A stretch of 64,000 nt of DNA. It comes from an uncultured Bacilli bacterium. GTDB lineage: Bacteria; Bacillota_I; Bacilli_A; RF39; UBA660. The translations under genes were made by a program, and so were the position numbers. The notes beneath the pieces were generated by a model. That model saw only the letters and a list, made by a program, of their open reading frames with translations, did not search any database and was not told where the DNA came from. Position 1 is the first letter of the stretch, and every line of letters begins with the position of its first letter. The stretch is from contig CANQSL010000002.1 in NCBI GenBank assembly GCA_947626515.1, positions 14,339-78,338 of the forward strand. Direction: 5' to 3'. Positions 1-64,000 of this stretch are shown here, in pieces.

Positions 1-171
1 ATTCATTTTTATATTTAAATTTATTAAATATGGGATATAATTTTTTAGAATATTTAATATTTATATTAAAAAGAATAGAATGTTTAATGTTTATACCAGG
101 GATTATTATTTTATATTTTAAAGTATATAAATAATTTAATAGATATGAAAAGATTTTTAAATTATTTTTAT

Positions 172-199
172 TTGACATTTTATTTAAATAAAGTATAAT
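172..199 (+). promoter_or_regulatory. sigma-A-type promoter for ORF 225..905
   Basis: TTGACA (172-177), 16-nt spacer, TATAAT (194-199). GAGG at 215-218 precedes ATG 225. Confidence 0.5.
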
Positions 200-224
200 A
201 ACTTTAAAAAAAGCGAGGTTTAAT

Positions 225-905
225 ATGAGTGAAGAAGAATTTTTTAAAGAATTATTAAATATGGGTAAAGAATTAGCTAATAATAAAATGAAAGACATAA
301 TAGGAGATGACAATCCATTAATATCTATAATAAAGGATATCACTAAAGAGATTAAAGAAAATATAGATAAAACTACAAAAACTGAGAGTGTTGAAGAAAA
401 TATTAATTATAATAATAAATCTAATTTTTATGATGTATTTGAACCATCAATAATTAATGATAGTGAATTTATTATGTCATATATTAAAAAAATAGTAGAA
501 GAAATAATTACGAGTTCTATTAAATATTCAAATAATGATATAGAACAATTAAAATATATTAAAGAAAAAATAGAAGAATTTAAAGTTGCATTATATAAAA
601 CTACTAAAACCGTTTTTTCAGATAATGTTTCCCTAAAAATAGATGAATATATACATTCTAAAATAAGCAGTTATAATAATGAAAAAAATATTTTAGAAGA
701 TATTAGAAGAATAATTGTTTTAAATGAAATAAAAGGTATTAAAGAAGGATATGACCCTATGGTTTTATTATCAAATATTAATAGTGGTATATCTGATTAT
801 ATAAATAATAATATTATTGATGAAAAAGAAAAAGAAGTTATTAAAACTTTAAAAAAGCCTTATATTTTAGCAGCACAAGAATTTATGAATAAAAAGATTA
901 AATAA
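225..905 (+). CDS. hypothetical protein, acidic/Lys-rich and helical, no recognisable motif
   Basis: 226-aa ORF with consensus promoter, SD and downstream terminator. No TM segment or catalytic motif seen. Confidence 0.6.
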   Translation: MSEEEFFKELLNMGKELANNKMKDIIGDDNPLISIIKDITKEIKENIDKTTKTESVEENINYNNKSNFYDVFEPSIINDSEFIMSYIKKIVEEIITSSIKYSNNDIEQLKYIKEKIEEFKVALYKTTKTVFSDNVSLKIDEYIHSKISSYNNEKNILEDIRRIIVLNEIKGIKEGYDPMVLLSNINSGISDYINNNIIDEKEKEVIKTLKKPYILAAQEFMNKKIK

Positions 906-911
906 GATTAT

Positions 912-939
912 AATAATAGAAATTTCTATTATTTTTTTT
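912..939 (+). terminator. intrinsic terminator
   Basis: Stem aataataga (912-920) / tctattatt (925-933), loop aatt, then a T-run to 939. Confidence 0.6.
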
Positions 940-974
940 CTTGTTATGATATTATAATAAATTAGGTGATTAGT

Positions 975-1565
975 ATGCAGGAATGTTTATTTTTAGATTT
1001 ATTAATAGGATTAAGAAAAGAATATTTATTAAATGAAATAATTTTAAATAAAATAAAAAAACAGATTGAAGATACTGATAAATTAATAAATATATATTTT
1101 AATAAAAATGTATTAGAATTTGATTATAAAAAAGGATTTTCTAAAGAAACTAAAATTTTATCATTAGAAAATCTTAATAGGTTAAATATAAATGTTTTAA
1201 ATATTAAAGAATACAATTTATTAATTAATAAACTAATGGATAGAGATTTTAATAAAAATTATTATGAATCCAAAAATTTAGTTATAAATCCTTCTCAAAT
1301 ATTATTTAATTATGGTACTGTTAATTTAAATTATATATCACATACTGATAAAATAATTATCACAAGTAATGAAAAATTAAAGTTAGAGATTTTGCAAAAA
1401 TTATTAAATCATAGAATAATGTTAAATAAATTTTATCAAGATATGTTAAATGAATATAAAAGAAAAAAAGTAATAATAGATTCTTCCATTTGGAATGAAT
1501 ATGCTGTAAAATTATGTATAGAAGAAAGTCAAGATAAGGTTATATTAAAAAAGTTAAGTAGGTGA
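975..1565 (+). CDS. hypothetical protein
   Basis: The ORF track starts at GTG 966. ATG 975 lies 6 nt after AGGTGA (964-969) and is preferred. No recognisable motif. Confidence 0.55.
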   Translation: MQECLFLDLLIGLRKEYLLNEIILNKIKKQIEDTDKLINIYFNKNVLEFDYKKGFSKETKILSLENLNRLNINVLNIKEYNLLINKLMDRDFNKNYYESKNLVINPSQILFNYGTVNLNYISHTDKIIITSNEKLKLEILQKLLNHRIMLNKFYQDMLNEYKRKKVIIDSSIWNEYAVKLCIEESQDKVILKKLSR

Positions 1566-1569
1566 TATA

Positions 1570-2832
1570 ATGAAACAAATTACTTTGCTTCCAGCTGATA
1601 TATATCAAGTTGTTAATAAAAGTATTGTAACTGAATATGATAAAAAAGTTATTATAAATTTATATCAACCTATAATAGGTCCCATGGCAGTAAGCTTATA
1701 TTTTACATTTTTAAGTGATTTAGAATTAAATGATACTTATACACATCATCATTTAATGATAGTTTTAAAAAGTGGTTTAGATTTAATAAAACTAGCTTTA
1801 AAGTCATTGGAATCAGTAGGCTTAATAAAAACTTTTGCTAAAGAAAATAATAATCAATATAATTATATTTATGAAATTTATAGTCCTATGAATCCTAATG
1901 AATTTTTAAATCATCCTATAATGAATGTTATACTTTATAATAATATTGGTGAAGCTGAATATAATAAATTAATAAAATTTTATAAAAAAAATAGTATTGA
2001 TTTAAAAGGTTATACTGATATAAGTAGTAAGTTAAATGAAACTTATATAAGTGTTAGCAAATTCGATAAAAATAATGATTCTATAGAAAGAAAAGAATTA
2101 GGAATAAATATGAAAAATAGTATTGATTTCGATATGATTATTAGTAGTATTCCTAAAAATATAATAAGTGATAGAGCCTTTAATAATAAAGTTAAAGAAT
2201 TAATAAATAATTTATCATTTGTATATGATATTGATACAATTAGAATGGTAGATTTAATTCGCTTAAGTATAGAAGATAATGGTATGATTAGTAAAGATAA
2301 ATTAATTAATAATGTAAGAAAATATTATGATTTTAATTCAAATGGAAATTTGCCAACTTTGATATATAGAACTCAACCAGAATATTTAAAGAGTACATAT
2401 AATGATTCCTCTAATAAAGGAAAAATGATATATGTATTTGAAAATACTAGTCCTTATGATTTTTTAAGAGGGAAGAATAAAGGGATAAAACCTAGCAATA
2501 GAGATTTAAAAATATTAGAGTATTTAGCAGTTGAACTGAAAATGAAACCGGCAGTAATAAATGTTTTAATAGATTATGTATTAAGAATTAATGATAATAA
2601 GCTAAACAGAACTTATATTGAAGCTATAGCGGGAGGGTGGATTAGAAGTAATATCACTACTGCAGAAGCCGCTATGGAAAGAGCAAAGAAAGAACATAGT
2701 AAAAATAATAAAAAAGTATTTAATAAATCAACAGAAAATACTCCAGTATGGTTTAATGAAATGAATGAAAAAGAAGATATTTCACAAGAAGAAAAGCAAG
2801 AATTAGAAGATTTATTAAAAGATTTTAGGTGA
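1570..2832 (+). CDS. dnaB: replication initiation and membrane attachment protein (Bacillus DnaB/DnaD family, not the helicase)
   Basis: C-terminal DnaD/DnaB-type motif YIEAIAGGWIRSNITTAEAA. It sits directly upstream of and overlaps dnaI, as in the B. subtilis dnaB-dnaI operon. Confidence 0.7.
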   Translation: MKQITLLPADIYQVVNKSIVTEYDKKVIINLYQPIIGPMAVSLYFTFLSDLELNDTYTHHHLMIVLKSGLDLIKLALKSLESVGLIKTFAKENNNQYNYIYEIYSPMNPNEFLNHPIMNVILYNNIGEAEYNKLIKFYKKNSIDLKGYTDISSKLNETYISVSKFDKNNDSIERKELGINMKNSIDFDMIISSIPKNIISDRAFNNKVKELINNLSFVYDIDTIRMVDLIRLSIEDNGMISKDKLINNVRKYYDFNSNGNLPTLIYRTQPEYLKSTYNDSSNKGKMIYVFENTSPYDFLRGKNKGIKPSNRDLKILEYLAVELKMKPAVINVLIDYVLRINDNKLNRTYIEAIAGGWIRSNITTAEAAMERAKKEHSKNNKKVFNKSTENTPVWFNEMNEKEDISQEEKQELEDLLKDFR

Positions 2833-2837
2833 TATTT

Positions 2838-3758
2838 ATGGAAAAGATGGATTGTAAAAAAGAAGGATTATATAATGCTAATTTAAATGATTTATTATAT
2901 AAAGATTATATAAAAGCCATGAAAGATGAAAAATTTAAAAAACTTGTTAATAGTTTTAAATTAGATGATAAAGTAGGGATGAAATATACAACGAAATTAG
3001 AAACTACTGTTGAAAACCTAAACAATTGTGAAAATTGTCCTGGACTTACAGCATGTAAAAATAGTGTTGTGGGATGTGTATATTATCCTAAATTAATTAA
3101 TGGAAAGTTAGAATTCAATTATGTCGCTTGTAAATATAAAAATAAAGAAATAGCTTATGAATCTATAAAACGAGCAAAGATGTTTGGACTTTCAAATGAC
3201 TTAAAAAATGCTAAAATGAGTGAAATTGATATTTCAGATAAAAAGAGAGTTAACATAATTAAATATTTAAAGAAGTTTTTCGATAAATATCCAACTTTAA
3301 AAAAAGGAATGTATTTACATGGTTCATTCGGAAGTGGAAAAACTTATTTAATTGCAGCTTTATTTAATGAATTAGCTAAAAAAAATTATAATGCTTTTGT
3401 TGTATATTATCCCGAGTTACTTTCAACTTTAAAATCTACTTTTGATAAATTTGAGGATACAACTTACAGTGATTTAATGTATGAACTTAAAAACACCGAC
3501 CTTTTATTAATTGATGATATAGGAGCAGAGACGGTTACTTCTTGGAGTAGAGATGAAGTTTTAGGAACTATTTTACAATATAGAATGGAAAATAATTTAG
3601 CAACATTTTTTACATCAAATTTAACAATTGAGGAGTTAGAATCTCATTTAAGTTTGACAAAAAATAGTATTGATAAAGTAAAATCAAGAAGAATTATAGA
3701 AAGAATTAAACAACTTACAGAGGATTATGAATTGATAAGTATAAATAGAAGAAGTTAA
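2838..3758 (+). CDS. dnaI: primosomal helicase loader DnaI
   Basis: N-terminal Cys cluster (CENCPGLTACKN...C), Walker A GSFGSGKTYL, Walker B LLLIDDIGAE. ATG 2838 follows AGGTGA. The ORF-track GTG 2829 overlaps the dnaB stop. Confidence 0.85.
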   Translation: MEKMDCKKEGLYNANLNDLLYKDYIKAMKDEKFKKLVNSFKLDDKVGMKYTTKLETTVENLNNCENCPGLTACKNSVVGCVYYPKLINGKLEFNYVACKYKNKEIAYESIKRAKMFGLSNDLKNAKMSEIDISDKKRVNIIKYLKKFFDKYPTLKKGMYLHGSFGSGKTYLIAALFNELAKKNYNAFVVYYPELLSTLKSTFDKFEDTTYSDLMYELKNTDLLLIDDIGAETVTSWSRDEVLGTILQYRMENNLATFFTSNLTIEELESHLSLTKNSIDKVKSRRIIERIKQLTEDYELISINRRS

Positions 3759-3765
3759 AAAGTAT

Positions 3766-3802
3766 AATGCTACTAAATTTATACAAAATGATACTAAATT
3801 TA
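3766..3802 (+). promoter_or_regulatory. pair of 16-nt direct repeats (candidate operator) upstream of the XRE-family gene
   Basis: aatgCtactaaattta (3766-3781) and aatgAtactaaattta (3787-3802). 15/16 identical, with a 21-bp period. Confidence 0.4.
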
Positions 3803-3804
3803 GG

Positions 3805-3834
3805 TTGTGCTACCGATAATTAATAGCATATAAT
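3805..3834 (+). promoter_or_regulatory. putative promoter of the XRE-family gene
   Basis: TTGTGC (3805-3810), 18-nt spacer, TATAAT (3829-3834). Confidence 0.4.
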
Positions 3835-3854
3835 TCTCATTAGAGGTGAGAAAA

Positions 3855-5249
3855 ATGAAGTTTAAAGACAAACTTGTAAAATTAAGAAAAGCCAATAATT
3901 TAAGTCAAGAAACTTTGGCAGAAAAGTTAAATATGTCCAGACAGGCTATTTCTAAGTGGGAAAGTGGAAATAGTTATCCAGATATGAGTACAATGATTAA
4001 TATATGTAAAGTTCTAAATTGTACATTAGAAGATTTATTAGATGACGATGCTATAGGAAATAATAATTTAAATTCTAATAAAAAAAATCCTGCAAAATGG
4101 TTAAAAGATTTTTTGGATTTTATAACTAAAACTTATAATATGTTTTGGTCAATGAATCTTAAACAAAAATTATCATGTATCATAGAAATGATTTTAATTA
4201 TTTTATTTTTAATTGCTGGTTTTGCTGTTATTCATGAAATATTTGAATCAATATTAATAAAGTTATTTAGTGAAATAAATAATAATATAATTTATAAATT
4301 ATATGCTTTTTTGAATTTTATTTATAGTATTATTTCTATTGCTTTAGGACTAATAATATTTATACATTTATTTAAAATAAGATATTTAGATTACTTTATA
4401 ACTATTACTGATAATACAATTGATAAAAGAGAAATAGAAGAAGATATAGAAAAAAATAAACAAAAATATATTGAGAAAATAACTAAAGAGAAGATTGTAA
4501 TTAGAGATCCAAAACATACTCCTTATTCATTTTTTATGCTTTTATCAAAAATAATTGTATTTTGTGTAAAAACTTTTAGTGCTTTTATTCTTATTTTTTC
4601 AATAATTAGTTTTGTATTTTTGATTTTTACTTCAACTGTTTTATTTATATTTTTAAAATATGGATTATTATTTTTTGGTATACTAATTTCTTTTATTGGA
4701 TTAGTAATAGTAAATTATAACATAATAGAGTTATTGTTTAAATTTATATTTAATAGGGTCATTAAATTTAGAAGAATATTTATAACCTTTATAATAGCTT
4801 TGGTTTTAGTTGGAGTCGGAAGTGGCATTTCTGTTAGCAAGATTATGACTTTAAAAAAGCAAAATAATTCTTTAAATTATGATTCTAAAACTTTTACTAT
4901 AAAGGTAGAAGATAATTTAAAAGTTCTTGATATATGGAATACTAATAATATTATATTTGATGATGAAGAAGAAAATATTATTGTAAAAATAAAACATTTA
5001 CCTTATGTCGATGTTGATTTAAAAGATAGCTATGAAATAAGTACTCTTGATAATGGAGAATATCATTATATAAATTACATGTATATACGAATTGATATAG
5101 ATTATATTAAAATGATTAATGTATTATTAAATGATTTAAAAAAATCTACTTATAGAGATTATGATAATCAATATTATTTTATAGAATCTATTACTATATC
5201 TAGAGAAAATTATAATAAAATGATTAAAACAATAGATAGTTTTGAATAA
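3855..5249 (+). CDS. membrane-anchored XRE-family helix-turn-helix protein
   Basis: N-terminal HTH LSQETLAEKLNMSRQAISKWESGNSYP, followed by several hydrophobic segments and a C-terminal soluble domain. ATG 3855 lies 5 nt after GAGGTGA. Confidence 0.75.
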   Translation: MKFKDKLVKLRKANNLSQETLAEKLNMSRQAISKWESGNSYPDMSTMINICKVLNCTLEDLLDDDAIGNNNLNSNKKNPAKWLKDFLDFITKTYNMFWSMNLKQKLSCIIEMILIILFLIAGFAVIHEIFESILIKLFSEINNNIIYKLYAFLNFIYSIISIALGLIIFIHLFKIRYLDYFITITDNTIDKREIEEDIEKNKQKYIEKITKEKIVIRDPKHTPYSFFMLLSKIIVFCVKTFSAFILIFSIISFVFLIFTSTVLFIFLKYGLLFFGILISFIGLVIVNYNIIELLFKFIFNRVIKFRRIFITFIIALVLVGVGSGISVSKIMTLKKQNNSLNYDSKTFTIKVEDNLKVLDIWNTNNIIFDDEEENIIVKIKHLPYVDVDLKDSYEISTLDNGEYHYINYMYIRIDIDYIKMINVLLNDLKKSTYRDYDNQYYFIESITISRENYNKMIKTIDSFE

Positions 5250-5261
5250 AAATATATTAAA

Positions 5262-5290
5262 AATGTGTATTAAAAAATATACATTTTTTT
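5262..5290 (+). terminator. intrinsic terminator
   Basis: Stem aatgtgtat (5262-5270) / atatacatt (5277-5285) with one G.U pair, loop taaaaa, T-run to 5290. Confidence 0.6.
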
Positions 5291-5322
5291 AATTTTTGTT
5301 ATAATATTTAATGAGGTTTATT

Positions 5323-7848
5323 ATGAAGAGAAATGAAGTAAACTATGAAGATTTATCTCCTATGATGCAACAATATTTAGATATAAAAAAAGATTATGAA
5401 GATGTGTTGCTTTTTTATCGTATAGGTGACTTTTATGAGTTATTTTTTGAAGATGGAGAAATAGCGAGTAGAGAATTAGAATTAACTTTAACAGGAAAAA
5501 ATGCTGGTTTAAAAGAAAGAGTCCCAATGTGTGGAGTTCCACATCATTCTGTAAAATCTTATATTGAAAAATTGGTTAATAAGTCTTATAAAGTTGCAAT
5601 AGTAGAGCAATTAGAAGATCCTGCTAAAACAAAAGGGATGGTTAAAAGAGGCGTAGTACAAGTATTTAGTAAAGGAACTTTGGTAGACTTAGAATATTTA
5701 GATAGTAAAGAGTCTAACTATATTGGAAGTATTTTAGATAATAATTATGAATTTATAATTACATATGCAGATATTTCTACGGGAAATTTATATAGTGAAA
5801 AAATATTAAAAGATAAAGATAAATTAATAAATGAAATTCTAAATTTAAATTTAAAAGAAATATTAATAAAAAGTGATTTTGATTTAGAAATTTTAAACAT
5901 ATTAAAAAATACATATGACATTAACATAACGATATCTGATAAGTTATTAGAAGATAAATATGAAAGTTGTTATAAAAAAGTAAATGATGAAAAAGTAATA
6001 GAAGGTATTAAACATTTATTTTATTATTTATCAGTAACTGAGTTAAACGAACTAGATCATATGATGGAAGTAGAAATAATAATAAAAGATAATTATTTGA
6101 ATATGGATATACATACAATAAGAAATCTTGAATTATTTGAAACTTTGAGATTAAAAGATAGACAGTATTCTTTAATATGGTTATTAGATAAAACGAAAAC
6201 TGCTATGGGATCAAGAACTTTAAAAAATATGTTACAACATCCATTAAAGGATAAGAAATTAATTGATGAAAGATTGGATATTATAGAAAAATTAAATAAT
6301 GAATTTATGTTGAGAGAACAACTTAGAAATGATTTATATGAAGTTTATGATTTAGAAAGATTATGTGGAAAAGTAATATGTGGTAGTTTAAATGCTAGAG
6401 ATATGTTACAAATAAAAAAATCTTTTAAAGTTTTGCCAAATATTGTAGAAATAATTAATAAATTAGGTTTAAATTACAAGTTGTCTACTCATGAAGATTT
6501 ATATAATTTGCTTGAAGATAGTATTTTTGAAGACCCTCCAATTACAATTAAAGAGGGAAATATAATAAAAATGGGATATAATAGTGAGTTAGATGAATTA
6601 AAGACTTTGCGCAGTGGTGGAAAAGAATTTATAAGTAGCTTAGAAATGACAGAAAGAGAAAAAACTGGTATAAATAATTTGAAAGTTGGATTTAATAAAG
6701 TATTTGGATATTATATAGAAGTATCAAAAGGTCAACTTGATAAAATAAAAGATGAATATGGTTGGGAGAGAAGACAAACCTTAACTAATGCTGAAAGGTT
6801 CATAACTCCACTTTTAAAAGAAAAAGAAGCATTGGTATTAAATGCTGAAGAAAAAATAATAGAGTTAGAATATAATTTATTTATTGAAATAAAAAATAAT
6901 ATAAAGAAATCGATTTCAGAAATAAAACGTACAGCTTACATATTAAGTTTGTTGGATGCTTATACATCACTATCTATAGTTAGTGAAGAATATAATTTAG
7001 TTAGACCAAATTTAATAGATGAAAGAGTAATTGACATAAAAGATGGTTTCCATCCAGTGGTAGAAAGTGTAAGTAATATAGAGTATGTAAAAAATGATAT
7101 TTATATGCCAAACAATGTAAATACTCTTTTAATTACTGGACCTAATATGAGTGGTAAAAGTACTTATATGCGACAGCTTGCTATAACAATTATTTTAGCT
7201 CAAATAGGATCTTTTGTACCAGCTAGCAGTGCAACCCTTCCAATATTTGATTCGATTTTCACGCGAATTGGTGCAAGCGATGATTTGGTTGGTGGAGAAT
7301 CTACTTTTATGGTAGAAATGTTAGAGGCTAAAAATGCAATAACAAATGCTACGCAAAACAGTTTAATTTTATTTGATGAGTTAGGAAGAGGTACTGCAAC
7401 TTATGACGGTTTAAGTATTGCACAGTCTATATTAGAATATGTAAATTCTAATATAAAGTGTAAAACATTATTTTCAACACATTATCACGAACTTACTGCA
7501 CTTGAAAATAATAATGGAATAAAAAATGTACATGTAGAAGCGACAGAAAAAGATGGAGTAATAACTTTTTTACACAAAGTAAAAGATGGTGCAGTCGATA
7601 AAAGTTATGGTATTCATGTTGCAAGTCTTGCTAATATGCCAGAAAGCGTAATATTAAGAGCAAAAGAAATATTAAACGTTTATGAAAATAATAAAAAAGA
7701 AGTTCCAAAAAAGACCGAACAAATTAAATTTGAGTTTGCCACTGAAGACAAGCTTTCAAAAGAATTAGATAAAATAAATATATTGAATATTACTCCAATT
7801 GAAGCGATAAATATATTATATAAACTGAAAGAATTAAATAAAAAATAG
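5323..7848 (+). CDS. mutS: DNA mismatch repair protein MutS
   Basis: N-terminal SPMMQQYLDIKKDY...FYRIGDFYELFFEDG, Walker A GPNMSGKSTYMRQ, STFMVEM, LFDELGRGT. ATG 5323 follows GAGG. Confidence 0.95.
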   Translation: MKRNEVNYEDLSPMMQQYLDIKKDYEDVLLFYRIGDFYELFFEDGEIASRELELTLTGKNAGLKERVPMCGVPHHSVKSYIEKLVNKSYKVAIVEQLEDPAKTKGMVKRGVVQVFSKGTLVDLEYLDSKESNYIGSILDNNYEFIITYADISTGNLYSEKILKDKDKLINEILNLNLKEILIKSDFDLEILNILKNTYDINITISDKLLEDKYESCYKKVNDEKVIEGIKHLFYYLSVTELNELDHMMEVEIIIKDNYLNMDIHTIRNLELFETLRLKDRQYSLIWLLDKTKTAMGSRTLKNMLQHPLKDKKLIDERLDIIEKLNNEFMLREQLRNDLYEVYDLERLCGKVICGSLNARDMLQIKKSFKVLPNIVEIINKLGLNYKLSTHEDLYNLLEDSIFEDPPITIKEGNIIKMGYNSELDELKTLRSGGKEFISSLEMTEREKTGINNLKVGFNKVFGYYIEVSKGQLDKIKDEYGWERRQTLTNAERFITPLLKEKEALVLNAEEKIIELEYNLFIEIKNNIKKSISEIKRTAYILSLLDAYTSLSIVSEEYNLVRPNLIDERVIDIKDGFHPVVESVSNIEYVKNDIYMPNNVNTLLITGPNMSGKSTYMRQLAITIILAQIGSFVPASSATLPIFDSIFTRIGASDDLVGGESTFMVEMLEAKNAITNATQNSLILFDELGRGTATYDGLSIAQSILEYVNSNIKCKTLFSTHYHELTALENNNGIKNVHVEATEKDGVITFLHKVKDGAVDKSYGIHVASLANMPESVILRAKEILNVYENNKKEVPKKTEQIKFEFATEDKLSKELDKINILNITPIEAINILYKLKELNKK

Positions 7849-7871
7849 CATATATTATTTATATGCTTTTT
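7847..7871 (+). terminator. intrinsic terminator overlapping the mutS stop
   Basis: Stem agcatat (7847-7853) / atatgct (7861-7867) followed by a T-run. Confidence 0.55.
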
Positions 7872-7910
7872 ATTATCATAAATTAATGCTATAATTAATA
7901 TAGGTGTAGT

Positions 7911-8279
7911 ATGAAAAATAAAACAAAAAAAATATTAACAAGTTTTAAATATGCTATAGAAGGCATAATTAGTTCTTTTAAAAGCGAAAAAAATATGAAA
8001 ATACATGTAATGATGGTTTTGCTAGTTACGTTGTCAGGCTTTTTGCTAAAAATAAGTAAATTTGAATGGTTTATATGTATTATTTTATTTGGATTAGTTA
8101 TAAGTGCTGAACTATTTAATACGGCAATTGAAACAGTAGTAGATATGGTGTGCCCAAATAAAAATGAAAAAGCAAAATTAGCGAAAGATGTATCTGCGGG
8201 AGCTGTTTTAATAGTTGCAATATCGGCTGCAATAATAGGATGTATTATTTTTATACCTAAAATTATTAATATTTTCTAA
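7911..8279 (+). CDS. dgkA: DgkA-family lipid kinase (diacylglycerol / undecaprenol kinase)
   Basis: 122 aa with three TM segments and the family motif ELFNTAIETVVD. Confidence 0.85.
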   Translation: MKNKTKKILTSFKYAIEGIISSFKSEKNMKIHVMMVLLVTLSGFLLKISKFEWFICIILFGLVISAELFNTAIETVVDMVCPNKNEKAKLAKDVSAGAVLIVAISAAIIGCIIFIPKIINIF

Positions 8280-8289
8280 GGAGTATGCT

Positions 8290-10236
8290 ATGAAAAAAAG
8301 ACATATTAATATTTTTTTTATATATTTTATTTTCTTTTTATTTGAAGAATTAGTATTTAGAATATTTTGTGCAGATAATTTTTTTTCATTTTCTTTAGTA
8401 AGTATTTTATTAAACATAATTTTTTTATCTTCTTTTTGGACATTGATAACTTATATGTTAAGAAAATGTAAAATAAATTTTATACACTATATAATTATCG
8501 AATTATATACATTTTTATTTTTAATAGAGGTTTTATATAAAAAAATATTAGGTGTATTTTTTACTTTTAAAGTATTGGGAATGTCTAATAATTTGATTTC
8601 TTTTATAGGTGATGTAATAAAAAAAATATTGACTAATTCAGTATTTATAATAATTATATTAATACCGATTATATTAATTTTATTTTATAGGAAAAAAATT
8701 AACATTAAAATTAATAATATATTTATAGTTATACTATCTATGATTATAAGTTTTTCTTTTTATAAGATATCTTTCTTAATAGATAAAAATAGAGATAATT
8801 CTATCTATTCTTTATATTACAAAATAGATAATATGTCATTATATAAAGAAAAAATGGGAGTACTTTCATCATTAGAACTAGAAATAAAAAGAGGAATTTT
8901 TGGTTTTGAAAATCAAATTAATAAAAGCATTGACAAAGAAACTACTTCACCAGAAGAAATAGAGGTTCCTAAAAAAGTTTTATATAATAATTTAGATATT
9001 GATTTTAGTTATTTTGCAACAAATGAAACAGATAGTACTTTAAAAAAGATGCATAATTATTTTAAAGATGAAGAGGGTACGAAACAAAATGATTATACAG
9101 GAATATATAAGGGAAAAAATTTAATATTATTTATGGCAGAAAGCTTTAATTCGATTGCAGTTGATAAGACTTTGACACCTACACTTTATAAATTAACTAA
9201 TTCAGGTTTTGTTTTTGAAAATTTTTATTCACCAGTTATATTGAGTACGATTGGAGGGGAATTTCAAGAACTGACTGGATTGTATCCAGATTTATCATTA
9301 CTCTCTAGAGTTTGGAGAAAAGGAAATAATAATTATCAATTTGGATATGCAAATATATTTAAAAATATGGGATATGATACATATGCATATCATGATAGTT
9401 CGTATACTTTTCAAGACAGAGATAAATATTTAAAGTCTATTGGATTTGATAATTATACTGGATGCTATAATGGATTAGAAACAAGAATTAATTGTAATTT
9501 ATGGCCTGCAAGCGATTTAGAAATGATTGAAGCTACATTTGATGATTATGCTAATAATGAAAATCCATTTTTAGTTTATTATGTTACAGTAAGTGGTCAT
9601 ATGGGATATACTTGGAATACTAATCAAATGGCAAATAAAAATAGAGATTATGTTGATTCATTAGAAATAAGCTTAAAACCTAAAGCATATTTAGCAGCTC
9701 AAATTGAATTAGATCGAGCTTTAGAATTATTAATTAAGAAATTAGAAGAAAAAGATTTATTAGATGATACAGTCATTGCTTTGGTAGGTGATCATTATCC
9801 ATATGATTTAAGTATTAATGAAATAAATGAGATTTCTACTTATGAAAGAGATAAGACTTTTGAAATAAATAGAAGCAATTTTATACTTTGGAATAATAAA
9901 CAAGAAACTGTAAAAGTTGATAAAATAGGTAGTCAAATAGATGTACTTCCAACTATATTAAATGTATTTGGTGCAAATTATGATTCTAGAATGATTATTG
10001 GAAATGATATATTGAGTGATTCTGAAGGACTTGCTATTTTTGATAATTTTAGTTGGATAAGTGATTATGGAAGATATAATAGTGCAACTAATAAATTTAC
10101 TAAAAAAAGTGATGATATAGTAATAGATGATGATTATATAAGTAAAATGAATAATAAAGTATATAACAAGGTAAATATGAGTAAGCTACTACTGGAAAAT
10201 AATTATTATTCTAAAATGTTAGAAAAAATAAAATAA
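8290..10236 (+). CDS. LTA-synthase-family sulfatase-domain membrane protein (LtaS-like)
   Basis: N-terminal multi-TM region followed by an extracellular sulfatase fold: LILFMAESF, STIGGEFQELTG (Thr nucleophile context), GDHYPY. Confidence 0.85.
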   Translation: MKKRHINIFFIYFIFFLFEELVFRIFCADNFFSFSLVSILLNIIFLSSFWTLITYMLRKCKINFIHYIIIELYTFLFLIEVLYKKILGVFFTFKVLGMSNNLISFIGDVIKKILTNSVFIIIILIPIILILFYRKKINIKINNIFIVILSMIISFSFYKISFLIDKNRDNSIYSLYYKIDNMSLYKEKMGVLSSLELEIKRGIFGFENQINKSIDKETTSPEEIEVPKKVLYNNLDIDFSYFATNETDSTLKKMHNYFKDEEGTKQNDYTGIYKGKNLILFMAESFNSIAVDKTLTPTLYKLTNSGFVFENFYSPVILSTIGGEFQELTGLYPDLSLLSRVWRKGNNNYQFGYANIFKNMGYDTYAYHDSSYTFQDRDKYLKSIGFDNYTGCYNGLETRINCNLWPASDLEMIEATFDDYANNENPFLVYYVTVSGHMGYTWNTNQMANKNRDYVDSLEISLKPKAYLAAQIELDRALELLIKKLEEKDLLDDTVIALVGDHYPYDLSINEINEISTYERDKTFEINRSNFILWNNKQETVKVDKIGSQIDVLPTILNVFGANYDSRMIIGNDILSDSEGLAIFDNFSWISDYGRYNSATNKFTKKSDDIVIDDDYISKMNNKVYNKVNMSKLLLENNYYSKMLEKIK

Positions 10237-10245
10237 GGAGTTTTT

Positions 10246-11118
10246 ATGGGAAATATAACTAAGGCAATTATACCTGTTGCAGGTTTTGCGACAAGACTAT
10301 ATCCTTTGAGTAAAGGAATAAAAAAATCTTTTATGCCAATAATAGATAAAGATGGATTTAAACCAATAATACTTAAAATATTAGAAGATTTAATATCTAA
10401 TGGAATTAAAGATATATATTTAGTAATTGGCGAAGATGAAGAAAAGATATATGACAATTTTTTCAATAAGGAAATAAGTGCTTTAATTTACAATAAATTA
10501 AGTGATAAATATAAAGAATATGAAAAAGATATTTTGAAAATAGGGAAAAGTATTCATTATGTTGTTCAACATGAGCAAAAGGGATTAGGACATGCAGTTT
10601 ATTTATGTAAGGATTATATAAAAGACGAACCAGTTTTGATCTCTTTAGGTGATACTTATTTTGAATCAGAAAATATTCATCCAATAAAACAAATGTTAGA
10701 TTTTTATGATGAAGTAAAAACTAATATAGTTGCGTGTGAAGTAATTAAAGATGAAGAAATTAAAAATGTTGGTATAATGAAAGGTAATTGGATAAATAAA
10801 GAAAAAACTAAAATGAACATAGAAAAATATGTTGAAAAGCCAGATATTAATTATGCTAAAAAAGAATTATCTAGCGATGGAAAATGTTTTGGAAATTTTG
10901 GAATGTGGATAATAAATAAAGATATATTTGATAAAATAGAAAGTGATATAAAAAATAATAATTTGTATAAAAATGAAATTCAACTTGTTAATGCTATAGC
11001 AGATTTGGTAAACAAAATAGATGTAAAAGCATTAGTTATAGATGGATATTCTTATGATGTAGGAAATTTTGAAAGTTATAAAAATACTTTATTTGAAACA
11101 ATAAAAAAGTATAATTAA
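10246..11118 (+). CDS. galU: sugar-1-phosphate nucleotidyltransferase, GalU/GtaB-like (UTP-glucose-1-phosphate uridylyltransferase)
   Basis: N-terminal KAIIPVAGFATRLYPLSKGIKKSFMPI matches the GalU signature KAxIPxAGxGTRxLPxTK. Also QHEQKGLGHAV. Confidence 0.75.
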   Translation: MGNITKAIIPVAGFATRLYPLSKGIKKSFMPIIDKDGFKPIILKILEDLISNGIKDIYLVIGEDEEKIYDNFFNKEISALIYNKLSDKYKEYEKDILKIGKSIHYVVQHEQKGLGHAVYLCKDYIKDEPVLISLGDTYFESENIHPIKQMLDFYDEVKTNIVACEVIKDEEIKNVGIMKGNWINKEKTKMNIEKYVEKPDINYAKKELSSDGKCFGNFGMWIINKDIFDKIESDIKNNNLYKNEIQLVNAIADLVNKIDVKALVIDGYSYDVGNFESYKNTLFETIKKYN

Positions 11119-11120
11119 GA

Positions 11121-11148
11121 AAAAATCTATATTTATAGACTTTTTTTT
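11121..11148 (+). terminator. weak AT-rich hairpin plus T-run after galU
   Basis: tctat (11126-11130) / ataga (11135-11139) flanked by an A-run and an 8-T run. Confidence 0.4.
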
Positions 11149-11182
11149 AATATTTTAGTAAAATAAGTTTGGTGACGAATAT

Positions 11183-11938
11183 ATGTTAGAAATAAAAAAT
11201 TTAACTGTATCTGTAGATAAAAAAATAATATTAAAAGATTTTAATTTAAATATAAAAAATAATGAGATTCATGCACTTATGGGACTTAATGGTACTGGAA
11301 AAAGTACTATATGTAAAGTTTTAATGGGGGATGATACTTATAAAGTTGAAAAGGGTAGTATTTTATATAATGGAAAAGATTTATTAAATATGGATACTAC
11401 TACAAGAGCAAGAAATGGAATCTATTTAGTAAGTCAAAATCCAATTGAAATTGAAGGAGTTAAAAACTCAGAAATGTTAAAAATTGCATTAGAAAGTGTA
11501 AAAGGGAAGCATTATGATGTTTTTGAGTTTTCTAAAATAATGAATAACGTATGTGAAAAATTAAATATTCCTAAAAGTTTTATACATAGGGGAATAAACG
11601 AATCTATGTCAGGTGGAGAAAGAAAAAAAAATGAACTTATGCATCTTTGGGTATTAGAACCATTTTTTATATTATTGGATGAAATAGATTCTGGAGTTGA
11701 TATTGACAATTTAAATATAATAAGTAAATCTTTAAAAGAATATTTTGATACTCACTCGTGTTCTATATTAATAATTACTCACCATACTAATATTTTAGAT
11801 AAAATAAGACCAAATTATGTTCATGTTTTAAATGATGGAAAAATAGTCGAAACAGGAGATTATAAGTTAGCACAGGATATAGAAAAACTTGGCTTTAATG
11901 GGACAAATAATGTAAGAAAGAAAAAAGATTATGAATAA
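11183..11938 (+). CDS. sufC: Fe-S cluster assembly ATPase SufC
   Basis: Walker A GLNGTGKST, signature MSGGERKKNE, Walker B ILLDEIDSG. First gene of a suf cluster. Confidence 0.9.
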   Translation: MLEIKNLTVSVDKKIILKDFNLNIKNNEIHALMGLNGTGKSTICKVLMGDDTYKVEKGSILYNGKDLLNMDTTTRARNGIYLVSQNPIEIEGVKNSEMLKIALESVKGKHYDVFEFSKIMNNVCEKLNIPKSFIHRGINESMSGGERKKNELMHLWVLEPFFILLDEIDSGVDIDNLNIISKSLKEYFDTHSCSILIITHHTNILDKIRPNYVHVLNDGKIVETGDYKLAQDIEKLGFNGTNNVRKKKDYE

Positions 11939-12527
11939 AATATTATTGGATAATGAATTAATAGCAAATTTAAATATTGAAGAGGATTCAATTTTATATA
12001 TAAATAATAATGATACTTTAAATATCAATATAACTATTAATGATAATAAGAAATTAATTATTCATGAATATAATGAACGTTCTAAAAAATACAATATAAA
12101 AATAAAACAATATAATAATACTGAATTTGTATATAATCATTCATATTTATCAAAAGATAGCTATGAATTAAATATAGATATCAAGTTATGCGGAAATTGC
12201 TCCAAAAATAAAATTAATATACATGGAGTAAACGATGGTGGTAATAGTAATATTTATGTAAATGGAAATGTTTTAAAAGATACAGAAGATAATGAATTAT
12301 ATGAAAATATAAAAATAATGAATATTAATGGAGGAAAAGTTGAAATAAGACCTAATATGTTTATTGATACTAAAAATGTTATTGCAAATCATTCAGCAAG
12401 TGTAACTAATATAGATAAAGATTATTTGTTTTATTTAAATTCAAAAGGAATAGATAATGAAGATGGTGCAAAATTAATTATAGATGGTTTTCTAAATAAA
12501 AAAAATTTAATAGAAGGGGGCGAATAG
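11931..12527 (+). CDS. short SufB/SufD-family protein (C-terminal beta-helix part only)
   Basis: 198 aa. The C-terminus ANHSASVTNIDKDYLFYLNSKGIDNEDGAKLIIDGFL matches the conserved SufB/D tail. Overlaps sufC by 8 nt. Confidence 0.7.
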   Translation: MNKILLDNELIANLNIEEDSILYINNNDTLNINITINDNKKLIIHEYNERSKKYNIKIKQYNNTEFVYNHSYLSKDSYELNIDIKLCGNCSKNKINIHGVNDGGNSNIYVNGNVLKDTEDNELYENIKIMNINGGKVEIRPNMFIDTKNVIANHSASVTNIDKDYLFYLNSKGIDNEDGAKLIIDGFLNKKNLIEGGE

Positions 12528-12528
12528 T

Positions 12529-13728
12529 TTGAAAGAATATAGAGACGATTTTCCTATGCTTGATAAAAATATAATATATTTTGATAATGGAGCAACTACT
12601 TTTAAACCTAAATGTGTTATAGATGCAATTAGCGATTACTATAATAATTATTCTGCTAATGCTCATAGAGGTGATTATACTATAAGTTATAAAGTTGACG
12701 TTCAATATGAAACTGCTAGAAAGAAAGTAGCAGAATTTATAAATGCTGACTTTGATGAAGTAATATTTACGTCGGGGACTACTGATTCTTTAAATATGAT
12801 TGTAGATGGCTTTTTTAAAAATTTTTTAGAAAGTGGAGATGAAGTTTTATTAACAAAAAGTGAACATGCATCTAATGTGCTTCCATGGTTTAAACTTTCT
12901 AAAGAATCAGGAATTAATATAAATTATATTGACTTGGATGAGAATTTGCATGTTACAATGGACAATGTTATAAAAGCTATAAATCCTAAAACTAAAGTTA
13001 TAAGCATAGCTGGAATAACTAATGTTGTTGGCGATGAAAGACCTATAGATGAAATATGTAAATATGCTCATGCCAATGATATATTTGTAATTATTGATGG
13101 AGCACAATTAGTGCCACATAAAAAAGTAGACGTTAAAAAAAGTGATATAGATTTTTTAGCATTTAGTGGACATAAAATGTGTGGACCTACTGGTATTGGT
13201 GTATTGTATGGAAAAAAAGAATTTTTAGAAAAGCTTAATCCAACGAGATTAGGTGGAGGTATGAATGAATCATTTGATAATCCAAATGAAGTATATTTGA
13301 AAGAATTACCTTCTAGATTAGAAGCTGGTACACCTAATATAGCAGGAGTAATTGGATTTTCAGCTGCAATAGACTATTTAAATAAAATAGGAATGGATAA
13401 CATTAATAATTATGAAAAAAAGTTAAAGAGTTATTTAATTGATAAACTTATAAAACTTCCATATATTGATATAATAAATTTAGAAAGTGATTCTGGAATA
13501 GTTTCATTTAATATAGATGGTATATTTAGTCAAGATGTTGCGTTTTATTTAAATAAATATAATATATGTGTAAGAGCTGGAAATCATTGTGCAAAAATAT
13601 TAAAGAGTAAAACGGGGGTAAAAAATAGCTTGAGAATTAGTTTATATTTTTATAATACTTATGAAGAGATTGATAAATTTGTAGAACTTATTAGCGATAA
13701 AGAAAAAATAATGAAAGAAATGATATAA
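12529..13728 (+). CDS. sufS: cysteine desulfurase SufS
   Basis: TTG start after GAAGGGGG. DFPML...YFDNGATTFKP, FSGHKMCGPTGIG (PLP Lys), RAGNHCA (catalytic Cys). Confidence 0.9.
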   Translation: MKEYRDDFPMLDKNIIYFDNGATTFKPKCVIDAISDYYNNYSANAHRGDYTISYKVDVQYETARKKVAEFINADFDEVIFTSGTTDSLNMIVDGFFKNFLESGDEVLLTKSEHASNVLPWFKLSKESGININYIDLDENLHVTMDNVIKAINPKTKVISIAGITNVVGDERPIDEICKYAHANDIFVIIDGAQLVPHKKVDVKKSDIDFLAFSGHKMCGPTGIGVLYGKKEFLEKLNPTRLGGGMNESFDNPNEVYLKELPSRLEAGTPNIAGVIGFSAAIDYLNKIGMDNINNYEKKLKSYLIDKLIKLPYIDIINLESDSGIVSFNIDGIFSQDVAFYLNKYNICVRAGNHCAKILKSKTGVKNSLRISLYFYNTYEEIDKFVELISDKEKIMKEMI

Positions 13729-14151
13729 GTGGATAGTGAATTAAAAAGAGAAATTATATTAGATAATTATCAAAATCCATTTAATAAAGATGGAAAAGAT
13801 GATTTAAACTATGAAAAAGTAAATTCGAATAATGAATCTTGTATAGATAATATAGATTTATATGTATTAATAGAAGATAAAATAATAAAAGATATACATT
13901 TTAATGGAGAAGCTTGTGCTATATCAACGGCAAGTACATCTATAATGTTAAAAAATATTATTGGAAAAAATGTTATAGATGCAATAGAATATATAAATAA
14001 TTTCATGAACATGATAAATGAAAATGATTATAATGAAGAATTATTGGGAGAAGGTATAGCATTTACTGATATTTATAAGCAACAAAATCGAAAAACATGC
14101 GTTACTTTACCTTATGTAGGAATAATAAAAATATTGAAGAAATACATTTAG
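13729..14151 (+). CDS. sufU: SufU/IscU-like Fe-S scaffold / sulfur acceptor
   Basis: GTG start abuts the sufS stop. Cys ligand contexts ESCID, GEACAISTAS and KTCVTLPY. Confidence 0.85.
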   Translation: MDSELKREIILDNYQNPFNKDGKDDLNYEKVNSNNESCIDNIDLYVLIEDKIIKDIHFNGEACAISTASTSIMLKNIIGKNVIDAIEYINNFMNMINENDYNEELLGEGIAFTDIYKQQNRKTCVTLPYVGIIKILKKYI

Positions 14152-14163
14152 TAGGAGGTATTT

Positions 14164-15528
14164 ATGTTAAAAATAAAAACAGATTCTAGATTAGTAAATG
14201 ATGGAGATATTTTTGTAGCGATAAAGGGTCATACTGTCGATGGTCATGATTATATTGAAACTGCAATAAAAAATGGAGCTAAAAAAATTATTTGTGAGCA
14301 TGGAAAATATGATGTTGAAACGCAAGTTGTAGAAAATTCGGAAAAATATTTAAATGATTATTTAGTAAAAAACTATAGTTCTAAGTTTAAAGATATTAAA
14401 TTTATTGGTATTACTGGTACTAATGGAAAAACTACTACAGCATATTTAACTAGTCAAATTTTAACTAAATTGCATGTTAATAATGCTTATATAGGTACTA
14501 TTGGCTATTATTATAATAGTGAATTTGTACGAGAATTACCAAATACTACACCAGATATTTTGCTATTATATAATTTAATTTTGGAATCTATTGAAAAAGG
14601 TGCAGAAGTTATAGTCATGGAAGTTAGTAGCCATGCGCTTTCTTATGAAAGAATAAATGGCGTTAAATTTGATGTAGCAGGATTTACGAATTTAACAGAA
14701 GATCATTTAGATTATCATAAGACTATGGAAAATTATTTAGAAGCTAAAAAGAAAATATTAAATTATATTAAAGATGATGGTGTAATGATTTCTAATATAG
14801 ATGATGAATATGGTTTATCATTTAAATATAAGAACTTTAAATCTATAGGATTTAAAGATAGTGATTATCATATAATTGATTTTAAATTTAATAATTTAAC
14901 AACTAATATAAAGCTTTCTTATCAAGATAATATATATGATATAACTACTAATTTATTGGGAAAATTTAATATTTATAATTATATTACTGCTCTTTCTTTT
15001 GTACATAATTTAGGTTATAAAATTGAAGATATTATTAATGTTGCAAGTGAAATTTATCCACCAAGTGGAAGAAATGAAGCGATAGATGTATTTGGATCTT
15101 TAGCAATAATAGATTATGCTCATACACCTGATGCTGTTGAAAAAATAATATTGACTCATAAAGAAATGAATAAGGGTAAAATTATTACAATAGTTGGTTG
15201 CGGTGGAGATCGAGATCCAAAAAAGAGACCTATAATGGGAAATATTGCAACAGATTTATCTGATTATGTTATATTTACAGATGATAATCCAAGATGTGAA
15301 GATGAGAAAAAAATAATGGAAGATATACTAAAAGGTGTTTTAAAGGATAATTATAAAGTTGTATTTGATAGAAGGAAAGCAATAGAAGAAGGCTTGAGTA
15401 TGTTAGATAAAAATGATACTTTACTAATTTTAGGTAAAGGACATGAAGATTATCAAATAATAGGTACTAAAAAACATCATTTAAGTGATAGAGAAGAAGT
15501 TTTTAAATATATTGAAAATAATAAGTAA
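14164..15528 (+). CDS. murE: UDP-N-acetylmuramoyl-tripeptide synthetase MurE
   Basis: GITGTNGKTTT P-loop. The DNPR motif (TDDNPRCED) is typical of meso-DAP-adding enzymes. Confidence 0.9.
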   Translation: MLKIKTDSRLVNDGDIFVAIKGHTVDGHDYIETAIKNGAKKIICEHGKYDVETQVVENSEKYLNDYLVKNYSSKFKDIKFIGITGTNGKTTTAYLTSQILTKLHVNNAYIGTIGYYYNSEFVRELPNTTPDILLLYNLILESIEKGAEVIVMEVSSHALSYERINGVKFDVAGFTNLTEDHLDYHKTMENYLEAKKKILNYIKDDGVMISNIDDEYGLSFKYKNFKSIGFKDSDYHIIDFKFNNLTTNIKLSYQDNIYDITTNLLGKFNIYNYITALSFVHNLGYKIEDIINVASEIYPPSGRNEAIDVFGSLAIIDYAHTPDAVEKIILTHKEMNKGKIITIVGCGGDRDPKKRPIMGNIATDLSDYVIFTDDNPRCEDEKKIMEDILKGVLKDNYKVVFDRRKAIEEGLSMLDKNDTLLILGKGHEDYQIIGTKKHHLSDREEVFKYIENNK

Positions 15529-15554
15529 AATATTTGTAATTTTTATTTAAAATA

Positions 15555-15583
15555 TTGTTTCAAAATTAATAAAGTGTTATACT
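15555..15583 (+). promoter_or_regulatory. putative extended -10 promoter in the murE-downstream spacer
   Basis: TTGTTT (15555-15560), 17-nt spacer, TGtTATACT (15575-15583). Confidence 0.4.
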
Positions 15584-15589
15584 TATTTT

Positions 15590-15694
15590 AAGATAGGAAG
15601 TGATAAGATGAAATTTAGTTGTAATATACAAAAAATGAATTCTTATACTTCCTTTTCTTTATAAGAGTGTTTCTTTTTTGAGCACTCTTTTTTT
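15590..15694 (+). ncRNA. candidate structured leader or small RNA (two hairpins, 18-codon ORF)
   Basis: P1: aggaagtgataag (15595-15607) pairs with cttatacttcct (15642-15653), 12 bp with one bulge, sequestering the SD of an 18-aa ORF (15608-15664, MKFSCNIQKMNSYTSFSL). A terminator hairpin follows. Confidence 0.4.
15663..15694 (+). terminator. intrinsic terminator ending 1 nt before the RBS of the next gene
   Basis: Stem aagagtgtt (15663-15671) / agcactctt (15681-15689), 9-nt loop, T-run to 15694. GGAGGA at 15695-15700, ATG at 15705. Confidence 0.65.
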
Positions 15695-15704
15695 GGAGGA
15701 TTAA

Positions 15705-16688
15705 ATGAGTGAGCTAGAATTATTGGAAACATTAAAAGAACTATCTAAAAAAGAAATCAGTTTAACTGAGGTTAGCAAAATATTAAAGTGCGAAAAATAT
15801 GAAGCTTTATCTTTATTAAGAAAATTAAGATTAGAAGGTATTAATATATTTACTCAAAATAAGGATGATGATATATATATTCTTAATCAAGGAGAAAGTG
15901 AATTAAACGAAAATAATAATTATAAATTTCATACGGATGATAATCATGAGTTTAAATTTGTTGCAATATCTGATACTAGAATAGGCTCAACTTATCAACA
16001 ATTATCTATATTGAATGATATTTATTTAAAAGCATATGAATTGGGTTATAAAAATATCATATTATGTGGAAATATTTCTGAAGGACTATATCCATTAAAC
16101 AATGTTTATTCTCAATATAATTTTTTAGATGATACATTGAGGCAAGTAGATTATATAGTTGAAAATTATCCTTATATTGAAGGAATAAAAACTTATTTTA
16201 TAACTGGAGGAAAAGATGAAAAACATTTAAAAAATAACAAAATAAATATTGGAAAAAGAATTAGTGATTTAAGAAATGATATGATTTATTTAGGATATAA
16301 TTCTTGTGATATAACAATTGATAAAACTAAAATGTTAGTGTTTAATCCAAAATTAATTAAAACTTATACAGTTTCTTATAGACCACAACAACAAATTGAT
16401 TCTTTTAGAAGTGAAGATAAGCCAGATATATTACTATATGGTGGATTACTACAAATGGAAAAATTTACATATCGTAATGTTCAATGTATTTCTGTACCAA
16501 GCGTTTGTGCAACAACAAAAGAAATGTCAGATAAAAGACATTCTAATACTATTGGAGCGTGGTATGTTACGGTTAAAACCGATAGATATGGAAAATTAAA
16601 AAAATGTTGTGCAATAGATTCGGTATATTATAAAACTAATAAAGACGATTATTTAAATGCAAAAGTATTAAAGTTAACTAATAATTGA
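15705..16688 (+). CDS. wHTH-like N-domain plus degenerate (predicted inactive) calcineurin-like metallophosphoesterase paralogue
   Basis: Clearly homologous to the next ORF, but all metal-ligand motifs are altered: SDTRIGS, CGNISEG, TGGKDE, FNPK, YGGLLQ. Confidence 0.8.
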   Translation: MSELELLETLKELSKKEISLTEVSKILKCEKYEALSLLRKLRLEGINIFTQNKDDDIYILNQGESELNENNNYKFHTDDNHEFKFVAISDTRIGSTYQQLSILNDIYLKAYELGYKNIILCGNISEGLYPLNNVYSQYNFLDDTLRQVDYIVENYPYIEGIKTYFITGGKDEKHLKNNKINIGKRISDLRNDMIYLGYNSCDITIDKTKMLVFNPKLIKTYTVSYRPQQQIDSFRSEDKPDILLYGGLLQMEKFTYRNVQCISVPSVCATTKEMSDKRHSNTIGAWYVTVKTDRYGKLKKCCAIDSVYYKTNKDDYLNAKVLKLTNN

Positions 16689-16695
16689 GGTGGAT

Positions 16696-17688
16696 ATGGA
16701 ATACAGTAAAGAATATGTTGAAAAAATATATAAATATATAAAAAATAATTCTTCAGTAGAAGATTTTAAAGAAAAATTTCATCTTAATAATGTAGAATTA
16801 GAAGGACTACTAGAATTATTTAGAATATATGGTAAAAGAGTAGATATTGTTAATGATAATGATACTTTAATATTTGAAAAACCACTTAAAAAAAATATAA
16901 TAACTACTAAACCAAATTTAAATACAAATGAATTAATTCATACTGAAATTTGTGTAGTCTCCGATACTCATTTTGGAAATATTCATCAACAATTACATTT
17001 GTTAAATAAAGTTTACAAAGAAGCTTATAATAGGGGGATAACTACTGTCTTACACTGTGGAGATTTAGTTGATGGAAATTATTTGAATAGAGCTGAGCAA
17101 CCTAGGCAACAATTTTTACATGGTTTTGATGAACAAGCAGGTTATGTTGTAGATATGTATCCATTAATAAATGGCATAACTACTAAATATATATTGGGCA
17201 GTCATGATGAAACACATTATAAAAACGGACAGGCAACGATTAATAATTGGGTTTCTAGATGTAGAAAAGATATGGTGTTTTTAGGACAGGATAGTGCTGC
17301 TATTGAAATTAATGGAATTAAAATATTTATGGATCATCCAGGAGGAGGTTCTGCACAGTCTATCTCATATAAGCCTCAAAAAAGAATAGAAATATTAGAA
17401 TCATATTATAAACCTAAAATTTTACTCATAGGTCATTATCATAAAAGTTATTCTTTTGTATATCGCAATGTTAGGGGCGTTGAAATACCTAGTTTTTGTG
17501 ATAAAACACAATTTCAACAAAAGCAAGGATTATCGAATGTTGTTGGAGCTTATTTTTTAAATATATATTCTGATAATAAAGGAAATATACAATATTTTGA
17601 ACCTGAAGAGATAATTTTTAAACCAAGTGATATGTGGGAAGAAGCAGGAAAAGACAAAACGAAGGTGAAACAATTGGTTATAAAGTAA
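16696..17688 (+). CDS. wHTH-like N-domain plus calcineurin-like metallophosphoesterase (intact motifs)
   Basis: Motifs I-V: VSDTHFGN, CGDLVDGN, GSHDE, MDHPGG, IGHYH. ATG 16696 follows GAGGTGG. The ORF-track GTG is at 16690. Confidence 0.8.
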   Translation: MEYSKEYVEKIYKYIKNNSSVEDFKEKFHLNNVELEGLLELFRIYGKRVDIVNDNDTLIFEKPLKKNIITTKPNLNTNELIHTEICVVSDTHFGNIHQQLHLLNKVYKEAYNRGITTVLHCGDLVDGNYLNRAEQPRQQFLHGFDEQAGYVVDMYPLINGITTKYILGSHDETHYKNGQATINNWVSRCRKDMVFLGQDSAAIEINGIKIFMDHPGGGSAQSISYKPQKRIEILESYYKPKILLIGHYHKSYSFVYRNVRGVEIPSFCDKTQFQQKQGLSNVVGAYFLNIYSDNKGNIQYFEPEEIIFKPSDMWEEAGKDKTKVKQLVIK

Positions 17689-17768
17689 TATTTATTATTA
17701 CTTTTTTTCTTGTATCTATAAATATATTTTGATAAAATAAATTTTATATTTTGAAAGAAGTGTTAATT

Positions 17769-18992
17769 ATGTTTTGTAAAGAATTTTATGATACATTTAA
17801 TTTGCATAAAGAAGATATATTAGATGTACTAATTGAACATTATCATGAAAATAATAGAGATAAAATTATAAAAAGATTTAATAAAACTGATTTTGTATTT
17901 GAAAGCAATCCTGTAGATGAATATAATTATATGTTATTTAATGATTATAGTTTTAGAGATTTAATAAAATCACTAAAAGAAATTTTAATTTTTGAGAGAA
18001 ATTCTAAAAAATATAAAAAAGAATATTATAAATGGTTAGAAATATATATTAATACAAAATTATTACAAAAAGGTGAAATAAAATTGTCTAATGATAATGT
18101 TTGGAAAATTTTTTCAGACTATATCTTCGCTTTTAGTATAGATAGTGAAATACTTTTAAATAATGAGTCAACTCCTTCATCTGTAAAACAAAATATATTA
18201 GATAGAAAAAAATGTTTTTATGAAACTGTAAAAAAAGAAAATTTATGTATAGCTGTTGAATGTGATAGGGTGGAGGAATACTGTTCCTTTGTAAATGATG
18301 TCAAGGATTATTTTATGTGTGAGATAGCTAAGAAAACAAAATTAGGAAATTATTTACATAATAAATATAAAAGTCTTTTTGATATTAATATAAAAGAATT
18401 GGTGTTTGGAAGTACTAAAGCTTTTAATCTCACATTTTTTTATGATGATAATGATAAATCTAAATTTTATAAAATACTAAAATATCCTATAATGAGTTTA
18501 AAAAATAATAAAAGTAATAATTTAGATGTAACTTTAATGCATGAAATAATTCATAGTATAGAAACTAGTGAAAAGGGATTAGGTGTTGGAGTAGACAATA
18601 ATTCTAAAAATATTATTTTTAATGAAATTAGAACTCAAAAACTTGCTATAGAATTAACTAAAAAGTTACATAAAAAAAATATATTTATTTTTGATGATCC
18701 TAAAAATTATGAAGATGAATTTATGGATTCATATGAAATATATGCTCCAATAAGTTTTGATTTTATAACTAAATATGATGAGATAATTACTGATTGTGCT
18801 ATTAATAATACGCCGGATAAATTAGAAGAAATATTTGGAGAAAATTTTAAAGAGTATTCTAAATTATTAGATGAATTACATAGTAAAATAAAACAATATA
18901 ATGAATGTGGATATTCAAATAAAAATGTTACTAATGAAAAAGCATTAATATTAGTAAATAAAATGAATAAATATTATGAAAAAAAGAGATAA
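17769..18992 (+). CDS. hypothetical cytoplasmic protein with an HExxH zinc-metallopeptidase-like motif
   Basis: LMHEIIHSIE, followed 27 residues later by FNEIRTQ (a possible third ligand Glu). No signal peptide. ATG 17769 is preferred over TTG 17751. Confidence 0.6.
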   Translation: MFCKEFYDTFNLHKEDILDVLIEHYHENNRDKIIKRFNKTDFVFESNPVDEYNYMLFNDYSFRDLIKSLKEILIFERNSKKYKKEYYKWLEIYINTKLLQKGEIKLSNDNVWKIFSDYIFAFSIDSEILLNNESTPSSVKQNILDRKKCFYETVKKENLCIAVECDRVEEYCSFVNDVKDYFMCEIAKKTKLGNYLHNKYKSLFDINIKELVFGSTKAFNLTFFYDDNDKSKFYKILKYPIMSLKNNKSNNLDVTLMHEIIHSIETSEKGLGVGVDNNSKNIIFNEIRTQKLAIELTKKLHKKNIFIFDDPKNYEDEFMDSYEIYAPISFDFITKYDEIITDCAINNTPDKLEEIFGENFKEYSKLLDELHSKIKQYNECGYSNKNVTNEKALILVNKMNKYYEKKR

Positions 18993-19014
18993 AATTAAAA
19001 AAATAATATAATCA

Positions 19015-19046
19015 AATTAACTTTAATATTTAAGTTAATTTTTTTA
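19015..19046 (+). terminator. intrinsic terminator
   Basis: Stem aattaactt (19015-19023) / aagttaatt (19032-19040), 8-nt loop, T-run. Confidence 0.6.
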
Positions 19047-19111
19047 TTTTTTCACAAAAAAATCATAATAAACTCATAAAAATATATTATTTTTTTATTG
19101 GAGGTCATATT

Positions 19112-20542
19112 ATGTATATATTAAAAAATGCATGGTTAAATATTATTAGAAATAAGGGGAGAAATATTTTAATAGGTATAGTAATTTTGATTATATCGAT
19201 TACTTCGACTATTGCTTTAGCTATAAACAATACATCAGATAAACTTATTGTTTCTTACAATGAAAAACAGGATATTAAAGCAACAATTGGGATTAATAGG
19301 GAAAAATCTAGAGAAAATATGAATTTTGATAAAGATATGAGTGAAGAAGAAAGAGAAAAAAATAAAAATGATATGTTTAATATTTATTCTAATGCTTCAT
19401 CTTTAAGTGTAAGTGACGTTGAAAAATATGCAGAAAGTAAATATGTTACTAATTATTATTATCAAGTAAGTTTAGGAGTGAAATCTTCTTTAGAAAAAGT
19501 TTCTATGGATGATGATTTTTCAGCAAACATGAAAAAAGAAAAATTTAATAACACAAATAATAGTGATTTTACCATTATTGGATATTCTAATTTAGATAGT
19601 ATGGAAGAATTTATAAATGGAAAGTATAAAATAATTGAAGGTGAAATTCTTATAAATAGTGATTCTTGTGTTATAAATAGTGAATTAGCAAGTATGAATG
19701 ATGCAAAAGTAGGAGATAAAATACAAATTATTGATCCTAATAATGAAAAAAATGTTATTACTTTAACAATTAGTGGTATATATGAAGAAACTAGTGAAAC
19801 AAACGACGAAATGAATATGTTTACAAATTCAGTAAATAATATTTTAACTAATGTTAAATCATTAGATGAATTTATAAATAATAGTGATATTGCAAAATCT
19901 GTTAATCCAACATTTATATTAGATGATAAGAATAATATAGACAATTTTGAAGAAGATTTAAGAGAGTTAGGTTTAAATGAATATTTGACTATTAATACTA
20001 ACCTAGATGAAATAGAAGCTTCTACAAAAACTGTCAGTAATGTAAAAACGTTTGCTTGTATATTTTTAATTTTAACTTTGATTATAGGTGGAGTTATATT
20101 ATTTGTTATAAATATGATAAATATTAGGGAAAGAAAATATGAAATAGGAGTGTTAAGAACAATAGGAATGAAAAAATCTAGCCTAACATTACAATTTATA
20201 ACAGAACTTTCAATTGTAGCATTGATATCTTTAATCATTGGAGCAACAATAGGTTCAGTGTCTTCTATAGGTGTATCTAATTATTTGTTAGAAAATGAGA
20301 TAAATAATAGTCAGCAAGAAATAAATAATATCAATGCTAATTTTGGTGGAGAGAGAAAATTTGATAGAGTAAATGGTATAGTAAATATAAATAAAGTTGA
20401 ATCAATAGATGCCACAGTAGATATTAAAGTACTAATAGAATTATTGTTTATTGGAATAATATTGACATTATTAAGTTCTATTTCGAGTATGATAAGTATT
20501 AATAAATTTTCACCACTTACTATTTTAAAGGAGCGAAGTTAA
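19112..20542 (+). CDS. ABC transporter permease, FtsX/MacB type
   Basis: N-terminal TM, about 270-aa extracytoplasmic domain, then three C-terminal TMs with the FtsX-type loop REIGVLRTIGMKKS context (RKYEIGVLRTIGMKKSS). Confidence 0.85.
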   Translation: MYILKNAWLNIIRNKGRNILIGIVILIISITSTIALAINNTSDKLIVSYNEKQDIKATIGINREKSRENMNFDKDMSEEEREKNKNDMFNIYSNASSLSVSDVEKYAESKYVTNYYYQVSLGVKSSLEKVSMDDDFSANMKKEKFNNTNNSDFTIIGYSNLDSMEEFINGKYKIIEGEILINSDSCVINSELASMNDAKVGDKIQIIDPNNEKNVITLTISGIYEETSETNDEMNMFTNSVNNILTNVKSLDEFINNSDIAKSVNPTFILDDKNNIDNFEEDLRELGLNEYLTINTNLDEIEASTKTVSNVKTFACIFLILTLIIGGVILFVINMINIRERKYEIGVLRTIGMKKSSLTLQFITELSIVALISLIIGATIGSVSSIGVSNYLLENEINNSQQEINNINANFGGERKFDRVNGIVNINKVESIDATVDIKVLIELLFIGIILTLLSSISSMISINKFSPLTILKERS

Positions 20543-21196
20543 ATGAATATTTTAAAATTAGAAAAAGTATCTTATAAATATACGGATGCTAAGAAAAATG
20601 ATTATGTTTTTAAAGATATAGATTATGAATTTGATTTAGGAAAAGTATATTCGATAAAAGGTAAAAGTGGAAGTGGTAAAACAACACTATTATCTTTATT
20701 AAGTGGATTAGAAAAACCTACGAATGGAAAAATATTTTACGATAATAAAGATCTTAACAAAATGAATTTGGACGAATATAGGAGCAACGATATAGGTATT
20801 ATTTTTCAAGGATATAATCTTTTACCAACTTATACTGCATTGGAAAATGTAATGTTATCTATGAATATCAGTAAAGTAAAAGATAATTCAAAAGAGCATG
20901 CTTTAAAATTATTAGAAAGTGTTGGACTAAATAGTGAACATGCTAATAGAAGAATATTAAAATTGAGTGGGGGAGAACAACAGAGAGTTGCTATAGCTAG
21001 AAGTTTATCTTATAATCCTAAAATTATTTTAGCAGATGAACCGACAGGAAATTTAGATAAAGAGACAGAAGATGAAATCATAGATATTTTAAAGGGATTG
21101 GCTCATAATGAAAATAAATGTGTAATTATAGTTACACATTCTAAAAATGTATGTAATAGTTCAGATATAGTTTATGAGTTAAATAAAAAAAATTAA
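20543..21196 (+). CDS. ABC transporter ATP-binding protein (MacB/LolD-like)
   Basis: GKSGSGKTTLLS, LSGGEQQRVAIARSL, ILADEPTGNLD. The ATG immediately follows the permease stop. Confidence 0.92.
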   Translation: MNILKLEKVSYKYTDAKKNDYVFKDIDYEFDLGKVYSIKGKSGSGKTTLLSLLSGLEKPTNGKIFYDNKDLNKMNLDEYRSNDIGIIFQGYNLLPTYTALENVMLSMNISKVKDNSKEHALKLLESVGLNSEHANRRILKLSGGEQQRVAIARSLSYNPKIILADEPTGNLDKETEDEIIDILKGLAHNENKCVIIVTHSKNVCNSSDIVYELNKKN

Positions 21197-21290
21197 TATT
21201 ATTTATTAACTATTTTAAATGCTTGTACTAAAATATATTTTATGGTAATATTCTTATTAGAATAAGTTGCGTTAGAAAGGAATAAATAAT

Positions 21291-23054
21291 ATGGCTAAAA
21301 ATTCTAGATTAGTAATTATTTGTCTAACAGCATTAATTCTTACTACGTTGACATTAATTGGAATTACTTATGCATATTATACGACTAATTTCGTAAATTC
21401 AACTGTAGCTAATTTTGAAGGAACTTCAGGCTTTGCCGGAGTTATATATGATGATGGAAATGGTACTTTTAAAACTGATCATTTAACCACAGGTGAAATT
21501 GGCTATAAGACATTTACTGTTACTAATAATAACGCAATATCTGAAATATATGGAGTAAAATTTGAAAATGTAAATAATGAATTAAATTCTAAAACTAAAG
21601 AAAATTTATATTATACATTAAGTTGTTCTTCAAAAAATAAGATTACTAATAGTCCTGAAGGTGACTGTACAAGCATATCTTCTCATATGCCTTTACCTGT
21701 AGAGGATGGTTATATTTTGTCTAATTCAATAGGGATTAATCAAGTTCATTCTTATACTTTAAAATTATATAATAAAAGTACTCCTGAAAATGAGGCTATG
21801 TCTTTTAATGTAAAAATAAATATAGGAGATTATAAAAAAGATATTACAAATGCAGAGGGGACTTTGTGGAACAAAATATATACTACTGCTCAAAATAAAA
21901 TTAGTGCTACTTTAGAAGTTGCACCGAAGACTATTGTAGGAAAAGAAAGTAGCAATTCTTCTGAAAAAAGTTTAGTTACAGGAATAGGAGATTATGGCAA
22001 GATGTACTATTTTAGAGGAAATGTCGATAATAATTACTTATCTATAGGTAGTACTTGTTGGAGAATTGTTAGTTTGCAAGGCGATGGAAGTATAAAAATA
22101 ATTTTAGAAAATCCAGTTTATTCTTGTAATGGTACAAGTGAATACTTACCAAGTACTGATAGCAATCTTTTATATAAATATTTATCTCAATCAAAAACTC
22201 AAAATGGATTGTTTGATTCTGTAAGTTATTATGGATATAAAATACAAAAAGATTCTTCTTATACTCAATATTATGCTGATTTTTTGCTTAATAGCAATTA
22301 CGAACATGTCAATACTATTACAATTAAAAGAAATGCAAACAATACTAATTTAGATTATGATTATCATTCATCTAAATTTTTAACAGAATATTTTTATGAT
22401 AGAAATGAAATTTTAAACAATTACAATAACAATATTTTTAGAGAACAAATTGGTCTATGTAATGGTAATAATTGTACTTACCCATTAGAATTCAGTGATT
22501 CTTTTCTTAAAAAATATTTTAAACAAGAATCATATTGTATAGGAGATATGTCAAGTAAAGTTGGTATCATAGGTGAAGATGATAACGAATATTATTATAG
22601 TTCGTATATAAGAAAAAATGACTCTATTGTTTCGTTAGCATGTCCTGTTGATTTCGATAGAACTCCTTATATGTATGGTGGAATGCTTACTTTAGATGAG
22701 TATGCTTATGCTGGTGCTAATATAAAAGATGAAACTAATCTTTATTCTAATTATTTAGATTCTGGTTTAAAGAATGATGATTTATGCAATAATACTGATT
22801 ATAATTCTTCAGGATGTACATGGCTTTTACTAACTCCATTGATGCATAGATATGATAATGGAATATATAAAGATGTGGTTGCTGCAGCTACGCCTTATGG
22901 ATTAAAATATATTTATGTTGATCAAATATTTATGAATGGTCAAAATGAATCTGGAGGTAGTGTTCATACTAGACCAGTTTATGTTTTAAAATCGGGAGTA
23001 AAATATAATAGTGGAAATGGAACTAAATTAAATCCTTATGTTATAGGAGATTAA
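21291..23054 (+). CDS. large secreted protein with a SipW/TasA-class signal peptide
   Basis: The N-terminus MAKNSRLVIICLTALILTTLTLIGITYAYYTTNF resembles the GTxAYFTD-type SipW-cognate signal. The rest is a Ser/Asn/Tyr-rich, probably beta-rich, unknown domain. Confidence 0.7.
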   Translation: MAKNSRLVIICLTALILTTLTLIGITYAYYTTNFVNSTVANFEGTSGFAGVIYDDGNGTFKTDHLTTGEIGYKTFTVTNNNAISEIYGVKFENVNNELNSKTKENLYYTLSCSSKNKITNSPEGDCTSISSHMPLPVEDGYILSNSIGINQVHSYTLKLYNKSTPENEAMSFNVKINIGDYKKDITNAEGTLWNKIYTTAQNKISATLEVAPKTIVGKESSNSSEKSLVTGIGDYGKMYYFRGNVDNNYLSIGSTCWRIVSLQGDGSIKIILENPVYSCNGTSEYLPSTDSNLLYKYLSQSKTQNGLFDSVSYYGYKIQKDSSYTQYYADFLLNSNYEHVNTITIKRNANNTNLDYDYHSSKFLTEYFYDRNEILNNYNNNIFREQIGLCNGNNCTYPLEFSDSFLKKYFKQESYCIGDMSSKVGIIGEDDNEYYYSSYIRKNDSIVSLACPVDFDRTPYMYGGMLTLDEYAYAGANIKDETNLYSNYLDSGLKNDDLCNNTDYNSSGCTWLLLTPLMHRYDNGIYKDVVAAATPYGLKYIYVDQIFMNGQNESGGSVHTRPVYVLKSGVKYNSGNGTKLNPYVIGD

Positions 23055-23617
23055 ATTATATGGTCGATTAGACCATATTTTTTACTTTCTAAACTATTAA
23101 AGTATTTATCTCTTTCAGTATCTTTTTCTATTTTTTTTAATGGTTGACTAGTTAATTTTGATAGCAAGTTATTTAAAAGTTTCTTTTTTTCAATAATTCT
23201 CTTTGCTTGAATTTCTATATCAGTAGCTTGACCTGAGGTATTTCCTAATGGTTGATGAATCATAATTTCGCTATTTTTTAGAGAATATCGTTTACCTTTA
23301 GTACCACTTGCTAGTATTATAGATGCCATACTTGCTGCAATACCGATAACCGTTGTTCTAATTTCACTTTTTATAAAATTCATAGTGTCGATTATTGCAA
23401 GTCCACTAGTAACAGATCCTCCTGGGCTATTTATATAAATATCTATATCATTATGATTTATACTATCTAGGTATAGTAATTCAGAAATAATTAAGTTAGA
23501 TAAAGAGTCATTTATTTCACCGTTAATAAAAATTATTCTGTTTTCAAGCATTTTTGAATAAATATCATATACTTTTTCTCCTGAATTTGTACTTTCTTGA
23601 ATAGTTGGAATAAACAT
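23051..23617 (-). CDS. clpP: ATP-dependent Clp protease proteolytic subunit ClpP
   Basis: INSPGGSVTSGLAI, GIAASMASIIL (catalytic Ser), MIHQPLG (His), TERD (Asp). Confidence 0.95.
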   Translation of the reverse strand: MFIPTIQESTNSGEKVYDIYSKMLENRIIFINGEINDSLSNLIISELLYLDSINHNDIDIYINSPGGSVTSGLAIIDTMNFIKSEIRTTVIGIAASMASIILASGTKGKRYSLKNSEIMIHQPLGNTSGQATDIEIQAKRIIEKKKLLNNLLSKLTSQPLKKIEKDTERDKYFNSLESKKYGLIDHII

Positions 23618-23731
23618 ATAATCACCTATTTATATTTTATAAATAAAACTGTTAATAATACATAAAAAAATGTGACAAATTATATTATATTTTGATATAA
23701 TTAATTATATAAAGAATAAAGGAGTGATATA

Positions 23732-25174
23732 GTGGATAATAAAAAGGAAGAAAAAGCTGCTTTAAAATTTATATTTATTATCGCAACAAAAGAAGTTTTA
23801 AATTGTGACGTTAAATTTTGTCATAGCTTAGATATAGGTATAAGAGGAATATTTATGACTAAACATAAAGTAAATGCCAATGATATAAAAGCAATAACTA
23901 AGAAAATGAAAGAATATATAAAAGCATCATATCCAATATTAAAAATTACAGTTAGCAATAAGGATGCTATAAATTACTATAATAGATATGAAGAAAAAGA
24001 AAAAGCTTTAAGCATACAAAGTATAATAAACGATACAGTTACTTTTAATGAACTACTAGGTCATTATAATTATTTTTTTAGTAATATATTAGAAAATACT
24101 AAATTTATAAATGAGTTTAAAATAATTAATTTAACTAATAATGATTTTGTTTTAATAGATAATTATAAAAATAAAGAATTTAAAAATAAGAAAAATTTAT
24201 TTAACGAATTTAATAAGTATAATGATTGGCTAAATAGGCAGCATATTCATTATGTTAGTGATATAAATAAAATTATATCCGATGGAAAAATAGAAGACTT
24301 TATAAAAAAGAATGATATTATGATAGATAATCAAATGATGGAAGTAGCACAAAATATAGTAAGATTAAATAAAAAAATCGTATTTATAGGTGGTCCATCT
24401 AGCAGTGGAAAAACAACAAGCAGTAGAAAACTTTCATTATATTTAAATAGTTTGGGAAAGAATACTGTTAAAATAAGTTTGGACGATTATTATAAAGAAA
24501 GAGATGAAATAATTCCTGATGAATATGGACAAAGGGATTTTGAAAGTTTAGATGCAATTGATTTAAATTTATTTAAAAAACAATTAAATGATTTATTAGA
24601 GGGAAAAAGAGTGGTATTGCCCAAATTTATTTTTTCAATGTTCCATAAAAAATTTGAAGGTGAAGGTATAATATTACATAATGATGATATATTAGTAATT
24701 GAAGGATTACATTGTTTAAATGAAGAACTTAGCAAAAGCATAGATAAAAAATATAAGTATAAAGTATATGTTAGTCCATTAACTCCACTTACTATTGATA
24801 GACATAATTATATTTCTACAACTGAAAATAGACTTTTAAGAAGAATAGTAAGAGATAATAGGACGAGAGGAGTAGGCATAGAAGAAACTTTAGCAAGTTG
24901 GGATAGTGTAAGACGTGGTGAAGAAAAATATATTTTCCCATATACTGATGAAGCTGATGTTGTTTTAAATACAGCATATATATATGAAATGGGTGTACTT
25001 AAAGTATATGTTGAACCACTTTTATATACTGTAAAAATGGATAGCAAATATTATGATATGGCAAGAAGATTATTGGATAGTTTAAAAAACTTTTATCCAA
25101 TCAGTAGTGAATATTTAGCAAGTGATAATGTATTAAGAGAATTTATTGGAAAATCTGAATTTAATGAAGGGTAG
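23732..25174 (+). CDS. P-loop nucleoside/uridine-kinase-family protein with an N-terminal extension
   Basis: GTG start after AAAGGAGTGA. Walker A GGPSSSGKTTSS, LDDYY, IEGLH, RRIVRDNRTRG, all typical of the Udk/PRK family. Confidence 0.65.
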   Translation: MDNKKEEKAALKFIFIIATKEVLNCDVKFCHSLDIGIRGIFMTKHKVNANDIKAITKKMKEYIKASYPILKITVSNKDAINYYNRYEEKEKALSIQSIINDTVTFNELLGHYNYFFSNILENTKFINEFKIINLTNNDFVLIDNYKNKEFKNKKNLFNEFNKYNDWLNRQHIHYVSDINKIISDGKIEDFIKKNDIMIDNQMMEVAQNIVRLNKKIVFIGGPSSSGKTTSSRKLSLYLNSLGKNTVKISLDDYYKERDEIIPDEYGQRDFESLDAIDLNLFKKQLNDLLEGKRVVLPKFIFSMFHKKFEGEGIILHNDDILVIEGLHCLNEELSKSIDKKYKYKVYVSPLTPLTIDRHNYISTTENRLLRRIVRDNRTRGVGIEETLASWDSVRRGEEKYIFPYTDEADVVLNTAYIYEMGVLKVYVEPLLYTVKMDSKYYDMARRLLDSLKNFYPISSEYLASDNVLREFIGKSEFNEG

Positions 25175-25181
25175 GGATAAT

Positions 25182-26192
25182 ATGAAGAGAATTGCAATAA
25201 ATGGATTTGGAAGAATAGGAAGGTTAGCATTTAGACTGCTTACAGAAACAGATGAATATGAAGTAGTGGCAATAAATGATTTGACTAATGCAGAGGAGTT
25301 AGCTTATTATTTAAAATATGACACTAATCATAGAAATTTTGATCTAGACGATATAAGCTTTGAAGGAAACTCTATAATTTATAAAGGCAAAAGAGTAAAA
25401 GTTTATAGTGAAAAAGATGCTTCACTTTTACCTTGGAAAGATGAAAATATAGATTTAGTATTGGAATGTACTGGTTTATATACTAAATTAGAAGATGCAA
25501 AAAAACATATAGAAGCAGGAGCAAAACATGTAATTATTTCAGCACCAGGAAAAGGAGAAATGAAGACAATAGTATATGGAGTAAATGATTACACATTAGA
25601 TGGAACAGAAGAAGTTATAAGCGCTGCTAGTTGTACAACAAATTGTTTGGCACCAGTATTAAATATTCTAAACAATGAGTATGGAATAGAAAAAGGTTTT
25701 ATGACTACTGTTCACGCTATCACTAACGATCAATCAACTTTGGATGTTGCTCATAAAAAAGGAATTCTTTCTAGAAGAGGACGTGCAGCAAGTTTAAATA
25801 TAATTCCAGCATCTACTGGAGCTGCATCAGCTATAGGGAAAGTTATACCTGAACTTGAAGGCAAATTAGATGGTGGTGCATTTAGAGTACCTGTCGGTGA
25901 TGGATCAGTAATAGATGTTAGCTTGGAACTTAAAAAGAAAGTGTCAGTAGAAGAAATAAATAATTTATTCATTAAAAATCAGAATGCAGTTTTAAAATAT
26001 ACTGAAGATCCAGTTGTTTCTAGTGATGTTTTGGGATCATCTTGTGGGGCACTAGTTGATGGTTTATCAACTAAAGTTCTTACAGTTGATGATAAACAAT
26101 TGGTTAAGGTAGTAGCTTGGTATGACAATGAATTTGGTTATACAACTCAAATGATACGAACAATGATTTCATTATTAGAAAAAAGTGAGTAA
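25182..26192 (+). CDS. gap: glyceraldehyde-3-phosphate dehydrogenase
   Basis: MKRIAINGFGRIGR, SCTTNCLAP (catalytic Cys), WYDNEFGY. ATG 25182 is preferred to ORF-track start 25146, which overlaps the upstream gene. Confidence 0.95.
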   Translation: MKRIAINGFGRIGRLAFRLLTETDEYEVVAINDLTNAEELAYYLKYDTNHRNFDLDDISFEGNSIIYKGKRVKVYSEKDASLLPWKDENIDLVLECTGLYTKLEDAKKHIEAGAKHVIISAPGKGEMKTIVYGVNDYTLDGTEEVISAASCTTNCLAPVLNILNNEYGIEKGFMTTVHAITNDQSTLDVAHKKGILSRRGRAASLNIIPASTGAASAIGKVIPELEGKLDGGAFRVPVGDGSVIDVSLELKKKVSVEEINNLFIKNQNAVLKYTEDPVVSSDVLGSSCGALVDGLSTKVLTVDDKQLVKVVAWYDNEFGYTTQMIRTMISLLEKSE

Positions 26193-26194
26193 TA

Positions 26195-26219
26195 AATACT
26201 AGTCAAACTAGTATTTTTT
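26195..26219 (+). terminator. intrinsic terminator after gap
   Basis: Stem aatactagt (26195-26203) / actagtatt (26207-26215), loop caa, T-run. Confidence 0.6.
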
Positions 26220-26278
26220 AGTTCTTTACACGAATAAACAAATTTGATAGAATTATTTACGATGAAAGAGGAAATAAT

Positions 26279-28018
26279 ATGAGTTTTATTAAATTATTAG
26301 AAAGTGAAATTAGTAAAATTTTAGTATCTTTAGGTTACGAAGATAATGTCGCTTTACTTGTATCAAATAGACCTGATCTTGGGGACTATCAATATAATGG
26401 TTGCATGAAACTTTCAAGCATTTATAAAGAAAAGCCTATTGATATTGCAAACAAGATTGTTGAAAAACTTAATCAAACAAATTATTTTAAAAGTATTAAT
26501 ATAGCAGGACCAGGCTTTATTAATTTAAGTTTTAGCGATGAAGCGTTAATCGAATATATGAATGAAATTTTTAATAATTTCGAAATAAATAATTATAAAG
26601 TAGAAAAAAAATTAGTTTTTTTAGATTATGGTGGAGCAAATATTGCAAAAGAATTACATGTTGGTCATCTAAGAAGTGCAAATATTGGTGAAGCTTTAAA
26701 AAGACTTTTAAATAATTGCGGGGTAAAAACAATAAGTGATGTTCATTTAGGTGATTGGGGAACTCCTATGGGACTCGTAATGAATGAAATAAAACACATG
26801 AAACCTGATCTTCCTTATTTTGATGAAAATTATGATGGAGTATATCCAAAAGAATCTCCTGTTACTGAAAGTGATTTGGCTTATATTTATCCAATGGCTT
26901 CTAAAAAGAAAAAGGAAAGTGAAACCTATGCTTCAGAAGCAAGGGAATTAACTCAAAAACTTCAAAATAAAGACAAAGGATTAATAGCATTATGGAAACA
27001 TATAGTTAATACCAGTAGTATTGATATAAAAAGAGTATATGAAGATTTAGGCGCTTCATTTGATTTGTGGTTAGGAGAAAGCGATGCTGATCCTTACATA
27101 GATGAAGTTTTAAATTTATTAGACAAAAAAGGGTTAACTTATATTTCTGATGGAGCTTTAGTAATGGATGTATGCGAAGATGAAGATAAATTAGAAATTC
27201 CACCAATTTTATTAAAAAAGACAGATGGATCTATTCTTTATGCTTCTACAGAAATGGCAACTTTGTATATGAGAATCAAAGAATATAATCCTAGTGAATT
27301 CTGGTATATAGTCGATAATAGACAAGAATTACATTTTAAACAAGTTTTTAGAGCTGCAAAAAAGTCTGGATTAGTGAATGAAAATGTCGGTTTATATTTT
27401 TTGGGGTTTGGCACTATGAACGGTAGTGATGGCAAGCCATTCAAAACAAGAGATGGTGGAGTGATGTCATTGAAATCTTTAATAGAATTGGTTAAAAGTG
27501 AGACAATAAAAAAAATAAATGATAATATAACGGATAAAGAAGCTTTAGCTAAAGATTTAGCGATTGCGACAATAAAATATGCAGACCTTTTGCCAAATAG
27601 GAGTACAGATTATATTTTTGATCCAATTAAGTTTAGTGATTTAAATGGTAAAACAGCACCATATTTACTTTATAGTACAGTAAGAATGAAAAGTTTATTA
27701 AATAAATCTTTAGAAGAAAAAATAGGGTATAAAAAATATAATATTTTAAAAACTGATTTAGAAAGAAATGTAATACTTAATTTATTAGAAGTTCCAAAAG
27801 TATTAGAAAATTCATTAAATTCTAAAAGTTTAAATGAAATAGCTGAATATTTATATAAATTAACCAATAATTATAATAATTTTTATGCTTCAAATAAGGT
27901 TTTAATTGAAAAAGATACTAAGGTGAGAGAATCTTGGTTAGTATTAACTGAATTAGTATACAAAACAAATAAAATGTTACTTAATATTTTAGGTATAACT
28001 GTACCTGATAAGATATAG
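26279..28018 (+). CDS. argS: arginine--tRNA ligase
   Basis: Class I HIGH motif (ELHVGHLRS). Length and C-terminal anticodon-binding-domain pattern are typical of ArgS. Confidence 0.93.
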   Translation: MSFIKLLESEISKILVSLGYEDNVALLVSNRPDLGDYQYNGCMKLSSIYKEKPIDIANKIVEKLNQTNYFKSINIAGPGFINLSFSDEALIEYMNEIFNNFEINNYKVEKKLVFLDYGGANIAKELHVGHLRSANIGEALKRLLNNCGVKTISDVHLGDWGTPMGLVMNEIKHMKPDLPYFDENYDGVYPKESPVTESDLAYIYPMASKKKKESETYASEARELTQKLQNKDKGLIALWKHIVNTSSIDIKRVYEDLGASFDLWLGESDADPYIDEVLNLLDKKGLTYISDGALVMDVCEDEDKLEIPPILLKKTDGSILYASTEMATLYMRIKEYNPSEFWYIVDNRQELHFKQVFRAAKKSGLVNENVGLYFLGFGTMNGSDGKPFKTRDGGVMSLKSLIELVKSETIKKINDNITDKEALAKDLAIATIKYADLLPNRSTDYIFDPIKFSDLNGKTAPYLLYSTVRMKSLLNKSLEEKIGYKKYNILKTDLERNVILNLLEVPKVLENSLNSKSLNEIAEYLYKLTNNYNNFYASNKVLIEKDTKVRESWLVLTELVYKTNKMLLNILGITVPDKI

Positions 28019-28028
28019 GATAAAAAAA

Positions 28029-28048
28029 ATAACGAAATTATTCGTTAT
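28029..28048 (-). terminator. hairpin between convergent argS and the DUF192 gene (T-run on the minus strand)
   Basis: ataacgaa (28029-28036) / ttcgttat (28041-28048). The plus-strand A8 run at 28022-28029 becomes a T-run after the hairpin on the minus strand. Confidence 0.5.
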
Positions 28049-28352
28049 AAGCTTTAAAATTATTTATATCAATTATATCATTTACGTTTAAATTTTTAGA
28101 TGCGTTAGAAGGAAGTTCTAATATATTGGACTTCTTTTTTGTATGGTATATTAAGACTTTATTTTTTTCTACATTTCTATTTATAAAAAGTATTCTATTT
28201 TCATTATCTAACAATAACACATCTATAGGTTCTTTCATAAAATAAGTATGTATACTTTTACAATTTTTAATAAGTAATCCATAATCAATATTTTTTTTAT
28301 TCATTAAACCTAGTAATTTATCTTTAAAAGTATCTGCTATTTTTATTTTCAT
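28038..28352 (-). CDS. DUF192-family protein
   Basis: 104 aa. The N-terminal KIADTFKDKLLGLMNKK matches the DUF192 pattern (A.t...r..GLM). Confidence 0.65.
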   Translation of the reverse strand: MKIKIADTFKDKLLGLMNKKNIDYGLLIKNCKSIHTYFMKEPIDVLLLDNENRILFINRNVEKNKVLIYHTKKKSNILELPSNASKNLNVNDIIDINNFKAYNE

Positions 28353-28510
28353 AACATCACCATTATTATTATATTATTAAAAATTTTTTAAAACAATATT
28401 TTTTCTTTCATATATTTTTCATATAAAATTTATAAAATATAATTAATTTTTGTTGGACATATGTAAAATTTTATAATATTATATATACATTGTTCTAAAA
28501 GGAGTTTAAC

Positions 28511-30574
28511 ATGAAAAAAGGAATAACTAAAAATTTATTTAAAAATTTTATTATTATTTTAAGTGCACTTCTACTTTTAGAAATAACTTTTAAAATAATA
28601 AATTCTTTTAAAATAATAGATTGGTCTATAATAAGAATCATGTTAAGCTGTTTAATATTTAGCTTAATTTTTTCAGGTTTATTATACTTTATTTCTAAAA
28701 ATAAACAAAAGTTTATATTTATTATAATATTTTTATTCATATCGTTATATGCATTAGTTCAAACTGGATTTAATAATTTTATTGGAGTATATATATCTTT
28801 AAATACTTCAAGTCAATTTGGTGCAGTTATAGATTATATAAGAGAATTTGTTTTTAGTTTTAAATGGTATTATTATTTTAATTTATTACCATTGGTTTTA
28901 CTTATTATTTATTTTATTTTCTTTGATAAAAAAGTGGATAAAAAATTTAGGATAAGAAAAAATATAAAATATAAAAAGAGTAAAAATAAAAAAACAAATA
29001 AAATTTTTATAAAAAATGTTATTAAATATGCATCTTTAACTTTTGCTATTTGTTTAGTTTATGTAAGTACTTTATTTATACCTTTTATGCAAAATAAATT
29101 ACAAACTGTCAGCAATAAAAGATTATTTATGAATCCGACAATACCTAGTATATCTATTAGACAATTTGGGATAACTATGTTTGGATTGTTGGATGTAAAA
29201 AATTATTTTTTGCCAGCTGAACAACCTACAGAATATGTATTTTCAGAAGAAGAACCTAAAGAAGAGAAAAAAACTAGAACTTTTGATGATGCTAATTGGG
29301 AAAATTTAATTGAAGAAGAAACTAATGAAACAATTAATACATTAAATAAATATTTTATTAATAATAAGATAACTGATGTTAATTCTTATACAGGATTGTT
29401 TGAAAATAAAAATCTTATTGTAATTATGATGGAAAGTGTTAATGATATATTTATAAATGAAGAGGATTATCCTAATTTTTATAAATTATATAATGAAGGA
29501 TGGCATTGGGAAAATAATTACAGTCCTAGAAATTCTTGTGCAACAGGTAATAATGAAATGAGTGGAATGATAAGTTTATATTCTATAAATAATAATTGTA
29601 CAGCTAACGAGTATAAAAATAATACTTATTTTGAGAGCATATTTAATTTATTTAACAACAAAGATTATACAACATTTAGCGCTCATGACTATACTGCTCA
29701 CTATTATGATAGAGCTACAATTCATAGAAATATGGGAAGTACACATTATTATGATGTAGAAGAAATGGGCATTGATTTTTCTAGCCAATATAGAAATTGG
29801 GCTAGCGATGAAGATTTCATGACGAAAGTTTTAGATATAATAGATAGTGTTGATCAAGATAAACCTTTTATGACTTGGCTAACAACAGTTACAAGTCATC
29901 AACCTTATTCAGTATCATCAATACAGGGAGATTATTATTTAGATTTATTTGCAGACCAAAATTTAAAAAAAGATTTACAACGTTATAAATCTAAATTAAA
30001 GTATTTAGATAATGGTCTTGGTATTTTAATTCAAGGTTTAGAAGAAAGAGGAATATTAGACGATACTGTTATAGTATTATTTGGGGATCATTATCCGTAT
30101 GGTTTAAGCAAAGATACAATCAATACAGTTTTAGATTATGATACCAATATCGATTATGAAGCTGAAAGAGTTCCTTTTGTTATATATAATTCTGAAATTG
30201 AGAGTAAAATTTATAAAGAATATACCTCATATATAAATATTTTGCCAACAGTTGCTAATTTATTTGATTTAGAATATGATCCTAGATATTTTATGGGAAC
30301 TGATTTGTTTAGTGAAGATTATAACTCATTAGTTGTTTTTGCTGATGGATCGTGGAAAAATGAAATTGCATATTATAATGCTGCTAATGGAGATGTTAAA
30401 TATTTTACTGATAAAGAATATTCTTTAGAAGAACTACAAGAAATTAATTCAAATATCGATATGAAATTAAATATGAGTTCTCTTGCTATAAAAAACAATT
30501 ACTTTAATTATTTAAGTGAAAAATTAAATTTTAAAAAAACAACAACAGAAGAAGTGGATAGAAATGATAAGTGA
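28511..30574 (+). CDS. second LTA-synthase-family sulfatase-domain membrane protein
   Basis: Paralogue of 8290..10236: multi-TM N-terminus, LIVIMMESV, CATGNNEMSGM, GDHYPYGLS. Confidence 0.85.
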   Translation: MKKGITKNLFKNFIIILSALLLLEITFKIINSFKIIDWSIIRIMLSCLIFSLIFSGLLYFISKNKQKFIFIIIFLFISLYALVQTGFNNFIGVYISLNTSSQFGAVIDYIREFVFSFKWYYYFNLLPLVLLIIYFIFFDKKVDKKFRIRKNIKYKKSKNKKTNKIFIKNVIKYASLTFAICLVYVSTLFIPFMQNKLQTVSNKRLFMNPTIPSISIRQFGITMFGLLDVKNYFLPAEQPTEYVFSEEEPKEEKKTRTFDDANWENLIEEETNETINTLNKYFINNKITDVNSYTGLFENKNLIVIMMESVNDIFINEEDYPNFYKLYNEGWHWENNYSPRNSCATGNNEMSGMISLYSINNNCTANEYKNNTYFESIFNLFNNKDYTTFSAHDYTAHYYDRATIHRNMGSTHYYDVEEMGIDFSSQYRNWASDEDFMTKVLDIIDSVDQDKPFMTWLTTVTSHQPYSVSSIQGDYYLDLFADQNLKKDLQRYKSKLKYLDNGLGILIQGLEERGILDDTVIVLFGDHYPYGLSKDTINTVLDYDTNIDYEAERVPFVIYNSEIESKIYKEYTSYINILPTVANLFDLEYDPRYFMGTDLFSEDYNSLVVFADGSWKNEIAYYNAANGDVKYFTDKEYSLEELQEINSNIDMKLNMSSLAIKNNYFNYLSEKLNFKKTTTEEVDRNDK

Positions 30575-30968
30575 TTTAGATTTAATAATAGAAGAATATA
30601 AAATAAATTATAACGGTAAAGATAATAAAAAAAAAATAAAATATTTAATTTCTTTATTAAAAAATAACGTTTCTTATGATTATCAAAAAATAATTGATGA
30701 AATATTGATAATATATCCACAATATATAAATATTTTTAAATTTAAATATGGTATCAATGGCTCGATAAATACTTTATTAGAAGCTATATATTATATTGAA
30801 AGTGAAAATAATTTAATTATAAAAAAATTAATTCATAATTTAAACAATACTATAAATTTAGAAAATACCGATATACATATAAAAATAAAAACGGTTAATG
30901 AGTATTTGAATTTAATAAAAATATATATGAGTAAACTTGAATTAAAACAAAAAGGATTAGTAAAATAA
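30564..30968 (+). CDS. hypothetical protein
   Basis: 134-aa ORF overlapping the upstream gene by 11 nt. No motif recognised. Confidence 0.45.
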   Translation: MISDLDLIIEEYKINYNGKDNKKKIKYLISLLKNNVSYDYQKIIDEILIIYPQYINIFKFKYGINGSINTLLEAIYYIESENNLIIKKLIHNLNNTINLENTDIHIKIKTVNEYLNLIKIYMSKLELKQKGLVK

Positions 30969-30983
30969 AAATGCTAATCCTTT
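30951..30983. terminator. bidirectional hairpin between convergent genes
   Basis: aaaggattag (30951-30960) / ctaatccttt (30974-30983), 13-nt loop, T-rich flanks on both strands. Confidence 0.5.
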
Positions 30984-32035
30984 TAATGTTTTTTCAATAT
31001 TTTGTTTTTTATTATTTTTAATATTTCAAAAAATCTAAAAGAAGAAAAATAAAGAACTTTAAAAGTGGAAAATTTTGAATAATTTTTAATTAATTTAATT
31101 CCTACAATATTTATAATTAATCTTTTATTTAAAGTTTCAGGTAAATTATTTATCAAATTCATAAACATAACATTATCTAATAAATTATAATATATAGTTT
31201 TTGTCATTTCTTTGTCATTTTTATAAGAATAATATAAAGCTGGAAGAATCATTACAACAGCTAAAGAATTTATTTCTTTTTCATATTTATTACTTAACTT
31301 TTCTTTTAATTTATTCGCAAGATTTATATTGCTTAAAATATTTCTTTCTGTATTTTTATAATTTTTTGATCCTAATTCATTTTTGTAATAATGATAAGTT
31401 ACTTTATTACTAAAATATATGTTAGTTAAATGTTTGAATAAATTTATATAATAATCTAAATCTTGGAAAACATATAATTCTTTTTCAAAAAAGATTTTAT
31501 TTTTTATTATAAAGTCTTTTTTTATAAGAAGTAACCATAAGTAAGAGCCAAAATTTTGATTTAAAATATCGTTAATAAATATATCTCTATAATTTTTATT
31601 TAAAGTTATTTTACCACTATAATTTAGTTTTTTTTCATATACAAATTTGTTATTTGCTTCTAATACATAACTAGTTCTAACAATTTCTACTTTATATTTT
31701 GAAGCTAAATTGATCATTGTTTCTAAAGCATCTGTTTCCAAATAATCGTCAGCATCTATAAAAGTTATAAAATCACCAGTAGAATTTTCAATACCAATAT
31801 TTCTTGCTATGCTTACTCCTTCATTTTTTTTATTTATTATTTTTATTCTATTATCTTTTTTTGCATATTTTTTTATTATATTTAAACTTTTATCTGTTGA
31901 ACCATCATTAATAATTATTAATTCAAAATTTTTGTATGTTTGATTTAATACGCTGTCTATACATCTTGAAATATATTTTTCTCCATTAAATATTGGTAAA
32001 ATTAAAGTTATTTTTTGCATATTCTTCACCAACAA
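30983..32035 (-). CDS. family 2 glycosyltransferase
   Basis: N-terminal ITLILPIFNGEKYISRCIDSVLNQTYKNFELIIINDGSTD, plus a DxD motif (FIDADD). Confidence 0.85.
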   Translation of the reverse strand: MLVKNMQKITLILPIFNGEKYISRCIDSVLNQTYKNFELIIINDGSTDKSLNIIKKYAKKDNRIKIINKKNEGVSIARNIGIENSTGDFITFIDADDYLETDALETMINLASKYKVEIVRTSYVLEANNKFVYEKKLNYSGKITLNKNYRDIFINDILNQNFGSYLWLLLIKKDFIIKNKIFFEKELYVFQDLDYYINLFKHLTNIYFSNKVTYHYYKNELGSKNYKNTERNILSNINLANKLKEKLSNKYEKEINSLAVVMILPALYYSYKNDKEMTKTIYYNLLDNVMFMNLINNLPETLNKRLIINIVGIKLIKNYSKFSTFKVLYFSSFRFFEILKIIKNKILKKH

Positions 32036-32067
32036 GATTTTACCATAAAATATTAAATAAAAAACTA

Positions 32068-32096
32068 TTTACAATTATAAATTTTTATGGTATTAT
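32068..32096 (+). promoter_or_regulatory. putative promoter of the TelA-AAA operon
   Basis: TTTACA (32068-32073), 17-nt spacer, TGgTATTAT (32088-32096). AGGAGGGG RBS at 32113-32120. Confidence 0.45.
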
Positions 32097-32126
32097 ATTT
32101 CTCACTTTTGTTAGGAGGGGTTGTTT

Positions 32127-33326
32127 ATGCCAAAAGACAAAGATACTTCTGTTTATGAAGCAGAAGTAATAGATGAAGAATTAAATCAAGAAGAATCGGA
32201 TGAATTTTTAGTTAAAAGAGTTGATTTTTCTGATCCATATTCTATTAGAAATTATGGAAGTGAAATAGTTAAAGAAACTGCAAATTTAACTTTGGAAGTT
32301 TCAAATATTACAAGAGAAGATATTACTAGTGAATTTGAAAATGAAGAAGCTATTGAGTATATAGAAAATTTTAAAGGTAAAGTTGACGATGAAACTAGTG
32401 ATAAGTTAGGAATAAAAGGTTTGATGAGAAAAGCTGCATATAAAGCTTTATCTGTTATAGGCAAAGAAGATTTATTACCAGTTTTTGATCCAAAAAAAAC
32501 TCATGAAGAATATATAGAAAGTTTACGTGTAATTGCTCAGAATGTTGAAAAAGATTTAGCTGAAGCTGAAAAAGCAATAGATATTAAGCAAGCATTTATA
32601 AAAAATTTAGAACCTTTAATACAACAATTAGAAGAATATGTTAAAGTAGGAGAAGAAGATTTAGAAGCATTTAAAGAAGACATTAAAATTAGAGAATCTA
32701 AAGTTAATTCTTCTTTAAGTGAATATGATAATTTAAAGTTACTTAATGAAATAAAATCTGATAAACAAGCTGTTATTGTTTTTGAAATGCGCTTAGGTAC
32801 TTTGAGAAAACATTTGGCTCTTACTCAAAATTCTAAAGCTTCATGTAATACAGAAATATTAAATGATACTAAAAGAGCAATTGCATATAATGAATATTTA
32901 GATTCAATGTTGCCAGCACTTGAACAAAATGCAACTCTTAAAGTAGAAGCGAGAGTACAAAAATTAAAAATAGATAAACATCAAAAATTATTGGAAAAGT
33001 CTAATAAAGCTCTTAAAGATACATCAAATGAAATATTGGAAAATACAAAAAGAGTTAATGATATGTTTGTAAGTGGAGCAATTTATAATGATACAATTAA
33101 AACTTTGGCTGAAAATATTTCTAAAGGTAATAAATTATTAATAGAAGGAAATAAGCAAAAATTACTTAGTACACAGGAAGGTAATAAGATTGTAACAGCC
33201 TTACAACAAAGTTATCAAGAAAGCGTTCATACTGCCGAAAAATTTATTGGTATAGAATCAAATCAAAATAGTGAGGATGTTGCTTATCTTCCAGAAGGAC
33301 CTACTTTATCTAAAAGAAGGAACTAA
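32127..33326 (+). CDS. TelA-like (toxic anion resistance family) protein
   Basis: N-terminal VDFSDPYSIRNYGSEI matches the conserved TelA start. About 400 aa, all-helical, coiled-coil rich. ATG 32127 lies 6 nt after AGGAGGGG (ORF-track TTG 32121). Confidence 0.75.
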   Translation: MPKDKDTSVYEAEVIDEELNQEESDEFLVKRVDFSDPYSIRNYGSEIVKETANLTLEVSNITREDITSEFENEEAIEYIENFKGKVDDETSDKLGIKGLMRKAAYKALSVIGKEDLLPVFDPKKTHEEYIESLRVIAQNVEKDLAEAEKAIDIKQAFIKNLEPLIQQLEEYVKVGEEDLEAFKEDIKIRESKVNSSLSEYDNLKLLNEIKSDKQAVIVFEMRLGTLRKHLALTQNSKASCNTEILNDTKRAIAYNEYLDSMLPALEQNATLKVEARVQKLKIDKHQKLLEKSNKALKDTSNEILENTKRVNDMFVSGAIYNDTIKTLAENISKGNKLLIEGNKQKLLSTQEGNKIVTALQQSYQESVHTAEKFIGIESNQNSEDVAYLPEGPTLSKRRN

Positions 33327-33328
33327 TT

Positions 33329-34507
33329 GTGATAAAACAAGAATTGATTGAAATTTCTAAAATAGAAGATTTAAAATTAATATACTTTTATTCTATTAAT
33401 AATGAATTAAAAAATAAATATTATGAATTAAAAATAACTTATGGAGATAATTTATCTATGAGTTATAAATATACAGATGAGTATTTTGATTATTTTATTT
33501 CTAAAGTTGTAAGTGTTTATAAAAAAGAAAAAAATAAAAATAATATTATATTTCTTAATGATTTTTCAAAAAAAATATTTGATGAAATTTTAAAAAAAGA
33601 AGATACTCATAAAATAAAACAAGAAATTGATTTGACTGATAATAGAATGAGTATCTTTAATACTATAACTAATGATTTATCTTTGTCAATTCCATATATT
33701 AAAGAGATATTAAATAATTTGTTCATTGCTATATATCGAGATGAAAATATAAAAGTTGAAAATTTTAAAGGAATTAATAATAGAAGATTGTGTACTTTAA
33801 AAAATAATGATAAGGTTATTAATATTCCTTTAATTTTATCGAAAAGTAAAGAAGATCTATTTAATTTTAGGTTTTCTATTGTGAATAAGCAAGCTTATAA
33901 TTTTTTTGGAAAAGTTGCATTTTTAAATGAACATACATTTTCTTATATTAAAGATGAGGTTATTGAAGGCAAATGTTCTTATAAAGTAAGAGAAGATGAT
34001 TGTGTTAAATATATAAATGTAAAAGATGAAACTTTATATTATGATAATGAAACACATTTTTTAAATAATATTGAGCAAGAAATAATTAATCAGTATTTAA
34101 ATCTGCTTGGAATAAGATTATTTTCTAAAATGAAAAAAACTTGTGAAAATACTTATCTTTTATTTGATAGTGTGACAACTGATTCTATAACTAATAGAAG
34201 AACAATTAATATGGTTATGTATAAAGATTATATAAAAATGTTATATAAAAGTGCTTATGGATTAGAAAAAAATAATAATTTTATAATATTAGATGAAGAA
34301 AATGAATTAATTACTATAAAACTAATAGAAGATAAAATTATTATAGAAAAAGCATTTATTGATGGTTTTATTACAAGTGGTGATTACAAAAAAAATTATT
34401 TAAATAAATATAAATATCTTTTATATAATATATCTAAACAAAATTTGATGTTAGCTAATCAATTTAAAGAAGAAAATATTAAAAAGTTAGAATTAGGGGG
34501 TAAATAA
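33329..34507 (+). CDS. hypothetical protein (operon member, no recognisable domain)
   Basis: GTG start 2 nt after the telA-like stop, with AAGGAA 6 nt upstream. 392 aa, no TM segment, no motif. Confidence 0.6.
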   Translation: MIKQELIEISKIEDLKLIYFYSINNELKNKYYELKITYGDNLSMSYKYTDEYFDYFISKVVSVYKKEKNKNNIIFLNDFSKKIFDEILKKEDTHKIKQEIDLTDNRMSIFNTITNDLSLSIPYIKEILNNLFIAIYRDENIKVENFKGINNRRLCTLKNNDKVINIPLILSKSKEDLFNFRFSIVNKQAYNFFGKVAFLNEHTFSYIKDEVIEGKCSYKVREDDCVKYINVKDETLYYDNETHFLNNIEQEIINQYLNLLGIRLFSKMKKTCENTYLLFDSVTTDSITNRRTINMVMYKDYIKMLYKSAYGLEKNNNFIILDEENELITIKLIEDKIIIEKAFIDGFITSGDYKKNYLNKYKYLLYNISKQNLMLANQFKEENIKKLELGGK

Positions 34508-34511
34508 AAAT

Positions 34512-36299
34512 ATGGGAATTTTTAATTTTAAAAAAGAAAATGAACTTACCGATGAAGAACGTTTTAATGCTGTATTAAAGCAGTTGGAAAGTGAATTTGT
34601 AACTACAAATAAAAACAAATATCAAGATTATTTAAATTTTGAAGAAAAAATAACCCTCGATAATGTAGGTAGCAATAATATTAATGCTTTTATATTTATT
34701 ATGAAATTTATAGCAAATACACCTTGGAATTTTAATGATTCTATTACTAAAGTCTTAAATATTATTAATAATATAGATGACGAAGAAATATATAAGCCAG
34801 TTTTAATGCTTATAGAGCGTCATCCAGAATATTATGATAAGATTTTATCTGCTTTGAGCGTATTTCAAAATAAAAGTTTAGTATCTGGTTATTTATCAAA
34901 ATATATATTTGAGTTTAATCCAGATAAATTAAACGTTATATTTGATTATATTTTAAAATCAAGACAATATTTTATAGATGAAGCATCTTTTCTTTCATCG
35001 ATTATTAATTTTGAAAATAGTATAAATAATCCTTTACAAAATAAAGATGATTATGAAAGAATATTGAATGAGAAAATTAAAGAAGATAAAGAATTAGCCG
35101 GTATATATCCTACTTTAGATGAAAAAAAATTAGAGAAATATTTGGAAAAGATGGAAACTGTTTCTAAAGATTTTGCTTTGCTGGAAGAATCATATAAAAG
35201 AATTATTGAAAATAAAGATAGTTTAATGGCAAGTAAGGATGAAATTAGCAGTCTTATTGATAGTAAGTTAACATCATTAGAACAAACTATTTCAAAATAT
35301 GATTCAGTAATAGAAAATGGAAGAAATATTTTAAAAGAGGTTTCTAGTGAGCAATTAAATAAAATTAGAGAGTTATTATTAGAACATAGTTTATTAGAAC
35401 ATAGTGCAAAAAAGGTAAGCAAGATAGAAATAGAAGAAGGCACAATATCTGCATTTGATGAAAGTATACCTATTAAAAATAGATATGAAAAAATAATGTC
35501 TTTAAAACAAAATTCATTATATCATGAGTGTTTCGATAAAGTTGTTAAAGATTTATTATTAAAAAAGAGTGTTTACTTAGTTGGTGCAAGTGGAAACGGT
35601 AAAAGTTATTTGATTTATCAAATTGCAAAAATGTTGGGATTGAAAATTTATAACATAGGATTTGTTGTAGATGAATATACTTCTTTTAAAGGATATAATG
35701 ACGCTAATGGTATTTATGTTCCTACACCATTTTATTATGCTTTTAAATATGGAGGATTATTGTTTGTTGATGAGATTGATAATAGTGAATCTAAGGCTTT
35801 AGTAGAAATGAATAAATTTGTTGAAAATTTTGGATATAAAGAATATCTATTTCCAAATGGTGAATTAGTAAAACCTCATCCTAATTTTAGACTAATTGCA
35901 GCTGGTAATACATGGGGTGAAGGAGCGGATGAAGCTTATTCATCACGTGAAAAGTTGGATTATGCTACTATAAGACGTTTTGATAGAATAGAATTTACTA
36001 TAGATAAAAAATTAGAGAAAAATTTATATAATTTAGATAAAGAATTGTATGAATTTATAGAAGCTTATAGAGGGGTATTAGAAACAAAAAATGAAGAACC
36101 ATTCTCATTAGCAGATACTGAAGATGTATATCGTTTTGTTGAAAGTGGACTATATACTGAAGAAGATATTATAGATAAAAAATTTGTTAAACATAATAGA
36201 AAAGAATATTTAGAAGCTATGTCTTATTCGTTAAGTGAAATATGTCCTAATAATAAATATTTAAAATTATATAATTCTAATATAAGGAGAAATAAATGA
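34512..36299 (+). CDS. AAA+ ATPase of the AAA_5 (CobS/MoxR/NorQ-like) type with a ~350-aa unknown helical N-terminal region
   Basis: Walker A GASGNGKS (35583-35606), Walker B LLFVDEID, FRLIAAGNTWGEGAD, ATIRRFDRIEF. Confidence 0.8.
   Translation: MGIFNFKKENELTDEERFNAVLKQLESEFVTTNKNKYQDYLNFEEKITLDNVGSNNINAFIFIMKFIANTPWNFNDSITKVLNIINNIDDEEIYKPVLMLIERHPEYYDKILSALSVFQNKSLVSGYLSKYIFEFNPDKLNVIFDYILKSRQYFIDEASFLSSIINFENSINNPLQNKDDYERILNEKIKEDKELAGIYPTLDEKKLEKYLEKMETVSKDFALLEESYKRIIENKDSLMASKDEISSLIDSKLTSLEQTISKYDSVIENGRNILKEVSSEQLNKIRELLLEHSLLEHSAKKVSKIEIEEGTISAFDESIPIKNRYEKIMSLKQNSLYHECFDKVVKDLLLKKSVYLVGASGNGKSYLIYQIAKMLGLKIYNIGFVVDEYTSFKGYNDANGIYVPTPFYYAFKYGGLLFVDEIDNSESKALVEMNKFVENFGYKEYLFPNGELVKPHPNFRLIAAGNTWGEGADEAYSSREKLDYATIRRFDRIEFTIDKKLEKNLYNLDKELYEFIEAYRGVLETKNEEPFSLADTEDVYRFVESGLYTEEDIIDKKFVKHNRKEYLEAMSYSLSEICPNNKYLKLYNSNIRRNK
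35376..35405 (+). repeat. perfect 15-bp tandem duplication inside the AAA+ gene
   Basis: ttattagaacatagt x2 (35376-35390, 35391-35405), encoding LLEHS-LLEHS. Confidence 0.9.
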
Positions 36300-37294
36300 T
36301 AAAAAAAGAAGTTAAGCTTGAAAATGGAACTACATTATACTATGTGGAATTTGATAATGTAGATGATATGCTTAATTTCATAACAAATACACCTTATAAT
36401 TCTAAATTTTCATCAAGAGCTAGTACTATTAAATCAGATAAAAGAAACTATTTAACTGGTACTAAAACTTTTGAAGAAGCTTTAGAATTATTTAGACATG
36501 GTATTTTTACTAATGAGGTAGAAGAGTTAATAAACTTAAAAAAAGATTTAGAATTAAATATAAATAATTTAGTTAAAGGTAGAAAAAACGTACGTTCAAT
36601 TTATGGCTATAGAAGTGATGTACCTAGATTTATTATGGGTCAAAATGATTCAATGTATAAAATTATTAGAGATAAAGTAAATTTTATAAATATTATATAC
36701 AATGTTACTGCACATGGTAGGGTTTCTCCTAAAGCTGTTAAGATAAAAGGGCTTCTTACATATTTGTTGATCGCTATATTAGAATCATTAAATAATAGAG
36801 TTAATTTTGATTTCTTAGCATGTTCTGGAACAATACCTCCAAATGGAGATTTATCAAATGGAATAACAAATAATCTTGTAATCAAATTAAATATAAAAAG
36901 ATTTAGCAATAAATTTGATATAAATAGTGCTTATTTTCCATTATGTCATCCAGCTTATTTAAGAAGAATTATATTTAATGTAATAGAAAAATTAGATTTT
37001 GAACATATGGATTATTGGGCAAATCAATATGGAAGTAATTGCCAAAGTATAGAAGATATAAAAAATATGGTTGGAGTAAAAAATTCTATAGTTATATCTA
37101 GATTAGAAAATAAATTTAGCAACAATCTTGCTACGGGAGATGTTGATGAGAAAATAACTATAGAAGATATTAAAGATAATTTTAATATATTTATTGATAG
37201 TTTAAATGAGCAAGGATTATATGACTTATTAAACGGTAACACTTTAGCTTTTGAAGAAAATAGAATTGTTTTAAGAAAGTATAAAAAAAATTAA
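36296..37294 (+). CDS. hypothetical protein, possible vWA-like partner of the AAA+ ATPase
   Basis: ATGA overlap with the AAA+ stop. The strand-loop-helix-strand pattern NIIYNVTAHGRVS...LLIAILESLNNRVNFDFLA resembles the start of a vWA fold, but without DxSxS. Confidence 0.55.
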   Translation: MIKKEVKLENGTTLYYVEFDNVDDMLNFITNTPYNSKFSSRASTIKSDKRNYLTGTKTFEEALELFRHGIFTNEVEELINLKKDLELNINNLVKGRKNVRSIYGYRSDVPRFIMGQNDSMYKIIRDKVNFINIIYNVTAHGRVSPKAVKIKGLLTYLLIAILESLNNRVNFDFLACSGTIPPNGDLSNGITNNLVIKLNIKRFSNKFDINSAYFPLCHPAYLRRIIFNVIEKLDFEHMDYWANQYGSNCQSIEDIKNMVGVKNSIVISRLENKFSNNLATGDVDEKITIEDIKDNFNIFIDSLNEQGLYDLLNGNTLAFEENRIVLRKYKKN

Positions 37295-37299
37295 GTTAG

Positions 37300-37338
37300 G
37301 TATAATTTTTTGTAAACTGACAAAATTATACTTTTTTT
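37300..37338 (+). terminator. intrinsic terminator closing the four-gene operon
   Basis: gtataatttt (37300-37309) / aaaattatac (37322-37331), 12-nt loop, T7 run (37332-37338). Confidence 0.55.
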
Positions 37339-37384
37339 AAATTATGAACTATGATATGATATTAATACATAAAGGGGAATGTTA

Positions 37385-37975
37385 ATGGGACAATATTTCA
37401 CTAATGATGATTCTTTAAAGAGTGAACTAAGGACAATAAAGTATGTATATGATGAGTACTCGTTATTATTTATGAGTGACTTAGGAGTTTTTTCTAAAGA
37501 TAAAATAGATTTTGGAAGTAGGTTATTACTTGAAAATTATTTAAAATATAATAATTCACAAAAAACAGTATTAGACGTTGGTTGTGGATATGGCTTTTTA
37601 GGTGTAACAATATCTAAAATTACAAAAAGCTTTGTAGATATGGTAGATATAAATAAAAGGGCTATTCATTTAACAAAAATGAATATTGATAATAATAAAG
37701 TAAATGCTAATGCTTTTATTAGTAATTGTTATGAAGAAATAAATAAAAAATATGATGTTATTATCACTAATCCTCCTATTAGGGCAGGAAAAGTGATATA
37801 TATGAATATAATTAATAATGCAGTTAACCATTTATATAAAAATGGAGAGTTATGGTTTGTTATGCATAAGGATCATGGAGTAAAAACTACTATTAAAAAT
37901 ATTAGTAGTATATATGATGTAAATATAATTGATAAAAATAAAGGTTTTTATGTAATTCTTTGTAAAAAGCGTTGA
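37385..37975 (+). CDS. ybxB: class I SAM-dependent methyltransferase, RsmC/YbxB-like
   Basis: GVFSKDKIDFGSRLLLE, VLDVGCGYGFLG, NPPIRAGK. Located immediately upstream of rpoB, like B. subtilis ybxB. Confidence 0.8.
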   Translation: MGQYFTNDDSLKSELRTIKYVYDEYSLLFMSDLGVFSKDKIDFGSRLLLENYLKYNNSQKTVLDVGCGYGFLGVTISKITKSFVDMVDINKRAIHLTKMNIDNNKVNANAFISNCYEEINKKYDVIITNPPIRAGKVIYMNIINNAVNHLYKNGELWFVMHKDHGVKTTIKNISSIYDVNIIDKNKGFYVILCKKR

Positions 37976-38000
37976 CACAAAAACTTTTTATTGATAAAAT
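37972..38000 (+). promoter_or_regulatory. putative rpoBC promoter
   Basis: TTGACA (37972-37977, overlapping the ybxB stop), 17-nt spacer, TAAAAT (37995-38000). The leader contains an imperfect hairpin at 38015-38038. Confidence 0.45.
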
Positions 38001-38070
38001 TTTAAATTGGTGGCGTAGTGTCTAAATTTTTAGACTACACAAAAAAAATCTAAGTATTGGGGTGAAATGA

Positions 38071-41000
38071 GTGGCATACAAAGTAGAAAAGTTTGGTGAC
38101 CATAGAGAAAGAAGAAATTTCTCTAAAACGACTAATAAATACGAATTAAAAGATTTATTAGACATAGAAAAAGAATCATATAAATGGTTCTTGACAGAAG
38201 GTATTGAGGAAGTATTTGATGATTTATTTCCTGTAGAAAGTTTCACTGGTAATATATCTCTTAAATTTAGTGATTATTGTTTTGATGAACCTAGATACAG
38301 CGTAAAAGAATCTAAGGAAAGAATGGTAACATATTCTGCTCCTTTAAAGGTTCAAGCTCAAGTATTTTTAAATGAAACAGGTGAAGTTAAAGAACAAGAA
38401 ATATTTTTAGGCGATATGCCTATGATGACTGAGTCTGGTACATTTATAATCAATGGTGTTGAGCGTGTTATTGTATCTCAGTTAGTACGTAGTCCAAGTA
38501 TTTATTTTAAACGTGAAATAGATAAAAATGGGCGTCCAGTAGTAAGTGGAGAGATGATTCCAAATAAGGGTACGTGGTTGGAATTTGAACTAGATTCGAG
38601 AGATGTAATTTATGTAAGAATAGATAGAACAAGAAAAGTTACAGTTACGACTCTTTTGCGTGCTTTAGGATTATCTAGTGATGAAGAAATATTAGAGGTA
38701 TTTGGAGAGAATAGATTTATTAAAAATACATTAGAAAAAGATTCTACGAAGAATACTGATGAGGCTTTAATTGAAATTTATGAAAAATTAAGACCTGGTG
38801 AGCCTGCTACATTAGATTCTGCTAAAAATCAACTTATTACACGTTTCTTTGATAAATTCCGTTATGATTTAGCACGTGTAGGGCGTTATAAATTTAATAA
38901 AAAATTAAATGTATTAGATCGTTTATTAGGACAAAAAATAGCTGAAAACATAAAAGATGGTAAAGAAGTAATTGTTAAAAAAGATACTGTAATTGATAAA
39001 ACATTGTTGGAGACTATTAGACCTATTTTTGAAAAAGGATATAATTTAAAAGAAGTTACTATAAATGAAGAATTAGATGAATATAATAAAATTCAAGAAG
39101 TTTTAGTGTACGATAAAAATAATGAACAACAAAAGATAAAAATTATTGGTAATGATCAATCTATAGATTCTAGACGTTTGACTATTTCAGATATTTATGG
39201 TGCTGTTTCGTATTATTTAAATTTATTAGATGGTATTGGAAATATTGATGAAATAGATCATTTGGGAAATCGTAGAGTAAGACAGGTTGGAGAATTAATT
39301 CAAAATCAATTTAGAACTGGTATGGTTCGTATGGAAAGAGTTATTCGTGAAAGAATGACTACTCAAGAATTAGACACGGTTACTCCAAAAAGTTTAATTA
39401 ATATTCGTCCAGTAACTGCTGCAATGAAAGAATTCTTTGGTTCAAGTCAGTTATCTAAATTTATGGATCAAGTTAATCCGATAGCAGAATTGACTGATAA
39501 AAGACGTCTATCAAGCTTGGGACCAGGAGGTTTATCAAGAGATAGAGCTGGTATGGAAGTACGTGACGTAAATGTTTCTCACTACGGTAGAATTTGTCCT
39601 ATTGAATCTCCAGAAGGAGCAAATATTGGTCTTATTACATCTTTGGCAAGTTATGCTAAAGTTAATGAATATGGATTTATTATGACTCCATATAGAAAAG
39701 TAGTTGATTGTAAAGTAACAGATGAAGTAGTTTACTTAACAGCAGATGAAGAAAGTGATTATTATATAAGTCAAGCTACAATTGGAATTGATGAAAACAA
39801 TTATTTAACTGATAAAGAAGTTGTTGCACGTCTAAATGGAGAAAACGTAATAGTAAAGAAGGAATTAGTTAATTTTATAGATGTTGCTCCAAGCCAAGTT
39901 GTATCTATTACAACTAGTTGTATCCCATTCTTAGACCATGATGATGCACACCGTGCGTTGATGGGTTCTAACATGCAACGTCAAGCGGTTCCTCTTTTAC
40001 AAAGTGAAGCTCCACTTGTAGGAACTGGTGTTGAATATATTGCAGCTAGAGATTCAGGTTCTACAGTAGTTTGTAAAGCTGATGGTATTGTAGAATATGC
40101 TGATTCTAAAAAAATCGTTGTTAAAAATGCAAAAGATAAAGATGTCTATTATTTAGCTAACTATGAGAGAAGTAATGCTGAAACATGTATAAATCATACT
40201 CCAATTGTTAGAATTGGAGATAAAGTACATCGTGGTGAAGTTATTGCTGACGGAACTAGTACTAATAATGGAGAATTAGCTTTAGGTAAAAATATGACAA
40301 TAGCATTTATGACATTTAATGGTTATAATTATGAAGATGCTGTTGTATTGAATGAAAGATTAGTAAAAGATGATGTTTATACATCTTTACATATAGAACA
40401 TTACGATATTGACTGTCGTGATACTAAATTAGGACCAGAAGAAATTACAAGAGATATACCTAACGTATCTGAAGATTCAAGAAAAAATTTAGATGCAAAC
40501 GGTATTGTAAGAATTGGTACTGAAGTTCATGAAGGAGATATTTTAGTAGGTAAAGTTACTCCAAAAGGAGTTCAAGAACTTACTAGTGAAGAAAAGTTAT
40601 TACATGCAATATTTGGCGAAAAGACTCGTGAAGTTAGAGATACTTCCTTGCGTGTAGCTCATGGAGCAGACGGTATAGTTCATGATGTAAAAGTATTCAC
40701 AAAGGAAAATAGTGATGAATTACCAGCAGGCGTATCAAAAGTTATAAGAGTTTATATAATTCAAAAACGTAAGATACAAGTTGGTGATAAAATGTCAGGT
40801 CGTCATGGTAATAAAGGTGTTATTTCACTTATATTGCCAGAGGAAGATATGCCATATTTACCAGATGGTACTCCTGTAGATATAATTTTAAATCCACAAG
40901 GTGTTCCATCACGTATGAATTTAGGACAAATACTAGAATTACATTTAGGTATGGCTGCAAAGAAATTAGGTGTTTATTGTGCAACTCCAGTATTTGACGG

Positions 41001-41691
41001 TGCAACTGTTGACGATATAGCTGAAATGATGAAAGAAGCTGGACTAGATGAAGATGGTAAAACTGTTTTATATGATGGACGTACTGGAGAGCCATTTGAA
41101 AATAGAGTAGCTGTTGGAGTAATGTACATGATAAAACTTCATCATATGGTCGATGATAAGTTACATGCACGTTCAACAGGACCATATTCATTAGTTACTC
41201 AACAACCTTTAGGAGGTAAAGCTCAATTTGGTGGTCAACGTTTTGGTGAAATGGAAGTTTGGGCATTATATGCATATGGTGCTGCTCACGTATTACAAGA
41301 AATTTTGACTATTAAATCTGATGATGTTGTTGGTCGTGTTAAAGTATATGAAGCTTTAGTAAAAGGTAAAAATATTGCTCAAGCAGGTGTTCCAGAAAGC
41401 TTTAGAGTTTTAATAAAAGAATTCCAAGCATTAGGATTAGATATTTCAATTATTGATAACAATGATGAAATTCATAGTATAACTGATCTTGAAGAAGAAG
41501 ATGAAGATGAGGCTATAACTATTGATGAAATAGAAGCTAATAAGGATATACTTCCTACTAAGGAAGATGAAGAAGAACCATCTGAGCCAATTGAAACAGA
41601 AACTGATGAATTTGAAGAAAATGAAGAAGATATGCCAACTGATGAAGAATTAGAAGCTATAAATAATGGTGTAGAAGGGGAGGATATTTAA
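38071..41691 (+). CDS. rpoB: DNA-directed RNA polymerase subunit beta
   Basis: GTG start after [57 protein letters not shown]. Acidic C-terminal tail of about 90 aa. Confidence 0.98.
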
Positions 41692-44600
41692 TGTTAGAAG
41701 TAAATAATTTTAAAGGAATAAAAATAGGTATTGCGTCTCCTGAAAAAATTAGAAGTTGGTCTCATGGTGAAGTTACAAAACCAGAAACTATAAATTATCG
41801 TACCCTTAAACCTGAAAGAGAAGGATTATTTTGTGAAAAGATTTTTGGACCAACTAAGGATTATGAATGTAGCTGTGGAAAATATAAAAGATTAAGATAT
41901 AAAAATGTTATATGTGATAGATGTGGTGTAGAAGTAACTCGTTCAAAGGTACGTCGTGAACGTATGGGACATATAGAGCTTGCTTCTCCTTGTTCACATA
42001 TTTGGTTCTTTAAAGGCGTTCCTTCTAAAATGGGATTAGTTCTTGATATGTCTCCAAGAGATTTAGAAGAAGTTTTATACTTTGTAAGTTATGTAGTAAT
42101 TAATCCTGGCAATGCTCCACTAGAAAAGAAACAAACACTTTCGGACAAAGAATATAGAGCATATTATGAAAAATATGGAAACAGTTTTGAAGTGGGAATG
42201 GGAGCAGAAGCCATTAAGAAATTATTAGAACAAGTCGATGTAGATAAAGAAGTAGAAGATTTAAGAAAAGAACTTGATGGTGCAACTGGACAAAAGCGTA
42301 TAAGATTAGTAAAACGTTTAGATTGTTTAGTAGCATTCCAAGAAAGTGGAAATAAACCAGAATGGATGGTATTGGATGTAATACCAGTAATTCCACCTGA
42401 GTTAAGACCAATGATTCAATTAGATGGTGGAAGATTTGCTACTAGTGATTTAAATGATTTATATAGAAGAATTATAAATAGAAATAATCGTTTGAAAAAA
42501 TTATTGGAGTTAGGAGCTCCTACGATTATTGTACAAAACGAAAAACGTATGTTACAAGAAGCTGTTGATACATTGTTTGATAATGGTAGACGTGGAAGAA
42601 GTATAACTGCTGCTGGAAATAGACCGTTAAAGTCTTTATCTAGTATGTTAAAGGGAAAACAAGGACGTTTTCGTCAAAATTTATTGGGAAAACGTGTAGA
42701 TTATTCTGGACGTTCAGTTATAGTTGTTGGACCTAATTTAAAAATGTATCAATGTGGTATTCCTAAAGAAATGGCACTTGAATTATTTAAACCACATGTA
42801 ATAAACGGTTTGGTTTCTCGTGGTCTTGCACACAATATAAAGGGTGCTAAAAAATTAATAGATACTAGAAATGAATGTGTATGGGATATTGTTGAGGATG
42901 TTATTACAGAACATCCAGTAATGTTAAATCGTGCTCCAACATTACATAGATTAGGTATTCAAGCATTTGAGCCTAAATTAGTTGGAGGTAAAGCTATTAG
43001 ACTACATCCATTAGTATGTACTGCATTTAATGCAGACTTCGATGGAGACCAAATGGCAGTTCACGTTCCTCTTTCTGAAGAAGCAAAAGCTGAAGCAAGA
43101 ATTCTTATGTTAGGTGCAAATAATATTTTATCTCCTAAGGATGGTAAACCTATTGTTACACCTAGTCAAGATATGGTTTTGGGTAATTATTATATTACTA
43201 TTGAAGAAGCTGGACAAGAAAATGAAGGAAAAGTTTATAAGAATAGCAATGAAGCTATAATGGCTTATGAAAGAAGAGAGATTACATTACACACTAGAAT
43301 AGTAGTCCCTGTGTCTTCATTTAAACATAGAATATTTATAGAAGAAGTTCAAGATAAATATTTAGTAACAACTGCTGGTAAATTAATATTTAATGAAATA
43401 TTGCCAGATACATTCCCTTATATTAATGAACCTACTAAAGAAAATATTACTGGTGTTACACCTTTAAAATATTTCTTAGATAAAGGTGTAAATATAAGAG
43501 AAGAAGTTGCAAAAATGCCTTTAGTAAAAGCATTTGATAAGAAATTATTACAAAATATTATTGCTCAAATATTTAAATTATATAAAACAACTGAAACATC
43601 AATAATGCTAGATAAATTAAAAGATTTAGGTTTTAAATATTCTACATTAGCTGGTATTACAGTTTCTTTATCAGATATTATAGTAGATTCGTCTAAACAA
43701 GAATTTATTGATGCAGGGCAAGATAAAGTTAATAAAATTAACAAACAATTTTCACGTGGTCTTATAACTGAAGAAGAAAGATATACGAGCGTTTGTGCTG
43801 TATGGAATGGAGTTAAAGATCAAGTTAAAAATAAATTGAGTGATATTGCTAAGAATGATATGCATAATCCAGTATTTATGATGATGAATTCTGGAGCACG
43901 TGGTAGTGCCGATCAATTTTGTCAAATGGCTGGTATGCGTGGATTAATGGCTAAACCAAGTGGTGAATCAGTAGAAATACCAATATTATCAAGTTTACGT
44001 GACGGACTTTCAGTTAATGAATTCTTCTTAGGAACACATGGTGCTCGTAAAGGAGATACAGACACGGCTTTACGTACAGCTGACTCTGGATATTTAACTC
44101 GTCGTTTAGTAGATGTATCACAAGATATAATAGTTAAAGATGAGGATTGTGGTTGTGTCTCTGGATTAGTTGTAAAAGATTTAATAAATGATAAAGATGG
44201 AAGTGTTATTGAACCACTTGCTGAAAGATTATTGGGACGTTTTACTGCTAAAAAAGTTATTAATAAAGAAACAAAGGAAGTTATTGTTGATAAAGATGTT
44301 TTACTTACTGAAAATTTAGTTGCAAAAATAGAGGCAGCAGGTATTAAAGAAGTAGAAATAAGAAGTGTATTAACATGTAAAAGTCCTAATGGAGTATGTC
44401 AAAAATGTTATGGACGTAATTTAGCTACAGGAAATTTAGTTGAAACTGGTGAAGCTGTTGGTATTATGGCAGCACAATCAATAGGTGAACCTGGTACACA
44501 ATTAACAATGCGTACATTCCACTCTGGTGGAGTAGCAGGTGGAGAAGATATAACACAAGGTCTTCCTCGTGTTGAAGAACTATTTGAAGCTAGAAATCCA

Positions 44601-45374
44601 AAAGGAAAAGCTACAATTTCAGAAATTACTGGTAAAGTTGAATTAATAGAAGATGTTAATGGAAAATGGAAAATTGTTATAGCAAATAAAACAGAAGCTA
44701 GAGATCATATAACTTCATACGGGGCTAAATTAGTCGTTGAAGTAGGAGATGAGGTCTCTGCTGGAGATAAGTTAACTCAAGGTACAATTTCTCCAAAAGA
44801 ATTGCTAGCTGTAACAGATCCTATTACTACACAAGAATATATATTAACTGAAATACAAAAGGCTTATAAGAGTCAAGGTGTTGATATTTCAGATAAACAT
44901 ATTGAAATCATCGCTAGTCGTATGATTAATAAGATGAGAGTGGTTGATGAGGGAGATACTGATTTAGTTGCTGGCTTAACAGTAAGTATTAGAGAATTTA
45001 CAGAAAGAAATAAACAAGTACTTTTAAATGGTGGAATACCTGCTACAGGTAGGCCAATAATGCTAGGTATTACTAAATCATCTCTAGAAACTGATTCATT
45101 CTTATCAGCAGCTTCATTCCAAGAAACTACGAGAGTTTTAACTGATGCTGCAATAAAAGGAAAAGTTGACTTCTTAACTGGTTTAAAAGAAAATGTTATT
45201 ATTGGTAAACTTATTCCAGCAGGAACAGGTGCTAAACAATATAGCGATATAACAATAGAACTTGAAAAAGGATTAATGGATGATGAACCTAGTGAAGTAT
45301 TAGAAAATCAATTTTTAAGTTTAGAAGAAGATTCTAAAGAAAAATCAGAAATAGTTGAAGTTAAAGAGGCTTAA
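41691..45374 (+). CDS. rpoC: DNA-directed RNA polymerase subunit beta'
   Basis: TAATG overlap with rpoB. Zn finger [23 protein letters not shown] and catalytic [12 protein letters not shown]. Confidence 0.98.
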
Positions 45375-45392
45375 AAAAGCTTCTTTTTATTT
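45363..45392 (+). terminator. intrinsic terminator overlapping the rpoC stop
   Basis: aaagaggctt (45363-45372) / aagcttcttt (45377-45386) with one G.U pair, loop aaaa, T-rich tail. Confidence 0.65.
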
Positions 45393-45476
45393 GCAAATAA
45401 ATTTATTATGAGATATTATTAAATTGTAATAAAATATTGGATATTTGGTTAGATTTTATTAAAAATTAAAAAAAAC

Positions 45477-45504
45477 TTGCATTTTTTTAAAAAGTGTGTA
45501 TAAT
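45477..45504 (+). promoter_or_regulatory. putative promoter of the surface-protein/sortase genes
   Basis: TTGCAT (45477-45482), 16-nt spacer, TATAAT (45499-45504). Confidence 0.45.
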
Positions 45505-45539
45505 AGAAGCCAAATCGAAAAAGAGGGAGTGGTTTAGGA

Positions 45540-47336
45540 ATGAAGAAATTTTCCAAGATTTTATTGAGCTTAATATGTTTATTAGGCTTCACAGCTAGTG
45601 TAAATGCTGCAAGTTATTCAAGTAGTATATCAGCAAGCAAAACAGGTACTACTTATGAATATGTCAATGGACTTGAAATTAGTTATAATAAGGCATCAAG
45701 TTATGATTTATATGCTTTGAGTCAAGGAACTTATTTTGGTTCGAAAACAACTTTAAGTAATCCAGTTGAAGCTGATGCGGGATTTACTTATATAATAAAT
45801 AATAGTAAAGTTACAAGTAGCTCTACTAAAAATTATTATATTGCACAAGCTGCTGTATTGTGGTATCAAGATTATTTAACTAATTCTGATGCAAATATAA
45901 GTAATACATTAAAAAATTACATAATTAATAATGCTAATACAGATACAGTTTGCTATTATATTTACAAATTAGTAAATGATGCAAAAAAATATTCATCTTA
46001 TGCTAGTTCTATTGTATTTGAAGACAAAACTATAACTTTTTCTAAAGAAGGGGATTATTATTATTCAAATATTATAGATGTTACTACTTATGATTTAAGA
46101 AGCAAACCTTCAGTAAAATTCTACAATGCGCCAAAGAGTACTACAGTTACTAATAATACTTTAGTTGCTGATGGTGAAGGTTCATTTCAAATTAGAATTC
46201 CTGAAAGTAGTTTAGAATCTTTCACAAGAGATGATTTTGAAGTATCTATTACAGGAAGTTCTTATCAATATACAACTGTTATTTATAATAATGGTTATGA
46301 CTATGCAATTTATGGCAGAGTTTACAGTACAACTAATAGTAATATTGAAGCCAGCTTACCAGTAATGATAAGTAACGTTGCAGATACAAAAGTAAGAATT
46401 AAAATTGTTGACTATAATGGTAAATATATTAGTGGATTAAGATTTAATATTTATAGTGGTGATTGTAGTGAAAGTACTTGTAGTAATTTAGTAAACTCTT
46501 ATACTACAACAAGTACATATACGAGTTTAAATGGTGTATTAATTCCAGGAACATACACATTGGTAATACCTAATTATAGTAGATATAATTTACCACAAAA
46601 AAAAGTATTTACTGTAAAGAATAATAATACATCATTACAATTATTAACTATTGAAGGATCAGAATATGATGATAATGATTATTATCCAGATGACGATAAT
46701 GATTATTCAGACGAATTAACTAGAGTTAGAATTTACAATAATATAAATAATAGTAGTGATTATATAAAAGTTTATAGTACTTATGGAATTTTAATTAAAT
46801 CTTATTCTAGTACTAATGCAAATTATTATTTAAATTTAGCTGAGGGAAGTTATTATATTATTGATAGCAATAAGACTATTGATAAAATATACTTTAATAT
46901 AACTTCAAATGGAAAAATAGAAGTAAATGGTAAAACTGTAAGTTATATAAATGTTATTAAAAATAATTCAAGTAGCGATAATGATTATTATCCAAATGAT
47001 AACGATTATTACCCAGATGATAATGATTATTATCCAGATAATAATGATAATGACTATGATGATAATTCAAGCAATCAAAATAATGGAAGCAATGATAATG
47101 TCTTCAATGAACATTATGATTATGGAGATTTCTCAGTTGACATCGAAACAAGTGTTGATACAAATACAAATGTAAGTGTTGATGTCAATGGTTGTGATGA
47201 TTGCGATTCTACAGTTGTTGATGTACCTATAACTAATTTATCTTCAACTTTAAAATATATTCTTGGTGCTATAGTTTTAAGTGCTGGTTTATATTTAGTA
47301 ATAAGAAATGTCAAGAAATCAAAAAATAATTGTTAG
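45540..47336 (+). CDS. cell-surface protein with Cna-B-like domain(s), acidic DNDYYP linkers and a C-terminal sorting signal
   Basis: Signal peptide ...GFTASVNA/AS. VRIKIVDYNGKYISGLRFNIY...GTYTLV (Cna-B/SpaA-like). C-terminus VPITN, then a hydrophobic stretch, then RNVKKSKNNC. Confidence 0.8.
   Translation: MKKFSKILLSLICLLGFTASVNAASYSSSISASKTGTTYEYVNGLEISYNKASSYDLYALSQGTYFGSKTTLSNPVEADAGFTYIINNSKVTSSSTKNYYIAQAAVLWYQDYLTNSDANISNTLKNYIINNANTDTVCYYIYKLVNDAKKYSSYASSIVFEDKTITFSKEGDYYYSNIIDVTTYDLRSKPSVKFYNAPKSTTVTNNTLVADGEGSFQIRIPESSLESFTRDDFEVSITGSSYQYTTVIYNNGYDYAIYGRVYSTTNSNIEASLPVMISNVADTKVRIKIVDYNGKYISGLRFNIYSGDCSESTCSNLVNSYTTTSTYTSLNGVLIPGTYTLVIPNYSRYNLPQKKVFTVKNNNTSLQLLTIEGSEYDDNDYYPDDDNDYSDELTRVRIYNNINNSSDYIKVYSTYGILIKSYSSTNANYYLNLAEGSYYIIDSNKTIDKIYFNITSNGKIEVNGKTVSYINVIKNNSSSDNDYYPNDNDYYPDDNDYYPDNNDNDYDDNSSNQNNGSNDNVFNEHYDYGDFSVDIETSVDTNTNVSVDVNGCDDCDSTVVDVPITNLSSTLKYILGAIVLSAGLYLVIRNVKKSKNNC
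46671..46712 (+). repeat. two 21-bp heptad-coding repeats (DNDYYPD / DDNDYSD)
   Basis: gataatgattattatccagat (46671-46691) is identical to 47019-47039 and is followed by a diverged copy. Confidence 0.85.
46977..47039 (+). repeat. three tandem 21-bp repeats encoding DNDYYP(N/D)
   Basis: 46977-46997, 46998-47018, 47019-47039. They differ only at a few mostly synonymous positions. Confidence 0.9.
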
Positions 47337-47946
47337 TTTTATAGTATTGTTTATAGGAATATTGATTTTTGCTTCTGAATATTTTAAAAGTAAAAAAATA
47401 GAAGTATATGATTATATGAATGAACTATATTATAATGAAATAGTAGATGTAGCTCCAATTGAAGAATTGGAATTTGCTACAAGTGAAGAGAATAATGGGG
47501 ATGTAGAGGTTGAAGATACTAAGGAAGAATATTTAGATAGCTATAGTTATATAGGATATTTAAATATTCCTAAAATAAATTTTAAAAAAGGATTTACAGA
47601 AATTTCTAGCAAATATAATACTGTAAGTAGAAATATACAAATATTGTCTACTTCTGATTATCCTGATAAAGAAAATGGGAATGTTATAATTGCTGCTCAT
47701 TCAGGTAATACTTCAGTATCATATTTTAAAGATTTATATAAATTAAACAAAGGGGATTTTGTATATATTGAATATAATAATACATTATATACATATAAAA
47801 TAGTTAATATATATACAGTTAATAAGACTGGTAAGGCTGAGATAAAAAGACATAAAGATAAATCTACACTTACATTGATTACTTGTACTAAAAATGATAA
47901 AACAACACAAACTATATATATAAGTGAACTAATAAATAAAGAATAA
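47308..47946 (+). CDS. sortase-family transpeptidase (small, atypical)
   Basis: N-terminal TM, IIAAHSG (His), TLTLITCT (Cys). No Arg follows the Cys. Overlaps the substrate gene by 29 nt. Confidence 0.75.
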   Translation: MSRNQKIIVSFIVLFIGILIFASEYFKSKKIEVYDYMNELYYNEIVDVAPIEELEFATSEENNGDVEVEDTKEEYLDSYSYIGYLNIPKINFKKGFTEISSKYNTVSRNIQILSTSDYPDKENGNVIIAAHSGNTSVSYFKDLYKLNKGDFVYIEYNNTLYTYKIVNIYTVNKTGKAEIKRHKDKSTLTLITCTKNDKTTQTIYISELINKE

Positions 47947-47960
47947 AAGGGGTGTTTAAA

Positions 47961-48554
47961 ATGGTTGATATATCTATTTTTGATAAAGTGAAATTATTGT
48001 TTAATTTTCTTAAAAAAAATTCATTAATAGTATTAGTAATTTTATTAATTGGATTTGTTATAATGGATTTAATTTATGGAAATAATAAAAAAGGGACTAA
48101 ACAATTATATATAGTTGTAATTGTATTAACTTTAATATATGTTTTATTTAGCTATTATAAACCATTTTTAAACATATTGGATGTTTATGTAGCTAATATA
48201 TTTAGATTATCTTATTTTCCATCTATTATTGAATATACAACATTTATATTAATAACTATTTTAATCCAATTTGTATCAATAAAAAAAGGAAATAAATTAA
48301 TTAAAAATATAAATATTTGGGTAGGTTTTATAATAGAGGCACTATTTATATTTAATTTAGTTGCTTTAAATGGTATTGATATTAACTTAAATAATTTGAC
48401 ATCTATATATGAAAATAATTTATTACTATCTATATTTCAATTAACTGGAATAACATTTATGATATGGATAATAATTAATTTAATGATATTGATAGTTAAT
48501 ATGTTTTTAAGTCAAAAAATAGAAATGCCTAAGTTAAATAATGATTTTGAATAA
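47961..48554 (+). CDS. polytopic membrane protein, unknown function
   Basis: About five hydrophobic segments. ATG 47961 follows AAAGGGG (ORF-track GTG 47952). Confidence 0.55.
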   Translation: MVDISIFDKVKLLFNFLKKNSLIVLVILLIGFVIMDLIYGNNKKGTKQLYIVVIVLTLIYVLFSYYKPFLNILDVYVANIFRLSYFPSIIEYTTFILITILIQFVSIKKGNKLIKNINIWVGFIIEALFIFNLVALNGIDINLNNLTSIYENNLLLSIFQLTGITFMIWIIINLMILIVNMFLSQKIEMPKLNNDFE

Positions 48555-48626
48555 GTATCAAATTTTGATACTTTTTATTTGAAAAAAAAGTCTACTTATA
48601 CTATAATTTACAATAGGTGATAGTAG

Positions 48627-49070
48627 ATGGAATTTAATTTAGAATTAATTGATTCTATTATAGAAGCTATTAGTATGGGGATGTTTGTTACTGAAAATCA
48701 AATTAACTATTTAGAATCATTTATAAAAACATGTATAAATAATAATATAAATGGTTACATTAATTCTCCCGAAATGCAACAGTTATTTGATAAATATGAA
48801 AATTATGCTACTATAAATGGGTATATTAATGAAAATATAAAAGCTATTATGACAAAATATAATGATTTTATAAGAAATACTATAGATAAAGGAGCAATGT
48901 ATTCAAAAGAAAATATAAAAAAACTTTCCTATAAAAATGGAAATGCTAATATATTAGATGAAAATCTTACAAAACTTGATAGATTAGGGTTTATTTCTAC
49001 TGCAATTATATTAGAAGCTTCATTAGTTGTTACCTTTATATTATCGTTAATAGCTCTTGTAAAAAAATAA
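48627..49070 (+). CDS. hypothetical protein with a single C-terminal TM segment
   Basis: 147 aa. AGGTGA RBS. C-terminal FISTAIILEASLVVTFILSLIALVKK. Confidence 0.55.
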   Translation: MEFNLELIDSIIEAISMGMFVTENQINYLESFIKTCINNNINGYINSPEMQQLFDKYENYATINGYINENIKAIMTKYNDFIRNTIDKGAMYSKENIKKLSYKNGNANILDENLTKLDRLGFISTAIILEASLVVTFILSLIALVKK

Positions 49071-49105
49071 AATAATATATATAATATTCTTATAGAGGAG
49101 ATTTT

Positions 49106-49645
49106 ATGGATATAGTTGAAGAAACAGAATTAAAAATGATTACATCAATTGAAAATTTTGAAAATAGATTAGTAAATATTAGGGCAGGACGTGCGAATCC
49201 GGCAATGTTAAATGGAATAGAAGCAGAATGCTATGGCGTTTCTACTCCAATTAATGCACTTGCAAATATTACAGTCCATGATGGTAAACAATTATTTGTT
49301 AAACCTTTTGATAGGGGTAATATTAAAGCTATAGAAAAAGCTATAAATGAAGCTAATATTGGAATTAATCCTGTTAATAATGGAGAAAGTATTATATTAA
49401 CTATGCCTCCAATGACAGAAGAAACTAGAAGAGATTATGTTAAACAGGCTAAAAATATGGCTGAAGAAGCTAAGATTGCTTTAAGAAATATAAGACAAGA
49501 TGCAAATAATCAAATAAAAAAGAATGAATATCCTGAAGATGAAGAAAAAGCTTTAATAGAAGATATACAAGATTTAATTAATAAATATAATAAAAAAGTT
49601 GAAGATATTACTAAGACAAAAGAGAATGAATTAATGGCAATATAA
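49106..49645 (+). CDS. frr: ribosome recycling factor
   Basis: 179 aa. VNIRAGRANPAMLNGIEAECYG and IRNIRQDANN are typical of Frr. Confidence 0.93.
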   Translation: MDIVEETELKMITSIENFENRLVNIRAGRANPAMLNGIEAECYGVSTPINALANITVHDGKQLFVKPFDRGNIKAIEKAINEANIGINPVNNGESIILTMPPMTEETRRDYVKQAKNMAEEAKIALRNIRQDANNQIKKNEYPEDEEKALIEDIQDLINKYNKKVEDITKTKENELMAI

Positions 49646-49714
49646 TGTTTTTTAAATAGTCATTGAATAGTTCTCTTTTTTTTGATAAAATAATAGTGTC
49701 TAGGAGTGTTAATT

Positions 49715-49966
49715 ATGGATAAAACAAGTTTATATGAATCAGAGGAAGAAATAGAATCTAGTTTAATGAATACTATTTTAGTAGAAGTTTATAAAAGTTT
49801 AGAAACTAGAGGATATAATCCAACAAGTCAAATAATTGGTTATTTAATTACTGGCGATCCTGGATATATTAGTAGCTTTGAAAATGCGCGAAATAAAATT
49901 ACAAGTTTAGATAGAGAACAAATTTTGGAAGCACTTTTAAATTATTTTATGAGAGCACAAGTATGA
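49715..49966 (+). CDS. ireB: IreB/UPF0297-family regulatory protein (YrzL homologue)
   Basis: GYNPTSQIIGYLITGDPGYISS signature. ATG 49715 follows TAGGAGTG. Confidence 0.85.
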   Translation: MDKTSLYESEEEIESSLMNTILVEVYKSLETRGYNPTSQIIGYLITGDPGYISSFENARNKITSLDREQILEALLNYFMRAQV

Positions 49967-50376
49967 AATATTTAGGTTTAGATTTAGGAACAAAAACTTT
50001 GGGACTTGCAACTACTGATAAATTGGGCATTATATCAAGTCCTTATAAAGTATTAAGATATAATGATATAAATGAATTAATAGTTGAATTGATAAATATA
50101 ATAAAAAATGAAGAAATAGATGAGTTGGTTTTAGGATTGCCCAAAAACATGAATAATAGTTTAGGTTTTGCAGCCGACAGAACGTTTTTGTTTAAAGAAA
50201 AATTAGAAGAAAAAATAGATTTGCCAATTCATTTAGTCGATGAGAGATTAAGTACAAAAGAAGCTGAAGATTTTTTAATAAACAATGATACATCTAGGCA
50301 AAAGAGAAAAAAAATAATTGATGCTTATGCTGCAAGTATAATTTTAGATACATATTTAAAATCGAAAGGAAAATAA
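49963..50376 (+). CDS. ruvX: Holliday junction resolvase-like nuclease RuvX/YqgF
   Basis: YLGLDLGTKTLGLA N-terminus, DERLST, ID..AA..IL. Confidence 0.9.
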   Translation: MKYLGLDLGTKTLGLATTDKLGIISSPYKVLRYNDINELIVELINIIKNEEIDELVLGLPKNMNNSLGFAADRTFLFKEKLEEKIDLPIHLVDERLSTKEAEDFLINNDTSRQKRKKIIDAYAASIILDTYLKSKGK

Positions 50377-50378
50377 TT

Positions 50379-50654
50379 ATGAATTTAAATGGTGGAAAAA
50401 TCATAATTAAAAATCAAGAAAATAAAGAAATAGAATGTGATATATTATTTACTTTTGAAAGTGATGAAACAAATAAAAACTACATAGTATTTACCGATAA
50501 TACTTTTGATGAAAATGGTAATTTAAAAGTTTATGCTAATACTTATAGTAAAGATTTAAATGATGGGGTTCTTGGTGCAATTGAAAGCGAAAAAGAATGG
50601 AAAATAATAGAGCAAATATTGTCGAGTATAAATAATAAGGAAGTAGATAAATGA
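50379..50654 (+). CDS. DUF1292-family protein (YrzB homologue)
   Basis: 91 aa. NYIVFTDNTFDENGNLKVYA pattern and conserved position after ruvX. Confidence 0.75.
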   Translation: MNLNGGKIIIKNQENKEIECDILFTFESDETNKNYIVFTDNTFDENGNLKVYANTYSKDLNDGVLGAIESEKEWKIIEQILSSINNKEVDK

Positions 50655-51715
50655 AGTTAAAAAAATTAATAATTATTTCAATTTTAGTTATATTAATTGC
50701 AATTGTAAGCTCAACGATTATTGCAATTCATAAATTATCTCCTGTAGATAAAAAAGATACAACTTTGATATCTTTTGTTGTAAAAGAAGGTTGGAGTAAA
50801 AATACTATAATAGAGCATCTTGAAAAAGAAGGATTAATAAGAAGTTCTTTTTATGGTAAAATTTTATTAAAAATTGATAATAAAGATTTATATGCTGGTA
50901 CTTATAAACTTAGTAAAGATATGAGTACTCAAGAAATAATAAATAATATAGCAGATCAAAAAAATATAGAGAATGAAACTATTACATTAACTTTTGTTGA
51001 AGGTAAAAGATTAAATCTATATATAAAAACAATAAGTGAAAATTTTCCTTATTCTGAAGAAGAAATTACTGCTAAATTAAAAGATAAAGATTATTTAAAA
51101 ACATTAATAGATAAATATTGGTTTATAACAGATAATATTCTTAATGAAGAAATATATATGCCATTAGAGGGATACTTTTATCCAGATACTTATGAATTTA
51201 AAAAGAATAGTACTTTAGATGACATATTTAATAAATTTTTTGATAATTTAGAGATAAAATTGGAAGATTACAAAGAGGATATTGAACTAGGAAAGTATAA
51301 TGTACATGAGTATTTAACTTTAGCTAGTATAGTTGAATTAGAGGGTGTAAATAGTAGTGATCGAAAAGATGTTGCAGGAGTTTTTTATAACAGGCTTAAT
51401 CAAGGTATGTCTCTAGGAAGTGACGTGACAACATATTATGCAGTTAATAAAGATTTTTCTAAAGATTTAACTAATAGTGATTTAAATAGTTGTAATGGAT
51501 ATAATACTAGGGGAGATTGTGTTAAAGGATTACCTGTTGGACCAATATGCAATGCTGGTTTATCAAGTATTTCAGCGTCAATTGAACCAAATGAGAACGA
51601 TTACTTGTATTTTGTAGCTGATAAACATAAAAAAACTTATTTTAGCAAAACTTATGAAGAGCATAATAAAGTAATTGCAACACTTAAAAGTGAAGATAAT
51701 TGGTATGAATATTAG
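50651..51715 (+). CDS. mltG: endolytic murein transglycosylase MltG (YceG-like)
   Basis: N-terminal TM, ASIVELEG, VFYNRL, GLPVGPICNAG. Confidence 0.9.
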   Translation: MKLKKLIIISILVILIAIVSSTIIAIHKLSPVDKKDTTLISFVVKEGWSKNTIIEHLEKEGLIRSSFYGKILLKIDNKDLYAGTYKLSKDMSTQEIINNIADQKNIENETITLTFVEGKRLNLYIKTISENFPYSEEEITAKLKDKDYLKTLIDKYWFITDNILNEEIYMPLEGYFYPDTYEFKKNSTLDDIFNKFFDNLEIKLEDYKEDIELGKYNVHEYLTLASIVELEGVNSSDRKDVAGVFYNRLNQGMSLGSDVTTYYAVNKDFSKDLTNSDLNSCNGYNTRGDCVKGLPVGPICNAGLSSISASIEPNENDYLYFVADKHKKTYFSKTYEEHNKVIATLKSEDNWYEY

Positions 51716-51721
51716 AAAGTA

Positions 51722-52339
51722 GTGACATTAATGAAAGACTTAATTTTAGAGATGGAACATTATGCTAGTCAAAATAACGTTCCTATAATAGAGCTAGACT
51801 CTATAAAATTTATAATGAAATATATTAAATTGAATAAAGTAAAAACTATTCTTGAAATAGGTACAGCTATAGGTTATTCCGCTATTTTAATGGCTAATGC
51901 TAATAGTTTTTGTGAAATAACAACTATAGAGAAAGATGAAAAAAGATATAGGGAAGCTGTAAAAAATGTTAATAAAAGTGGATTAGACAAAAGAATAGAA
52001 GTAGTATATAACGATGCTTTAGATGTTAATTTAGCAGGTTGTAAATATGATGTTATATTTATAGATGCAGCTAAAGGACAATATATTAAATATTTTGAAA
52101 AGTTTTCAAATTATTTAAATAAAGGTGGAGTAATAATTACTGATAATTTAAAATTTCATGGTTTAGTTAAAAATAAAGATTTAGTAAAATCAAAAAATGT
52201 AATGGGAATAGTAAACAAAATAGAAAAATATATTGAATATTTAAAAACAAATAAAGAATATATTACTAAATTCTATGATATTGGAGATGGCTTATCAGTA
52301 AGCTTTAAAAGAAATGAACAAAGAGTCAATATTGATTAG
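51722..52339 (+). CDS. trmR: SAM-dependent O-methyltransferase, YrrM/TrmR-like
   Basis: ILEIGTAIGYSAILMA and FIDAAKGQY. Synteny with yrrN/yrrO. The start is uncertain (GTG 51722 or ATG 51731). Confidence 0.78.
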   Translation: MTLMKDLILEMEHYASQNNVPIIELDSIKFIMKYIKLNKVKTILEIGTAIGYSAILMANANSFCEITTIEKDEKRYREAVKNVNKSGLDKRIEVVYNDALDVNLAGCKYDVIFIDAAKGQYIKYFEKFSNYLNKGGVIITDNLKFHGLVKNKDLVKSKNVMGIVNKIEKYIEYLKTNKEYITKFYDIGDGLSVSFKRNEQRVNID

Positions 52340-53102
52340 AATAAATAATAAAAGAGATTTAGAAAAATATGAGAAAATTGGTATCAACAATTTTCTTTTT
52401 GCAGTTGAAGATTTTAGTATAGGATATAATGCATTTAATTTAGATGAGTTATTAGAATTAAATAAAACATATAATATTTTTATATCTATGAATAGGATTT
52501 TTAATACTTTTGATATAGAAAATATAAAAAAATTAAAAGATAAGTTTTCTAAATTTAAATATATTTTCTTTGAAGATATAGCAATATATAATATATTTAA
52601 AGATACTAATGTTAATTTAATTATGAATAGCAATCATTTTTTAACTAGTATAAATATAATTAATTTTTGGACTAGTTTAGTATATAGTACTACAATTAGT
52701 AATGAATTAACTAAAGAAGAAGTTAAATATATATTAGATAATGCTAATAAACCGTTGATTTTAAATGTTTTTGGGTTAAATAATATTATGTACTCTAGAA
52801 GAAAATTATTGAGTAATTTTAATACTAAATTTAATTTAGATAAAAGAAATAAAATAATTTTAAATGAAGGAGTAAGTAAACAATCATTTTTAGTTAAAGA
52901 AACAGAATATGGAACTATCTTTTTTAATAATAAATATTACAATATAATACCATATATAGAAAATTTTAATAAAGATAATATTTTATATTATTTAATAGAT
53001 ACTGATTTGGATTATAACGAATTAATAAAATTAGATAATTCTAGTTTTGATGATGGTTTTATGAATAAAAAAACTATATATAAGATAGGTGATATCAAAT
53101 GA
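52314..53102 (+). CDS. yrrN: peptidase U32-family protein, YrrN-like
   Basis: Size, position and weak U32-like N-terminus. Precedes and overlaps the canonical U32 gene, as in the B. subtilis yrrN-yrrO arrangement. Confidence 0.6.
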   Translation: MNKESILIRINNKRDLEKYEKIGINNFLFAVEDFSIGYNAFNLDELLELNKTYNIFISMNRIFNTFDIENIKKLKDKFSKFKYIFFEDIAIYNIFKDTNVNLIMNSNHFLTSINIINFWTSLVYSTTISNELTKEEVKYILDNANKPLILNVFGLNNIMYSRRKLLSNFNTKFNLDKRNKIILNEGVSKQSFLVKETEYGTIFFNNKYYNIIPYIENFNKDNILYYLIDTDLDYNELIKLDNSSFDDGFMNKKTIYKIGDIK

Positions 53103-54292
53103 TAGAAATATTGAGTCCTGCAGGAGATTTAGAACGTTTGAAGATATCTTTACTTTATGGTGCGGATGCAGTATATATTGGAGGTAAGAATTATTCTTTA
53201 AGGGCTAATGCTGTTAATTTTACTAATGAAGAGATAAAAGAAGCTGCTATATATGCTCATAAGTTAAAAAAGAAAGTTTATGTTACTGTTAATATTGTAT
53301 TTCACAATGAAGAATTTAAAGATATATTAGAATATTTAAAGTATTTGGAAAGTATTGAAGTCGATGGAATTATTGTAAGTGATATAAGTATAATGAACTT
53401 AGTTAAAGAAAAAAATATAAATTTGGAATTACATGTAAGTACTCAAGCTAGTATAACAAATTATGAAACAGCATTATTTTATAAAAACTTAGGAGTTAAA
53501 AGATTAGTTTTAGCAAGAGAGTGTAGTAAGGACGATATAAAAAAAATTAAAGAATATACTAATCTTGATTTAGAAGCTTTTATACATGGGGCAATGTGTA
53601 CTAGTATTAGTGGGCGTTGTGTATTATCAAATTATTGTACTAATAGAGATTCAAATCGTGGAGGATGTGCACAAGTTTGTAGATGGGAATTTGATTATTT
53701 AGATTTAAAAGGTGAAAAAATAACTAATATACCTTTTAGTATGACTCCAAAAGATTTAAATATGGTAACTTATATAAAAGATATGATAGAAGTTGGAATA
53801 AATTCTTTTAAAATAGAAGGAAGAATGCGCAGTATATATTATATTGCTACTGTTATTTTAATATATAGAAGATTAGTTGATAAAATAGTAAATAATACTT
53901 TAACTGATGCATATATTAAATATTGTATTAATATATTAAATAGATGCGCTAATAGGGAATCTGCACCACAATTTTTTACATCTTTACCAGGTGTAAATGA
54001 ACAATATTATTTAGGAAGAACTGAAATAAGCAATCAAGATTTTTTAGGACTAGTATTAGATTATAAAGATGGATTTGCAATTATAGAAGAGAGAAATTAC
54101 TTTGAGGTTGGAACAGAAGTTCAATTTTTTGGTCCAAATACAGACACTTTTAATTATAAAATAGAAGAAATTTTTGATGATTCAAATAATCTTATAAATA
54201 TTGCTAATCATCCTAAAATGATACTTAAAATAAGGGTAGATAAAGAATTAAAACCCTATGATATGATGCGACTAAAAATATTTGACATTTAG
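53099..54292 (+). CDS. yrrO: peptidase U32-family protein, YrrO/TrhP-like
   Basis: EILSPAGDLERLK, ELHVSTQ, Cys cluster CTSISGRCVLSNYCTNRDSNRGGCAQVCR, FKIEGRMR. Confidence 0.85.
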   Translation: MIEILSPAGDLERLKISLLYGADAVYIGGKNYSLRANAVNFTNEEIKEAAIYAHKLKKKVYVTVNIVFHNEEFKDILEYLKYLESIEVDGIIVSDISIMNLVKEKNINLELHVSTQASITNYETALFYKNLGVKRLVLARECSKDDIKKIKEYTNLDLEAFIHGAMCTSISGRCVLSNYCTNRDSNRGGCAQVCRWEFDYLDLKGEKITNIPFSMTPKDLNMVTYIKDMIEVGINSFKIEGRMRSIYYIATVILIYRRLVDKIVNNTLTDAYIKYCINILNRCANRESAPQFFTSLPGVNEQYYLGRTEISNQDFLGLVLDYKDGFAIIEERNYFEVGTEVQFFGPNTDTFNYKIEEIFDDSNNLINIANHPKMILKIRVDKELKPYDMMRLKIFDI

Positions 54293-54348
54293 TAAGTTTT
54301 GTAGTATTCTTATGACTGTTAAATTATTTATGAATTGAAAGGTGATTA

Positions 54349-54822
54349 ATGATGAAACAAAAAAAAGAATTTTTACTTACAAGTGAAGGTTTTTTAGAAC
54401 TTGAAACTGAATTGAATAATTTAAAAACAAATGATAGACCAAGAATAATAGAAGCTATAAAAGAAGCTCGTGCTCAAGGCGATTTATCAGAAAATGCTGA
54501 TTATGATGCTGCAAGAGATGAACAAGCTAAAATAGAAGCTAGAATTCAAGAGTTGGAATATATGCTTGAACATGCAAAAATAATAGAAAAAGCAAAAGGT
54601 GATAAAGTTACAGTTGGAACAGTTGTCACTGTTGAATATATTGATGATAATGAAGAGGAGGTTTATTCAATAGTTGGTTCTATGGAAGCTGATCCATTTG
54701 AAAATAAAATATCAAATGAATCTCCTATTGGAAAAGCTATAATGAATAAAAAAGTAGGAGATATAATAAGTGTTGAAAGTCCTAATGGAAATTATGACAT
54801 TAAAATAGTTAATATTGCTTAA
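54349..54822 (+). CDS. greA: transcription elongation factor GreA
   Basis: 157 aa. AIKEARAQGDLSENADYDAARDEQ signature. Confidence 0.93.
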   Translation: MMKQKKEFLLTSEGFLELETELNNLKTNDRPRIIEAIKEARAQGDLSENADYDAARDEQAKIEARIQELEYMLEHAKIIEKAKGDKVTVGTVVTVEYIDDNEEEVYSIVGSMEADPFENKISNESPIGKAIMNKKVGDIISVESPNGNYDIKIVNIA

Positions 54823-54887
54823 CTATTTTTTTTAAAATACTATGAAACTTTGCTATTTTTTAGTATAATTATTTTTAGGTGATAAAA

Positions 54888-56195
54888 ATGTTTGAATACA
54901 TGGGAGATAGAATTTCTAATGCTATAAAGAATATTAGAGGTATGGGACGTATTACTGAGGAAAATATCAGTGAAGCCATGCGCGAGATTAGAATGGCTCT
55001 TTTAGAAGCAGATGTTAATTATGAAGTAGTAAAAGAGTTTGTTAGAAATGTAAAAGAAAAAGCATTAGGAATGGAAGTAGAAAAAAATTTAAAACCTGAT
55101 GAATTATTTATTAAACTAGTTAAAGATGAATTAATTGATTTGTTAGGTAAAGAATATATAGGCTTAAATATAGAAAAAAAACCTACAATTATGATGTTAG
55201 TAGGTTTGCAAGGTAGTGGTAAAACAACTACAGTTGGAAAACTTGCTAATATGTTGAGAAAGAAACATAAAAAAAATCCATTGCTAGTAGCATGTGACGT
55301 ATATAGACCTGCTGCTATAGATCAATTGTTATCTATTGGAAAATCATTAAATATAGAGGTGTTTGAAAAAGGAAATAAAAATCCTTTGGATATAGTTAAA
55401 GAAGCTTTAGAATATGCTAAATCAAATAATTTTGATACTATTATTATAGATACAGCTGGAAGATTACACATAGATGAAAATTTAATGAATGAGTTAGTAG
55501 ATATTAATATGTTTGCGAAACCTGATGAAGTATTACTAGTAATTGATGCTATGATGGGACAAGATGCAATTAATGTAATAAAAGGTTTTAACGATAAATT
55601 ACCACTTACGGGGGCAATATTAACGAAAATGGATGGTAATACAAAAGGTGGGGTTGCTTTATCCGTTAGACATTTAACAAATATTCCAATAAAATTTTTA
55701 GGTAATAGTGAAAAGATGGATGGATTGACAGAATTCTATCCTGAAAGAATGGCTGAGAGAATTCTAGATATGGGAGACATTTTATCAATAGCTGAAAAAG
55801 TTGAAGGCGTAATTGATGAAAGTGAAGCAGAAAATTTAGCTAAAAAAATGAAAAAAGGTAATTACGATTTAGAAGATTTTCTCACTAATTTAAAACAAAT
55901 AAAAAAACTAGGCCCTTTAGAGAACATATTAAAAATGTTGCCAGGAGCTAGAAAAATGGGTTTAAATAATATAAATATTAATCCAAAAGATTTTGCTCAT
56001 ATTGAAGCAATAATTCTTTCAATGACACCATATGAAAGAAGACATCCAGATGTTCTAAAAAATTCAAGAAAGTTAAGAATAAGTAAAGGTTCAGGAAGAA
56101 GTGTCGAAGAAATTAATAGGTTATTAAAGCAATTTGAGCAAATGAAAGCTATGATGAAACAAGTAAGTAGTGGAAATATGAAATTACCATTTTAA
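54888..56195 (+). CDS. ffh: signal recognition particle protein Ffh
   Basis: MFEYMGDRISNAIKNIRG, GLQGSGKTTT, DTAGRLH, TKMDG. Met-rich M domain. Confidence 0.95.
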   Translation: MFEYMGDRISNAIKNIRGMGRITEENISEAMREIRMALLEADVNYEVVKEFVRNVKEKALGMEVEKNLKPDELFIKLVKDELIDLLGKEYIGLNIEKKPTIMMLVGLQGSGKTTTVGKLANMLRKKHKKNPLLVACDVYRPAAIDQLLSIGKSLNIEVFEKGNKNPLDIVKEALEYAKSNNFDTIIIDTAGRLHIDENLMNELVDINMFAKPDEVLLVIDAMMGQDAINVIKGFNDKLPLTGAILTKMDGNTKGGVALSVRHLTNIPIKFLGNSEKMDGLTEFYPERMAERILDMGDILSIAEKVEGVIDESEAENLAKKMKKGNYDLEDFLTNLKQIKKLGPLENILKMLPGARKMGLNNININPKDFAHIEAIILSMTPYERRHPDVLKNSRKLRISKGSGRSVEEINRLLKQFEQMKAMMKQVSSGNMKLPF

Positions 56196-56216
56196 AAGAG
56201 TACAAAAGTACTCTTT

Positions 56217-56756
56217 TTAACAATTTATTTTATTTTTTAATTCAGAGATAAAGGAATTAATTTCATCTTCATGGCTTAAAATATCATCACTTCCTAAACA
56301 ATTGTTGAATTTCTTATCCAAAATTACATTCATTCCAGAACTTTCGGCAAAACTTATTAAACTCGTTAAAGCAGCTTCAGTGCTATATAAATCATCACTT
56401 TTAGCACCTATAGAAACAGCAATCATATTTTTTCCCTTTAATCCTCGTCTTGAAAATAATGGATTTAATCTATCCATAAAAATTTTTATATCACCACTTA
56501 GTATATTCCATCTAGTGGGCGTAATAAAAACTAAATCATTATTATTCTTTACTTTTTCTATATTATTTTTCATGTCATCTGTAAATCCACATATTCCATC
56601 TTTATCACAATCCATACATCCAGTACATATGTGAATTTTTTGATTTCCAGGAACAATTATTTCAGTATTAATTCTTTCTTTATCAAAAGCTTCTTTAATT
56701 TTATTAGCAAGTTTTAAGCTATTACCATCTCTTCTTGACCCAACTATAATTAACAT
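56217..56756 (-). CDS. flavodoxin-like FMN reductase / iron-sulfur flavoprotein-like protein
   Basis: MLIIVGSRRDGNS N-terminus and Cys cluster CTGCMDCDKDGIC. The internal ATG at 56756 has an AGGAGGA RBS (56763-56769). The ORF track started at 56786. Confidence 0.72.
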   Translation of the reverse strand: MLIIVGSRRDGNSLKLANKIKEAFDKERINTEIIVPGNQKIHICTGCMDCDKDGICGFTDDMKNNIEKVKNNNDLVFITPTRWNILSGDIKIFMDRLNPLFSRRGLKGKNMIAVSIGAKSDDLYSTEAALTSLISFAESSGMNVILDKKFNNCLGSDDILSHEDEINSFISELKNKINC

Positions 56757-57003
56757 AATTTTTCCTCCTAAAAATAGTTTTAACATAATTTAATCTTTTA
56801 TTCATATATTTGACAAAATAATTTAGCTTATGCTAGAATATGACTCTATAAGTAAGTAATACATAAATAAATTATTAATATTCTAAAAAAGGAATATAAT
56901 TATCTAGATGAAATACAGCTGTAGAATAATAAAAATCTTATTTGTGATAAAATTAATATTTTTATAATAATTTTATTATGATAGAATTTAAATAGGTGAT
57001 AAT

Positions 57004-58380
57004 ATGTTTAATTTAAAAAATTATAATAATATTTATATGATTGGTATTGGTGGAGTAAGCATGAGTGGTCTTGCACATATACTTAAGTCGTGGAATTTTA
57101 ATGTTTCTGGAAGCGATAGGGAAAGTTCTAATTCTACAGAATTATTGGAACATTCTGGAATAAAAGTAAATATTGGCCAAATATATGAAAATATAAGTAG
57201 TGACATTGATTTGGTAGTATATACAGCCGCTATAAAAAGTGATAACCCAGAATTAATGCATGCAAGAGAATTAAATATAAAAACTTTAGAAAGAGGAGAA
57301 TTCTTAGGAGAATTAACCAAACTTTTTGATAATACTATAGGTATTGCAGGAACTCATGGAAAAACTACAACAACATCGATGGTATCTTTGTGTTTTCTAA
57401 ATGCTAATACTGATCCTACTATTCAAGTAGGAAGTGAACTTAAAAATATAAACGGAAATTATAGAGTAGGGAAAAGTGATACTTTTATTATAGAAGCTTG
57501 TGAATATTGTGATAGTTTTTTAAATTTTAAGCAGAAGAGTGCAATAGTACTTAATATAGATAATGATCATTTAGATTATTTTAAAAATTTAGATAATATA
57601 AAAAAATCATTTAAGGAATATGTAAGTCATTTACCTAAAGATGGAGTATTAGTTATAAATGGCGAAGATACTAATTCTAATTTTTTATCTAATTGTACTA
57701 AAGCCGAGGTATTAAAATTTGGTTTTAATAAAGACTTAGATTACAATGCTCAAAATATAAAATTTAATGATATGGGTTATCCTTCATATGATTTATATAA
57801 TAAAGATAAATTTGTTGATAAAATAGAATTAAATGTATTGGGAATACATAATGTTTTAAATAGTCTTGCTTGTATAAGTTTATGTTTATTTTATAATCTA
57901 GATTTAGAAAGTATAAAAAAAGGATTGAAAGATTTTACTGGAGCTGCTAGAAGATTTGAATTTAAGGGCATATTTAATGAAGCTAAAGTTTATGATGATT
58001 ATGGTCATCATCCAACTGAAGTTAATGCTGTAAGTAATTCAATACAAAATAAAATATTTAATAAATCTTGGGTAATATTTGAGCCTCATACTTTTTCTAG
58101 AGTATATAATCATGCGTCTGATTTTGCTAAAGCATTAGTTAATTTTGATAATATAATAATTACTGATATATATGCAGCAAGAGAGAAAAACACTTTTGGC
58201 GTCAGTCCAAATACTATAATAGAAGAGTTAAAAAAAATTAATAAAGAAGCTATATATATAAGTGATTATAATGAAATATTAAAATATTTAAGTGAACGAG
58301 TTCAAAAAGATGACTTAATATTAACTTTAGGAGCAGGATATATAACAAAATTAAGCAATTTATTAATAGAAAAAAGATAG
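57004..58380 (+). CDS. murC: UDP-N-acetylmuramate--L-alanine ligase
   Basis: GIGGVSMSGLA, GIAGTHGKTTTT, DDYGHHPTE. Confidence 0.93.
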   Translation: MFNLKNYNNIYMIGIGGVSMSGLAHILKSWNFNVSGSDRESSNSTELLEHSGIKVNIGQIYENISSDIDLVVYTAAIKSDNPELMHARELNIKTLERGEFLGELTKLFDNTIGIAGTHGKTTTTSMVSLCFLNANTDPTIQVGSELKNINGNYRVGKSDTFIIEACEYCDSFLNFKQKSAIVLNIDNDHLDYFKNLDNIKKSFKEYVSHLPKDGVLVINGEDTNSNFLSNCTKAEVLKFGFNKDLDYNAQNIKFNDMGYPSYDLYNKDKFVDKIELNVLGIHNVLNSLACISLCLFYNLDLESIKKGLKDFTGAARRFEFKGIFNEAKVYDDYGHHPTEVNAVSNSIQNKIFNKSWVIFEPHTFSRVYNHASDFAKALVNFDNIIITDIYAAREKNTFGVSPNTIIEELKKINKEAIYISDYNEILKYLSERVQKDDLILTLGAGYITKLSNLLIEKR

Positions 58381-58401
58381 TATATTTTTTACTATCTTTT
58401 T
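58373..58401 (+). terminator. intrinsic terminator overlapping the murC stop
   Basis: aaagatagta (58373-58382) / tactatcttt (58390-58399), 7-nt loop, T-run. Confidence 0.6.
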
Positions 58402-58625
58402 AAATGTTTTATTTAAATACGCAACATTTTGATTAACTTGTTTAATTCTGTTATTTTTTTAAATATTTTTAATTTTTTTTATGTCATTTTCTTTAGAAAT
58501 TCTCACTTCTTTATTATTAATATTTGCTATTTTATCAAAATTAGTTAAATCTATAGTTATCATAAATGTATTATTCTTAATTTTTGCAAGATTGGATTTA
58601 AATTAATATATAAAAAGAAGTAAAT

Positions 58626-60809
58626 CTATCTAGATCTACCTCTTCTAGGTTCTTCTAACTCTTGTTCTTCAAAGCTATTGTATTGATAAGGGTATGGATA
58701 AGGAAATGGATATGATTGAAATTGTGTTTGTTGTTGTACTTGTTGTCTAGGCTGATTATTATTTTCTTGTTTTTTATTTTTTTTATTGTTATTTTTATTT
58801 TTTTCGTTGTCATTCTCTAAATTTGGATCATTCAACTTATTTATTTCTTCAACCCTTTTTTCATTTTCTATAATACTTTTATCAATTTGACTATCTAGTA
58901 AATTTGCCTTTTCTTTTTGGGAATTTAATTTAAATTCTACCTTTTCAATATCAGCTAAGAATTTAAAATATTCACTAGAATTATAATAGTTTTGAAACTC
59001 ATTTTTATATTCTGTTTTTAGAATTCTAATTTCTTCTAAAGTTTTATTTAAATCTCCCTTAGTATTGAATAAATTATTTTTTTCGTTTAATAACGCACTT
59101 TTATAATCGCCACTAGGAACAAATTTAGATACTGTTTTTACAGTTAATTGACTTTGTAGTTTTTTATAAAGTTCTGGTAATGATAAATTATTATTAGGAT
59201 TGTTAATCATTTTCATTGCTAGAGTAGTAAGTTGTAATTTATTTTTTATTTCCATATCGCCTAAGAAAAATTTTTTACTTATTTTTTCTTCAGCAGCAAT
59301 ATTTTTTATTTTACTATCTAAGTTACCTATAGAAATTTGAAATTTTAATATTTTATTTTCAAATTCAAATCTTTTTTTCTTAAAATTCTCTAAATCTTTT
59401 TCTTCTTGTTCTTTAGTATCTGTTTTGTCATTTACTAACTCTTGTTTTTCTATTATTTCTTGTTTTTGATATTCTGTATTTTTCTTTATTTCATTTATGT
59501 CGTTTTTATAATTTATTTGTCCATTTATGTTATTAAATATTTCTTTTTTATATAGTGATTTATCTTTTTTTAAATAATCGATATAAGTATCAAGTTCCTT
59601 AGGTTTATTTTTTGACATTGCAAAAACTTCATTCATAATATTTTCATTTTCAATATTATTTATTCTGCCAATTATGCCATTAATATTTTCCATATTTTGC
59701 TCTAATCGATTCATTAATTTGTTTATTTCTTCAATGTCACTTGTATTTTCTAATTCTTTATGAATTCTATGGTTTTCTAATTCTAATTCCCTTAAAGAAG
59801 ATTTATCGTCTTTAATTTTTTTTGATAATGTTTCAATAAAATCTTGTCTTCCTATTTCTAATTCTTTTTCAATAATATCTTCTTTACTTGGTTCTTTTTC
59901 ATCAGGTTCTTTTTCATCAGGTTCTTTTTTGTTAGGTTCCTTTTCATCAAGTTCTTTTTCATCAAGTTCTTTTTCATCAAGTTCTTTTTCATCAAGTTCT
60001 TTTTCATCAGGTTCTTTTTCATCAAGTTCTTTTTCATCAGGCTCTTTTTTGTCAGGTTCTTTTTTGTCAGGTTCTTTTTTGTCAGGTTCTTTTTTGTCAG
60101 GTTCTTTTTTGTCAGGTTCTTTTTTGTCAAGTTCTTTTTTGTCAAGTTCTTTTTTGTCAAGTTCCTTTTTATTTGGTTGATTTAAATCTTGTTTATTTTT
60201 ATCTTCAATTTTAAGCTCTTTATTTTCTTCTTTTAAATCTTTTGGTTTTTCATTGTTGTCTAATTTTTTTTCGTCAATAGCGACTTTAATATTTTTTTTT
60301 GCTTCTTCTTTTTTTTGATTTTCTAGATCTTTCTCATCTTTATTTTTTTCTTCTTTTTTAGGTTCTATTTTTTTATTATCACTATCTTTGGATTTTTCTT
60401 TCTTTTCTCCTTTTTTAATTACATTGTCAATTTCTTTTTTTAAATCTTCAAATTCATCTTGCTTTTCCTCTTTTTTATTTACGGTTTTAATTGAAGTAGA
60501 ACTTTCTTTTTTAGGCATTATTTCTTCAGTAACATTAGCTTTTTTTAAATCATCTTTATCTTTCTTTTCTGGATTAATGTGCAATTTAATTGCAACTTTA
60601 ACTTTTCTTCTATTTTTCTTTTTAATATTTTTTTCTAATAATTTTTTTGTTGCATAAAATTCTTCTTCTTTTTTTCTTCTAATTCTATTTATTTCCTCTT
60701 TTTTTTTCTTTTTTTCTTCATATTCTTTTTTCTTTTTTTTGGCAAGATTTCTATAATATAATTTTAAATATTTAAAATAATCATTAACGTCTTTTCTATT
60801 AGTATTCAT
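58626..60809 (-). CDS. Lys/Glu-rich, repeat-containing coiled-coil protein of unknown function
   Basis: 727-aa ORF. Basic N-terminus, 19 pentapeptide repeats (K/E)KE(L/P)D, a long predicted coiled coil, and a Gln-rich/YPFPYPYPYQY C-terminus. No TM segment or signal peptide. Confidence 0.7.
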   Translation of the reverse strand: MNTNRKDVNDYFKYLKLYYRNLAKKKKKEYEEKKKKKEEINRIRRKKEEEFYATKKLLEKNIKKKNRRKVKVAIKLHINPEKKDKDDLKKANVTEEIMPKKESSTSIKTVNKKEEKQDEFEDLKKEIDNVIKKGEKKEKSKDSDNKKIEPKKEEKNKDEKDLENQKKEEAKKNIKVAIDEKKLDNNEKPKDLKEENKELKIEDKNKQDLNQPNKKELDKKELDKKELDKKEPDKKEPDKKEPDKKEPDKKEPDKKEPDEKELDEKEPDEKELDEKELDEKELDEKELDEKEPNKKEPDEKEPDEKEPSKEDIIEKELEIGRQDFIETLSKKIKDDKSSLRELELENHRIHKELENTSDIEEINKLMNRLEQNMENINGIIGRINNIENENIMNEVFAMSKNKPKELDTYIDYLKKDKSLYKKEIFNNINGQINYKNDINEIKKNTEYQKQEIIEKQELVNDKTDTKEQEEKDLENFKKKRFEFENKILKFQISIGNLDSKIKNIAAEEKISKKFFLGDMEIKNKLQLTTLAMKMINNPNNNLSLPELYKKLQSQLTVKTVSKFVPSGDYKSALLNEKNNLFNTKGDLNKTLEEIRILKTEYKNEFQNYYNSSEYFKFLADIEKVEFKLNSQKEKANLLDSQIDKSIIENEKRVEEINKLNDPNLENDNEKNKNNNKKNKKQENNNQPRQQVQQQTQFQSYPFPYPYPYQYNSFEEQELEEPRRGRSR
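59890..60174 (-). repeat. 19 tandem 15-bp repeats (coding)
   Basis: Plus-strand units are ggttctttttcatca or ggttcttttttgtca, forming two sub-families. The last unit (60160-60174) is degenerate. Confidence 0.95.
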
Positions 60810-60950
60810 AAAACCACCTATGAATAATTATAACATATATTTTTTGTTATTTTGTTAATAATATGTTAAATTTTTAATAAATTAATATAATTATAAAAAA
60901 AATATTCAAAACTACTTTAAATTTATTAAAAAAAATGCTATAATCAAATT

Positions 60951-61144
60951 GCACTTGAGAAAGATTGAGAATGAATGTAATTAAATCATCTTTTAAAATA
61001 TGTGTCGACAATTACTATTTTTTAGAGATTCTAATTATTTTCAATTTCTCTTGTGCTTTTTGTTTTCTTAAAAATTGAAACACAAATATAATAAAATAAA
61101 TATAAAATATGTTGTTAAAATGGTACTAAAGTACTATTTTTTTT
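60951..61144 (+). ncRNA. candidate stand-alone small transcript (structured RNA, possibly encoding a 35-aa hydrophobic peptide)
   Basis: TGcTATAAT (60936-60944). Long imperfect hairpin 60951-61056 (gcacttgagaaagattgagaat / attattttcaatttctcttgtgc). Second hairpin atggtac/gtactat (61120-61137) followed by T8. Confidence 0.4.
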
Positions 61145-61306
61145 GTCTTATTTTTTTGAAATTTACATTTATTTTATATAAAAATTAAAAAATGTATATA
61201 AATACCTTATTTTTAGTATTTGTTTACATATTTTCTTTTTAATTTTTAATTTTTATGTTATTATTTATATAAAGAATAAACTATTGGGGTATAGAATGGA
61301 GAAAAT

Positions 61307-63136
61307 ATGGAAAAAGAAAATTTGACAGGGTATCCTCATATCGATAAGCCTTGGATGAAGTACTATAAGGATTTGAAGTTTGATATAAAAGATATTCCTA
61401 ATATGTCAATTTATGAACTGGCATATGAAAGCAACAAAGAAAATATGAAAGAAACTGCAATTGATTTGAGAAGTAGTATGAATAATTTTACAAAAGGTAT
61501 AAAAATATCATATGAAAATTTCTTTAAAAAAATTAATATCAATGCTAAATCTTCTAGTATTTTAGGTATAGGTAAGAATGATATCATGCCTATAGTACTA
61601 CCTAATGTACCAGAAGCGAGAACATTAATATATTCAAATAGTATTTTAGGCGCTATATCTTATCCTATATCACCTTTATTACCAGCTAATCAATTGAAAC
61701 AAATAATTGAAGAAAATGATATTAAAAATATTGTTATTTTTAGCGCTTTTTATGAAAAATATGCTGCGGTTTTAAAAGATTGTAACTTGGAAAATATTAT
61801 TTATTTAAATGGAACTGAATCATTACCAAATAGTATAAGATCTCTTAATAAATTAAAAGATATTATTTTACACAAAAAAGCAGATAGAGTAACACTTGAT
61901 AATAAGAAAATAATTACTTGGGATGAATATCAAAAATATAGTGAATTAAAAAAAGAAAATATAAACCCTTTTTATGAAGATAATCATATAGCTGCTATTA
62001 TAGGAACAAGTGGAACAACAGGAACATCTAAAGGTGTATGTTTAACAGATAGAAACATAAATGCAGCTGCTCTAGCATATAAAAATGGTAAAGCTTTTGA
62101 AGGTAAAACTTTCTTGGATGCATTATTACCATCAATTGGTTATGGAATTTCAATGTTACATTATCAAGTTGTAGATAATAAATATGTATATTTAATTCCA
62201 GAGTTAATTACTACAAATACACCTGATGTTTTAAATACTTTAAAGCCGGATAATTTTCCAGGTGGACCTGTACATTATATAAATTTAAAAAACAGTGATT
62301 TATTTAAAAACGATAAAATACCTAAACATAAAAATTATATATCAGGTGGAGCGTCTTTACCTGCTGATATTGAAAGTTCATTAAATAAAGTATCTACTGG
62401 CTATGTTGAAAATGGAAACAATGATAATTTAGTAGTTAGACAAGGTTATGGTCTTTCTGAAAATGTTGCACAAGGAACATATTCAATTCATGGTGCTTAC
62501 AAATTTGGTAGTATTGGAATTCCAATGCCATATGAAACAGTAGGAATTTTTAAACCTGGTACAGATGAACCTTTAAAGTATAATGAATTAGGAGAGTTAT
62601 GTATTACTGGACCTACTGTTATGAAAGAATATTTAAATAATAAAGAAGAAACAGATAAAGTAATATTAGTACATAACGATGGTAAAAGATGGATTCATAC
62701 AAAAGATATTGTATATATGGATGAAGATGGACATATTTTCCATGTTGATAGAATAAAAAATATTTTTATGAGAACTGGATTTAATGTACATCCTCAAAAA
62801 ATAGCTGAATTTATTGATTCAATTCCTTATGTAAAAAATGCTACAGTTATTGGATTTGAGCATCCAAAAGAACAGTGTGTTCCAATCGCTTTTATTGAAT
62901 TAGATCAAACAAGTACAAAAGGTAAAACAAATGAACAAATACTATCTGAAATAAATGAAATTTGTTATAAAAATTTAGAAGAAACATCTGTTCCATATGA
63001 TTATGTTATTGTTAATACTTTACCAATAAATTTAGGTGGTAAAATAGATAATCAGAGAATAAAAAAAGAATCAAACATTGATTTGATGAAAAATGAAAAA
63101 GTGTTAACAAAAAAATTGACTTTTGATATTAAATAA
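61307..63136 (+). CDS. AMP-forming acyl-CoA synthetase / adenylate-forming ligase
   Basis: IIGTSGTTGTSKGV (AMP-binding motif), GYGLSE, HTKDIVYMDEDG, GGKIDN. Confidence 0.85.
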   Translation: MEKENLTGYPHIDKPWMKYYKDLKFDIKDIPNMSIYELAYESNKENMKETAIDLRSSMNNFTKGIKISYENFFKKININAKSSSILGIGKNDIMPIVLPNVPEARTLIYSNSILGAISYPISPLLPANQLKQIIEENDIKNIVIFSAFYEKYAAVLKDCNLENIIYLNGTESLPNSIRSLNKLKDIILHKKADRVTLDNKKIITWDEYQKYSELKKENINPFYEDNHIAAIIGTSGTTGTSKGVCLTDRNINAAALAYKNGKAFEGKTFLDALLPSIGYGISMLHYQVVDNKYVYLIPELITTNTPDVLNTLKPDNFPGGPVHYINLKNSDLFKNDKIPKHKNYISGGASLPADIESSLNKVSTGYVENGNNDNLVVRQGYGLSENVAQGTYSIHGAYKFGSIGIPMPYETVGIFKPGTDEPLKYNELGELCITGPTVMKEYLNNKEETDKVILVHNDGKRWIHTKDIVYMDEDGHIFHVDRIKNIFMRTGFNVHPQKIAEFIDSIPYVKNATVIGFEHPKEQCVPIAFIELDQTSTKGKTNEQILSEINEICYKNLEETSVPYDYVIVNTLPINLGGKIDNQRIKKESNIDLMKNEKVLTKKLTFDIK

Positions 63137-63203
63137 TAATGAATCAATATAAAAGTTTATCAAAACCAAAAAAATGTCTAATAATTAGAGAGATATGTTT
63201 TAC

Positions 63204-63233
63204 AAAAAAATAATATTATGATATTATTTTTTT
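63204..63233 (+). terminator. all-A/T hairpin plus T-run after the ligase gene, abutting the next RBS
   Basis: aaaaaaataatat (63204-63216) / atattattttttt (63221-63233), loop tatg. GGTGA at 63236-63240. Confidence 0.45.
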
Positions 63234-63246
63234 ATGGTGATAATTT

Positions 63247-64000
63247 ATGATTAGTATTTGTTTTTCAATTTCATGTTTAGCTTTTATAACAATAATAGCA
63301 TCTTTCTATTTTTCAAAAAGTAGATTAAAAAATGTAGATAATAAAATTTTTACAATCTTAGTAATAACAAATATAATAGGTATAATATTAGATGTTGGAG
63401 GTTTTGTATCTTTTAAAATGTTTGGAACAGAAAATATATTGAATGTTTTTATTTCTAAAATATACTTAATATATTATTTGACGTATACTTTTTGTTTAAT
63501 GCTATATGTATATAATGTATCATTTTCTAACTTTTTTAAAATAGTTAAAAAATTAGTCTTAGCCTTTATATTAGTTTGCTTCATTATATTTTTATTACCT
63601 ACAAGTGTACGTTTTGAAGATTCTATTGCGTATTCTTATGGACCTAGTGTAAATTTAGGATATGTATTTGCATTTATATTTATGATTTTTATGATGGTTT
63701 GTATGTTTATAAGAATAAAAAAAATAAAATCTAAAGTTTATTTACCTTTATTAGTATTCATATTACTTACTTTTGTATCATTAATAGTTCAAAAAATGTA
63801 TCCGGAAATAACTTTATTGTTATTATCTAATTCTGTTGTAACTACTTTAATGTATTTTACAATAGAAAATCCAGATATAAAAATGTTAAGTGAAATATAT
63901 AAAAATAAAGAGTTAGTAGAACAAACTTATGTAGATAAATCCAACTTCTTATTTGAAATGACACAAGAAGTTAGAAGTCCATTAATGAATTTAAGTAATT
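63247..64000 (+). CDS. membrane sensor histidine-kinase-like protein, 5' partial (runs off the window)
   Basis: I translated this frame by hand and it is open from ATG 63247 to the window end. About six hydrophobic segments, then FLFEMTQEVRSPLMN (a HisKA H-box with Gln in place of His). It is absent from the ORF track because it has no stop. Confidence 0.7.
   Translation, partial: MISICFSISCLAFITIIASFYFSKSRLKNVDNKIFTILVITNIIGIILDVGGFVSFKMFGTENILNVFISKIYLIYYLTYTFCLMLYVYNVSFSNFFKIVKKLVLAFILVCFIIFLLPTSVRFEDSIAYSYGPSVNLGYVFAFIFMIFMMVCMFIRIKKIKSKVYLPLLVFILLTFVSLIVQKMYPEITLLLLSNSVVTTLMYFTIENPDIKMLSEIYKNKELVEQTYVDKSNFLFEMTQEVRSPLMNLSN

Follow-up and report, generated by a model that had tools for sequence, protein, structure and literature searches.

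The window, a stretch of 64,000 nucleotides from an uncultured Bacilli bacterium, carries two adjacent genes on its forward strand: ORF A (15705..16688), encoding a winged helix and a catalytically dead metallophosphoesterase (MPE) domain, i.e., a pseudoenzyme of 327 residues, and ORF B (16696..17688), encoding a winged helix and an intact MPE domain that resembles PolD DP1. Both genes had been located there by a sequence-only reading, and all of the peptides quoted in it are found in the translations. ORF B comprises 330 residues when started at ATG 16696, in agreement with the 330-residue database protein P0001, and 332 residues from GTG 16690, from which its residues are numbered here; the 7-nt gap between A and B described earlier is right for the ATG start. 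The Shine–Dalgarno-like GAGGTGG of ORF B (16687..16693) overlaps the TGA stop codon of A (16686-16688), which suggests that A and B are translationally coupled. All features described here lie on the forward strand.

The 176-nt region upstream of A (15529..15704), which has at most a putative tie to the A and B genes, contains an 18-codon ORF (15608-15664) and a terminator-like hairpin (15663-15689) situated directly 5' of GGAGG (15695-15699), followed by the ATG of A. A riboswitch was considered for this region and set aside, there being no Rfam match. The codons AGG or CGG are reassigned in related Bacilli (PMC8629427). [quoted passage not shown]

Paralogous proteins with winged-helix N termini

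A and B align from end to end, as had been claimed, with 31% identity over 301 residues (BLASTP, E 8e-46). Comparison of the two family profiles aligns 326 columns collinearly, the N-terminal domain included (hhalign, probability 100%, E 2e-85), and full-length paralogy is confirmed far beyond chance.

In the AF2 models, the N-terminal regions of both proteins adopt the order helix–helix–helix–beta–beta, which bears out the winged-helix-like domains proposed from the sequence. The domain spans residues 1-64 of A (15705..15896; H3-13, H20-27, H31-43, E46-53, E56-64) and residues 7-63 of B (16708..16878; H334-343, H350-356, H361-373, E379-383 and E386-390 in the concatenated model), the latter being aligned to the winged helix of A by hhalign as well. 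The pLDDT is 84-92 over residues 1-60 of the region. The top 50 Foldseek matches are all winged-helix domains, nearly all from DNA-binding regulators (TM ~0.5); the nearest solved folds are ArsR/SmtB/MarR regulators (rmsd 2.1-2.7 Å over 56-63 residues), with SqrR, NolR, HlyU and SmtB the best matches of the A domain. The mean net charge is -4.4 for the winged helix of A and +0.6 for that of B, and these domains are the least conserved part of both proteins (41-42% identity). Since they are acidic or neutral, it is doubtful that they bind DNA.

The MPE domain of A (residues 83-305; 15951..16619) retains its former motifs in degenerate form: D90-T-R92, G-N123-ISE, G-G-K-D171, F-N-P-K and G-G247-L-L249. 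Six of the seven metal ligands and the catalytic histidine are gone in 74 of 74 orthologues, the ligand positions being occupied by Arg92, Asn123 (74/74), Gly or Lys169, Asn or Ser214, Gly247 and Leu249, and histidine is missing from motifs III, IV and V. The claim that A is substituted in all five motifs thus stands for every one of the 74 orthologues, although the aspartates of motif I (Asp90) and motif III (Asp171) are kept; no metal ligand is found at a shifted position in the profile-level alignment (hhalign). A has neither the metal-ligand motifs of the MPE superfamily nor any Pfam or NCBIfam match of its own, and the A-family profile finds nothing significant among PDB sequences (DP1, E 0.78; HlyU, E 0.92). 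By profile comparison, the homology of A to the MPE fold is nonetheless certain (hhalign probability 100%), which makes A a pseudoenzyme, a member of the superfamily by descent only. A is under strong purifying selection, nearly equal to that on B (dN/dS 0.01-0.18 for A versus 0.01-0.15 for B); its former active-site region is highly conserved, and it contains an invariant patch of its own, R235-S-E-D-K-P240.

The MPE domain of B (residues 85-310; 16942..17619) carries D92-T-H94, G-D125-LV-D128, G-S171-H172-D173, D215-H216 and G-H249-Y-H251. Asp92 and His94, Asp125 and Asp128, Ser171-His172-Asp173, Asp215-His216, and His249 and His251 are invariant in 73 orthologues. To call all five motifs intact, as was done from the sequence, is slightly generous, because in 73/73 orthologues motif III reads GSHD and not GNHD, a serine replacing the canonical metal-ligand asparagine. 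This serine is unusual and could reflect a different metal or substrate. B scores above the gathering thresholds of Metallophos_2, its best-scoring Pfam model (37.4 bits; cut-off 27), and Metallophos (36.4 bits; cut-off 21.5). The domain is followed by a conserved C-terminal tail (17620..17685; consensus D.WDEaGKDk.KVKkLvIk; 62% mean pairwise identity among orthologues). The assignment of a dead A and a live B is true of every orthologue examined (74 A, 73 B).

Similarity of B to the PolD subunit DP1

Searches of PDB sequences with A or B singly gave nothing useful, and a family profile was therefore needed; it matched only DP1 (E 2.5e-7) and, marginally, MJ0936 (E 0.007). The top ten Foldseek matches in the PDB are all PolD DP1 (E 1.4e-8 to 6.5e-7). 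Of the NCBIfam models, that of DP1 (NF003118) matches 41 of 42 family members, with a best score of E 2.9e-15, and YfcE matches seven. The parallel with polymerase B-subunits drawn in the sequence-only reading is thus more than an analogy, DP1 being the nearest characterised family by all three methods. The similarity is strongest over ~50 residues, and B lies far below the curated DP1 equivalog cut-off (35.9 versus 445 bits; NF003116-NF003120).

B has the same MPE ligand set as DP1 (PDB 5ihe, 6hms and 8ppt). The spacing was compared using the DP1 residues given in PMC10721889: the motif II aspartate and motif III histidine are 47 residues apart in both proteins (D404-H451 in DP1; D125-H172 in B), and 24 residues separate the motif V histidine from a phenylalanine (H562-F586; H251-F275). 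This phenylalanine belongs to a Q-T-x-F-Q motif common to both; in DP1, Phe586 stacks with base -2 inside the exonuclease channel, and exonuclease activity drops in the F586A mutant (PMC10721889). By these spacings and the alignment of Phe275 with Phe586, B has, after motifs II and V, the extended loop–helix–loop insertions in which DP1 bears the aromatic residues of its exonuclease channel: N-R134-x-E-Q-P-R-Q-Q-F-L-H-G-F-D-E-Q149, which is almost invariant across orthologues, and C270-D-K-T-Q-F275-Q-Q-K. The two loops limit DP1 to single-stranded 3' ends, and their retention would make 3'-to-5' trimming of single strands the likeliest activity of B.

The differences from DP1 are also clear. 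DP1 has an OB fold N-terminal to its phosphodiesterase (PDE) domain, whereas A and B have neither an OB fold nor a DP1-type N-terminal domain; in the AF2 model, the winged helix (residues 1-64) and a linker of ~20 residues precede the MPE domain instead. The phosphate-binding Arg499 of DP1 has no counterpart in B (H216-P-G), the equivalent of Tyr412 is uncertain, Tyr131 of B being off register by one or two residues, and motif III of DP1 is GNHD. PolD is exclusive to Archaea, and the DP1-type phosphodiesterase in its active form is an archaeal, polymerase-associated one (PMC10721889); the partner of DP1 is the polymerase subunit DP2, whereas that of the bacterial B is its dead paralogue, and no large conserved neighbour gene is present in 73 loci.

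MJ0936 and Vps29 are the next structural matches after DP1 (Foldseek). Vps29 is likewise an MPE fold serving as a non-catalytic scaffold; MJ0936, YfcE and Vps29, of the Pfam Metallophos_2 group, are, unlike B, single-domain proteins of 160-190 residues that lack the winged helix and the DP1-type loops. Mre11 and SbcD share superfamily and catalytic chemistry with B and are weaker structural matches, their NCBIfam models each recognizing one of the 42 members. The two loops extended in DP1, and in B as well, are short in Mre11 (PMC10721889). Neither a Rad50/SbcC-like gene nor one for a large ATPase recurs as a neighbour of the pair in the 73 loci. Mre11/SbcD nucleases work as dimers.

Many MPE enzymes with similar cores use small nucleotides as substrates. 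B might likewise be a phosphodiesterase for small nucleotides, its substrate being a dinucleotide, a 2',3'-cyclic phosphate or a signalling nucleotide of cyclic or linear form; A and B would then be ligand-coupled transcription regulators, with substrate or product captured in the dead pocket of A, a sensor or repressor. This arrangement, which we regard as unlikely, fits the ArsR/SmtB/MarR repressor fold of the N-terminal domains, the names given by JGI to some relatives ('predicted phosphodiesterase/biotin operon repressor' or 'transcriptional regulator'), the sporadic Pfam HTH matches among relatives, some of them to HTH_11, the presence of MJ0936, YfcE and Rv0805-type small-substrate enzymes among the structural matches, and the conservation of the former active-site region of A. 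The charge and poor conservation of the winged helices argue against it, as does the lack of a conserved operator-bearing neighbourhood or target operon in the 73 loci, and the DP1-specific loops and stacking phenylalanine suggest a polynucleotide substrate.

Linkage, fusion and phage relatives

Of 75 related genomes, 73 have A next to B, and in the other two the locus is truncated by a contig edge; the pair is thus kept together in relatives wherever the contig permits (73/73). In 19 of the 73 genomes, falling into three separate clades on the tree, A and B form one ORF in the order dead–live, and the protein database holds more than 120 clusters of fused proteins. Some 14 distant double-domain relatives (27-35% identity), the Patescibacteria protein MEK7599170.1 among them, are likewise degenerate in their N-terminal half and intact in the C-terminal one. 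The surroundings of the pair are not conserved in the 73 loci, the best recurrent neighbours reaching 24/73. Immediately upstream, 24/73 loci encode either a deoxyribonucleotidase of NT5C type or a small protein that may be HAD-like; an SSB gene lies upstream of the fused gene in one distant clade only, and inteins are found in two relatives. The nucleotidase and SSB associations are minority patterns, and together with the inteins may be weak hints of a link to DNA or nucleotide metabolism.

Adjacency in the absence of other synteny, the fusions, the dead–live relatives, matched selection and the Shine–Dalgarno overlap together suggest that A and B are one functional unit. The enzyme/pseudoenzyme heterodimer proposed from the sequence receives strong, if indirect, support from the adjacency, the repeated fusion and the many fused clusters. 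The single-chain AF2 model of A plus B has a pTM of 0.50, the relative placement of the halves being not confident, and the modelled dimer geometry is accordingly unsupported.

Single-copy proteins of the same family and architecture occur in prophages and phages (for instance P0475, P0482 and BFVD A0A516LV74), with 30-40% identity to B. They have the canonical DH/DD/NHD/H/HH motifs, with asparagine in motif III where B has serine, lie in viral contexts and have no dead partner; none is characterised, and some are annotated 'DNA polymerase II small subunit'. Some of the prophage genes adjoin those for terminase and portal proteins, and others lie between genes for tail fibre and endolysin. The pair of the window appears, by contrast, to be cellular and not viral, because its neighbours include housekeeping genes (EngA, SpoIVA, ValS, TrkAH, MurE and Suf genes), IMG/VR contains no relative of the B clade, and neither A nor B matches any defence-system model in PADLOC. 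A defence or phage origin of this pair was rejected on the same PADLOC and IMG/VR results and on PHROG matches that are weak only; the single isolate-phage match is an archaeal virus. The mycobacteriophage MPE Gp48 was also discarded as a relative: its motif I is at residue 10, which leaves it without a winged helix.

One described phage MPE has DNase activity and is toxic to its host (PMC12287305), and B could by analogy be a potentially toxic nuclease with A as its stoichiometric inhibitor, in a domesticated or selfish phage-derived module of toxin–antitoxin or defence type. The prophage location of single-copy relatives, the viral proteins of this architecture in BFVD and a neighbourhood that differs in almost every genome are in keeping with such a module, which we judge improbable: A and B are stably fused in many lineages, which is unexpected for a toxin and its antitoxin; selection is strongly purifying, and B is conserved beyond MurE of the same genomes (78% and 70% versus 57% and 56%); the pair is surrounded by housekeeping genes and not by defence islands, with no match in PADLOC or IMG/VR; and the mycobacteriophage enzyme is built without the winged helix. 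Just as improbable is that A and B form no complex and are co-transcribed paralogues, B an enzyme and A a protein with an unrelated binding or scaffolding role, as the low confidence of the inter-domain placement and the private R235-SEDKP patch of A would allow, given the recurrence of the fixed-order fusion in three clades and distant phyla, the complete adjacency where all other synteny is lost, the matched evolutionary rates and the apparent translational coupling.

A proposed one-active-site phosphodiesterase

The reading we prefer, at somewhat better than an even chance, is that A and B form an obligate enzyme/pseudoenzyme pair and make up the halves of a phosphodiesterase with a single active site, likely an exonuclease of single-strand 3' ends. 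An ancestral winged-helix–MPE phosphodiesterase, still single-copy in prophages, would have been duplicated, the upstream copy then losing both metal sites and the downstream copy retaining them. The products would form a complex with one active site, as a heterodimer in the window and as one dead–live polypeptide in many relatives. The active half would be related to the proofreading domain of PolD DP1 but stand on its own, and its likeliest chemistry would be exonucleolytic 3'-to-5' trimming of single-stranded nucleic acid with release of 5'-mononucleotides, while the inactive half and both winged helices, neither of them basic, may position the substrate or tether partner proteins. Here we infer the physical association of A with B, the nucleic-acid nature of the substrate and the polarity.

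The B-subunits of eukaryotic Pol alpha, delta and epsilon, of which Dpb2 (PDB 8p5e_F) is among the Foldseek matches, are MPE/PDE domains that have lost activity and persist as structural partners in a complex, and in this they parallel A. Unlike them, A was inactivated independently, in a bacterial duplication, lacks an OB fold and pairs with an active paralogue, whereas they pair with the C-terminal domain of a polymerase; nothing was found that ties A to a polymerase. The pair is an uncharacterised variant within the known MPE superfamily. In agreement with the earlier view that its architecture is not a characterised bacterial family, literature searches turned up no account of this architecture.

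A wider proposal, which we offer as speculation that is probably wrong in at least some part, is that a family of stand-alone bacterial and phage proteins, sister to the DP1 exonuclease, was the pool of single-strand-specific 3'-5' exonucleases that supplied the PDE domain of archaeal PolD and, by way of PolD, that of the eukaryotic B-subunits; that the bacterial lineage independently went through the same change from active to inactive PDE partner within a single complex; and that the pair serves as an auxiliary exonuclease which its winged helices anchor to proteins of replication or repair. A family that is widespread in bacteria and phages and has the substrate-selecting loops of DP1 would provide an outgroup for tracing how PolD proofreading and the eukaryotic B-subunits arose. 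We note that single-copy, split-pair and fused dead–live forms coexist in this family, and comparing them would be a clean way to learn why a presumably homodimeric enzyme gives way to an enzyme/pseudoenzyme pair in which only one active site is left. Conservation of the pair in at least 73 species of uncultured gut Bacilli, whose genomes are small and low in GC, suggests that it probably belongs to the core nucleic-acid metabolism of these bacteria, as a component that annotation has missed.

Tandem paralogues, one degenerate and one intact

ORF A (15705-16688, + strand, 327 aa), a winged helix with a degenerate metallophosphoesterase (MPE) domain, is followed head to tail by ORF B, which carries the same arrangement with an intact MPE domain and is open on the + strand from GTG 16690 to 17688 (332 aa; residue numbers of B count from this GTG). 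Translation of B almost certainly begins at ATG 16696, since GAGGTGG precedes that ATG and the database protein has 330 aa. With this start, the 7-nt gap given in the sequence-only reading is correct, and the overlap of GAGGTGG with the TGA stop of A, together with the short gap, suggests translational coupling of the two genes. The 176-nt murE-to-ORF A intergenic region (15529-15704), which has no match in Rfam, contains an 18-codon ORF, MKFSCNIQKMNSYTSFSL (15608-15664), with its own Shine-Dalgarno-like AGGAAGTGA and a stop codon that overlaps a terminator-like hairpin. This hairpin (15663-15689), which a run of T follows, lies directly before the Shine-Dalgarno sequence of A (GGAGG, 15695-15699); the fold z-score of the region upstream of A is -3.07, and the hairpin could be the murE terminator or a leader/attenuator of the pair. 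A 413-aa ORF (17751-18992), 62 nt 3' of B, matches nothing in Pfam or NCBIfam and has tblastn homologues in 0 of the 75 related loci.

As had been proposed, A and B are full-length paralogues, with 31% identity across 301 residues (E 8e-46), and the profiles of their orthologues align over 326 columns, N-terminal domain included (probability 100%, E 2e-85). B passes the Pfam thresholds of Metallophos_2 and Metallophos, and A has zero matches in Pfam and NCBIfam. We aligned jointly 74 A and 73 B orthologues, extracted from 75 related genomes. In motif I, D92 and H94 of B are invariant, whereas A keeps D90 and has R92 in place of the histidine. In motif II, D125 (72 of 73) and the invariant D128 of B stand against N123 of A (74 of 74). 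In motif III, S171-H172-D173 is invariant in B; A keeps D171, and its positions for the serine and histidine are variable. The invariant D215-H216 of motif IV has lost its histidine in A, and H249 and H251 of motif V, both invariant in B, are G247 and L249 in A. In all species A has lost its catalytic histidine and six of its seven metal ligands, with no replacements at shifted positions in the profile alignment, and the pattern of a dead upstream and a live downstream copy holds across both sets. The five motifs of B had been read as kept; the one refinement concerns motif III, which is GSHD and not the canonical GNHD in 73 of 73, and the position of Ser171 is Asn in single-copy relatives.

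Judged by the identity of its MPE core across species (64%, against 74% for B), its dN/dS of 0.01-0.18 (B, 0.01-0.15) and invariant positions of its own, e.g., R235-S-E-D-K-P240, A is not decaying. Partly degenerate A-like paralogues in other lineages (database proteins P0248, P0270, P0289, P0302, P0338, and P0365; ligand pattern D-R-D-E-E-H-D-x-H-H-L/C) keep most ligands and have lost the motif I histidine and the last motif V histidine, which suggests that A-like copies were inactivated stepwise.

Resemblance of ORF B to the PolD small subunit

The nearest characterised MPE clade by Foldseek against the PDB is DP1, the proofreading exonuclease subunit of the archaeal DNA polymerase PolD, which accounts for all of the best ten matches (E 1.4e-8 to 6.5e-7), followed by MJ0936, Vps29, Mre11, Rv0805, LpxH, and the Pol epsilon B-subunit Dpb2. 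When a 42-sequence family profile is run against all sequences of the PDB, DP1 (E 2.5e-7) is the sole match apart from a marginal one to MJ0936. In an NCBIfam scan of the 42 family proteins, the DP1 model NF003118 matches 41, all far under the DP1 cut-off, with 7 matches for YfcE and one each for Mre11 and SbcD.

The strongest common stretch lies C-terminal to motif V (GHYHKSY..YRNV..PSFCDKTQFQQK in B and GHVHVY..YRGV..TWQAQTEFQK in DP1). In the cryo-EM structure of PolD in editing mode, the post-motif V region forms one of a pair of long loops that keep out all but single-stranded DNA, and F586 of DP1 stacks on base -2, its mutation lowering exonuclease activity (PMC10721889). F275 of B aligns with F586, at a distance of 24 residues from motif V in both proteins, and 47 residues separate the motif II aspartate from the motif III histidine in both; the motif II-III loop of B (NR.EQPRQQFLHGFDEQ) is nearly invariant. 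However, the OB fold is absent from B, R499 of DP1 has no counterpart, and the tyrosine of the aromatic pair is 1-2 residues off register. From these sequence and model comparisons we conclude that B would work like the phosphodiesterase domain of DP1, yet is no DP1 orthologue; exonuclease chemistry on nucleic acid is a tentative assignment for the pair, at slightly under even chances.

The N-terminal domains enter into the alternative of a phosphodiesterase of small nucleotides whose activity is linked to regulation by winged helices, which, next to the likeness to DP1, we consider unlikely. Both N-termini are modelled by AF2 as H-H-H-beta-beta, and the isolated domain of A (residues 1-60, pLDDT 84-90) superposes best on SqrR, NolR, HlyU, and SmtB, of the ArsR/SmtB/MarR type (rmsd 2.1-2.7 Å over 56-63 residues); distant relatives match Pfam HTH_11, HTH_24, and TrmB. 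The modelled fold is thus the winged helix noticed earlier in both proteins. These domains are the least conserved protein parts (41-42% identity), with a mean net charge of -4.4 in A and +0.6 in B; we doubt that they bind DNA in the usual manner, and a part in binding proteins or in dimerisation is no less likely. B also has a charged, conserved tail, DMWEEAGKDKTKVKQLVIK (17620-17685, residues 311-332; 62% mean pairwise identity between species), which A lacks and through which a partner may dock.

Single-copy relatives, linkage and fusion

Searched exhaustively, a set of 1.84 billion representative proteins yielded 2179 relatives, most of them products of lone genes (300-420 aa) in which all motifs are canonical. 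The two single-copy loci looked up (L076, 8001-9101; L078, 8001-8939) are both in prophage regions, one with a replication module (IstB-like, SSB) on its 5' side and small/large terminase and portal genes on its 3' side, the other flanked by genes for tail fibres and a CHAP endolysin. BFVD contains viral proteins that share the family's architecture (best E 7e-22, TM 0.72), several annotated 'DNA polymerase II small subunit'; mycobacteriophage Gp48, the sole characterised phage MPE found, was rejected as a counterpart, having no winged helix. The single-copy relatives P0269 (678 aa) and P0316 (648 aa) carry between motifs IV and V a LAGLIDADG insert of ~330 residues that, by sequence, looks like an intein, an element typical of replication and repair proteins; BFVD A0A8S5P6X8 has such an insert at the same place.

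A phage-derived nuclease restrained by its dead paralogue would accord with these loci, but is improbable for the window's own clade, which is cellular: searches gave no relative in IMG/VR, no PADLOC match and one isolate-phage match, an archaeal virus, and the pair's neighbours are housekeeping genes that vary by genome (EngA, SpoIVA, ValS, TrkAH, and, as in the window, MurE and Suf genes). The genomes closest to the window (G+C ~24%) were assembled from metagenomes and belong to uncultured gut Bacilli, e.g., Candidatus Coprovivens, placed in 'Bacilli incertae sedis', and Clostridium sp. CAG:302. [quoted passage not shown] The genetic code of the window is standard. Across the whole 64 kb, neither a tRNA gene nor an Rfam match reaching the gathering score was found; two large ORFs (1206 and 1227 aa, 38071-45374) lie in a stretch whose G+C is higher, ~31% against ~24%.

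Of the 75 loci, 73 have A directly 5' of B and two are truncated by contig ends, and no other gene around the pair is conserved among related loci. In 19 loci A and B form a single ORF of 661-686 aa, in the order A-B every time; in a neighbour-joining tree the fused forms make up three distinct clades that sit among split ones, and a protein search gave >120 fused clusters. Among the matches listed of the 2179 relatives, ~14 are double-domain proteins of 27-35% identity, each with a degenerate N-terminal and an intact C-terminal half, one of which carries a Patescibacteria annotation. Such repeated fusion and fission, in fixed order and between deeply diverged relatives, argues strongly, if indirectly and short of proving contact, for joint action of the two halves. 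In the single-chain AF2 model of A and B, the mean pLDDT is 79 but the pTM only 0.50. Functional pairing is probable, and two paralogues without interaction would be a surprising outcome.

Gene neighbours and proposed function

The commonest neighbour, a small co-oriented gene directly upstream in 24 of 73 related loci, is of two kinds: an NT5C-type 5'(3')-deoxyribonucleotidase (Pfam E 2e-13) in 8 loci (L003, L005-L007, L010, L024, L043, L057), with an HD/YfbR-like 5'-deoxynucleotidase one gene further upstream in three (L005-L007), and a protein of 157-173 aa with a DxDGV N-terminus, possibly HAD-like and with no Pfam match, in 16 loci (L025-L030, L033, L044, L047, L053, L055, L056, L059-L061, L075). 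Neither adjoins the pair in the window. In one distant clade, a 120-aa SSB paralogue (L083, 5462-5824) lies directly 5' of a co-oriented dead-live fusion (P0424, 704 aa), an arrangement seen at no other locus. As minority patterns, none of these is a strong signal for function; they fit, without establishing, an enzyme that acts on single-stranded DNA and sets 5'-deoxynucleotides free.

In sum, we lean towards an obligate enzyme/pseudoenzyme complex of A and B, with one active site, that would trim single-stranded 3' ends. The literature search found no account of the winged helix-MPE architecture, nor any of a dead MPE paired with a live one, in agreement with the initial impression that this is not a characterised bacterial family, and public annotations are limited to 'metallophosphoesterase family protein', 'predicted phosphodiesterase', and 'hypothetical protein'. 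What makes the family of value is mainly its evolutionary connection with DP1 and the B-subunits, along with the occurrence of single-copy, split, and fused forms as a natural series.

Follow-up and report, generated by a model that had tools for sequence, protein, structure and literature searches.

The 64,000-nucleotide window of DNA from an uncultured Bacilli bacterium carries a four-gene cassette that recurs in dozens of gut and rumen bacteria and travels as a unit between genomes. The four products are assigned by sequence to the TelA family (g1), to a rare unannotated family (g2), to the AAA_5 ATPases (g3) and to the DUF7192 family (g4), and very probably make up a functional four-component AAA+/vWA-like system. 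The system appears to be undescribed. Neither in the literature nor among the PADLOC models did we find a TelA/g2/AAA_5/DUF7192 system, in agreement with the initial annotation, which knew of no described system joining TelA to an AAA_5/vWA-like pair. The features of the cassette are as follows.

32068..32096, + strand: promoter-like TTTACA-17-(TG)TATTAT, 10 of 12 positions matched, TG present
32113..32118, + strand: ribosome-binding site AGGAGG, 8 nt 5' of the g1 ATG
32127-33326, + strand: g1, ATG at 32127 (ORF start alternatively 32121)
33329-34507, + strand: g2, ORF
34512-36299, + strand: g3, ORF
34512..35171, + strand: g3 N-terminal domain, ~aa 1-220, motifs ARQYYVDExAF and EDKxxAGIY conserved in the family alignment
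35172..35528, + strand: g3 variable-length helical (coiled-coil-like) linker, ~aa 221-339, indel-rich in the family alignment
35529..36299, + strand: g3 AAA_5 ATPase core and lid, aa 340-595, with Walker A GASGNGKS, Walker B LLFVDEID, sensor-1 N466, R479 and R489
36296-37294, + strand: g4, ORF
36587..36661, + strand: g4 conserved flexible loop, aa 98-122, family consensus VxGSRPNVPxFxAGxPKxMYR
37298..37338, + strand: AT-rich hairpin followed by T7, terminator-like operon end, -8 kcal/mol, z = -2.05 versus shuffles

The four coupled + strand ORFs of the initial annotation were reproduced with their coordinates and junctions (a 2-nt gap between g1 and g2, a 4-nt gap between g2 and g3, and an ATGA overlap between g3 and g4), and the motifs quoted from them are all present in the translations (DFSDPYSIRNYGSEI, GASGNGKS, LLFVDEID, FRLIAAGNTWGEG and ATIRRFDRIEF). 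A purine-rich ribosome-binding site precedes all four starts, and none of the proteins has a transmembrane segment. The expression signals are less clear. The proposed promoter exists, TG included, in the 91-nt gap that separates g1 from a divergent glycosyltransferase gene. In DNA of only 23% GC, however, promoter-like sites do not exceed the shuffle expectation (70 found, 75.9 expected), and the match is plausible through its position only. The hairpin with its T7 is present as well, but it is AT-rich and weak, and was not reported by a G+C-based terminator scan.

Conservation of the arrangement was assessed in 74 species-representative genomes gathered with the g3 profile. All four genes occur together in 54 of them, and of the 50 loci free of truncation at contig ends, 47 have the full quartet, so that the lack of co-conservation, which had been named as grounds for abandoning the idea of a module, is not observed. 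Since there are homologues for all four products, and since they recur in at least 54 other species-level genomes, the quartet is beyond chance. It is found in two gene orders, with TelA either first or last, and with a median junction gap of -1 nt. The flanks are unrelated between loci: no other flanking gene is found in more than 5 of 58 loci, and the clustering of flanks yields no fifth conserved gene, as expected for a self-contained four-gene operon. Mobility of the block is apparent from the comparison of three Ruminococcus genomes. The nucleotide identity between Ruminococcus albus AR67 and KH2T6 (94.5%), and between AR67 and Ruminococcus sp. RUI259 (83.9%), is confined to the cassette, and extends from ~110 nt 5' of g2 to the TelA stop codon, ending exactly at the cassette edges. 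An insertion upstream of rpoBC had also been suggested for the window itself. Relatives indeed have nusG-rplKAJL directly upstream of their methyltransferase-rpoBC genes and no cassette there, which supports an insertion in part. They are only distantly related, however (RpoB 74% identical), and differ in the entire upstream region rather than in the four genes alone.

The product of g1 is a helical protein of 399 aa with a maximum Kyte-Doolittle hydropathy of 0.79 (19-residue window). Its match to Pfam TelA (E=1.9e-5) is below the gathering score of 30, at 24.4 bits, yet it runs end to end, with residues 28-364 aligned to profile positions 4-327 of 332. Orthologues in other cassettes score up to 3e-32 and 7e-76. 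A TelA match was obtained for 10 of 11 upstream-type g1 orthologues (best 3e-32) and for 42 of the 47 ORFs 3' of g4, and ten TelA partners of ~350 aa are full-length canonical TelA proteins (212-256 bits). Judged by these scores, g1 is a diverged member of the TelA family, as initially proposed.

The g2 protein (392 aa) is predicted to begin with an alpha/beta part and to continue in long antiparallel beta meanders (AF2 model, pLDDT 90.2, pTM 0.80). No match was found in Pfam, PADLOC, NCBIfam, PDB sequences or phage genomes, and a Foldseek search of the PDB with the model returned nothing at E<1e-3 and a best query-normalised TM-score below 0.2. The protein is nevertheless not the orphan it was taken for, as its family has 67 representatives among 1.84 billion proteins.

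The third protein can be placed among the AAA_5 ATPases of the midasin/CobS/MoxR/CbbQ/NorQ class, much as the initial annotation had done. It scores 39.6 bits against Pfam AAA_5 (gathering score 22), and residues G358, G361, K364, E421, D423, N466, R479 and R489 are invariant in the family alignment. Midasin (AAA, 8e-21), CobS (8e-11), CbbQ (3e-8) and NorQ (6e-6) are the closest solved relatives in a search of PDB sequences with the family profile. The N-terminal domain is restricted to the cellular four-gene form; it has no match in Pfam or the PDB, and none in 50,697 phage genomes. The linker, which is up to ~100 residues longer in some homologues, overlaps with weak Spectrin and CHASE3 matches at aa 200-290. 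Residues 224-520, linker included, match the phage CobS-like family phrog_249 (5e-41). The novelty claimed for the first ~350 aa thus holds for about the first 220 residues, but not for the remainder.

Nor is g4 (332 aa) an orphan, since it matches Pfam DUF7192 (PF23822; 1.1e-26, 94.3 bits), and also phrog_1909 (1.3e-25). DUF7192 was assigned in all 76 family members and a VWA Pfam match in none. The initial description as vWA-like is borne out at the level of the fold. With the AF2 model (pLDDT 72.3), the top Foldseek matches in the PDB are NorD vWA domains in NorQD complexes (probability 0.95-0.96), although none reaches E<1e-3 and TM-scores are 0.2-0.3; among the BFVD viral structures, DUF7192 phage proteins come first, directly followed by CobT and vWA (E=1.4e-4 and 2.8e-3). 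The predicted fold therefore resembles, weakly but consistently, the NorD and phage CobT vWA adaptors. g4 has no MIDAS motif, with N at the aspartate position in 62 of 76 sequences. In the loop at aa 98-122 (pLDDT 52-57), G104 is invariant and P107, P110, G115, P117 and M120 are retained in 62-73 of the 76 sequences. This loop is a candidate pore-inserting 'finger', a role suggested by comparison with the finger of NorD and the shaft of CobT.

CobS-CobT of the aerobic cobaltochelatase CobNST combines an AAA_5 motor with a vWA-type adaptor, as the cassette does; CobS is among the best PDB sequence matches of g3, and CobT is the first g4 fold match outside DUF7192. The CobT shaft inserts into the CobS ring while CobN is bound at the far side (bioRxiv 10.64898/2026.07.21.739949), and tailed viruses widely encode cobST pairs (PMC8651126). 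NorQ-NorD, CbbQ-CbbO and RavA-ViaA, which combine MoxR-class AAA+ proteins with vWA partners, belong to the same AAA+ clade and follow the same two-component logic. Entry of the NorD finger into the NorQ pore is established for NorQD (PMC13036017), and RavA-ViaA is reported to act at the inner membrane (PMC9489729). The cassette could encode a dedicated maturation or cofactor-insertion chaperone, comparable to CobST, which serves CobN, or to NorQD, which serves nitric oxide reductase. Motor and adaptor would supply a specific client with its metal or cofactor; g2 would be the obvious candidate for this client, and TelA would be a scaffold. The function would then lie in accessory metabolism and not in stress or conflict. 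The relatives of g3, the fold of g4, the metabolic or housekeeping character of the neighbouring genes, and a g2 that is stable, well-folded and the constant companion of the pair in cells would all fit this role. We consider it unlikely, however. g3 does not qualify as a CobS equivalog (it scores 13.9 bits, and the cut-off is 558), and g4 is half the size of CobT and lacks a VWA sequence signal. Its MIDAS is degenerate, whereas that of NorQ-NorD, CbbQ-CbbO and RavA-ViaA is intact, and these systems have defined enzyme clients where the cassette has TelA and g2. There is no CobN, NOR or RuBisCO gene among the recurrent neighbours, nor a corrin pathway context, and no flanking family recurs. 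Finally, g2 belongs to no recognisable enzyme family, and the strict linkage to TelA would be left unexplained.

A pair related to g3 and g4 is common to many phages of Gram-positive hosts. It consists of an AAA_5 ATPase, annotated as 'CobS' or 'porphyrin biosynthesis', and a DUF7192 protein (phrog_249 and phrog_1909), for example in Staphylococcus phage K (ORF15-ORF14), Listeria phage A511 (gp158 region), Enterococcus phage vB_CECAV_04 and Clostridium phage CS266P3. The ATPase core is 40-46% identical to g3 over ~aa 335-530, the DUF7192 partner is homologous to g4, and the genes lie side by side, whichever of them comes first. The g3-core and g4 pair is present in 72 of 80 viral contigs, and among phage records 610 match g3 and 242 match g4. 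At locus L004, moreover, a Bro-N / PDC-S13 gene adjoins the cassette. One might conclude that the cassette derives from phages and continues to work for a phage or prophage rather than for the host, in superinfection exclusion or in assembly chaperoning by a cryptic element. This we regard as very improbable. Viral ATPases are short (258-568 aa), viral matches to g3 begin at residue 240 at the earliest, and phages carry only the g3 core and g4: neither g1 nor g2 is found on any of the 80 contigs, and g2, TelA and the first ~220 residues of g3 are absent from every phage genome and viral contig searched. Ordinary chromosomal genes flank the 58 cellular loci, and neither an integrase nor phage structural genes recur among them. 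In the window, the cassette lies between rpoBC and the glycosyltransferase gene and does not stand out in composition. That four unrelated neighbours have come together fortuitously in the window is refuted by co-conservation in 54 species-level genomes, two permuted orders, overlapping junctions and unrelated flanks.

The anti-phage role put forward initially finds no backing in the neighbourhood. The cassette proteins have no significant PADLOC model match, and only ~5% of 137 neighbouring ORFs are defence-like (isolated AbiO, Nhi and PDC matches), the remainder being mostly housekeeping genes. Two other groups of systems are instructive. Ter clusters (TerD, TerC, TerF/TerY vWA, TelA, XpaC) share a TelA-family protein with the cassette, and Ter systems tend to pair TelA with a vWA-type partner: TelA and the vWA protein TerF have been proposed to form sub-membrane structures (PMC7824862). 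In contrast to Ter clusters, the cassette has no TerD, TerC, TerB or XpaC among its recurrent neighbours, and has an AAA+ motor and g2 instead. The vWA-MoxR ternary conflict systems (Kaur, Burroughs, Iyer, Aravind 2020, PMC7159879) and the Esr threat-sensing pathway (bioRxiv 10.64898/2026.09.08.750141) have a similar architecture, in which a MoxR-class motor and a vWA protein are joined by a third, variable protein that senses or acts as effector, and their gene contexts are accessory and variable. As differences, no kinase, FHA or effector domains were seen in the cassette, and the g3 motor is nearer to CobS and midasin than to MoxR proper; TelA does not occur in the vWA-MoxR paper. An accessory response to envelope stress or conflict, possibly against phage, is the most likely role of the cassette, at somewhat less than an even chance.

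The most likely reading, that the cassette is an ATP-driven machine remodelling TelA and g2 under envelope stress or conflict, is given about an even chance, a compromise between the high probability of a functional four-component system and the lower one of this role. This self-contained, horizontally exchanged cassette would encode g3 as the motor, most likely a hexameric ring, and g4 as its vWA-like adaptor of the CobT/NorD type, with no metal-binding MIDAS. We infer the physical complex of the four products from gene linkage alone; the direction of remodelling and the trigger are inferred as well. The conserved flexible loop of g4 would enter the pore of g3 in the manner of the NorD finger and the CobT shaft, while g3, through its N-terminal domain, and g4, on its far side, would hold g2 and TelA. 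To the motor and adaptor pair, gut and rumen Firmicutes have added the g3 N-terminal domain with its variable helical linker, g2 and the TelA protein g1, as always co-travelling components. ATP hydrolysis may then serve to assemble, release or activate TelA, which would act beneath the membrane, with g2 as the sensor or client.

The four genes of the cassette follow one another on the forward strand of the window, as the initial annotation had described, and all the peptide motifs that it quoted are present in the translations. The features of the operon are:

32068-32096, forward strand: promoter-like TTTACA-17-TATTAT with a TG (pattern match)
32121/32127-33326, forward strand: g1, TelA-like, 399 aa counted from the ATG
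33329-34507, forward strand: g2, 392 aa
34512-36299, forward strand: g3, AAA_5 ATPase, 595 aa
36296-37294, forward strand: g4, DUF7192 protein, 332 aa
37298-37333, forward strand: hairpin (-8 kcal/mol, z = -2.05), then T7

The junctions are tight, with a 2-nt gap between g1 and g2, a 4-nt gap between g2 and g3, and an ATGA overlap between g3 and g4, and all four starts are preceded by a purine-rich ribosome-binding site. Promoter-like matches are not more frequent in the window (70) than in shuffled sequence (75.9), so that the site at 32068-32096 is favoured by its position alone. A G+C-based terminator scan did not report the hairpin. The GC content is ~0.20-0.26 over the operon and its surroundings alike, and there is thus no compositional anomaly. 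No transmembrane segments were found in g1, g2, g3 or g4, public sources attach no names to the four proteins, and hhalign detected no relation in the pairs of cassette families tested, g3 with g1 and g2 with g4.

The four genes are conserved together. The quartet recurs around g3 homologues in contexts that are unrelated to each other, and the permuted order g2-g3-g4-TelA was first noticed in a Lachnospiraceae genome. Searching one genome per species (GTDB) with a g3 profile gave 74 loci, in gut and rumen Lachnospiraceae, Ruminococcus (including the cultured R. albus AR67 and KH2T6), Oscillospiraceae, uncultured Bacilli, Erysipelotrichaceae and a few genomes labelled Muribaculaceae. With iterated HMMs of each family, all four genes are detected at 54 of the 74 loci. 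Among long-form loci away from contig ends the fraction is 47/50, and TelA went undetected in 3 of the 50. The order is g2-g3-g4-TelA in 38 of these 47 loci and TelA-g2-g3-g4, as in the window, in 8; the last one has a split g3. The median gap at cassette junctions is -1 nt. When 539 flanking ORFs from 58 loci were clustered, no family besides TelA occurred in more than five loci. The initial annotation had read the genes as one architectural unit and proposed conservation across genomes as the check, and on both counts the quartet behaves as expected; its interpretation as a whole is supported in part. Separately, two metagenome-assembled genomes (L085, 6122-8409; L072, 7443-9550) have two consecutive ORFs in place of a single g3 homologue, owing either to a frameshift or pseudogenisation or to faulty assembly.

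Three Ruminococcus cassettes (L018, 6556-11532; L019, 6310-11283; L020, 6312-11274) share 94.5% and 83.9% nucleotide identity from ~110 nt before g2 to the TelA stop codon, and their flanks are unrelated and do not align. This points to a recent exchange of the block, and the four genes thus behave as one exchangeable unit. Transposon-like ends were sought at the L018 and L019 borders and rejected, as only 14-18 nt repeats at chance level were present near them, none of them shared. PLSDB plasmids contain no match for g2 or g4. Identity between lineages is only 20-36%, indicating fast divergence. Locus L004, from a spore-former, carries directly upstream of the quartet (2645-4127) a gene for a TehB-family (tellurite-resistance-type) SAM methyltransferase and a Bro-N gene, the product of which matches the PADLOC candidate PDC-S13 at 2e-112. 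The apparent upstream difference between L004 and L005 is only a gene-calling artefact, the DNA being 99.8% identical.

By sequence, g3 is an AAA+ ATPase of the AAA_5, or MoxR-CobS-NorQ-midasin, class. The Pfam AAA_5 domain scores 39.6 bits (gathering score 22), and Walker A (GASGNGKS) and Walker B (LLFVDEID) motifs are present. In an alignment of 40 homologues, G358, G361, K364, E421 and D423 are invariant, and so are the sensor-1 residue N466 and R479/R489. When a profile of 40 full-length homologues was compared with solved structures, the AAA core was the only part matched, best by midasin (8e-21), CobS (8e-11), CbbQ (3e-8) and NorQ (6e-6); ClpX and other clades followed at 6e-5 or weaker, in the P-loop only. 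Residues 224-520 match the phage family phrog_249 ("porphyrin biosynthesis", i.e. CobS-like) at 5e-41, and matches to the first 223 residues are absent from 50,697 phage genomes. This N-terminal domain is new. A true CobS can be rejected, with a TIGR01650 score of 13.9 bits against a cut-off of 558.55, and, in contrast to the CobS context, CobN is absent from the recurrent neighbours of the cassette.

The initial annotation had called both g2 and g4 orphans, which is incorrect for either gene. The g4 protein belongs to DUF7192 (Pfam PF23822; 94.3 bits, gathering score 27) and also to phrog_1909, and the DUF7192 profile matches 76/76 members of the g4 family, the best at 1.7e-92. A homologue search with the single g4 sequence came back empty because its 90%-identity database cluster is represented by a 70-aa fragment; the homologues were recovered by profile search. 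There was no match to g4 among PDB sequences. The AlphaFold2 model of g4 is of moderate confidence (pLDDT 72.3, pTM 0.74), and its best Foldseek match in the PDB, the NorD vWA domain in NorQD complexes, is weak (E=8e-3, prob 0.95-0.96, TM 0.2-0.3), as are the folds that follow (Ku70/80, Sec23/24, TFIIH p44, integrin vWA). In a search of predicted viral structures (BFVD), DUF7192 proteins of phages take the top twelve places (E 2e-11 to 2e-6). Behind them come proteins annotated as "cobalamin biosynthesis protein" (1.4e-4, from a phage) and "cobalt chelatase CobT subunit" (2.8e-3), and then several vWA proteins of phages. The fold matches of g4 also include a DUF7192 protein from Lactobacillus phage 3-521. 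As these independent libraries agree, g4 seems to resemble a CobT/NorD-type vWA adaptor, and this weak resemblance in fold would bear out the earlier guess of a vWA-like protein. Such adaptors are the known partner class of the ATPase clade to which g3 belongs.

The VWA, VWA_2 and CobT_C profiles match none of the 76 DUF7192 proteins at E<=1. At the position of the MIDAS aspartate (DxSxS after the first core strand), the equivalence of which was deduced from the order of secondary structure elements, 62/76 proteins have N and 3/76 have D; the window protein reads N-V-T-A-H, and an NxSxS-like remnant persists in part of the family. We prefer to term g4 vWA-like rather than a member of the vWA family. 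A loop of g4 (aa 98-122) is strongly conserved, yet modelled with low confidence. It contains the invariant G104 and the nearly invariant P107, P110, G115, P117 and M120, and may be regarded as a candidate for a pore-inserting finger.

The g3 core and g4 also occur in phages. The two genes are neighbours in Staphylococcus phage K and related phages (ORF15-ORF14), in Enterococcus phage vB_CECAV_04 and in Clostridium phage CS266P3, and further matches to the g3 core are present in Listeria phage A511 and in Lactobacillus phage 3-521. In 72 of 80 IMG/VR contigs found with the g3 profile, g3 and g4 lie side by side, in either order, and g3 is alone in the remaining eight; g1 and g2 are on none of the 80. 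Viral ATPases range in length from 258 to 568 aa, and matches to them never begin before residue ~240 of g3. The motor-adaptor pair is thus common to phages and cells. The cellular form is defined jointly by the N-terminal domain of g3, g2 and TelA.

Pfam, NCBIfam, PADLOC, PHROGs and the sequences of the PDB contain no match for g2. When 1.84 billion representatives were searched exhaustively with HMMER, only 67 relatives were returned, all of ~350-430 aa, and the family is new. The AlphaFold2 model is confident (pLDDT 90.2, pTM 0.80) and consists of an alpha/beta N-terminal part and two long antiparallel beta meanders. Foldseek of this model against the PDB gave nothing at E<1e-3, with best query-normalised TM-scores below 0.2. 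A beta-propeller sensor was considered and rejected, as matches to Nup133 reach only E ~0.02 and TM 0.14. A tblastn search of the 50,697 phage genomes found no g2, and according to hhalign g2 is unrelated to the genes that adjoin the phage pair.

TelA proteins are associated with envelope stress and toxic-anion resistance. The match of g1 to Pfam TelA (PF05816) is below threshold (24.4 bits, gathering score 30, E=1.9e-5) and extends from end to end, with residues 28-364 aligned to positions 4-327 of the 332 in the profile. Orthologues of the upstream type, in the same cassette position, match TelA in 10/11 cases (best 3.2e-32), and the ORFs immediately downstream of g4 do so in 42/47 (best 7e-76). 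Ten partners of ~350 aa are full-length, canonical TelA proteins, with 212-256 bits over the whole profile. Across loci L016-L089 the TelA partner comes in three forms: a diverged long one as in the window (~390-430 aa, upstream), a short one (~200-235 aa, downstream) and the canonical full-length one (~350 aa, downstream). Flanking genes were analysed as the nearest two or three per locus, which after setting aside ten ORFs longer than ~700 aa amounted to 137 ORFs. In contrast to Ter/TelA clusters, TerD, TerC, TerB and XpaC are absent from their 25 commonest Pfam families.

In the window, the cassette lies between a divergent glycosyltransferase gene and a small methyltransferase gene, beyond which lie rpoB and rpoC. 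Further upstream are argS and a gene of the sulfatase family. The closest relatives found via the methyltransferase (47% identity; RpoB 74%) have nusG-rplK-rplA-rplJ-rplL directly upstream of methyltransferase-rpoBC, and all of them lack the cassette. No rplKAJL homologues are present within the 64-kb window. The break in synteny that had been taken for an insertion is real; a plain insertion of four genes is only partly supported, because the relatives are distant and the entire upstream region differs. A 345-aa ORF between rplL and the methyltransferase gene (7854-8891 in relative L174) is present in some of these contigs and absent from others (compared with L172 and L175), and the slot that holds the cassette in the window is thus variable in relatives too. 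The 64-kb window contains no tRNA genes and no Rfam families at gathering threshold, and neither a T-box before argS (26279-28018) nor ribosomal-protein leaders were detected. Elsewhere in the window, an ORF on the reverse strand (58626-60809) encodes a 727-aa product that is extremely Lys/Glu-rich, with a tandem array of ~25 pentapeptides (KKELD / KKEPD / EKELD) and a C-terminus rich in Pro, Tyr and Gln, in the region of the strongest AT skew of the window (-0.34 to -0.40).

The best-supported mechanism for the cassette is modelled on its solved relatives. In NorQD (PMC13036017) and CobSTN (bioRxiv 10.64898/2026.07.21.739949), a vWA-type adaptor reaches with a finger or shaft into the pore of a hexameric ring of the MoxR/CobS class, and the ring remodels a client held on the opposite side of the adaptor. 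By analogy, g3 would form a hexameric ring that receives a finger or shaft of g4 in its pore and would remodel a client on the far side of g4. TelA and g2 are the constant extra partners of this motor-adaptor pair. The N-terminal domain of g3 is found only where TelA and g2 occur, and is thus likely to be a docking platform for them.

Patchy distribution, fast divergence and mobility as a unit fit with an accessory stress or conflict module, and it has been proposed that TelA and a vWA protein together build structures beneath the membrane that impede the entry of phages or xenobiotics (PMC7824862). Alternatively, the cassette could possibly be a chaperone that inserts a cofactor into its client g2. 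This explanation is weakened by the degenerate MIDAS site of g4 and by the lack of a recurring enzyme neighbour, and it leaves the link to TelA unexplained. A more specific form of the conflict idea, which we consider rather doubtful, is a hitherto unrecognised system by which Firmicutes of gut and rumen would act against phages or other invaders. It would be derived from a captured phage CobS/CobT-like pair; g2 would be the sensor of infection, and the motor would then bring TelA into action at the membrane, blocking or aborting the infection. In PADLOC-DB v2.0, g1, g2 and g4 have no match at E<=1, and g3 has only weak, P-loop-level matches (mad8 5.9e-4, IetA 3.3e-3). Most of the 137 flanking ORFs are housekeeping genes, among which there are single matches to AbiO, Nhi, PDC-S13, PDC-S23 and PDC-S01 and a few to PDC-S05 and mad. 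The absence of significant PADLOC matches, the mostly housekeeping neighbours and the scattered nature of the defence matches tend to weigh against a defence role. A McrBC- or CoCoNuT-like combination of a GTPase and a nuclease can be rejected, as g3 has ATPase-type motifs and is closest to midasin and CobS, and g4 has no significant match to a nuclease fold or motif.

None of the papers searched describes the quartet or DUF7192 or connects TelA with an AAA+ ATPase, and DUF7192, the Pfam accessions and the PHROG ids occur in none of them. TelA is also absent from a survey of vWA-MoxR conflict systems (Kaur et al. 2020, PMC7159879). Motors of the MoxR/CobS class, vWA-like adaptors and TelA are all known kinds of component; the combination of the four is new, and g2 adds a protein family with a confident model that has no fold match in the PDB. 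The findings tie an abundant, unexplained phage gene pair to a cellular system, and suggest that "CobS" and DUF7192 in phages are a general remodelling module rather than a vitamin B12 gene. The cassette is compact (~5 kb) and present in cultured Ruminococcus albus strains, from where it could be transferred to a model host and assayed with phages and under envelope stress. To our knowledge, TelA is a widespread "toxic anion resistance" protein that has no known mechanism. The cassette would provide it with defined partners and an energy source, and would thus make the function of TelA testable.
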